64,000 bases of DNA from Eledone cirrhosa. Lineage: Eukaryota. Shown piece after piece: positions 1-64,000 of the stretch (position 1 is its first letter; every line of letters begins with the position of its first letter). A program made the translations under genes and the position numbers. Under the pieces are notes generated by a model that saw only the letters and a program-made list of their open reading frames with translations, ran no database searches and was not told the origin of the DNA. The stretch is from NCBI GenBank assembly GCA_964016885.1, contig OZ024743.1, forward strand, positions 155,124,001 to 155,188,000, read 5' to 3'.

Positions 1-13042: not shown

Positions 13043-13848
13043 GCTTAAAATGGAGTGAGAATAAGGAGAAAGCAAGAACGAGGATGGGGTTAGTTTTCCT
13101 CATCAGTGGTCTACTGGGGGTCTCGGATATTTACACGCTTTAAAGACAAGATATCTACCGCCCAGAGCATACAATAACTGGGTAAGTTATTGGGAAAACG
13201 GACGAGAGATGGAAGGAAAATTGAAGGGAAAAGGGGAAAAAAGAGAAAACAGCGATAAAAAACAACAAACCGAGCAATGTGCGGGCAACTTAATGTAAGA
13301 AAATCCAAGCCCACAGCGATAACAAAACTGAAGTTCAAGAGAGTGTGGGCGAGCAGAAAGACACGTCTGACCCAGCGAGTGTAAGTGAGAAAAGGACTGC
13401 TAGATCGTCAGGATAGGGAAACAATGAGGTGGGTGACAAGGAAAAGATGAGTGAAAGTGAGAGGGAGAAAGGGGGAGGAAGAAAGGGGAGTAAGAATAGA
13501 TAATAACGAAATAGTTAGGTTGAAGGAGAGAGAAGAGTAGGTCATAGCGAAACATGATAAAATATATGGAGAATAGGGTTGGCTGTTTTGTTGCTAGTGA
13601 AGGTAGCTTAAAATGTAGTGAGAATAAGAAGAAAGCAAGAACGTGGGTGAGTGTCCTCATCAGTCATCTACTGGGGGTTTCGAATATTTCCCTGCTTTAA
13701 AGACAAGATATCTACCGCCAAGAGAGTTCAATAACTGGGTAAGTTATTGGGAAAACGGAGAAGGGAGGGAACGAAAATAGAAAGGAAAAGGGAAGATAAG
13801 GAAAACAGCCAAACAAAAAAACAACAACATCAGACCGAGCAATGTGCT
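13043..13848. repeat. Diverged direct repeat (about 13043-13283 and 13606-13848, period about 563 bp)
   Basis: gcttaaaatg.agtgagaataag.agaaagcaagaacg, cctcatcagt..tctactggggg, gctttaaagacaagatatctaccgcc and ataactgggtaagttattgggaaaacgga each occur twice in the same order. Confidence 0.85.
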
Positions 13849-14371
13849 AGCACCCCCATCCCCCGGAAAAGAACCTCAGTTGATGGATGTGAATCCGAAA
13901 TATATAGCGACAATTAAATCTCTCCCTATCTCGTGTAGTTATTTTTATTTTTATCCTTTACGTTCTTTCCTTCCTTCATCTACACGCTACAGTCTTATAC
14001 ACGCCAGGATTCTCAACGTACATCCACTTACCCGGAGATTTACCCATCTGCATTGTCGAGGCTTCCAAACGACTTCAAGAAATTTATCTTATTATTCCAC
14101 AATGCTTCAAGCAAACTTCAATACTCACATATACATATATGTATATATAAATAAATATATAGTATTAGTATTAGTTATACTATTTATGGTTATGTAAACA
14201 CAAAACTTTAAGCAGTTGTAAGTATTTTACACACACCCTAAATAGTGGTAGGCAGTAATGTATTACTACCTTATTACCAGTAAGTTAAGTAGCTCAATGT
14301 AAAAACATCAGATGATTTACAGAGCAGTTATATGAAATATAAGAATCAAAGAACTGTTCAAAACATTATTG

Positions 14372-14418
14372 TGCTTACAGCTGTTTCCTCCAAACCGAGG
14401 TTTGGATTCTTCGGAGCA
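14372..14418 (-). ncRNA. Hammerhead ribozyme (U4C core variant), probable 3' pLTR ribozyme of the 838-aa PLE
   Basis: Reverse complement: TGCT CCGAAGA A TCCAAAC-CTCG-GTTTGGA G GAAA CAGCTG TA AGCA. Confidence 0.7.
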
Positions 14419-15861
14419 ATTTATTAATGCATGGACAGTTATATGACCTCCTTTTCAGCCGAGAGACATACCAATACATATTCAAACATTGATACATATT
14501 CAAACATTGTGGGTCAACATTCATTACAAAATTTAGAGTGGCAGTACACACTTCGAGATTATATTTATATTAATAGGTACAATCAAAAATCAAAGATATA
14601 GGTTAAAGTACAACATGAAGATAAGTGGTTATATAGTGCAAATGTTATATGTGTGGCACGCATGTGCGTCTTGTTTATATAGTGTGGCAGAGAGATATGT
14701 GTGGTAGAGGCACTTAGGTAGGTAAATAAGAGTGTTAGGTTGGTAGATCTGGTGGCAAAGTCTTTATATGATTGATGTAGTCTGTGTGTGGAGAAATATT
14801 ATAAACATTAAAGATAGTGCAAGCATTAAAAGTGTTATAAGTATTGGAGATGCACAACGCAGGGATGTCACGTAATTCATGTACTTCGGCATTTTCATGG
14901 TCAAGGGAGTGTATATTTCGATTATATGCCTTTCACATAATCCACGACAATCCAGTTAGAGATCGTAGTCTGGTGTTCCTTAGTTCGATACAGGAGGTTG
15001 TTACGTTTCGAGAGACGCCATTGAATACCGGAAGTGTGTGTGTGGCTAAGGGGAGTTAATGCATGCGGGGAGGTAACTCTGGGGTTTCTATATCTAGCCA
15101 TTAAAATGTGTCCCAATATGGACCCTAAATTCTATGGTGAGGTGCACCTTCCAAGAGAGACTTTTAAAGCATAAAGTGTACTAACTATAGAGTAGTTTAA
15201 CTAAATTATGCTGAAGGAGATCATATTATTATTAAGGTGGATTAACCCATCTTAAGGTGCTACAAATGGAAATTATAGATGATGAGCGAGGATTCTAAAT
15301 TAATGATCTCTGTGGTTGTAGTCTGCTCATATGACCAGGCGCGGTGATTGCAGGATTGCTTCAGGACCCAATGATCTCTGGTAAGATCTGGGTCATCGCT
15401 TGCTATATTGGATGTCGAAAGATAATCGTCCCCAGGCAGGCCAAAGGTCAATCCGCAGTCCTCGCGACCCCTCTCTGACCGTCAGATCATCCATATACGT
15501 ACAACCCGCACGGCAGTTGCATTGCATTCACTCACTGCGCTCAGCAGCCCGGTCCTACTGGTCAACAGCGCTACTCGATTAAATCATTTTACATCTGTCT
15601 AAGGAAGGTGTTTCCTCTGCACAACACCATCCAACCGATCGATTCATGCTCAAATTACCCCTAGAGCGGTGTAGTGCCGTCCAGGTGGGTGGATGTTGTC
15701 ACACCTGCCGTAGAGGTATAAATGGGTATTTTCCCTGCGAAGGGTTCCAGAGGGATGTCGTTGTTTGTGTTATAATGGATCAGCTAGTGTTGGGTATGTA
15801 GTATAGGGTGTGTCTCTGGTGTTTGATGCTAGATGTGGTGTTAGGTTCCAGTCCGACATTG

Positions 15862-18378
15862 CTATATATAGGGCTTAAAGTTTTGGAAGGAATGCCTGAG
15901 GCGGTGCTGGCAAGTTGCAAACACCTCAGATTTTTTGTTAAGTAGGTTACGGTTGGAGAAGATAATATTGTGTGTCTCTAGTATACAGAGGTTACAGAAT
16001 TTATTAGGTGGTTTGTACGAGGTCGCGCTGCCTATCACTTCCCATTTGAGTGTGTATGGTTTATTTTTAGATTTTAGATAGTGTATGTAGCTAGAAAGTG
16101 AGGTGGAGTTGGCTAGGCTGTGCTTTTTGAACGAGTGGATGTGCGAGTTATATCTAATTTTGAAGCAGTTAGAAGTGGAGCCTACATAGGTTTCTGAAGA
16201 GTTATTAGTCGTGACTGTGCATGAGTATATGACATCCTTGGTTAGGCATTTTTTATCTAAAGGGCAGGTTCTATTAGCTCTACAGTTACAATTATTCTGT
16301 GCGTTAGTCCGCTGGTTATAATGCAATGCGGAAGTCTGTGTGGTGGATATAGGATTTTGGGTGTTCAGGTTGACAACCCTGGTGTTATTACTTATACTAG
16401 TGTTATTTCTATTGTTACTGCCGTTGCTATTGTTGCTTGCTACAGTGGTATTTAGAGGGTTTGCATCCCGTTGTGATTTTGTTTGTTGGAAGTAAGAACT
16501 AATTTTACTATTATTGCTGCTAGCTATGTGGTATGCTAAGTTAGGCGTCGTAGAGTATGAGATTTTAATGGTGTTTTTGTTTAAGAGGTTGTGGTACTTG
16601 TGTCCTAGAGGGAAGTTTTTATCTAGTAGTGAGAAGAAAGCCCTAGGTATGTTGGTGGAGACATTTAGGTTGAAAGGAGGGTTGAAAAATGTATTATTTC
16701 TTCTTCTATTTTTGCTTTTAGTGTTTGGTGTGTTGCTTCCTCCTAAGGCCTCACAGTAGTTTCCATGGTAATGGTTACTACCGGTGGCACCGTCCGCTTT
16801 GGTGTACTTGTGGTTGCTATTCCTATTATTAGATTTCCTCATGGACATGTTGTGCGAGATGATGTTGTAGCTATGTGTTTTCTTAGGTAGGAACTCTATT
16901 TCTATATTATGGCCGGAGCTAGCTAATGCTTGATTGTAATATTGTGAGTTTTTGCTAAATATGTTTGCGTCATAGGACAGACTAGAGATTCTATTGGACA
17001 CCCCCTTAGAGATAGAGTTTAATATTGATCTAGGGTGATTAGTCTTGGTATCTACGTAAATAAGTTTCTCATTAGGCTTATGGAAAGGTGTATATATTTT
17101 TGAGTCTAGGTATTGTGTGGCGTCTAGGAAGTTAACATTTTTAGTGTTTTTGTCCATGGTGATACTAAGGTTAAAGTTTTTGAATGTCTTATGCAGTTGT
17201 TTTCTAGTTCTTTCTATATTAAATTTTTTATATTCTATGAGTAGAAGTGCATCATCGCGGTACAAACCACCGTTGAGGTAAGGGAGGTCTTTATGGATTT
17301 CATTGAGGAGGTATAGGCCGACCAAATCAGTGACCTGCGCCGAGTCACTAGATCCCATGGTTATGTCGAAGTTGTTGTGCGTATCCTTGCGTGTCCATAG
17401 TTGGTCCTCGAAGGTGATTATGGTTTTACGGGCCGCAAGGATGACATCAACCTGGGCTCTAGTCAGGTCGCTATTGGTCATGGCCATGATAAGTGCCTTA
17501 TTTAATAGGATAGGGGAAATAGAGGTGTAGTATGAATTGATATCAAATTGAATAAATTTTTTGTTCTTATTATTCTTGATATCCTTAAACCATTCAATTA
17601 CTTCACCCGTATTTCCCCATTGTTTAAGGTGTATCTTGTGTTTAATTTGTGGGATGATTTTATCCAAAATCTTCTTGCTGATAATACCAATGTCGGACTT
17701 GGAAGGGCAGATAAGTCTTATCGTGGGGTTGCTGATGAAGTTCTCCTTATGGTCCTTCAGAGAGAATCTAGGGGGGTTCGGAGTGAAAGGTTGTGTATGC
17801 CTCTGTAGTCCTAGTTTAGACACTATATTATAACCCTCTACATTAATATCTTCTAAGTTTTTCAAGGTGGTTTTTTTGTAGCTTTTATGTAGTTCATTAT
17901 ATATAAACTTTCTATAAGTAATATAATCTAGGCTGTATATGTTATTAGTTTTATCTGCGTGTACAATAATTTTATTACTAGTTTTGAATCCACTAATAGA
18001 AGTGTTAAGTTTGTTTAAGAAGGTGTTGCTTCTAATATGGTGCTTATTGTATTTAATGTTCTTAACTAGTTTAACTAGGTCATTTTCAAAGGAGTTAAGT
18101 AGAGTGTTATGAGGGGGGCTTTTAAAGGTTTTAAAGCCGAAGGAGTCAAAATTGTTAGTATTATTCAAGTTGTTAGATTTGTTTCTATCATAATGGAATG
18201 TCCTCCATCTCACTCTATTGATAAATGAATTTACACTGTTGATCAGCAATTTCTCATATGTATTCCTGGATGGTATTGGTATGTTCTTGGTCGACATGGG
18301 GAGTTGGTCTTTGATTAGCACAATAATGTTTTGAACAGTTCTTTGATTCTTATATTTCATATATTTCATATATTTCAT
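15862..18378 (-). CDS. Penelope-like retroelement protein (Hydra-clade-like): reverse transcriptase + C-terminal GIY-YIG endonuclease, uninterrupted ORF; likely start at ATG 18297 (MSTKNIP)
   Basis: RT motifs LKDHK, RLICPSKSDIG, QFDINSYYTSI, FDITMGSSDSAQVTDLVG, LYRDD, VNFLD. Endonuclease motifs CNCRANRTCPL, VIYSC...YVGST...FKIRYNSH, CNLCILE, LLNKKSE, CQH. Confidence 0.95.
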   Translation of the reverse strand: MKYMKYMKYKNQRTVQNIIVLIKDQLPMSTKNIPIPSRNTYEKLLINSVNSFINRVRWRTFHYDRNKSNNLNNTNNFDSFGFKTFKSPPHNTLLNSFENDLVKLVKNIKYNKHHIRSNTFLNKLNTSISGFKTSNKIIVHADKTNNIYSLDYITYRKFIYNELHKSYKKTTLKNLEDINVEGYNIVSKLGLQRHTQPFTPNPPRFSLKDHKENFISNPTIRLICPSKSDIGIISKKILDKIIPQIKHKIHLKQWGNTGEVIEWFKDIKNNKNKKFIQFDINSYYTSISPILLNKALIMAMTNSDLTRAQVDVILAARKTIITFEDQLWTRKDTHNNFDITMGSSDSAQVTDLVGLYLLNEIHKDLPYLNGGLYRDDALLLIEYKKFNIERTRKQLHKTFKNFNLSITMDKNTKNVNFLDATQYLDSKIYTPFHKPNEKLIYVDTKTNHPRSILNSISKGVSNRISSLSYDANIFSKNSQYYNQALASSGHNIEIEFLPKKTHSYNIISHNMSMRKSNNRNSNHKYTKADGATGSNHYHGNYCEALGGSNTPNTKSKNRRRNNTFFNPPFNLNVSTNIPRAFFSLLDKNFPLGHKYHNLLNKNTIKISYSTTPNLAYHIASSNNSKISSYFQQTKSQRDANPLNTTVASNNSNGSNNRNNTSISNNTRVVNLNTQNPISTTQTSALHYNQRTNAQNNCNCRANRTCPLDKKCLTKDVIYSCTVTTNNSSETYVGSTSNCFKIRYNSHIHSFKKHSLANSTSLSSYIHYLKSKNKPYTLKWEVIGSATSYKPPNKFCNLCILETHNIIFSNRNLLNKKSEVFATCQHRLRHSFQNFKPYI

Positions 18379-18397
18379 AAATAAATATATATATATT

Positions 18398-18439
<42 letters not shown>

Positions 18440-18608
18440 ATTAGTACATCTACCAACATATGCGTACAGATGTACACTAATGGTAGCAAATATATAAGTT
18501 ATGTCATAGCACCTAGGTGGTTCTATGCAGCGGGATGCAGAACAATTATATCAAAGACGTAAAATAAGAAAATTTTAAAAATTAAAAATTAACTTACTTA
18601 CTAAAATG

Positions 18609-18643
<35 letters not shown>

Positions 18644-19096
18644 ATATATGTGAGTGTGCGTGTATGTGTGTGTATGTGTGTGTGTGTGTGTGAATTATAG
18701 AGATGGAATACACAAATAGAAGAAATTTCAGGTTTTGTCTCATGATTCGATAACAACATGTATTTAAATGTTATACGATAAATAATCTAATTTCATTCAT
18801 TTGAAACCAGACACTTTAAAAGACAGTATATCAGAAACAACTCTGGTTGGTCCAGTCTCTCTATAACAATCAATATATTATAAAGAAATCCTACAGAAAT
18901 AAATTTAAAAAGTAATCCGCTGTATATCTAAAATTAAATACGTATGTTTCTTCCTTTTTGCCAAGAGATAGGAAAGTTGGAAATAAAACTGGCGTAGGGG
19001 ATGGAGTAATCAGACATGTACATATACATTCATTCAATGAGGCACCCACTGTCTCGTAGATATTAATAAGCCTCTGTGTATAAATATATATGTATA

Positions 19097-19225
19097 TAAT
19101 ATAGAAATGGCTTCTACAGGTCGAGAACTGTTTCATTTGGGAGAAATCATGAGGAAAACAGAGCTTTCCTGTTGATTCCTCAGGAATAAAATAGTTTTAG
19201 TCCTGGAGAAGCCATTTCTATATTA
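19097..19225. mobile_element. About 130-bp imperfect palindrome, MITE-like or RNA hairpin
   Basis: taatatagaaatggcttctacagg / cctggagaagccatttctatatta, with pairing continuing inward to aggaaa/tttcct. Confidence 0.65.
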
Positions 19226-19619
19226 AATATTTATGTATTGATTACCTTATTTACTGTCCTTACCAGCGATTGCGTTCGTGTGTATAAATATATATAGACA
19301 TACACACACACTGAGACATGTACGCTCATACACTCATATATATAGAGAGAGAGATAGCGACGGGGCAAGGAGGAGTGAAAGTGATCAGGCCAGGTAAAAC
19401 ACAATAGAATGATAAAGAATTGTAGAGAGAGTGACACGATATTATCATGATTATTGACTGCATCTCGTGCTAATCGTTTTAAAGCAAGAGTTCCGATCTA
19501 GCCGTTGAAACGGCCGGATCTCAGCCGTCGTGCTCTTGAATAGTTTCATATATATACATACACACACACACACACACACACGCGCACACACACACACACA
19601 TACACACACACACACATAA

Positions 19620-19689
<70 letters not shown>

Positions 19690-19900
19690 CAGCTGGCCAT
19701 CAACCATCGCTAAATCTGACCTTAAAAAAAAACACTCCCCACAAATAATTCCTCATTCACTACCAGAAAGGGACACACAGTAGTCAACTTGCTGCTACCA
19801 AGATGAAAACTACTATGAAATCCCACACTGAATTTTATACTTGAATTTACTAATCTCAAATTTTAACTCTTCTTATTATTAATTTTTCTTAATATTAATC

Positions 19901-19948
19901 AACATTTGAAAAGATGGCTTTTGGAGACCCATCGAAACCGGTCATTTT
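19901..19948 (+). ncRNA. Minimal hammerhead variant with U3-A8 core and weak helix I
   Basis: aacat TTGAAAA GATGG...CCATC GAAA CCGG TC atttt. Confidence 0.6.
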
Positions 19949-20108
19949 TTATACCCGTTATTCTTTCCTTACCTTATAAAATTATGTTTTCTCACAAAAA
20001 AGTATTCTGTCTCTTATATATTCCATGTACCATTACCAACCCCAATTTTCTCTATAACCTTCGTTTTTTTTGAAACTTACACTTTTCATATATACATATA
20101 TATATATA

Positions 20109-20152
<44 letters not shown>

Positions 20153-20158
<6 letters not shown>

Positions 20159-20320
20159 CATGAGCGTTTTTTTACAAAATGAAAAATAAAACGGGACGTC
20201 CTACACGAGTGAAAGTATAAAGGAAAAAGATCAAATCGAAAATTAACTGGAGTCTTTTTAAGAATATTTATTTGGTTCCTTTACCGGATTCGCAGTGCTT
20301 GTGCTTTTTAATAGTACAAT
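20153..20320 (-). repeat. Interspersed repeat terminus (second copy 30474-30565) with a decayed HHR-like motif at about 20275-20315
   Basis: tattagaa..tgag.gttttttt...gtcctacacgagtgaaagtataa is shared by both loci. Reverse complement reads TTAAAAA GCA...TGC GAAT CCGG TA aagg. Confidence 0.55.
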
Positions 20321-20612
20321 TGAGATGGAGGGTTTATGGTTTTTCTAGCATCTGGTTGGTGGTCGGATGTTACTTCTGTTTTACATGGAAAAAATTGGTT
20401 CGAAATGCTAGGTTTTTAGAAAAGTGATTTGGTTGGTTGAAGACTGTAACGCGAATAAGTATAATAAATTTCGCACCAGTTTGGGTTAAAAAGTTCTTAT
20501 TATATTTGTCTTTAAAGAAAAGTATGGGGTCAGATTGTTTTTTCACATATGAATAAAATTCGGTTGGTTGATGCAGCCACGTGAATAAGCACATCAACCT
20601 TATATATTTATA

Positions 20613-20660
<48 letters not shown>

Positions 20661-20747
20661 TAGATATAGATATATATAGATATATAGATATATAGATAGA
20701 TAGATATATGACTGCAACCATGGCTTCGTTGATGCTGTACTAAATGT

Positions 20748-20778
<31 letters not shown>

Positions 20779-20781
<3 letters not shown>

Positions 20782-21356
20782 ATTAACAGATGGAAACTAT
20801 ATTTATAAAACCATATCTATTTTATTATACATATTTCAAGGATACCATGTTAAATTATGGTATGCTTTCATCAGACAAAATACAATATATACCAGTTTTA
20901 TAAATAAATATTGACATACCCTTTCAAAATGCAACCGTTACTTTTGGAAGACATCAGGGATAGTGGAATTGTTTATCTTAGTAAGTCGTTGTGTTAAGGA
21001 GAAGGAAAAAGACGGAGAGAGAGAAAAACCGAGAGAGAGAAAAGTGGAGAAAGAAACGACTTACTAAGATAAACAAATGCACTAACCCTGGTGTCTTCCA
21101 AAAGTAACGGTTGCATTTTGAAAGGGTATGTCAATATTTATTTATAAAACTGGTATATATTGTATTTTGTCTGATGAAAGCATACCATAATTTAACATGG
21201 TATCCTTGAATAAGTATAATAAAATAGATATGGTTTTATAAATATAATTTCCATTTGTTAATATCGTATATTTACTCCAAATACTTGTCGAGTGCTTTAT
21301 ATCAGTTATAAAAATATTTGCTCGTTGTATCACAACAATTTAAATATAAATTTTGC
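20779..21356. mobile_element. HHR family A tail-out inverted pair (20779-20990 minus / 21055-21356 plus)
   Basis: About 210-bp inverted repeat with a GA-rich spacer; both outer ends lie in (TA)n. Confidence 0.9.
20820..20880 (-). ncRNA. Type I hammerhead ribozyme, family A, canonical core
   Basis: Reverse complement: TTTTGT CTGATGA AAGcATACCAT-loop-ATGGTATcCTT GAAA TATGTA TA ATAAAA. The plus-strand copy (21165-21224) has a damaged GAAA. Confidence 0.8.
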
Positions 21357-21386
21357 ATATATACATATATATATGATATATGTGTG

Positions 21387-21480
<94 letters not shown>

Positions 21481-24252
21481 TGTGTGTGTAATGCGATATG
21501 GGAAACATTCGAGAGTCAAATAGGACACCTTCTTGAATTTGTTACAACTTTATAGCAACTGGGTTTACCTGGCATCATAGTTATCCTTTCATATCTTGAT
21601 TTAGCTGACGATAAATATAAACCCCGTTAAGACCGGTGAACTAGTAGTATTGAATGTGCGTAAGAATTATGTCTGGCGACTCACATTCTGAAATGGTGCC
21701 AATAGCAAATGTTATTCATCCCACTGCAAAATGAACCCATCCAAAATGCGCATGGCTGACATGGACAGGAAGGCCTAAATCCGTAATAATTCAGCTAGAA
21801 ATTGATTTGAAACCTTTGGTAGATTATGCAAGGGATATCAGCAAATTACGTAATATCTGGAGATATTTACTTAACCGGGCTGGTACACTCATCAGCAGGT
21901 GGACCTAGTTATCAGATAGTTCTATAGACTGTGCTTTTCCCGCCACCGTCTTGTAGTTTTCGGCATTCTTACACGCTGCCTCTATTGAGAAAGAATTCTA
22001 TCATAGACTAAATTACGTGGTTTGGCGGTTGAATTTCTAAACTAGATTGTTTTCTAAACCAAATATTTTGAGTTGTACATTTCTTTTTCCGGGTACACAT
22101 TTAGTCTTCCCTGTAACATATATAATTTCTTATTTAAAATGTAACCGTAAATCTCTTTAATTGGACACTGTTATCATTACACATCTAGTTTATAAACAAG
22201 TGTTCATTCTGTAATTTAAATACTATGATTACATATTTGAAATCTAAAACCAATTTTCCAGTTGCCATTCTGAAATTGCTTGTTTTCAATCATGCTATTA
22301 AAGCTATGTTATAGAACTTAAATACTTTTATATAATTAATTTGAAAAACTGTTAAACATGACTTTCTATTGAACATATATAATTGTCGCATATCATTTTC
22401 TCGCATATTTTCTAGAGAGGTAAGTTAATTTCCATATTTCCATAGTAAATTCGAATAATGCATTTACTTAAAATCTGTAATTTAGACTGTAAATTATAGA
22501 CTCATCCAATTAATTGCAAACGATTTTAACAGAAATTATCTATTCAACATATTTTACCATAATATAAATATGTAATTCCAGTGTACGATAAATACATTAG
22601 ATACGTTCTTTAATTTGTATCAGATATTAGAAAATATTCACATGTTTATTGTATTGAATTACGTATCTATGTATGTGATTCAGTTATTAAAATTAATTAC
22701 ATATAATCGTGTGCATGAGATATTATAATCTATAGACGAAATACATTTATTTTTATTGACCTCCAGAATAAGAAAATATTTTGTTTACCAAGTATGAGAC
22801 AAATAATACCTTTATGGAATTCTAATAACTGCTTCAATTTCGATTAATTTTTATTTTCGCTGGAAAACATACATTTGAAGTTATCCTGAGAGATATTCAA
22901 ATGATAGAATTTAAAAAAGCAATTTGAAACTTTGATATTGTCTAGTACTATGAATACATATTCTAAGTGACTTCAAACACAAGTGTAATGTAAGCATTCA
23001 ATATATACCAGGGTTTAGAATGAAGTATATCAATTAAAAACATGTCTGAAGACGACTAATATGAGAGAACGTTTACAATTTTAGGATGGAATAATACATA
23101 ACAAATCAGGTCATCACTATAAATACATTAACAAAATATGTGTAGATTTATAACCTTGGACTCTGGGAAGGATTTTGCCCCATGAAAAGCCCAAGCATCC
23201 TCAGCTTGCAATACGTTTGGCGCTCAAACTTTTCCAAACAACAACAGCGCTTGATGGCACCTACACTCAAATATTTCGATGCATTCAGAATATAAGATGG
23301 CGCCATCTGACTTTGAAATAAATATATGCCGGCCTCCCATGCACATCTGTTATTGTATGTAAAAGTAGAGTAAGATTTTCTGGCAACTGCCATCGTGCCA
23401 CCTCTAGTGCTGTGAAAACCACAAGCAGTCACTAAAAACAGAGGGCGCAAGCTCTCCTGTACCGATGTAATCTCCAAGAATTCTGATATTGGAATGCAGG
23501 ACTTGGCAACGGCAATGAACGAGAGACCCACCTTGAGATCAATTGTTGAGTTGATTTTGACTGAGGCCGCCGGATGATGATAATCAGAGAGGCCCGTAAT
23601 ATCGTCTATGCAAAAATCCCCATACTTGATAAAGTGTATTAACCTTTTGTTACATTTTGAATGCGATCATATTTCAGTGGGTATGTCTATGAAGTATATT
23701 AACCTCATATACTTTGCAATGTCATTTTTAGGGTAATGTGATATTTAGATATTCCTTGACTCCAACAAAATTAATTATATCCTTATAAAAAGGTTGATGT
23801 TGAAACGAATAACCGCCGTAAAGAAATATTAAGTAATTTAAGGTTAGATATATGCAGAGCCTACTTAAATAACGCAATTTCAATATGTTATAATATGTTG
23901 TGAATTAGACATAATTTTAGCCTATAAGACGAATAGCTATACCTCACTTTGAATAGCATGATTTTTGCGACAATTTTAATGACCAAAGCAACAGAATAAA
24001 AGACAATATGTACATGGGTACAGGCAAGTAGATCACAAAATGAAGATGTGTATTTCATAAAATGTTAATGTGAAAAACTGTTTATCGTAGAGGAAAGGTA
24101 AATGTACAGGCAATATACACACTGAAAACCGCAAAATATTACGAGAAACTGTAGCTTTCGATATATTTCTATAATAGGTTATATCATCTAATTTCAGATA
24201 TAATTTGATATATGTGCAATTATTTCCCTCTTTCACTCTCACACAGTTTCCT

Positions 24253-26199
<1,947 letters not shown>

Positions 26200-26206
<7 letters not shown>

Positions 26207-26430
26207 ATGTGATAAACAACATAAGGCAATTATTCCATTTACCAGTGGTTTCTTAAAAGCAAAAGGTTTTGCTTTCAATCCTCAGAACGGGAAAAAGCTG
26301 GTTTGTTTATTGAATTTGGATTACAAACCAAAAAATACAATCTATATGAAAGTGAGGCTGGAGAAGGGAGAAGGAAAGGAAAAATAAAATAAAATAAAAC
26401 GACGCATGCAAACACACACACATAATAACC
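26200..26430 (-). mobile_element. HHR family B pLTR copy (ribozyme 26234-26290), inverted partner of 30080-30420
   Basis: Near-perfect reverse complement of about 30125-30350. Confidence 0.9.
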
Positions 26431-26451
26431 CAAAAGCATACTTACACACAC

Positions 26452-26521
<70 letters not shown>

Positions 26522-26717
26522 ATGTGTACGCATACACACATACACATACACACATATATATAAAAAACGTACACTTACCTACACAAGGACATATATACAC
26601 ACATATACACATATATACATTACTACATATACACACACGCACACACACACACACACACACACGCACACACATTCACACACACATACACACGCGCACACAC
26701 ACACACACGCACATATC

Positions 26718-26761
<44 letters not shown>

Positions 26762-26985
26762 TATACATACACACACACACATACACACACATACACACAC
26801 ATACACATGTGTGTGTACAAGCATACACATACACAAACATAGCCATACACACACACATATATATATACACACATACATACAGTCACACAAACATACAAAA
26901 CGTACATACATACACATACAGGATTGCACTCCTCTACATATTCGCCCTCGCAAATAAAAATAAGAAAATATATATATATATATAT

Positions 26986-28460
26986 ACGATATTAAATAAA
27001 TGGAAACTATATTTATAAAACCATATTTATTTCATTATATATATTTAAGGGATATCATATTAACAATATGCTATGCCTTCCTCAGACAAAATACAATATA
27101 AACAGTTTTATAGATAAATAGATTTGACATACCGTACAACATCGACTTGTATTTGAAAAGTTGAATTGGCAGTGAAAAAATTGTAAACAGAAAGAAAGAA
27201 AGAAAGAGAGAAAAAAGGAAAGAAAGACAGAAAACGAAGAAAAAGAAGAAAAAGAAGAAATGCATGGAACATGTGGTTTATTTTTATTATTGTAGTATTT
27301 TCTAATATTTTTATTTTTATTTTTAATATGTAATATTTTTAATATGTAATATTTTTTCGTAATATTTTTTAATTTTCTATTTTATTATTATTTATTATAT
27401 TATTATTATTGTTGTTTTTGGTTTTTGTTTCTGATATATTTTTTATTAATATATTGAAATCTGCTCTCTATTTCTGCTTGATAGATAATCTTGTAGAGTA
27501 AAGACAAGAATAGTAGTAATATAGACTCTATATATATATGTGTATATATATACACATATATATATACTTAAATGTTTATAGCACAATGAGAATGTTTTCC
27601 GTGTGAACTTAGGGTTTGCAGAGTTGATCATGTAAATTCACATAGATGTTTGTAGTTATCATATAAACATATGAATTTTTTAAAACTAAACATAAGATCA
27701 TTACTTTTCACACATTATGGATACGTGTCTCATTCAGGAATACTGATATTTTCAATATAGTGCCTGCTTTTTATACATATTCATACTTCTACATTAAAAC
27801 ATAGGGTTTTTATGCCTCGCCTGTGTCTGGTTACTTTTCATTTTTCTCTCTATATAACAGCTGGTTTCTCTCCTAACCACATATATCTCCCTTACATTAA
27901 TACTAGAGCTAAATAAATAAATAAATAAATAAATGTATCATTGATACGTTTACTCAACGGATGTCCAACTACATATTTGTCTATATATATATATCTATCT
28001 CTATCTATTTCCTCTCTCTATATATATCTCTCTCTGTTTCTTTGCATGAAGTTCTTCTCTTTATCTATCTTTCCATCTCTCTATTTTGTTCCATGCATTT
28101 CTTCTTTTTCTTCTTTTTCTTCGTTTTCTGTCTTTCTTTTCTTTTTTCTCTCTTTCTTTCTTTCTGTTTACAATTTTTTCACTGCCAATTCAACTTTTCA
28201 AATACAAGTCGATGTTGTACGGTATGTCAAATCTATTTATCTATAAAACTGTTTATATTGTATTTTGTCTGAGGAAGGCATAGCATATTGTTAATATGAT
28301 ATCCCTTAAATATATATAATGAAATAAATATGGTTTTATAAATATAGTTTCCATTTATTTAATATCGTAAATATACTCCAAATACTTGTCGAGTGCTTTT
28401 ATATCAGTTATAAATATTTACTAGTTGTAACCCAACAATTTAAATATAACTTTCCATATA
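26986..28460. mobile_element. HHR family A tail-out inverted pair (26986-27272 minus / about 27980-28460 plus); ribozymes at 27028-27093 and 28261-28326 both carry GAAA>TAAA
   Basis: About 280-bp near-identical inverted repeat. Motif: TATTTTGT CTGAGGA helix II TAAA TATATA TA ATGAAATA. Confidence 0.88.
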
Positions 28461-28712
28461 TATATATATACATATTTTTAAATTTTTGACAGCGATACAT
28501 GACCCAGCTAACAGGACAGACACGCGTAGTAAGTAATACACACAAAAAAGCACGCACACATACGTACGAAACAGTAAACACATACACACACTCTCACACA
28601 TAAATATACATAAACAAACACAAAAACACATACATACACAAACACGCACACGTATACATATTAAACACACACACATATGTATATGTAATTATATACACAC
28701 ACACACACACAC

Positions 28713-28765
<53 letters not shown>

Positions 28766-28778
28766 TACACATACACAC

Positions 28779-28815
<37 letters not shown>

Positions 28816-29149
28816 AAATATATAAACGCACACACACACACACACACGCATATACGTAAACACACATATACATACATAGCTAAACAATTATACACATGCA
28901 AATACGTATATATCAAAAACACGCACAACCAAAAACAAATACACACACACATACACACACACACAACCACACACACACATATATACATAAAAAAATAATA
29001 ATAAAATAATAAACACACTCACACATATACATACATACATGCATATACATACATATATATATATATACATACATACACACACATATACACACATACGTAC
29101 ATATACACATGTGCATACACATACACACACACATATATACGTGTGTATG

Positions 29150-29376
29150 TGTAAAACTCAGTATTAGCAAAGACAAATGAACCTTACATAAACGTATATA
29201 TAGTAGTAGTAAGGTAATAAAGCAACATAAGGCAATTATTCCATTCACCAGAGGTTTCTTAAAAGCAAAAAATGTTTCCTTCAGTCTTCATAATGAAAAA
29301 AATTGAAAAAAACCTGGTTTATCCACATATATAAACATATACATACACAAATATACATATATGTACACATACACAA

Positions 29377-29427
<51 letters not shown>

Positions 29428-30065
29428 TACACACCCATATATACATACACACACACATACACACATATATATATATATATACACACATATATATACACAC
29501 AAAAATACATACACATACACATAGGTATGTGGAGGGCAAAACAAAAATAATATATGGGGGGGGGGCTAAGAGGAGGTAAACATATAAGGGGAGGTAAGAG
29601 AGAAAAAATTTTAAATATACAAGAGTACAGAAGGTAGAATCAGCAAAATAAAAACCGTAGCAGACGTAAAGAGCAGAGAAGGAGTTCAAGGCGGTTGATT
29701 TATCGTAGGAGTGTCAATCCAGTTACAGATCAGATGCGATTTCAGATGAGGATAGCATCTGAAGATCTCAGTCTTTGAGTTAAGGCAAGCGGAAGTGGCT
29801 CTCAAGTTTAGCAAAATCCTATACTTTTCTGTGGTACACAAAGAGCAATTCTTTGTGCCCCTTTGGTACTCCCTCGAATGGTCTAATATAGACCAATCAA
29901 TAGAGTACGGGATATTACTATCCTTGAGATCCCATACCTTACTTGCGAGCGCCGTTGATGTTCGTTTATCTGATTGTTTAAAAGAAGCGACATGTGAGTA
30001 AAATCTGGTTTTAAACCTGTCCTGGGTCATACCGACATATCGCTCACTTCTGGCTGGCTGGTTGT
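29150..30065 (-). pseudogene. PLE 3' fragment: GIY-YIG C-terminus (29686-30065), 3' UTR with internal microsatellite, decayed family B HHR (about 29238-29300)
   Basis: RYVGMTQDRFKTRFYSH...STAL...WDLK...IDWSIL...CSLCTTEK...LNSKTEIF. The HHR copy has an ATGAAGA core and GTG at the cleavage site. Confidence 0.88.
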
Positions 30066-30258
30066 TGATATATATATATATATATGTATGTATGTATGTG
30101 TGTGTAAGTATGCTTTTGTTTTTTTTTGTGTGTGTGTTTGCATGCGTCGTTTTATTTTATTTTATTTTTCCTTTCCTTCTCCCTTCTCCAGCCTCACTTT
30201 CATATAGATTGTATTTTTTGGTTTGTAATCCAAATTCAATAAACAAACCAGCTTTTTC

Positions 30259-30315
30259 CCGTTCTGAGGATTGAAAGCAAAACCTTTTGCTTTTAAGAAA
30301 CCACTGGTAAATGGA
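30259..30315 (+). ncRNA. Type I hammerhead ribozyme, family B, canonical core
   Basis: CCGTT CTGAGGA TTGAAAGCAAAA-cc-TTTTGCTTTTAA GAAA CCACTGG TA AATGG. Confidence 0.85.
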
Positions 30316-30429
30316 ATAATTGCCTTATGTTGTTTATTACATAATAATAATAATTAAGCTCTGTTGCATACATAGAGCACTCTTTTTTCCTGGACTTTTC
30401 CGATGGAATTACTTCATTCACACATATAT

Positions 30430-30481
<52 letters not shown>

Positions 30482-31398
30482 GTGAGGGTTTTTTTTACAG
30501 AATGAAAAATAACCGGTGTCCTACACGAGTGAAAGTATAAGGAAAAAAAAGATGAAATCGAAAATGTGAGTATTATATATATGGAGGAAGTAGGAACACT
30601 TCTGTGAAGTTATTTCAAATTAAGGTTTGTTGTACTGCGTTTAATCGAGAAGCCATCTTCACAATCTTCCATATAAGTAAGCTTTTAATTTACACTTATT
30701 GAAATATATGAAAAATTGTCGCACTGTTTTCTGTGAAGTGATATGTCCCAACCTTAACTTCAATATATAGTTCACTTAATCATTGAAACCAATATATATC
30801 TGAGAAATTTCATTATTATTTTCCTTGCTCGGTACTACCACTTCGATTCGCTGGCAAAATATATCATTCAGACATAGGCATCCGGTCGTAAATCTTCAGA
30901 TGTATATGAACAATATACAATTGCAGATATCTTTATTCCACTATAAGTTGGATAATGAGTACCTGCAAATGACATTTGATGACTTTTTTCGACATGCTGG
31001 TGTGTTAGCAATTTAATATATATATACGAGGCCTGAAAAATGCGCAAGATCAAGAGAGCCACAGAATGTTATAATAAACCTTCAAAAGCGTGGGACTAGA
31101 GCTGTTGCTCAAACATATTGTAATCATTATCTACCATACATTCTGTGGCATCCTTTTATAAAAAAGAGACCCATAACGAACCCAAGCAACACGATCATTA
31201 TTTAAATGAATTTATAATATAGAATTCTGTTTAAGTGCATTTCGTATTAATTATTACTAAATGTCTAATATGAGATATTGAACATCAGCTTAAACCAACC
31301 ATACCTTTCTGTTTACACTATTTCACTTAGTTTATTCTTAGAGTGTAACATATAAAAATATGATTTACAACTATAAGGTAAATTAATTATTATAATAA

Positions 31399-31486
31399 CA
31401 GGGCTGCGGAGCTGGAATTTAGGAAATAATGGAGTATCGGATCCGGAGTTGGAGCCAGTCAATTGTTGGCCGACTCCGCAGCCCTG
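31399..31486. mobile_element. 88-bp hAT-type MITE
   Basis: Terminal inverted repeats CAGGGCTGCGGAG / CTCCGCAGCCCTG; flanks tataataa / tataatac (8-bp target-site duplication, 7/8 match). Confidence 0.85.
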
Positions 31487-31844
31487 TATAATACATTTCA
31501 TATTAAAGTTATTAATAAACTTATTTTACACTGCATGCAAATTACCATGAGATCGTGATGTTAGATATAAGATACAGCCGAATATCTACATCTGTAAAAG
31601 TACGAAAGCGAAGTAATGATAAGTGGCTTAAGGTAATTCCAATATGACATTTGCAGTGATAACATTTGTATCACACAATACGATTGTTAATGTTATTGTT
31701 CGATGAAAATGTAACAATATATAACTAAATTATTTTAATATTAGTATATTTATAAAATTATCCTTATAGATTTGATCGTTCATATAAGCATCACATTAAT
31801 TTTCAACACAATTATTTTGTTACTATGAGTATATGATAATAATT

Positions 31845-32002
31845 GTTTCTACATTTAGCACCAGGCCAGCAATCACCTAGTGCATTACTGGTACTTTATT
31901 TTATCGACCCCGTAAGGATGAAAGGCAAAGTTAACCTCGGCGGGATTTGAACTCAAAGCATGGCGTCCGACCCTCTACCGATACTGCCAATCCACCTCCT
32001 TT
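31845..32002 (-). mobile_element. tRNA-derived SINE with Meta-domain-like core
   Basis: Reverse complement: A box TGGCAGTATCGG, B box GAGTTCAAATCC, then GCCTTTCATCCTTACGGGGTCGATAAAATAAAGTACCAG. Confidence 0.85.
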
Positions 32003-32266
32003 GAGTATATGATAATGATATTACGTAATTATTTAGAGCAGTTATTACATTAAACATAGATGTATTTATTGTGAGATGTTTATAAAGAATGCTACAGAAT
32101 GTACGATAGATAATGATTACAATATTTTTGAGCAACAACTCTAATCCCACAATTTTGAAGGTTTATTATAACATCTGTGGCTCTTTTGAGCTTGCACGTT
32201 TTTCAGGTCTAGTTTAATATTTCTTAAGGACACGCTTGTAATAACTCTAGTTAAACATGATATATA

Positions 32267-32985
32267 TTAATAATAAATTATCGGTGTAAGAACACACAGA
32301 AAATTGCGCATACCAACGGATCTGGAGAACACACTCTGCACGTGAATATGTGCTTCCTTGCGAAGATTGGTGTCGATTATCGTCTTTTTATACGATTTAA
32401 CAAATCTGTGCACCAAGATCTGATGCTGCATCCGGAAGTCAAGTATTATTTCTAGTTTCCTTATTCGAGGCAAATACCGCTTACGAATAACATTTTTGTT
32501 TTTATAGTAAGCTTTCTGATAAGACTGTATATTATCAATTCTATACACAGACTCACTTCGCAGATCTGTACTCGGCCTGCTTTTTAGCCAACTCGGTACG
32601 TTTCCTAGCACTATGCTCGGCTTGTTTTTTTACATATAACGACTGAATTTGCAGATCTATACACGGACTGCTTCTTTACCAACTCATGCCGTTTTGAAGA
32701 TCTATGCTCGGCCTGTTTTTGCTTTATTTTAGCCGTATTCGCAGCTCTATAATCGGACTGTTTTTGTCAAAACTTCTCCCGATTCTGCATCTGGTAAGCT
32801 GCTTTCGCGTCCAATTTAATATGGCTGTCTGGAAAGCTTGTGGGACCGCATGATTGAAAGAAGATGAACTGCCCGCAACATCAAGACCCAATTCACAAGT
32901 CCGGGACTGCTCATTCACATCGGCAGTGGGGACACCAAAATCGGTGACTGGTCCCGATTCAGTTGCGGGATACATCACGAACCTG
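32267..32985 (-). pseudogene. Decayed coding exon with a 15-aa repeat (KQxxYRxxNxxxxxx), probably transposon- or virus-derived
   Basis: Acceptor tatttgcag|G near 32985; KQSDYRAANTAKIKQ / KQAEHRSSKRHELVK / KQSVYRSANSVVICK / KQAEHSARKRTELAK / KQAEYRS, with a stop and frameshifts. Confidence 0.55.
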
Positions 32986-35418
32986 CAAATAAATACTTAT
33001 TATTAGCTTAAATAAATACAAAATAAGAGGAAATAACATTTGTCATACTTATATTCAGATATAAATACGCCAATTTGCGATCGAATATATTAATAATATC
33101 AAAAGTATTTAAAGGCACGTGACACCTGTAGTTGATTATCATAGTAAACTCACTACATTAAATTAAAAATTGATATGTTTTTGTACAAATTTAAAAAATA
33201 TGACATTTTACAATTACAAGGTTATTTTAGAACACAATTTTACAATTACAAAGTTCTTTTTGAGTCAAAATTACAAAGTTTACAATCATAATATGACTGC
33301 CAGATCACTATAAATTATCAATTTATTATTGAATATACCCTATCTTGGAGTGTTTTAAAAATGTTTACAAACAAAAATTTACAAACTTTTGTAAAGACGA
33401 TAGTTTTAAAAATATTTGTACAAACATTTACAAACAACATTTAAAAAAGATTAATTTTACACATTTTTACAAAGTTTTTAGAAAAATTATTCTTACAATT
33501 TTTCGCAAAGAAAGTGCAGTTTGTATTACAATCCGAACCCTGCCTATATTCCATTACACTATATAAAGATGAACAAGTTACAAAGATATTGAATAAATAT
33601 ATTTTACATAGTAATTGTTATAGTTGAATTAATAAAAATTAAATATTACATACATAATTACATACATAATAATAAAAAAAAATAATCTAACATAATAATA
33701 ATAAAATGATCTAACATAAAACGAACAATAATATGGACATATATACAAGTAAATATGATACAACCAATATTCTAAGCATGTTATAACGAACTGAAAAAAA
33801 AATAGTTAATACAAATTTTAAAAATCATATATAAATTAACGATATAACTTACCATAACGAGAAAAATATTTTGATGATAAAACGACAAAATACAGGAGAG
33901 AGTTTCGAAAGCTAAACGATAAATAAACGTGCAAACAAAACGCCTTTGAGCAACAATTACTCTAGTTGGTTGATTAGCCAATAAGACGATGAAATTAGCC
34001 AATAAGACAATACATTACAAAACATATTTGGAAGGAATCGCCACGGCTAGCGATACCCCTTGAATATGTTATTCACAAGCAACGCATATATTGTCAGACA
34101 ACATGCAGACTTAAAACATTATGTTGTTAGTCACTGCGTGTCTAACATATATATATATATATATATATATAGTGTGTGTGTGTGTCTGTGTGTGTGTATA
34201 TGTGTGTGTGTGTATATATATATAATCAAAACATAAAGAGTGAAAAGAGAACGGAAAAGGCAAGAATGACAGAAAATAGACGTGTGTGTATGTGTGTGTA
34301 TGTATGTGAGTGCGTGTGTCTGTCTGTCTGTGAGTGGTGTGTATGTGTGTGTATCTGCCCGGGTGTGCGCGAGTGTATGTGTTATTGTATGCATGACTGG
34401 TTGTGTATTTGTCAGTTTTAAAATTTGTAGATAATTTAAATTTTATCACAAATATTTCGAATACATTTTAAAAAATTCCACCAACCGCTAAAATTACACA
34501 AATAAATGATTACCAGTGCTCTAATTATATACCAGTCAATACCAATATTATCATTTATACATGAGATGTCCAATTAACGACTTAAGATTACAAACGATTA
34601 TTTATTAGCGTGGTTGAATCCTTTTAGCTATAAATTATATCATATCATAGGTTCATTTTAAATTGTCTTTAAGAAATAGATTCTACACCTCACCCCATTA
34701 AATATCACTCACAACTGTTTAATGAGTTGTCAGTCATTTCTAAATCAAGCATGTCCCAGTAGTCTACTTAACAACGGGATCTAACATATATATACAGATA
34801 TCGGAACAAACTAAACACTATCACGCTTGGTATTTACATTATCTTTCGTATATTTTAATAAAAATCTTGTATTCATCACAAACAAGAATGTTTTAGATAT
34901 TATCCCAGCCGAACTTCTGTATTTATTCTAGTTTGATCCATCTATTTTGATTGCAGTTACAACATAGCAACACATCTCTAGATCTCAAACTGGTTTTCAA
35001 AATCGGGAAACTGGAAAATATTGTAGTTTAATATAGATAAACATTCTTAATTTATTTCTATGGTATATTTAAATCTTTTTCTTCATATTTCTACTCGTGT
35101 GGAAAATGGAACACGCATTACGAGATAGCTTCTATGTAAGGTTTCTCTTGAACGCTATTTGTACTATGTAACATGATAGATCTTGTTGTATAGAGGGTGT
35201 TCGTCGGCGGCTAAACCGGCAACCGCGGCAAGCTTGCTTTGTGAGACAGATTTTTAGAGAACCTGCAGGTGGAAGAAGAACACACCTCAATGACGGGACG
35301 AATTCAGAAGAATCAACTGTCATCCTATAAGGAATATACATATGTACATATATATATATATATATATTGTGAAAATAAAACAAAGAAGCCTTCAATACAT
35401 CAAAAGTCTTTATTAGCC

Positions 35419-35454
35419 AACAATGTTTCGTCCTATTAAGGACGAAACATTGTT
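35419..35454. repeat. Perfect 16-bp-arm palindrome made of two HHR 3' halves sharing helix II
   Basis: aacaatgtttcgtcct-atta-aggacgaaacattgtt reads GTCCT-loop-AGGAC GAAA CATTG TT on both strands. Confidence 0.7.
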
Positions 35455-36450
35455 TTATTTTCATAATTCTTCGGCTCTGTTTAATTACGTTGAGCTATAC
35501 CTTTTACTGTCATTTCTATAATACGAAGAGGGTGTTTAACTCCAACACGCTCCAGTATTTTAATACTTATATATATATATATATATATTTGAAAAAAAAG
35601 AGAATAATGACTTCACTTGTAGTTCTAAACAATTTGATTAATATTACAATATTATGATTTGGTAGATATAGTTAGATATTTGTTAACTTCGGTGGAAAGA
35701 TTTTTCAAAGTTCTTGGTTAACTTTCGTGGAGAATATTCACGCATTCGTTTGTGGCGATTGTGAAACTGAGATCAGGTTGGGTTGTATTGTGACTCTATA
35801 TATAAAAGAGATGTGGGTGTGTATACATAATGAGTGTGTGAGTGAATGAGTGTTTAAAATGTAAAGGAATTAAATCATATATATATATATATATACATAC
35901 ACAAATACATATATATACATATACACATATATACATATATATACTCAGAAAATAGTGAATGGTAACAGTAAGATAATTGATTGGGAGGGGTGTTCATTTG
36001 TTTAAGTGTGTTTAAGAAAGGTGCTTTAAAATTGCCCTCCTGCTGGTTCCATTTAAATAAATGACCTTTGATGAATATAATACCAGGATGTTATTCAAAT
36101 TAGTTTCTTATAGCTGAATCACCTATCTTAAATTCATATTTAAGGTGAATTTATGGGTGTTTCTGGTGGTGAAGGGGGTTAATGATGTGTAATATTTCCC
36201 TCATGCTGGTTCCCATTCTGTCATCCCATTCTTATCTTTTGATAACAAAGGGATGACAGTAGAGAAAAAAAATTAGGATAGTTTTGGATTGTTTTTCAGA
36301 AATGTATGTTGGTTATATTGGTTTGGGAGAGGAGTGTGTGTGTGTGTGCGGGAGATGCTAGCTCACATATTCACTTCCCTAACATTTAAACATACATACA
36401 GCCCATATACACACATATACACACATATACATAAACATAGACACACATAC

Positions 36451-36482
<32 letters not shown>

Positions 36483-36649
36483 GCACACACACACACACAC
36501 ACACCCACACCCACACACACACACACACACATATATATATGTATATATATATATATAAACAAATGGAAACTATATTTATAAAACCATATTTATTTCGTTA
36601 TATATATTTCTGGGATATCATATTAAAAATATGGTATGCCTCCCAAAAG

Positions 36650-38518
36650 ATTCCACCCTACATACATTTACATATATACATATATATAGACATAAAATAT
36701 AAGATATACATTAACATTTAAAATAATATTCACTTGCATGATTATCGATCAAGCATAGAGTAGACAACAGATATCAATATTAAAAATTAAAAACGCCAAG
36801 AATATCTTCGTCACTCCACAGAGTATCTAGGGACGCAAGAGAACATAGTATGCCACGCATATCGGTCACATAAAATCAGAATCAAAAGCAAACTAAACCA
36901 AAATTGTTCACCAAGCCTTATTTAGCAGAAATCATTCAAAACTTATTCTACAAATGCTCTTATATTTATTATAGAAGTTTATCCAGCTTAAAAATGTATT
37001 CAAAAGATTGGGAATAACGCCAATTTTAGGGTAGTTTATTTAATCTCATTAATTATATATTCATGCAGAAAGGTTTTAAAAAAAAATTGAAGGAATCGAA
37101 AGATTTATCGCCAAGTTTCATAAATAGTTAAATATCTTAAGTAAATATACTACATTTTATACTACATTTTAAATTTATATTTATATTTAAAAGTTGAGTT
37201 CATTCTATGTCTGCAGCAGCTGAATACATTGGTTCGTAAATTAAGGGAATTTTTAGATTTTAGTATAAAGAATATCTCCTCCGCGCAGAGGTCATTTGTC
37301 TCAGAAGAGGAATTAAAAGGAATCCCTTTTGAGACTATATTCCAAACCATCGAATATCCAACTTGATCATGCTTAAGTTGCCAGAGTAACCCTGACAGCG
37401 ATGTTGAAGATTTTTTATTTGGATCCGTGAAAGAATTTTTGTGATTATTATAGCGAAGTTTAAATTCTGTCGAGGTGGAACCAACATAATTAAAAGAATT
37501 TAAATCAGTTCTAACATTACAGTTGTATATTATATTTTTAACTAAGCAATTGTTATTTAGCGGACATTTAGATCTATCTCTACATTTACAGTTTTTTACT
37601 AGAATATTGTTTAGGCTATTTTCGGTATTTTGGCTAGGTTTTAGATTCCTATTATTTATTCTATTAATATTTTGTGCTAAATTTTTGGTGGACGAGTACG
37701 TTAATTTTATAGTATGTCTATTGAAAATTGAGTGATACTTATGTGTTCTAGGGAAGCGTTTGTCAAGAGCATTAAAAAATAGTTTAGCGATGTGGGTTTT
37801 AATGTTTAGTGAGACAGGGGGGGTGGGGGGGGGCAAACCATATTATATTTCTAGTTCTATTTCTTTTCTGGTTTTTGAGATTATTGTAGTGCTTTCTATT
37901 ATAGTTGTTAAAGTTATTACTGTAATTAAAATTGTTGTTATTTTGGTTAGTTTGTCTATTATCGATGTACATAATTTTATCACTATATCCTGCTCTAGCT
38001 AAAGCTTCATTATAATACTGGGCTTTTTCGTCAAAAATATTTTTATTGGTAGAGATTCTAGAGATACGTTTTTGAACAGAGTTCACTATAGTATTTTTGA
38101 CAGATCTGGGGTGATTGGAGCTAAAATTGACATAATTCAAGTTTTCATTTAACTTGTGAAATGGATAGTGAAGACGTGTGTTGAGATTAAATGTTACGTC
38201 TAGGAAATTGACTATTCTATGGTTATTCTCAATTTCTATTTTTAGATTAAGGTAATTAAAAAATTGTATAATTTGTTTTCTTTTCTTATTTAGTTCAGAG
38301 TTATTATTTTCAATAAGTAAAAGCATGTCATCTCTATATAAACCTCCGGTAACACCGGGTATTTTCCTATGCAGCGAATTAATTATAAATAGGCCCACAA
38401 GGTCCGTTACCTGAGCTGAGTCTGATGATCCCATAGTAATGTCAAAATTATTATCTCTATCTGCCCTAGTCCATAGTTGGTTATTAAGTTCTATCAAAGT
38501 TTTCCTTCTCTCTCCCAT
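36650..38518 (-). pseudogene. 5'-truncated Hydra-clade-like PLE (RT C-terminal half + GIY-YIG; frameshift near 37820), flanked by inverted family A copies (36556-36642 minus, 38519-38930 plus)
   Basis: FDITMGSSDSAQVTDLVG, LYRDD, VNFLDVTF, IIWFAPP, CKCRDRSKCPL, YVGSTSTEFKLRYNNH. Confidence 0.93.
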
Positions 38519-38732
38519 ATCTCCTTGTCTCTCTATCTCGCTCTGTTGTTTTTCTTTACATACATCTCTTCATTTTTTTATTTACATACATCTCTTCATC
38601 TTCTTCGTCTCATCTTCGTTTTTCTTTCTATATAACTGTCATAACAGTTTCACTACCAAATACACTTTTTAAATGGAAGTTGCATTATTATAAGGTATGT
38701 CAATAATTATTTATAAAACAGCTTATGTATTG

Positions 38733-38798
38733 TATTTTGTCTGAGGAAGGCATACCATATTTTTAATATGATATCCCAGAAATATATATAACGAAATA
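38733..38798 (+). ncRNA. Type I hammerhead ribozyme, family A
   Basis: TATTTTGT CTGAGGA aGGcATAcCATATT-ttt-AATATGaTATcCCa GAAA TATATA TA ACGAAATA; 8-bp helix I. Confidence 0.8.
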
Positions 38799-39109
38799 AA
38801 TATGGTTTTATAAATATAGTTTCCATTTGTTTAATATCGTAAACCTACTCCAGAAACTGTTGAGTGCTTTTATATCAGTTATAAAATATTTACTCGTTGT
38901 AACCCAACAATCTTAAATAAAACTTTTGCATATATATATATATATATATATAAACATATATATACATGCATATACATACACATATATTCATATATACACA
39001 CATACATGCACACACGTGTATACACATACCTGTCCTCCTACAAGTATACATACAATCACATCTGCACACACGTATTTATACACATCTACTCAAGTACATA
39101 AGTTCACAT

Positions 39110-42100
39110 AAACATTGGGGTGAAAGTGCGGGTGTAATCAACTTCTACTTAGATATTTTTCATTTTTCAATATGCAATTTTTTAAGAAAAGAGAAAGGGG
39201 GAAGAATCCCATTATCTGAACATGGAATATCATTTTTTTGTGTTCTGTAGTGGTTTGTACTTCCTAATTAAGAATTGTTCTTTATATTTTCGGAAATGTT
39301 CGTTGTCCGACCATATCTTAAAAAAAGAGGAAAATTGTGAATTTTCCCTTTCCACATGTTGCGAACTGTTCACTGCATGTTGTGTTTTTGACAGTGGGAT
39401 GTCTAATGTGTTGTTTATATACTCGACCTCATGTAGACCCATTCCGGTTTCACCAATGTAGTATTCTTTATATTGTGGGCAGGCTGCACAGTAAATTAAG
39501 TTTGGGGTTTTTTAATTCATGTTTGCATTAACCTTGAAAATCTGATAATTTAAAAGTAGATTTGTCCACCCTCTTCAATATGATCACACGTTCCGCATAG
39601 AGAGTTCCCGCATTTCTTAACTTGTATTGTTACATTATCAGACGTATATTTTCCTTGGTTTAGGTTGGGTGCTTCGCGTCTACTATATATTATTTGTGAG
39701 TCATTTATGGGCACTGCTGGAGATTCGGGAGTTATTGCTTAGCGGCTTTCACTATGTTGAACTTGGATTTTGAGTGATGACAAATGGGATAAATGTTTTT
39801 TCCATTTTATTTTGTTGGTTTCTTTTTCTCAGTATTGTCACTGGGATGTCCTGAGCATTAGAGATGGCCGTATTGATGAGGTTCACCGGATATTCTTTTC
39901 ATATAAGGAACTCTTTTAGTTTATATAATCTTTTTTTTCCTGTAGCGTGTGGTGTGTTACTATGGTGCGAATGCATCTTACCATGTTAAAGGGAATGTTC
40001 CTTTTGGAATGTGAGGGGTGTGCCGATCGGAAATTCAAGTATTGCTGCGTGAAGAATGTTTATGATGGAATGGAATCTTTGCAGCAGGTCTTCTTGTCTT
40101 CTATTCCAGAAGACGAAGCAGTCGTCTAGGTTGCGTTTCCAGTTGTGATTAATGTAGTGGCGAAGTCATGACTGAATGTTCCCTGCATTTGGGAATATAG
40201 TTATGCGTTTAGGTGACCCATAGCCAGTGTTGCATATGTTGGGGAAACTTTGGTGCCCATGGACGTTCCTTTTATTTGTAAATACAGTTTGTTATCTAAG
40301 AGGAATGGTTGTTCTCCAATACTAATTTGAGTCCTTTCAAAATAAACTTTTGGGGGAACCTCACTGAAATATAATCTGGGTGTTTGTAATCCAGAAGTCA
40401 ACAGGCTTCAATTCCTAAGTCGCTTGTGGTGTTAGTATATAAGCTTGTTACGTCAAAGTTGACTAAGTTTGTTTCTTGGTGTATTTTAGGGGGGATATAG
40501 TTCAGGAATTCCATATCATCTCTGATGATGCTTGGCACTCTTTTACATAAGAGTTTCAGTATGATGTCTAATAGGTTGCTTAGACGTTGTGTGCTTAAGG
40601 CTGGACCAGCAACAATTGGGCGTAATTTTAAATCTATTGCTTTTGGTACTTCAACATATGATGTATATTTGCTTTTATGTTGTTTTGGATTTGTGTGGAT
40701 TTGTGAACTTTCGGTAATCCAAATATTTGCTTGTTTCCATTTCGAATTTGGTTATGTAATTGATTTCCTTCAGCGTGAAGTTGTATTGGTACTTTGTCGT
40801 CAGTTTGACTACTTGAATCATCGATTTTCTTTCTTTGCTTTTGCTGATTTTCCTGTAATAACACTCGTCATTCAACTATTTTAGGACCATATACTTGTAG
40901 TGGTGTTTGTCCATTATGATGATTGCTCCACTTATGTCGGCTTCTTTTCTGATTACTGAGGAGAGTTTTTGTAGTTTGTTTAGTGCTAGCAGTTGGTCTG
41001 TAGGAACGTTGCGTTTGTGTTTCCTCTCTGCCATAATTGACTGTGCCGATCGTCGGAGGAAGATTATCTATTCCTCCCGGTATTTGACTCTATTTAACGG
41101 GGGTTTGAAGTTCTTTTTGTTTTTCACTCGTGATTCCTCCTTGTAGAATACACCCTGGAAGAATTTTCCAAGACGTAATTTTGGACAAAAATCTTTTATG
41201 TGTTTTATAAGTTCCACCTGATCTGCTTTCGGAGTGGGTGTCAATTCCAGTCTATTTTCTAGCAGTTTGATTTCCTGTTGTGTTAGTTTCTTGACCGGTA
41301 TGTTGTTTATTTTTGGTTCCTTTGGGGTTTTCTCGTCGAGTGCCTCTTCAAGGGTGGTGCTTTTTTTTCTTCTTTATTTGGTCGCAGGTACCTTGTCCTA
41401 AAAAATAATTGCAATTTGAGATAGCGGTGTTTCTGTTGTGGTGAAATATTTTGTTCACTTGCATTACATGTTCATAATTTTCAAAACGGTAGGACCTTGT
41501 TTAGTGGTTGATATATGGGGTCTGGTCATTCTGCTGTTCCCTTCGGTCGTCATATGGTTTTGACTTTGCCGTTGGTAACTGTTCTTGAGGTTTGATAGTA
41601 GTTGTATCTGGTTCTGGTGTTTACTATTTGGTCTGTGTATAAGTGTGGGTTTGGGATTGTCCGATCTCTGGTTGATGTTTGTTTAATGCGTGAGAATTCT
41701 TCATTTCTTATGCTTTTGAATATTCCCGAATTTGAGGGTTTCTTATGGGCTTGTTTTGGGGATTTTATTTAGTCTTTACTATATTTCTCTCATATTCTTG
41801 TAACCATTGTGTTCTTGACTCCAAGATTTTCTTTGATGTTAATTCCTCTCTCGTTGTAACACTCTTCCATATGTCAAATAGTTTTTTTCCCGTACATTGC
41901 CACTGCTTTTTTTGTTTATTTCTTCTCGAATGTTGGTGTCGCATTTTTTGAATTTTTCTTTAAATTTTGGCACTCTTAGACGGATTAGAATGATTTCTCT
42001 CTCAAGTTTCTGGCGTGCTAAATTTAGTCTTATTTTGGTTTCTTCATTTGTTTTGCGATGTTATTTCTTTAATTCCGTATTTTCTCGCCATATCTCGTCT

Positions 42101-42490
42101 GTGTCCGGCAGGTTTTCATTTCTCAAGGCTTCCCAGTGTGTCTGTTTTCTTCGACTTAGTTTTTGGTTCCAAATATTTTTCATTTGGTTTCTTTTTATGA
42201 AAGCTTCTTTTTCCAGATTCAGTTAATTCCATTTTGAACGCATTTTGAACAATGGAATTCTGGTCGTGTGTAGCTATTTCAGAGGGTGACATTTGTTCTG
42301 GTTTCTGGCGGGCCGCAATTAGGGAATCGAGTTTTCCCTATAGTTGCGTGTTTGTTGTTCATTTCATGTACGGCATTAGTGAGTCGTACTTATTCATTCT
42401 TATGGAGCGTTTTCTTCAGATTTCATGTAATATTGTCTCCGATTTGAGGGATTCATTAATACATTTTAAATCTGTTTTAGCCATTCTGGC
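39110..42490 (-). pseudogene. Decayed near-full-length Penelope/Poseidon/Neptune-type PLE
   Basis: FGLPKVHK, FDVTSLYT, YLQIKGTSMGTKVSPTYATLAMG, HPSHSKRNIPF, YIGETG and EQFLIRKYKP, with many stops and frameshifts. Confidence 0.85.
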
Positions 42491-43129
42491 GTGTACAAAG
42501 TGGTAGAATATTAAAAAATGTGTGAAATACTTGGTACAGTTAGTATATTTGAAAAGAGGAAAAGAATGTCTTCACTTGTAGTTCTAAACCATTTGATTTA
42601 ATTTCATAATATTATATTGTCATGGAAGCGACTATAACTGTTGGTGTACATAAAATAAATAGAAAGAAAATCTCTCTCAAAAGATTTCCCACTGCCATAT
42701 AGGTAAAAGTTGGTGAAAGCTACATTGTAAAAATATTAATTAACCCAGGCTGTGCTGCATATTGGGCCGCGTAAGTTCTCCAAATATCGGTCGCTCTCCG
42801 ACAGGTTTTTTATTGAGCCCATAGCAATAGCAATGGAGACGAGACTTATGTTGTCCTTGGCTCTAGGACTACCTCCTAACTCACCAAAATCGGCACAGAG
42901 CTGGCTCCGCGCAGTAGTGAGCCTCGCAAACTGGAATGGATATTCCACAGCGTTTCCCTCACCATCCCCTATTCCGATCGACTGGGCTGCTGGGCGGCTA
43001 GCGCGTGGGCCAAAATTTGCTCATAATAGTGAGTGATGAGGTGATCAGGCGAGGTGGAGGCAATGAGAGTGGGAGCTAGGTCCTTTGTGTATACGTATAT
43101 ATTTACCACACTTACCCACATATAAATAA

Positions 43130-43680
43130 ACTTTCCTGAATTACAGAAATGTGTAAGTAAATTCTTCTGCTAGATGCTCTCCTTGGTGTTATATTCTATT
43201 TCGGGGTTTATTGGTACTCTGTTGTGTGGAAGTTTTATTATTATATTGATATATTATACATAACGAGATTACATGACGAGATTTATGGATCCTCTGCTAG
43301 GAGTTCTGTGAGTCTCCTTTCCTAATATATCATATATAGGCTGGCAATATAGCCAGCTATGTTGACGCCGATGGCTACTTCTTTATCTTGGGTCTAAAGT
43401 TTCTTATTAATATTGAATATGTGGCCTTTATGTTAGTTTTAATAATAGCCCCTACTGCATCTGCGATCATTTTTCTCACTGTAGTTGCTAACTATATTGG
43501 CTCTGCATCCAGGTCATCTTTAGGGTCCTGTTATAGGGTGGGTCGCTGTTTTATGGTCTTTGCGGAGCCTAAACAGTGATTGTATATTGTTGTCAGAAAC
43601 TTGGAATTTATTGGATGTGCGTCTAACTGGTTTTAGTTTATCAGTCCCCATCATCACATGTGAATTCAGGATCCCTTCTC
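43130..43680 (-). pseudogene. Naiad/Chlamys-like PLE reverse transcriptase fragment (absent from the ORF track)
   Basis: Manual translation: LFRLRKDHK...GP*R*PGC; RKMIADAVGAIIK..GHIFNINKKL*TQDKEVAIGVNIAGYIASLYMIY*ERRL; SRYV.NINI (decayed YVDD). Confidence 0.65.
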
Positions 43681-44335
43681 TTTCTTCATGTGGCTGTCAC
43701 ACATACACACACACCCACACGCGCACACACACACACACATATATATAAATATATATATGTATTTCGTATATCTAAAGATAAATGGTATTTTTATGGATCA
43801 GCGAAATTATAATGAGGTGTCCTTTTACATCATGGGTCATAGGCCTAACGTACCAGGACAAGACAGAGTCTGATTGTTCCACCATGGGTACTGTTTCTTT
43901 CGTGACTCAAATTCCCTCCCCAATTTCTTTATTATTACACATATACGTTTGTGCTTACCGATCTAGCATTGGCCCCATTCACGTTTACCCCGTTATCACA
44001 CGCGTGGTTGTACATTCACAGCTAGATTACTGTGGCTCTCCTATGGTCAGAAACATGTACACTTACAGCTGATACAGATCAACTAGATACGCACACACAC
44101 CTATACTTTTCTTTCACATACAGAAACACAAACAAACACTCCCTTATATTAACATACCTTTTCTCACAGCTTCGTACTTGCAATTACACAGAAATACAAA
44201 TACACACGTATACATGTATAATTCTATATATAACTCGATTTATTTTCCAATTTCAGGTAGACGCGCTCCACCGTCCACCTTTCTAAAAAGTAGATCAGAC
44301 ACATAATGCCTACATACATACATAAATACATACAT

Positions 44336-44454
<119 letters not shown>

Positions 44455-44455
44455 G

Positions 44456-44546
<91 letters not shown>

Positions 44547-44547
44547 G

Positions 44548-44583
<36 letters not shown>

Positions 44584-44767
44584 GAACAATGTGGAGATTT
44601 TAAATAGAAGATTTATTGCCTTAATCCTGCATACACATATTTCCCAACCAGATGGCTCCTGATCTGGGATGGCAACCCCAAGACCGGACACCATGATAGG
44701 CTGATCCTCAGACCAATGTTACCAGGACAAAAATCATGCATATGTATGTTTGTGTGTGTATATATAT

Positions 44768-44829
<62 letters not shown>

Positions 44830-44830
<1 letters not shown>

Positions 44831-45290
44831 GTACAACCCGTCTCATGGTTGGGTCGTTCGCGACTAAACTGGAGACCCCACCAAAGATTTTTTGGTGAGC
44901 AGGGTGACTCTGGACATCCTGCAGGATTAAAAACAAAACCTGTCAAAGGGAAAATGAGCTCTTAAGAGTCAATGGCCATCCAAAATCACCGGGAGAGATG
45001 ACAACTTAGCCTTTGTCAAGCAGAATTCTAGGAGAAGGAAAAGTCTGATATAACACCTGCAACTCTGATGGTATCCAATGATGTTGACTTGTTCTTCTTT
45101 TTGCTAAATATCATCTTGGTTAAGAGAGTGGGACTGGATTTGTGCAGTGCCATTGCTCACTATAAAAGCTTCACGGCACAGGCATTGCCTTATATCTAGA
45201 GATCTCTCTGCACATGTCTTCACATGGAACCATGGGCCCAGCACTATGTGTCAATAATTGTCACATGTGTAGTGTTTGTACCACAGTTTT
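44830..45290 (+). mobile_element. Interspersed repeat resembling an RTE 5' UTR; related copy at about 51150-51425
   Basis: ttctaggagaagg, gagagtggg.ctgg and cacaggcattgc are shared in the same order at both loci. Confidence 0.5.
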
Positions 45291-45508
45291 CAAGTCGCTG
45301 GCTCGACTAAAAAGTCACACTCGTTCACCGCATCGGCAGGGATTCTCCTACATGGATATAAAGTAGTAGCCGTACTCGAAAACATGTTGGCAGCCACTAT
45401 GTATACACATGCGTGCATACATGCATGCCTACATACATACATAGTCTGATGAATATCGAGTGCTAATTTTGGCATACCGCCTATGGAAGCACCATAGCTA
45501 TACACAAC

Positions 45509-45585
<77 letters not shown>

Positions 45586-45639
45586 GTGGTGGACAAATAA
45601 GACATACGAGAACAGACCGTTACAACATGTTTATTTAAA

Positions 45640-45685
45640 ACACCATTTACGTACGTTTCGCCCGGATGGGCTTCTCAAGGGCATA
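45640..45685 (-). ncRNA. Minimal hammerhead variant with U3-A8 core
   Basis: Reverse complement: atgccc TTGAGAA GCCC-ATCC-GGGC GAAA CGTACG TA aatggtgt; helix I is imperfect next to the core. Confidence 0.7.
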
Positions 45686-46019
45686 AATAAATAAAAAGTG
45701 TTCCTTACATGGCCCGGAAATTGTTTTTGGAGATAAGTTCACATCAGAGGTAATTCTCCGCAAAAAAGCGTATTTTGATTTGGCAGTAGGTCAAGGGAGG
45801 TAACTTGTCCTGTCTTATGCATATACATACACATACATATATACATATACATATATATATATACATTCACACACACAAACACACAGCCATGCAAATACAC
45901 ACATATATACATATACATACATATACGTATATATATATATATATACATATAGGAAAAAGTATCACCCCGACAGCAGAGCTCAAGCCGTTTCTGAGGCTAT
46001 TATGTATATATACACACAT

Positions 46020-46860
46020 ACAAAATGATATAAAAAAAAAAGGTGGGTATGTAAAGGGTAAGGTAGAAGGTAGGGGGGAATAAGGAAAATAAATGACATA
46101 GGAAAAGGTTTAAATATAAAGGAAGATAAAGGAGAAAAAGTATATAAGAGTACAGAAAGTGAGTTCAGAAGGTAAAAACTCGTAGTGGATGTAATGCGTA
46201 GAGAGCAGTGAAGTTCAAGGTGGTTGAGTTATCGTAGGAATGTCAATATAGTTACAGATCAGATGTGATTTCAGGTGAGGACAACATCTGAATATCTCGG
46301 TCTTGGAGATCAGGCAAGTTGAAGTGGCTTTCTTTTTTTGTAAAATCCTAAATTGTTCAGTGGTACACAAAGAACAATTCTTTGTGCCCCTTTGGTACTC
46401 CCTCGAATGTTCTAAAATCGCCAATCGATAGAGTACGGGATGTTTTTATCATTGAATTCCCACACCTTTTTTTGCGAGAGCCGTTGCTGTTCTTTTATCG
46501 GAGTGTTTAAAAGAAGCGACATGTGCATAAAACCTGGTTTTAAACCTATCCTGGGTCATGCCAACATATCGTTCACTCCTGGCTGGCTGGTTGTTAATTT
46601 AAGTTATCACTTTGGCCTCATATACAACGGATGTGGTGTCACATTTGCCCTGTAATGGGCATTCATCCGGCTTCCTGCAACTGCATTCTAGATTTATTCT
46701 CGCACGATTAGAATTAGTGATTTTAGACTTCAATGATGGGCGGCAAGAGTAACTGATTTTAACTACATTTCTATTAAATATATATATAATATCTATGATT
46801 AGCAGGAAAATGTTTGTGTAACGGGTCAAGGAATTTCCTTCCTACATTAGTTTCGGACTA
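46020..46860 (-). pseudogene. Inverted 3' fragment of a Hydra-clade-like PLE (linker + GIY-YIG + UTR)
   Basis: IFNRNVVKISYSC, CSCRKPDECPLQGKC, CSLCTTE, CCPH; diverged reverse complement of 48220-49050. Confidence 0.92.
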
Positions 46861-49060
46861 TTCAATGCTGATATTAATGATTGTTTTGATATAAAATCAC
46901 GTGAATACCCACCTAGAATTAAAGACATGGCCAACATCGAATTAGACCTTGTTACTTTAATTAGTGATATCAAATTTCGTAAGTACAATAATAATGTTCA
47001 AACTAAACTGTCTACCGATATTTCTAATTTTAAAAATTCTACAAACACTTTTGTTCTTTCCGATAAAACTAAATATCTCTTTGAAGTTAATATTATTTTG
47101 TATAACCAACTTTTAACTAATAGTATCACCAACAAATATCAATTAACTAATAATAACATCTGCAATACTATTAATAAAGAAGCTAAAGAACTAGCTATTT
47201 CTTTAAAAATAGACAACCGCATTGAAAGCCTAGCTAAACGTAAAGCATATATTACCCTTAAAGACAATAAATTAGACTTTACTAATCGACCTAGTTGTAG
47301 ACTGATTAAGCAGGCTAAATCCGAAGTTGGCCTTGCAAGTAAAAAAATCTTAAGAAAAATAATTCTCCAAATTAGAACTAAGACTGACTTATAACAATGG
47401 TTAAATACATCCTCTGTTATTTCTTGGTTTAATAATATGCAAGGTAAAAATAAGTGTAGATTTACCCAATTTGATATTGTTGATTTGTACCCCTCTATTA
47501 CTGTTTCCTTATTAACTAATGCCTTAAATTTTGCCAGACCGTTCATTAATATTTCTAAATTAGAAGAAGACATTATCTTTCATGTTGAGAAATACTTTAC
47601 TCTTTACTAATGAAAGTATTTGGGTTAAAAAGTCAAACCCTGAAAACTCTTTTGATGTTGCAATGGGTTCATATGACAGTGCGGATGTGTGTGACTTAGT
47701 AGGATTATTCCTTCTCCACACCTTCAAAGAGAAATTTCCTTCCCATAATATCGGTTTATACTGTGACGACGGATTGGCAGTTTCTCATACCATCAACGGC
47801 CAAAACCTTGATAAATTCCGTAAAGATGTAATCAATACTTTTGCTAATCTTAACCTTATAATTACTATAGATACGAACCTTACCAATGCGCTAACTTTCT
47901 TGACATTAATCTTGATCTACTTACTGCCTCTTTTAAACATTATCATAAACCTAACGAAAATCTTAGATATATACACAATGAGTCTTGCCATCCCCCTATA
48001 GTTTTTAAAAATCTTATTCCCAACATTAGCCGTAGGATTTCTACCTTATATACGTCTCTAGACATATTTAATAAAGCCACTCCTTATTATAATAAACCCC
48101 TTAATAACAGCGGATTTACAGAACACATTAATTATTTACCTACTCCTACCCCTAAAACTAACCACGATAATAGGAAAAGGAAAATTATTTGGTTTACACC
48201 CCCTTCTCTCTAACTGTCAAATCTAATGTAGGAAGGAAATTCCGCGACCTTTTAGACAAACATTTCCTCCTAAGCATAGATATTATAAGATATTTAATAG
48301 AAATGTAGTTAAAATCAGTTACACTTGCTGCCCATCAATGAGGTCTAAAATCACTAATTCTAATCGTACGAGAATAAATCCAGGATGCACTTGCAGGAAG
48401 CCAGATGAATGACATTACAGGGCAAATATAACACCAAATCCGTTGTATATCAGGCCAAAGTGACACCTTTAATTAGCAACCAGCCAGCCAGGAGTGAACG
48501 ATATGTTAGCCTGACGCAGCACAGGTTTGAAACTAGGTTTCATGCACATGTCGCTTCTTTTAAACACTCCGATAAAAGAACAGCAACGGCTTTCGCAAAT
48601 AAGGTGTGGGAATTCAAGGATAAAAACATCCCGTACTCTATCGATTGGTCTATTTTAGACCATTCGAGGGAGTAACAGAGAGGCACAACAAATTTTTCTT
48701 TGTGTACCACTGACAAATTTAGGATTTTACAAAACTTGAGAGCCACTTCAACTTGCCTGAACTCCAAGACAGAGATCTTCAGATGTTGTCCTCACCTGAA
48801 ATCACATCTGATCTGTAACTGGATTGACATTCCTACGATAACTCAACCACCTTGAACTTCTCTGATCTCTACGCATTACATCCACTACGAGTTTTTACTT
48901 TCTGAACTCACTTTCTGTATTCTTATATTATTTTTCTCCCTTATCTCCCCTTTATATTTAAACCTTTTCCTATGTCATTTATTTACCTTATTTTTCCCTC
49001 TACTTTCTACCTTACCCTTTACATACCCACCTTTTTTATTTGTAGATATTTATTTCTCTG
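46861..49060 (+). pseudogene. Near-full-length Hydra-clade-like PLE with stops and frameshifts
   Basis: AYITLKDNK..F..RPSCRLI, QFDIVDLYPSI, FDVAMGSYDSADVCDLVG, LYCDDGL, IIWFTPP, RYVSLTQHRFETRFHAH. Confidence 0.95.
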
Positions 49061-49078
49061 TGTGTGTGTGCGTGTTGC

Positions 49079-49154
<76 letters not shown>

Positions 49155-49299
49155 ATGTATGTGTATATATGTTTATATATATATGTATGTATATGTATGT
49201 GTATATATGTTTATATATATATATATATATGTATGTATATGTATGTGTGTATATAATTGTATTGTATATGCTTCTGTTGTATTTGTGTGTGTGTATATA

Positions 49300-49370
<71 letters not shown>

Positions 49371-49420
49371 GTATGTATATGTATGTATATATGTGTGTAT
49401 TTACTTAGCTGTGTGTGTCA

Positions 49421-49465
<45 letters not shown>

Positions 49466-49567
49466 GTATTTTGCAAAACACTTTATGCTTAATTAAAAGC
49501 ATTTTGAAGACCGTAAGCTATTGTTTTACAGTAGTGTCAAATTCACTTACTTTGATCTCAGCAAACA

Positions 49568-49630
49568 GGGGAGATAAGCCGACAAGGCCTTGTTTCGCTT
49601 TGGTTGAAGCTTATCAAGGCTAACTACCCC
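49568..49630 (-). ncRNA. Hammerhead ribozyme variant with U3-A8 core and well-formed helices
   Basis: Reverse complement: GGGGtagttAGCC TTGATAA GCTT-caacca-AAGC GAAA CAAGGCCTTG TC GGCTtatctCCCC. Confidence 0.82.
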
Positions 49631-49671
49631 TCCTGTCTACCGAGATCACTGATGTTATATTCTTATAGAAA

Positions 49672-49770
49672 TCTAGTAAATAATCAGGAGCTGATTATGC
49701 AGAGCGGTTGTAACCCAACAGTCTAGTAAATAATCAGGAGCTGATTATGCAGAGCGTTGTAACCCAACAA
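49672..49770 (+). repeat. 50-bp tandem duplication joined to the family A 3' terminus
   Basis: tctagtaaataatcaggagctgattatgcagagcg(g)ttgtaacccaaca occurs twice; the following atcttaaataaaacttttgca matches 38910-38930. Confidence 0.85.
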
Positions 49771-49786
49771 TCTTAAATAAAACTTT

Positions 49787-49848
<62 letters not shown>

Positions 49849-50266
49849 AGAGTTAAACAACGTTCAATGAATACTTCTAAGAATGAGTTTTACATACATG
49901 TGTGTGTATGTATTTGTATGTATGTGTGTGTGTATATGTATATATTCAGATGTAAGTAAATGTAAAATGTAAAATATAAATAAGGATTGCTCTGGTAAGA
50001 TATACTAAAATATTTGTGTAACTTTCACAAACTTCTGTCATGACATTCCCGAGCCCAGTGACCCAAAGAATTGTTGTATTTTGATATATAACATGGCTAA
50101 AATTGAAATTTTGCAAAGAGAAGAAAACGGGCAAATGAACTAGATAAATCTCACTGTCCTCCACCACCACATTAAAGTCTACACTCTCTCCCGACCATCA
50201 CATGTCATTAACCTATCTAGACTAAAGTCATCGACCTGTTGTCAAACTCTCTAACCTGTGTTGAAC

Positions 50267-50339
<73 letters not shown>

Positions 50340-50659
50340 TATATATGTATGTATATGTGTGTATATACATCACTCAGTCATACGACAAGATTTCAACCCC
50401 AACATCTACAACAATACAGGCACTAATGTTAACAGCAACAACAGCTTCAGAATGAATTGAAATGAACATTTACAACAACAACAGCGGCATCAAACGATAA
50501 AAAAAACAACAAGCAAACAAAAAAGCTGAAAATAACAAAACACACACACACGCACACAACACAACAACAACATCAACTGTCATCACCACCACCACCACCA
50601 CCGCCGCCATCTCCATCACCAGCAACCGGGCCTTAAGAAAACAACTTTAATAATGATAA

Positions 50660-50810
50660 TTGTTCTGCTTTTGGCACGAATCCAGCGACTGGTCCAGCTA
50701 ATTACTGGTACTCTCTTTTGTTGACTCCGTGGGTATGAAAGGCTAGGTTGACCTCGGTAGGATTTAAGCTTAGAGCATGGAGAGCCATAGCTCTATGCCG
50801 TAAAGCAATT
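50660..50810 (-). mobile_element. Diverged tRNA/Meta-type SINE copy (tail fragment also at 50905-50955)
   Basis: actggtactc...tgaaaggctaggttgacctcggtaggattt resembles 31888-31955. Confidence 0.7.
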
Positions 50811-50970
50811 ATAATAATACTGGACAGTAATACGAACGGCTTCAACTATACAAACTCTTGAAAGTTAACATTTGACATAATCTTGTAATCTTGTATCAGT
50901 AATTGTTTCTACTTTAGTCACAAGGCCAGCAATTACCCAGTGCATTACTGTATCAGTAATGACGGTAATG

Positions 50971-51009
<39 letters not shown>

Positions 51010-51479
51010 AAGTGTGTAGCGTGTGTGTGTTTGTTTGTATGTATGAGTGTTGCAGTGTGCGCGCGTATGTATGCGTGTGTGTGTTCGTGCGTATGCATGC
51101 GCGTGTGCGTATGTCGTACGTATAAATGTCAATAAGTGATTTTTTTTTTTTTGCGCGGACACATAGAAATAATCGGGCTGGATGCCCCATCGCGCAGTTA
51201 AACCACTGGGAGTCAAGAACCCCTAGCCCTTCTTAGGGCATTCTTCTAGGAGAAGGCATCTCACGAAACTGGGTTAACTTCGACATAAAATCTGCGGCTC
51301 AGTAGTTACTCAGTAGTTCTTTTCGGGTTATAGCCACTCTCGCTCAGAGAGTGGGCTTGGCTCAGTGCACAGTCTTTCCTCACTTTAAACATATTCGTCA
51401 CGCACAGGCATTGCACGAGTGCATTAATAATTATTAATAGTGTATTATTATTATTAGTAGTATTGTTATTATTATAATT

Positions 51480-52620
51480 CTTTGAGTCTCAGTCGTAGAT
51501 GTTAGTTAACTGGAAAGTTTGTTGAAATGAATATCAATCCACTACCTGCAGCCTCAGATATTCAGGACGTATCGGAGGGTTATATCTGTTCCCAGCAAGC
51601 ATGCCTTTTGAAGCGTTCGAAAAAGCGTGAAGGGGCCAATTTTCTTTAACCATCCCTGGAAACTTTTTGAGATAGTACCTAGTGCGCCTATAACAATCGG
51701 GACCACTTTGAGTTCATGGCAGTTCCAAATCCTTTTTATCTCCCACTTTAAGTCCTGGTATCGGTTAATTTTCTCCCTCTCCTTCTCTTGCACTCTTGTG
51801 CCGAATGGGCAGGCCACATCCACAATCAGGCACGATCTTTTTTCTTTGTACACAACCATCAGGTCAGGTCTATTATGTTCCAGTTTCTTGTCCGTCTGTA
51901 TAGTAAAATCCCACAGCATCTTCACCTGATCGTTTTCTATCACCGACTCTGGCTTATGCTGATACCACTTCTCAGAATGTGGAAAATTGTTTACTTTGCA
52001 TAGGTGCCAGTGGATCACCCTGCCCATCACATCATGTCTCCAGCCCTTATAGTGAGTCTGGGCTAGGTGTTTACACTCGGATCTAATGTGAGCAACAATC
52101 TCCTCTCTCTCTGCACAGAACCTGCACAGTGGGCTAGCCTCCTCCTTGTAAATATGGTGTTTCAACCACTTCGTTTTGAGGGCCTGCTCCTGCGCAGCCA
52201 TTAACATTCCTTCTGTAGCCTTTTTAAGGTCTCCTCTTTTCAACCAGTTCCATGTCTGTGCATCTCTCAATTCAGTTTTCTCAAAGAAGGTACTATGAAG
52301 GGATTGTTCCTGAAGGTTGTCTCTTTCTCCTTGATGTTATTTCCTCCTTGGACATCCCCTGGCCTATTGTCCCCTCCTTCAGTACAGTTCTGAGCATTGG
52401 CTCCTTACTATCAGTCACGTATTTGTGTAGATTGTTTTTCTCCATCTGAACACAGTCCTCTATGCTGATAAGACCACTTCCAACCTCAGATCTCCTTAAG
52501 TAGAGTCTATCGACATCACTCCTCTTGTGGAACATGTTGTAGATAGTCAATAGCTTCCTAGTCTTCCTATCCATTTGTTTTTGTTCAGCACCATTCCATC
52601 TCAGAATTCCCGCACTGTAC
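51480..52620 (-). mobile_element. 5'-truncated R4/Dong-like non-LTR retrotransposon (zinc knuckle + restriction-like endonuclease) within (TAA)n
   Basis: CRFC..EIVAHIRSEC, RHD, NRPD, IVDVACP, VVPIVIGALG; (TTA)n on both sides; same family as 60700-61840. Confidence 0.95.
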
Positions 52621-52689
52621 CTAATTATTATTATTATTATTATTATTATTGTTACTATTATTATTACTCTTTTTTTTTCTTTTTTTTTT

Positions 52690-55600
52690 CCAATTCAATG
52701 TTATTCCGGAACAATATAAAAGAGATAATTGGCAATTTAGGTTCTGGAACAAAAAAGATAATTGGCAATAAGGGCAGGGGCCCCAGGTTATCACAGCCTG
52801 GGCCCGCTCGTCATCGTGCCACTGTAATAGAACCAAACAAGGCATTTAGTCTTGGCTACTGGAACGTACGGACGCTGCTTGACAGGGATTCCTTGGAGCG
52901 TCGTGAAAGAAGGACCGCTCTTGTTGCAAAGGAGCTTCGACGTTACGATCTTGACATCGTGGCTTTATCGGAGACGGGGTTAGCTGGAGATGGTCATCTT
53001 ACAGAATGTTGTGGAGAATATACATTCTTCTGGATAGGAAGAGATGAAGGAACCAGAAGAGAGCCTGGGGTAGGATTTGCTGTTAAGACTGTTCTTGTGA
53101 ATACATTAGAAGAATTCTCAGTAGGGATTAGTGAGAGTCTTAAGTCCATGATAATTCCGCTGGACAAAGGAAGATATGCGATCCTGGTGAGGGTGTATTC
53201 CCCAACTATGAATTCTGTCTATGAAGAAAATGTGTCCTTTTACCATGCCTTGAAAAGTGTTTTAAGAAATAACCCTCAGGCAGACAATGTCATCGTGCTT
53301 GTTGACTTGAATGCTAGAGTGGGTAGGGATTGTAACACATGGAATGTAATCGGAAGGCATGGGGTGGGAAAGTGTAACAACAATGGTATGCTCCTGCTGC
53401 AGATGTGTGAGGAGCTGGATCTGTGTGTTACCAACACCATGTTCCAACAAAAGAACAAATTCAAGACCACATGGATGCATCCTGCATCTAAGGAATGGCA
53501 TCTTTTGGACTACGTGCTAGTCAGGATGCATGACAGACAGGATGTGCATTGTGTTCGTGCTCTTCGCGGAGCTGAGTGCTGGACGGACCACCGCCTGGTA
53601 CGCGCAAAAGTGAAACTAATCACTAAACGTAAAATCCGGGCTCCTGGTGTTGCCCTGCCCAAAAGATTGAATGCTGCTCGTCTTAAGGATAAAAGTGTGA
53701 AGAGGACATTGGAAGAAGAGATGCAGGTTGCAGATCTTGTTGAGGATTGGCCGACTCTTAAAAAGTCGGTTTATCATGTAGGTAGGCGTATTCTGGGATT
53801 GGTGCACAGAAATCATCAGGACTGGTTTAATGAGAATGATGTACATATAGAAGACTTGTTGGCTGATAAGAGGCTTGCTCTGTCACGCTACTTGACGGCA
53901 AAACCAGAGGAGAGGAATACGTTCCATGAGGAATTCAAGGATGTAAAATCACGTGTTAGGCGGAGTCTTACTCAGATGAAGGATCAGTGGTGGAGTGAGA
54001 AGGCTGGAGAGATACAAACCGCGTCAGATTCCAATAACACAAGGCTGTAGTACAGTCTTTTATGTGAGGTTTATGGACCGTCTTCTTCTCTGGTGACACC
54101 GCTTCGCAGCAAGGAGGGCAAATAATTTCTTGGTGACTCACACTACGAAGGTGGCGAGAGCACTTTGATGATCTTTCGAATCAGCCGTCTGTCGTCAGTG
54201 AAGATTTCCTCAATTTCATTCCGGAAAGTCCTGTGAAAGTAGCTCTCGCAGAACCTCCGACGCTTGTGGAGGTTGCAGTGGCTATCTCGAAGCTGAACAG
54301 TCGAAGGTCTCCAGGTATGGATGGCATACATGCTGAGCTCCTACAATATGGTGGTGAGAGACTCCTCCAACATCTTCACTCTTTGTCTGGCAGGATATGG
54401 GCTAATGAATCTGTACCTGAGGAGTGGAGAGATGCAGTAATGGTGGTCTTGTACAAGAGAAAGGGTAACAGGAATCATTGTGGGAACTACAGAGGAATAT
54501 CATTGCTTTCTATCGCAGGCAAAGTCTTCTGTAGGGTGCTTCTGGACCGTCTACTGACACATATTGCAGATTGTGTTCTTCCTGAAAGTCAATCTGGTTT
54601 TCGTGCTGGACGCGGCACTACATATATGATTTTCTCAGCTAGACAGCTCCAGGAGAAGTGCATGAAACAAGGTTTGGATCTGTATCAGGTTTTTGTTGAT
54701 CTGACAAAAGCTTTCGATACTGTTAACAGAGATGCATTATGGAAGGTTCTCCAGAAACTTGGTTACCCTGATAAGTTCCTTGCTTTAGTTAGGTCTTTCC
54801 ATGACGACATGATGGCTTGGGTTAATGTAAGAGGTAACATGTCGGATCCTATCGCAGTAAAAAATGGAGTGAAACGGGGATATTTCAGCACCGACCCTGT
54901 TTGCCATATACTTTGCAATGGTTTTCTGTATTGCATTCAGGAATTGCGAGCATGGTGTTTACATCCGATATCGAACCTCAGGCAGCCTATTTAACATCAG
55001 GCGCTTTGCTGCAAAGACAAAAGAATTTACATCAATCATAAGATACCTCTTGTATGCAGATGATTTGATCTTGTAGCGCACACAGAGAGTGATATGCAGC
55101 ACATTTTGAATGCATTTTCTGACGCATTTTCTGACGCTTGCACTGCCCTAGGATTGACTGTCATTGACTGTCAGTACACTGAACCAAATATCTATGTGTA
55201 TGGTAAACGACTTGGAGTGGTCGATCAGTTTGTCTGCCTGGGAAGGACTGTCAATCGATACAGCAACCTTGACAGTGAAATCTCACTTAGGATTAGGAAA
55301 GCAAGTGATGCTTTCGGAAAGCTAGAAAGGCGACTCTGGGGTCGGCGAGACATATCCAGGAGGACAAAGTTAAAGGTGTACAAGGCATGTGTGCTCTCTT
55401 GTCTACTTTATGCCTGCGAGACCTGCGTCACATATCGACACCACCTTAAGCAATGGAGCGTTTCCATCAAATGTGTCTCAGACAGATCCATGGCGTTCAC
55501 TGGAGGGACCACATCAGTGATGTTGATATTTTGGAAAGCTCTATGTGTGACAGTATAGAAGCTCTTGTGCTTAAGCAACGACTCCGTTGGAGTGGTCACC

Positions 55601-56187
55601 TTGCCAGGATGAATGATAATAGAATACCAAAACAACTCTTTTATGGAGAGTTGGTTAAAGGAAAACGACCGCCACATAAACCAAAAAAGAGGTATAAGGA
55701 TTCCTTGAAAGCCTCTTTGAAAGACGCTAACATCTCTGCTGATACATGGGACAATATTGCTGCTGATCGTAATAAATGGAGAAAGACTGTATATGATGGA
55801 CAAGTTGATTTTTAGGCATCTCGAATCGCATACGAGAAAGTAAAGCGGGATGTGAGGAAGGGCATTGCTGTTGCACTTCCAGACGGTGAGGGTCCTCCTA
55901 TGGTACTGACATGCAGCGTCTGTGCGAGACTCTGCCTAAACAACGCTGGACTCGAAAGTCATCTTCGCAGGCATAAAGTAAAACCAGTGGTTGACTACCA
56001 GGCTGCTGTTGGAGATGCAACACATCATGCTTGCCAAGCATGTGGTAGATATAAGCGACATGCAAAAGAACACGAACTCCAACCACAGCCGGCTATTCCC
56101 AGTGAATGTTTTGGTTGCCGTCTCTGTGCAAGACATTTTAGATAATTGGCTGGGCTAAAAAGCCACATTCGATCGCAGCGGTGTTAG
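52690..56187 (+). mobile_element. Near-full-length RTE (BovB-like) LINE: APE endonuclease, RT and C-terminal C2H2 fingers; disrupted
   Basis: WNVRTL, IVALSETGL, DLNARVG, LLDYVL, TDHRLV, NYRGISLL, QSGFR, FVDLTKAFD, YADD at about 55051-55064, RLRWSGHLARM. Confidence 0.95.
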
Positions 56188-56528
56188 TTGCTATCATGTG
56201 TGTGTGTGTGTGTGTATAGATATGTTTATGTGTGCGTGTGTGTATACATATATATGTATATGTATATTATTATTGTTGTTGTTGTTGTCGTTATTATTAT
56301 TGTTGTTATTATTATTATTATTATTATTGTTATTAATGTATATGTGTGTGTGTATATATATATGTGTGTATATATGTATATGTATGTGTGTATATATATA
56401 TATATATTTTTTTTTTTTATTTAATTTAATTTTTTTATTTATTTATTAATATATATATATATGTTTTGCTCCTCGTGCAATGGCCATACTCGATAACGAG
56501 GGGGCAGCCATCATATGTATGTATATGG

Positions 56529-56637
<109 letters not shown>

Positions 56638-56947
56638 TGTGTGAATGCGTATGTGTATGTATGTGTATATGTATATGTATGTGTATGTATGTGTATGTGT
56701 GTGTGTTTGTTCATTTATGTGTTGCCTGTATCGCTGTCAACTTTATAATAATTTTTACATTTATTTTTATACTTATGTGACGGTATTTTTATTATTATAT
56801 TTTTTCTTAGAAATATTTGTGGGTGTGCGCATGTAGGTGTGTATACATATATCTATATTTGTGTCTGCGTATGTATGCGTGTATATATGTGTGTATATAT
56901 GTGTGTGTATGTACGTGTGTATATATGTATGATTCTGTGTATGTATG

Positions 56948-56992
<45 letters not shown>

Positions 56993-57105
56993 CTGTGTGT
57001 GTTTGTGTATTTGTGTATTTGTATGTATGTGTATGTGTACGTGTATGTATATGTGTATGTATGTGTATGTGTATATATATTTATATATATATGTGTATAT
57101 GTATG

Positions 57106-57140
<35 letters not shown>

Positions 57141-57283
57141 ATATATATGTGTGTGTATGTAATTGTGTGTGTGTGTGTGCATGTGTGTTTATTTTTCCTT
57201 TCCGTCTTCCTTTTCCAGCCTCACTTTCTTATAGATTATATTTTTGTTTTTAAAATCCAACGTCAATAAATACACCAGGATTT

Positions 57284-57344
57284 TTTCATTCCGATGATTG
57301 AAAGCAAAATGTGTTTGCTTTCAAGAAACCACTGTTAAATGAAA
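57284..57344 (+). ncRNA. Family B hammerhead, diverged (U4C) with compensatory helix changes
   Basis: TTTCATT CCGATGA TTGAAAGCAAA-atgtg-TTTGCTTTCAA GAAA CCACTGT TA AATGAAA, within a family B copy at about 57180-57415. Confidence 0.7.
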
Positions 57345-57412
57345 TAATTGCCTTATGTTGTTTATTACATAACTATTAAGCTCTGTAACCTACATATTTG
57401 TTCCTGGACCTT

Positions 57413-57483
<71 letters not shown>

Positions 57484-58489
57484 GGGAATAATAATAAGAA
57501 TAGGGAAGAAGACGCACGAGGTGACGGAGGTCATGAAATCGCTCCCGTAAGTTTTGAATTTTTAACATATTTAAATCATTTGTGAAATAACAACTCTTAG
57601 TACAAATGCTACGTAAAAACCCGGCTTGAGCCCCCAAAAATTCGGACCCAAAATATATTGTTATAAGGCTCAAATATTCAAATATTCAACTTTGTATTGT
57701 ACACTGTATATCCAAAAAAGAAAATGGCTATAAATGGAAGGAGAAACCCCCCCCTCCTCCTCTGTCTACACTATATAGAACAGCCAAACTCACCAACACC
57801 AGAAACTAGATACACCACCCACCCCATCACCTGTGTACACTAAACCACCACCGCTCACTACGGCCATCATTACAACCATTATAACATCACCGCCGCCACC
57901 ACCCCTTCACTCCTTCACTGCTACCACCGCTACAGCACCATCACTACAGTAATACGGTCACATCACCGCCACCACTGCCTCGGTATCGACATCACCACCA
58001 CCACTGTCTCAGTATCGCTACCGCCGCCAGTCTCCCACATCCTCAAGCTGGCTGCTGCCACCACATTATAGAATCCCTACTGCTAAAAAAGAGGAAGGCA
58101 TCAAAATATATAGATAGACTCAAAAGAAAAAAGAAAAAACAAACAACAAAACCAAAGCAGCACAGCAACAACAGCAAAAACGAGAAAAACAAACAGGGAA
58201 AAACAAAAAAAAACAAAAAAAAAAACCCCAAAAAACGTAAAGAAAATAAGAATGAAGAGAGAAGCAGGGGGACGGACAGAGAAGAGGGGGGAAAAACTAA
58301 AACTTAAAAAACAAAAACTAAGTCAGACATTCGAACACTACATTACAATGAAACTTATGCTTATTCATTTTTGGGGCCCTTTCTGCCTGTGTGTTTGTTT
58401 GTTTATGTGTGTTCGTATACAGCGTGGTGATAATGCCACACAAGAGCCAAGTGGAATGGCGGAACCACAGATGGATATGTAACCATACA

Positions 58490-61400
58490 TTCGCCAATCC
58501 TCGATAAAAGTGTTTAAATATCGAACATAAACAGTTCGAATAACGGTGAAATGGAGACTAGAACGTCATGTGACAGACTCTCACCCAACAGGTGCCCCCT
58601 GGCTCAGCAGCAGGAACCTGACTGTCAACCAAATACTGCTGATGTTGGAGGAAGGAGAAGAAGGAAAGGGGCCAGCACCAACTGGACGAAATAATTGAAT
58701 AGAACTGTTATGCAATGTTACCTGAAAAGTAACCCCAAGGAGAGGGGGTACAGGAGACGGATGCATAACATCTGGAACGAGATTGGTTTATTTAAATTAG
58801 ATGAACAAAAATTGGCCGGGCAGGCTCGGGTAATAAGAACTAATGGATGGATAAGCGAGCTGGAACTGGAGGAACTGAGCAGAGAGAATGGCTTGGAGAT
58901 GGCGGGTGTAGTATGCCAGACAAGCGAGACAGTGGGAAATGAAGGTGAAGAGGTCCTGAGAACGGAGGAACCACCCGAAGCAGACAATGATCTGAATACT
59001 GAGATAAATAATACCTGGAACAGAGATACGGCCACTGAGGAGATGAATGCTGACGGGCTAGGACAAGATTCGGTTGACATCCTAAATTTAGTGGTAGATG
59101 AATTGAACAATCATAGTGGGAGACCTATGAACCTAAGATTCGTAGACAGGAAAAAGTTAAAAGAAACAACAGCTAAGGTAAACAGAGTCATCCCATACCT
59201 TGAGGCGAGGAGCCTTCACCAGTGCAACAATATCCTCAAAGCAACAGCAAATACGGTGAGGAAACTACTTGGTATAAAAGCGAGAGGAAACAACAGACAA
59301 GAAAGAGCAGAGCCGTGGTGGAAGAAGCGACTGAGCGGGCAAATCGGGGAAATGAGAAATGACATAGGAAAGCTTGAGTCACTACTGAATGGGACACTAA
59401 AAAACATAGGCACTAAAAATAGACTGGAAATAAAATACAAAACTAGGAGGAAAAAGCTAAATATTATCATAGAGGAACTGAAGCTAAAACATTCTGGAGA
59501 GGAATATGGGAGCAGGATGTTAGACACAATGCCCAGGCAGGGTGGATTGAGACAGTACAGAGGGAGATCGGTGAGCAGGCACAACAACAAACTGATTTGA
59601 GTATCACAGTTGAAACTCTTAAGGGGCAGGCCAAAAAACTAACCAACTGGAAATCACCAGGCCCAGATGGTGTGCAGGGGTATTGGATTAAACATTTAAC
59701 ATCCCTCCACCCGAAGCTGACGGCCATGTTCAATGACTGCTTGGTGTCGGGTGAGGTGCCAGAGTGGTTGACAAAAGGTACCACAGTTCTGATAATGAAA
59801 GACCGAATCAAGGGTAATGATGTTACCAACTATAGACCTATCACATGTCTGTCCGTAATGTGGAAACTGTTGACGAGCATTGTGTCTGAGGAAATCTACC
59901 ATCACCTCCACACAAACAACTTGTTACCGGACGAACAGAAAGGATGCCGAAAGAAGTCACGTGGTACAAAGGACCAGTTACTTATTGATAAGATGGTAAT
60001 GGGGAATTGCAGGAGGAGACACACTGATCTTGCCATGGGATGGATAGACTACAGAAAGGCATTTGACATGGTGCCTCATTCCTGGATCACCAAAAGCCTG
60101 GAGATCTTCAGGGTGGCAGATAACATCAGACAGTTGATAGGCAGGAGTATGGGGTCCTGGGAGACAGAGTTGACATCAACTGGAGTATCCTTGGGAAGCG
60201 TGAAGATCAAGAGAGGTATCTTCCAGGGAGATAGCCTGTCCCCTCTGTTGTTTGTCCTTGCCCTGATGCCCTTGACCATTATGCTGCGAAAAGTGAGAGC
60301 AGGATACAAGTTGGGAAGAGGAGAGCTTACCATCAATCACCTCCTCTTCGGGAAAAGTGAGAAGGAGTTGGATGTGCTTGTTGACACTGTCCGTATTTTC
60401 AGCAGTGATATATGTATGCAGTTTGGTATTGGTAAATGTGGAGTCATTGTGATGAAGAGGGGTAGGTTGAGCAGATGTAACGGGATCCAGATACCAAGAG
60501 GTGAGATGATAAGGGAAATTGACTCTGAGGAGGGATACAAGGATTTGGGCGTTCTGGAGGCTGATGGCATAAAGAACAAAAAAAATGAAGGAATTGTTAA
60601 GAACTGAATACATTCGGAGAGTAAGGAGCGTATTGAAGTCACATCTGAACAGCAGAAATGCCATAAGCGCAGTAAATTCCCGAGCTGTGTCTATTATTAG
60701 GTACAGTGCGGGAATTCTGAGATGGAATGTTGCTGAACAAAAAGAAATGGATAGGAAGACTAGGAAGCTATTGACTATCTACAACATGTTCCACAAGAGG
60801 AGTGATGTCGATAGACTCTACCTAAGGAGATGTGCGGGTGGAAGAGGTCTTATCAGCATAGAGGACTGTGTTCAGATGGAGAAAAACAACATATACAAAT
60901 ACGTGACCTATAGTAGGAGCCAATGCTCAGAACTGTACTGAAGGAGGGGTCAGTAGGCCAGGGGATGTCCAAGGAGGAAATAACATCAAGGAGGAAGAGC
61001 AGCCTTAAGGGAAAATCCCTTCATAGTACCTTCTTTGAGAAAACTGAATTTAGAGATCCACAGACATGGAACTGGTTGAGAAGAGGAGACCTCAAAAAGG
61101 CTACAGAAGGAATGCTAATGGCTGCGCAGGAGCAGGCCCTCAAAAGGAAGTGGTTGAAGCACCATATCTACAAGGAGGAGGCTAGCCCACTGTGCGAATC
61201 TGTAGAGAGAGAGAGGAGACTGTGGCTCACATTGTGTCCGAGTGTAAACACCTAGCCCAGACCCACTATAAGGGCTGGAGACACGATGTGATGGGCAGGG
61301 TGATCCACTGGCACCTGTGCAAAGTAAACAATTTACCACATTCTGAGAAATGGTATGAGCATAGGCCAGAGGCGGTGATGGAGAACAATCAGGTGAAGGT

Positions 61401-61847
61401 GCTGTGGGATTTTAGGATACAGACGGACAAAAAACTGGAACACAATAGACCTGACCTGGTGGTTGTGGACAAAGAAAAAAGATCGTGTCTGATTGTGGAT
61501 GTGGCCTGCCCGTTCGACACGAGAGTGCAAGAGAAGGAGAGGGAGAAAATTAACCGATACCAGGACCTAAAGTGGGAGGTGAAAAGGATTTGGAACTGCC
61601 ATGAAGTCAAAGTGATCCCGATTGTCATACGCGCACTGGGGACTATCTCCAAATGTTTCCAGGGATGGTTAAAGAAAATCGGCCCCTTCACGCTTTTTGG
61701 AACGCTTCAAAAGGCATGCTTGCTTGGAACAGCAAGAACCCTCCGATACGTCCTGAATATCTGAGGCTGCAGGTAGTGGCTTGATATTCAATCCAACGGA
61801 CTTTCCAGTTAACCAACATCAATGACTGAGATTCAAGGAATAACAAC

Positions 61848-61886
<39 letters not shown>
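58490..61886 (+). mobile_element. Near-full-length R4/Dong-like retrotransposon with (TAA)n tail; internal deletions and frameshifts
   Basis: WKSPGPDGVQGYWIK, YRPITCL, EQKGC, WIDYRKAFD, RGIFQGDSLSPLLF, GGRGL, CRIC..ETVAHIVSEC, RHD, RPD. Confidence 0.96.
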
Positions 61887-61887
<1 letters not shown>

Positions 61888-62833
61888 TTTTCTTTATTAA
61901 CCACAAGGGTTTACATGAAGTAGACATTAAGGACAGTACAGGACAATACAGGACGTTGCAAATGGGCATTTCTGCGTGTAAAAAAAACAGAGGATGAAAT
62001 AAAGTAACAAAGAAAAATTCCCCAATAGGGGGGAGACTTCCGAGGGACATTTGTGGAGAAAGCCCATTAAAAGACCACAGTGGCCCTGACCACCAGGGCA
62101 AGTGCCCTCTCCCAGTTTTCCACCTTTAATTTACAGACACATACTCAGAGAAAGCCCATTCATTCGGGCCATACTTGCTTCTCTCACCCATCTTTCAACA
62201 AAATGCTGGGAAGAGAGCACTTCCCTCTCTACCCTGATTTTCCTTTTCAGATGAAATTTGAAAAAGTTAATCAGGGCATCACCGAGAGGTAAGTGGTCGT
62301 CTTCAGGCCTTTCAAACGTGTCCACCATACTATCTCTTTCGCCATGGCCACCAGACAGATAAAAACTGCCTGCCCTTCCCGGCTAAAGGAAGGGGGCGGG
62401 GCAATCCTCACGATGGACTCAGTTGATAGCTGGATCCGTCCTACACGTGACAGCAGGTGTTCGACATAAACCCACAAGCCAGCAATGCTCGGACACTGGA
62501 CGAGTGCGTGAAGGACGGTTTCGTCGCCCTGCGCGCATCTCGGACATGCCCGTTTGACGGCACCTCCATGCCTGTAGAGTTTATCCCGAACTGGCAAAGC
62601 TCCTCGGTAGCACTGCCAGGCCAGGGATTTCTGGAAGTTGTCCATAGGCCCCGGCCCGAAAGTCCTTCCGAAGAGATTGGCTAGTAGATTTTCGTCGACG
62701 CCTAGAGTTTCTCCAAGTACGTCGTCGCTCTTCCGCTCCACTAATCCCCTATAGAACGCCAAGGTGGAGTTTCCACCGATCACATTGCCCGATTGGTCGA
62801 GGGCTGTGAGCGCCTGAAGACATTCCAGTCTCA
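61887..62833 (-). mobile_element. 3' fragment of an L1/Tx1-like LINE inserted in (AAT)n
   Basis: WQCYRGALPVRDKL...CPRC..DETVLHALVQC...IVWWTR (zf-RVT-type C-terminus); AATAAA near the 3' end; (AAT)n on both sides. Confidence 0.8.
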
Positions 62834-62851
62834 ATAATAATAATAATAATA

Positions 62852-64000
62852 AGGACTAGATAAATGCGCCAGAGCAACGTTCAACAGAGGAAAGCTGCTG
62901 AAGAGTTCAGACATTAATCTTGATCGGGGGAACGTGATAAGAGAACTTGATCAAGAAAAAACTTACAAATATCTAGGTGTTTGTGAAGGAGGCGGAATCA
63001 AGCACTCGACAATGAGGGAAAGGATAAGGAAGGAATATTACCGCAGAGTAAGAGCAATCTTGAGAACGGAATTGAATGCAAGGAATAGGATCGATGCCAT
63101 AAACACGCTTGCCATACCAGTAGTAACCTACAGTTACAATGTCATCAACTGCTCAAGCAAAGAGATCCGTAGGCTCGATACAAAAATTCGAAAATTCTTA
63201 ACCATGCACAGAATGCATCACCCTAAGGCAGATATAGATAGAATATATCTCCCTAGGAAAGAAGGAGGACGTGGGTTAATCCAGTTAGACATTGCGTTGA
63301 AAACTGCAACAATATGATTATCTACATATCTAAGGGAATCACATGATTGGATGATCAAACTCGTTTTGAAACACGAAAGCATCAACAGATCATATTCCAT
63401 TACAAAAGATGCACAAATATACAGTAATGGACTACAAATTTCAGAAGTCCCATTTACTGCTGAAATGGTAAACACAGAAAAAGCAAAGCAGGTAAAAGTA
63501 ACTGCAAAGAAAGAACTGCTACAGAAACTGGCTAAGAAATGGCAAGAAAAGCCTCTGTATGGAAAATACCCAGAGCGAGCTAACAATCCTGATGTTGTCA
63601 AAACTTTAACCCATCAGTGGTTGGCATCCTCTGGACTGAAATCGGAGACTGAAGGACTGATTATATCGGCACAAGATCAGTGTCTGCCAACAAAACTTAC
63701 CAACATAATAAAAAATGGGTGCAGCCCATTATGCCGTGTATGCAAAAAACAACCAGAGACCATTGACCATATAATTTCAATGTGCAGTCCTATAGCTCCA
63801 ACCGAATACCTAAACAGGCATGACAGAGCTGCACAATACATATATTGGATAATGTGAAAGCATTTTGACCTGCCCCATCAAAAGAATTGGTGGGAGCATC
63901 AACCACCTCCCATACTTGAAAAAGATCACATCTCAATCTTGTGGAACTTTAGCATCCAAACAGACCGAAAAATAGATGCAAATAGACCTGATATAATATT
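62852..64000 (+). mobile_element. 5'-truncated R4/Dong-like element of a second subfamily, running off the window
   Basis: YKYLG, RIYLPRKEGGRGL, ETEGLIISAQDQ, CRVC..ETIDHIISMC, RHD, NRPD. Confidence 0.93.

What the first reader, a model, noticed from the sequence alone, without database searches (positions are those of the whole stretch)
49463..49630. Conserved two-hairpin 3' module downstream of unrelated hammerheads
About 60-70 nt after the cleavage site the 311-bp unit reads tagc..GGTCTTCAAA ATGTTTA-tta-TAAACAT aca GAATATT-ttcg-AATATTC. The unrelated U3-A8 element here (minus strand) reads tagc..GGTCTTCAAA ATGCTT-ttaatt-AAGCAT aaa GTGTTTT-gc-AAAATAC, then (TA)n. Hairpin 1 shows a T-A to C-G compensatory change and hairpin 2 keeps its pairing with a different sequence. 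The 3380 element also has tcttcataatgt at a similar distance. Candidate RT-recognition or priming signal. In the 311 unit, aggtcttca can also pair with the core tgaagattt, a possible inhibitory fold.
Basis: partly seen in the sequence, partly recalled or inferred. Interest (0 to 1): 0.72.

Follow-up and report, generated by a model that had tools for sequence, protein, structure and literature searches.

The report
Start-site RNA domain of retrozyme clan
The two-hairpin motif is real, but its carriers are relatives, not unrelated ribozymes: it is part of a conserved, predicted RNA fold in one clan of about 310-base ribozyme-carrying repeats (some 29,000 copies in this animal genome), placed just before the two fixed points where the copies end, so it likely helps a Penelope-type reverse transcriptase pick up the RNA and start copying.

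Summary
The motif exists (29,141 genome matches, control 0), but the two carriers are homologous over their whole length (global score 246.5 vs 103±9.5 shuffled). They belong to one clan of ~310-320-bp hammerhead tandem units (non-LTR retrozymes). The box follows 97 of 100 clan hammerheads and 0 of 58 non-clan ones, so the 'unrelated hammerheads' claim fails. Hairpins 1 and 2 stay paired in all 18 subfamily majority sequences, with three double changes, which is only about one event each on the tree. The predicted fold is larger: a closing stem, the unpaired GGUCUUC-N-AAA box and three hairpins. Of 187 copy ends, 85 fall at hairpin 3 and 86 about 30 nt later; 46 of 51 two-armed insertions have one of each, the Penelope 'tail' signature. 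The inhibitory fold is not supported. No autonomous partner was found. Best reading: a clan-specific template domain for a Penelope-type RT (about 0.55). The scan had already called the 310-bp family a Penelope-mobilised retrozyme on other DNA; none of my look-ups returned the clan or this domain.

The parts
49463..49770 (-). One 5'-truncated, single-arm copy of the ~316-bp U3-A8 subfamily; short 3' end merging into (TA)n; a 50-bp duplication at its 5' junction (outer limit approximate)
   Evidence: (2,532 first-look candidates, 40 scored, 96-100% identical)
49662..49700 (-). Conserved upstream blocks (TAATCAG-YTCCTG and TTCTATAAG); resemble the U1 upstream layout of this genome, test inconclusive
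49627..49652 (-). 5' strand of the long stem that extends hammerhead helix I (predicted to pair with 49571-49553)
49581..49621 (-). Type I hammerhead, U3-A8 core TTGATAA (49617-49611), palindromic helix III, predicted cleavage after GTC at 49581
   Evidence: U3-A8 variant described in PMC4209133
49530..49552 (-). Hairpin between ribozyme and module (its inner stem is in the consensus fold)
49517..49522 (-). 5' strand (AATAGC) of predicted closing stem P1; its partner GCTATT is in the tail, which this copy lacks
49500..49512 (-). Box GGTCTTC-N-AAATG (N = A, G or T in the clan), predicted mostly unpaired
49485..49502 (-). Hairpin 1 (6 bp; C-G / U-A / U-G at one pair)
49464..49481 (-). Hairpin 2 (7 bp, free 4-nt loop); this copy has a private change at 49477
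896..2577 (+). Forward arm of the 311-bp subfamily array (boxes at 952, 1263, 1574, 1885, 2196, 2507); short 3' end into (TA)n near 2565
1..895 (-). Inverted arm of the same 311-bp array (boxes at 350 and 39); runs off the window
3382..3786 (.).

Best explanation
The motif is part of a conserved, predicted RNA domain of one clan of ~310-320-bp hammerhead tandem repeats (non-LTR retrozymes), and it likely serves as part of the template signal by which a Penelope-type reverse transcriptase binds the RNA and starts copying. Shown: clan homology, copy number, fixed spacing from the ribozyme, pair-preserving changes in hairpins 1 and 2, two fixed 3' ends about 30 nt apart in (TA)n, and one end of each kind on the two arms of an insertion. 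Predicted: a closing stem P1 encloses the unpaired box and hairpins 1-3. Inferred: multi-unit RNA is cut by the hammerheads (perhaps circularised); a Penelope-type protein supplied in trans nicks (TA)n DNA, binds this domain plus the tail, primes at hairpin 3 for one arm and at the tail end for the other, and copies 5'-ward, so the module is always retained while the hammerhead is often lost by 5' truncation.
For: Homology and clan. Unbiased sample anchored only on upstream sequence: 63 of 76 copies carry the box, 61 of them 73-84 nt after GAAAC. Structure: hairpins 1 and 2 98-99% paired in 38 distinct copies; no broken pair in 13 pairs across 18 subfamily majority sequences, three double changes and G-U intermediates, while the hairpin 2 loop varies freely (GCAA, TTCG, ACCA, GCCA, ATCA). 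Single folds of two subfamilies (z -2.4, -3.9) and the consensus fold of 7 monomers give P1 plus three hairpins. Box and tail block are invariant in six subfamily representatives although predicted unpaired or partly unpaired. Ends: 85 plus 86 of 187 at two sites, 133 of 187 followed by microsatellite; 46 of 51 arm pairs mixed, binomial p 2e-9. Analogy: Poseidon RT starts at two internal sites in an AC-rich stem-loop and the tail lies between them (PMC11167929); tail usually at one end only (PMC8557442).
Against: No autonomous element carrying the module was found. Each double change is about one event on the tree; two of five whole-structure measures did not beat shuffles (pairs with double change 4 vs 4.4, 480/500; further pair types 11 vs 14, 500/500). 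P1 has no double change and one pair is broken in 17 of 38 rows; RNAalifold on that alignment gave only hairpins 1 and 2. The 311-bp subfamily folds this region differently and as well on the antisense strand (z -3.16 vs -2.75). The longest invariant block is in the tail, 3' of the first end, so the true RT signal may exclude hairpins 1 and 2. Being next to the start site makes the module present in every copy whatever its role.
Confidence: 0.55

Rival explanations
1. The fold is selected in the RNA but for another job (stability or folding of the circular RNA, ligation, a host RNA-binding protein); the RT signal is the tail alone.
For: The whole non-ribozyme part of the unit is conserved, with several invariant blocks. 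Unrelated families show two ends without any such module, and several share a different small hairpin-like motif just 3' of their first end (by eye). Retrozyme circles are described as highly self-paired (PMC7229834).
Against: P1 would physically join the module to the tail, and the first end falls in hairpin 3 inside the same domain.
Confidence: 0.22
2. No selection on the module: it is shared by recent descent, and the apparent compensatory changes come from templated repair of short inverted repeats in DNA or cDNA.
For: Few independent events; AT-rich near-palindromes; two shuffle measures not exceeded.
Against: G-U type intermediates occur at stem pairs, which DNA palindrome repair would not favour. 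The unpaired box stays fixed while the hammerhead periphery, flanking linkers and loops change, including on the long 311-bp branch.
Confidence: 0.12
3. The box is a DNA-level promoter or an snRNA-type 3'-end signal.
For: Strict sequence conservation with one free position; loose likeness to the 5' half of the recalled vertebrate 3' box consensus (recalled, no call).
Against: No box within 2 mismatches near five U6 loci; U1 upstream and downstream flanks printed show different motifs. A better promoter candidate lies upstream of the hammerhead.
Confidence: 0.05
4. One reading: a convergent signal used by unrelated hammerhead elements, possibly an inhibitory fold on the ribozyme core.
For: The non-homologous 597-bp family has TCTTCATAATG about 66 nt after its predicted cleavage site (counted).
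Against: 0 of 58 non-clan hammerheads have the box. The 597-bp match lacks the hairpins and has a different position relative to the end. The same 11-mer occurs at two further window sites without the module, one being the antisense of another hammerhead-like core. Only 14 of 160 core-box contexts have the complementary CTGAAGA core, and the box does not follow core changes; pairing probability at most 0.001.
Confidence: 0.05

Closest known systems
Metazoan non-LTR retrozymes (Cervera and de la Pena 2020, PMC7229834, passages read; Li, Clavereau, Pollet 2026, bioRxiv 10.64898/2026.07.22.740005, parts 1-3 of 5 read)
   Same: Tandem units of about 300 bp, low GC, one type I hammerhead per unit, no ORF, thousands of dispersed copies, PLEs in the same genome.
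   Different: In the passages read no conserved non-ribozyme domain, fixed double ends or two-armed layout is described. Self-cleavage and circular RNA were not tested here.
pLTR and 'tail' of Penelope-like elements; PAc Poseidon in vitro (Frangieh et al. 2024, PMC11167929, parts 1-2 of 4 read; Craig et al. 2021, PMC8557442, passages read)
   Same: Hammerhead followed by two internal start sites, a ~30-nt tail at one end only, inverted 5'-truncated arm, AT-rich targets, AC-rich stem-loop at the first site.
   Different: No ORF; no sequence link to any autonomous PLE examined here; in PAc the start sites lie inside the ORF.
Minimal and U3-A8 hammerheads of metazoan PLEs (Cervera and de la Pena 2014, PMC4209133, parts 1-2 of 4 read)
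   Same: Type I topology, palindromic helix III, C3-G8 and U3-A8 cores.
   Different: Here both cores occur within one homologous clan, on separate branches of its tree.
SINE 3' stem-loops borrowed from a partner LINE (recalled, no call)
   Same: Non-autonomous RNA with a conserved structured signal next to the RT start site.
   Different: Internal rather than terminal initiation; partner not identified; shared sequence with a partner not shown.

Membership tests
Metazoan non-LTR retrozyme | Tandem units of about 150-450 bp, each with a type I hammerhead | tested here: met
   58 distinct units of 304-324 bp; hammerheads
Metazoan non-LTR retrozyme | Non-coding, low GC, dispersed multi-copy | tested here: met
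   No clan-borne ORF in the fetched loci (the latter output partly cut); 29,141 module copies; GC 0.34 over the array
Metazoan non-LTR retrozyme | Self-cleavage and circular RNA in vivo | not testable with these tools
   No RNA holder listed; needs bench work
PLE-mobilised element | Inverted 5'-truncated arm, 30-40-nt tail at one end, microsatellite target | tested here: met
   Two end clusters about 30 nt apart; 46 of 51 mixed arm pairs; 133 of 187 ends at microsatellite
PLE-mobilised element | Homology to the pLTR of an autonomous PLE | tested here: inconclusive
   None in 50 GIY-YIG loci, the young 832-aa family or bystander PLE ends; only a small share of 10,596 and 61,923 first-look candidates was examined
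Motif shared by unrelated hammerhead elements | Occurs 3' of non-homologous hammerheads | tested here: not met
   0 of 58 non-clan hits; carriers homologous
Structured RNA motif | Covariation beyond relatedness | tested here: inconclusive
   All fixed stem changes in hairpins 1-2 keep pairing, but about four events and mixed shuffle results; R-scape not available
Known Rfam family | Match at gathering score | tested here: not met
   0 matches in the window
snRNA promoter or 3' box | Box present in U6 or U1 flanks of this genome | tested here: not met

The most novel reading that the evidence does not exclude
The closing stem, unpaired box and three hairpins form a defined multi-helix RNA domain that recruits a Penelope-type (telomerase-related) reverse transcriptase in trans and sets both start sites, one for each arm of an insertion. 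It would be the first mapped cis-signal of an animal retrozyme, and the clan's natural subfamily series is a ready-made mutational scan.
Probability: 0.3. Interest if true: 0.7.

Novelty: new member of a known kind. Interest (0 to 1): 0.4.

Why it matters
How non-coding retrozymes engage the PLE enzyme is proposed but not shown in the papers read, and how PLE RT selects its template and internal start sites is known from one in vitro system (PMC11167929). A ~100-nt conserved domain bracketing two mapped start sites, with many natural variants, makes both questions directly testable. As a general signal for unrelated hammerheads, the claim that gave the first score, it fails, and the retrozyme-plus-Penelope picture is already known in outline.

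Tried and rejected
Rfam scan: nothing. Antisense hammerhead reading of the box: no GAAA at stem II distance in either unit (by eye). Conserved peptide from the ATG in the box: frames differ between the two units (by eye). GNRA/UUCG tetraloop idea for hairpin 2: loop varies freely. Pol III A/B box reading: no B box seen by eye; not tested by a tool. Inhibitory fold. snRNA promoter or 3' box role for the box. Partner search: GIY-YIG hits, 50 loci (the one same-strand box, L207, is a separate two-armed insertion); young 832-aa PLE; 99 upstream flanks of clan copies, no recurring PLE ORF seen, output partly cut; bystander PLE ends. Expression: no RNA holder listed. Contigs of other runs held near-identical or same-subfamily pieces and gave no independent divergence. 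Metagenome scan: 3 matches without ribozyme or clan context, taken as chance. The P1 rows and the Fisher test were mis-registered by my script (311-bp indel, offset error) and are not used. Literature: six searches listed no paper describing this module; supplements were not opened, and supplementary structure figures of PMC7229834 and PMC11167929 may bear on the comparison.

Full report
Observation. The window is G000:C4:155124001-155188000 of a 3.0-Gb, (TA)n-rich animal genome. On the minus strand, 49621-49581 is a type I hammerhead with a U3-A8 core and palindromic helix III. The box GGTCTTCAAAATG follows 68 nt after the predicted cleavage site, then two hairpins, then (TA)n. Each 311-bp unit at 1-2577 has the same box 69 nt after its site. 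Rfam finds nothing. The 13-mer occurs 28,040 times in the genome against 36 for the reversed control; box plus both hairpins 29,141 times against 0.

The carriers are relatives. The 49463 element is a 5'-truncated copy of a ~316-bp tandem unit. That unit aligns with the 311-bp unit end to end: score 246.5 against 103.4±9.5 (maximum 130.5) in 200 shuffles, about 62% identity. Pattern searches exposed many further subfamilies with cores CTGATGA, CTGAGGA, CTGAAGA and TTGATAA (4,008 matches for the upstream-anchored pattern). In a sample anchored only on upstream sequence, 63 of 76 copies had the box within 2 mismatches, 61 of them 73-84 nt after GAAAC; the 13 misses looked by eye like truncated, deleted or more mutated copies. 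The box is GGTCTTC-N-AAATG.

Test on unrelated hammerheads. Among 158 hammerhead hits in all fetched DNA, 97 of 100 clan hits had the box and 0 of 58 others did (8 multi-copy families, 2 singletons). The non-clan hits were bystanders in loci fetched mostly for the clan, and my descriptor missed most 311-bp copies and the 597-bp family. The 3380 element is that 597-bp family. It has no detectable similarity to the clan (28 and 29 against 26 and 25 shuffled). Its TCTTCATAATG lies about 66 nt after its own predicted site, has no hairpins after it and sits at the insertion end. This one match is unexplained; the same 11-mer occurs at two other window sites without the module, although dinucleotide shuffles expect only 0.14, so I treat it as probably coincidental but not disproved.

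Structure. I aligned 38 of 49 dereplicated tail-bearing copies (11 with indels left out) plus one window unit. Hairpins 1, 2 and 3 are 98.7, 98.1 and 97.0% paired and the closing stem P1 88.6%; four pairs change on both sides; the covariation score beats all 500 shuffles, but the number of such pairs (480/500) and of pair types (500/500) does not. RNAalifold on this alignment predicts only hairpins 1 and 2. Single folds of two subfamilies give P1 around the unpaired box and three hairpins (z -2.43, -3.90); a third keeps the three hairpins with another closure; the 311-bp unit keeps hairpin 2 and P1 but not hairpin 1; the window copy, lacking the tail, is unremarkable (z -0.48). The consensus fold of 7 monomers, none from the 311-bp subfamily, gives the four-helix domain. 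Across 18 subfamily majority sequences none of the 13 pairs of hairpins 1 and 2 is broken, three show double changes, and the hairpin 2 loop varies freely. On a tree built from the ribozyme region alone each double change maps to about one branch, with T-G intermediates at hairpin 1. So hairpins 1 and 2 are well supported but on few events; hairpin 3 and P1 are weaker. Invariant runs across six representatives are GCTATTTCAGAG (tail, 12 nt), TTCTATAAG (9), the box (7 plus 5) and three shorter ones: the box is one of several conserved blocks.

Position relative to copy ends. Of 266 module contexts, 258 were scored, 71 continued into the next unit and 187 ended. 85 ended at hairpin 3, where its AT-rich 3' strand merges with (TA)n, and 86 ended 23-34 nt into the tail; 16 lay elsewhere, 4 of them artefacts of the 200-nt limit; 133 of 187 were followed by a microsatellite. 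In 51 arm pairs, 46 had one short and one tailed end (p 2e-9; two loci contribute two rows each). Craig et al. describe a 30-40-bp tail often at one end only and an inverted 5'-truncated copy (PMC8557442, passages). Frangieh et al. show that a Poseidon RT starts at two internal sites in an AC-rich stem-loop and that the tail lies between them (PMC11167929, parts 1-2). The hairpin 3 loop here is ACATTC or ACATCC in most subfamilies. Earlier AI notes report the two-armed, fixed-end layout for the 310-bp and other families of this genome; I tested it here for this clan.

Mechanism. Shown: homology, copy number, spacing, pair-preserving change, fixed ends. Predicted: the four-helix domain. Inferred: transcription through tandem units, hammerhead cleavage (palindromic helix III suggests dimers; PMC4209133), optional circularisation (PMC7229834, passages), binding by a PLE protein in trans, nicking of (TA)n and priming at two sites, one per arm. 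The module is the first sequence copied. I put the RT-signal role at 0.55; a structural role unrelated to RT, with the tail as the signal, at 0.22; no selection at 0.12.

Rejected readings. Box-core pairing has probability at most 0.001 in four dimers, only 14 of 160 contexts have the complementary core, and the box does not track core changes; most 311-bp sequence in run X1 has the non-complementary core. The box is absent from U6 and U1 flanks. A U1-like upstream layout (TAATCAGT, then TATAAG) lies before the hammerhead, but a U1-derived matrix scored it above nearly all shuffles in only 6 of 30 units and not in the 311-bp unit.

Partner. The genome has many PLEs (10,596 GIY-YIG candidates; a very young 832-aa family with at least 150 identical C-terminal matches, one copy in this window). 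None examined carries the module. Clade names (Neptune-like, Hydra-like) are from recalled features and earlier notes, not from a test. Only a small fraction was examined.

Comparison and verdict. The clan meets the sequence criteria of metazoan non-LTR retrozymes and shows the PLE insertion signature; cleavage and circles are untested. Li et al. 2026 argue that such retrozymes derive from PLE pLTRs (bioRxiv, parts 1-3). Six paper searches listed no description of this module, and look-ups of earlier findings by sequence, place and words returned none for it. New member of a known kind, with a useful, testable cis-domain; interest 0.4.

Noticed in passing
window 15862-18396 (-), element to about 14150: Intact 844-codon frame (RT plus C-terminal GIY-YIG-like domain) of a very young PLE family: 150 of 150 scored matches 100% identical, 4.2-kb tandem unit, hammerhead with a CCGAAGA core in the 3' UTR; no Pfam hit. 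A candidate enzyme for in vitro work.
   Followed up: partly
window 49662-49700 (-) and clan copies: TAATCAGT then TATAAG about 56 nt before the start of the long ribozyme stem resembles the upstream layout of this genome's U1 genes; matrix test positive in 6 of 30 units only.
   Followed up: partly
L067, L094, L110, L118, L122, L128, L148, L155, L164; window 30264 family; L286: Several unrelated hammerhead families and the young PLE share a small hairpin-like motif ((A/G)CTC...GAG) just 3' of their first insertion end; the clan tail may hold a variant. Seen by eye only.
   Followed up: no
window 30264 (+), 26285 (-), 29285 (-), 20874 (-), about 36560 (-): Further hammerhead or hammerhead-like elements of other families, several next to PLE fragments (29686-30156, 37162-38569, 46822-48900).
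   Followed up: partly
L236, L237, L244, L246, L220: A Neptune-like PLE family with a U3-A8 hammerhead (TTGAAAA core) 1.0-1.4 kb after its ORF and two 3' ends about 65 nt apart.
   Followed up: partly
clan tree: C3-G8 and U3-A8 cores are spread over separate branches, so the core pair appears to have switched more than once within the clan.
   Followed up: no
clan units, about 15-20 nt after the tail end: A conserved AATTT(T/C)TG resembles an Sm site (consensus recalled).
   Followed up: no
window 3382-3786; L095-L105: 597-bp tandem family with an oversized helix II, U3-A8 core and two inverted arms.
   Followed up: partly
many fetched loci: Different hammerhead repeat families are stacked in the same (TA)n tracts, often at the 3' ends of PLE copies.
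   Followed up: no
window 51554-55935 and 58695-63857: Fragments of endonuclease-RT non-LTR retrotransposons.
   Followed up: no
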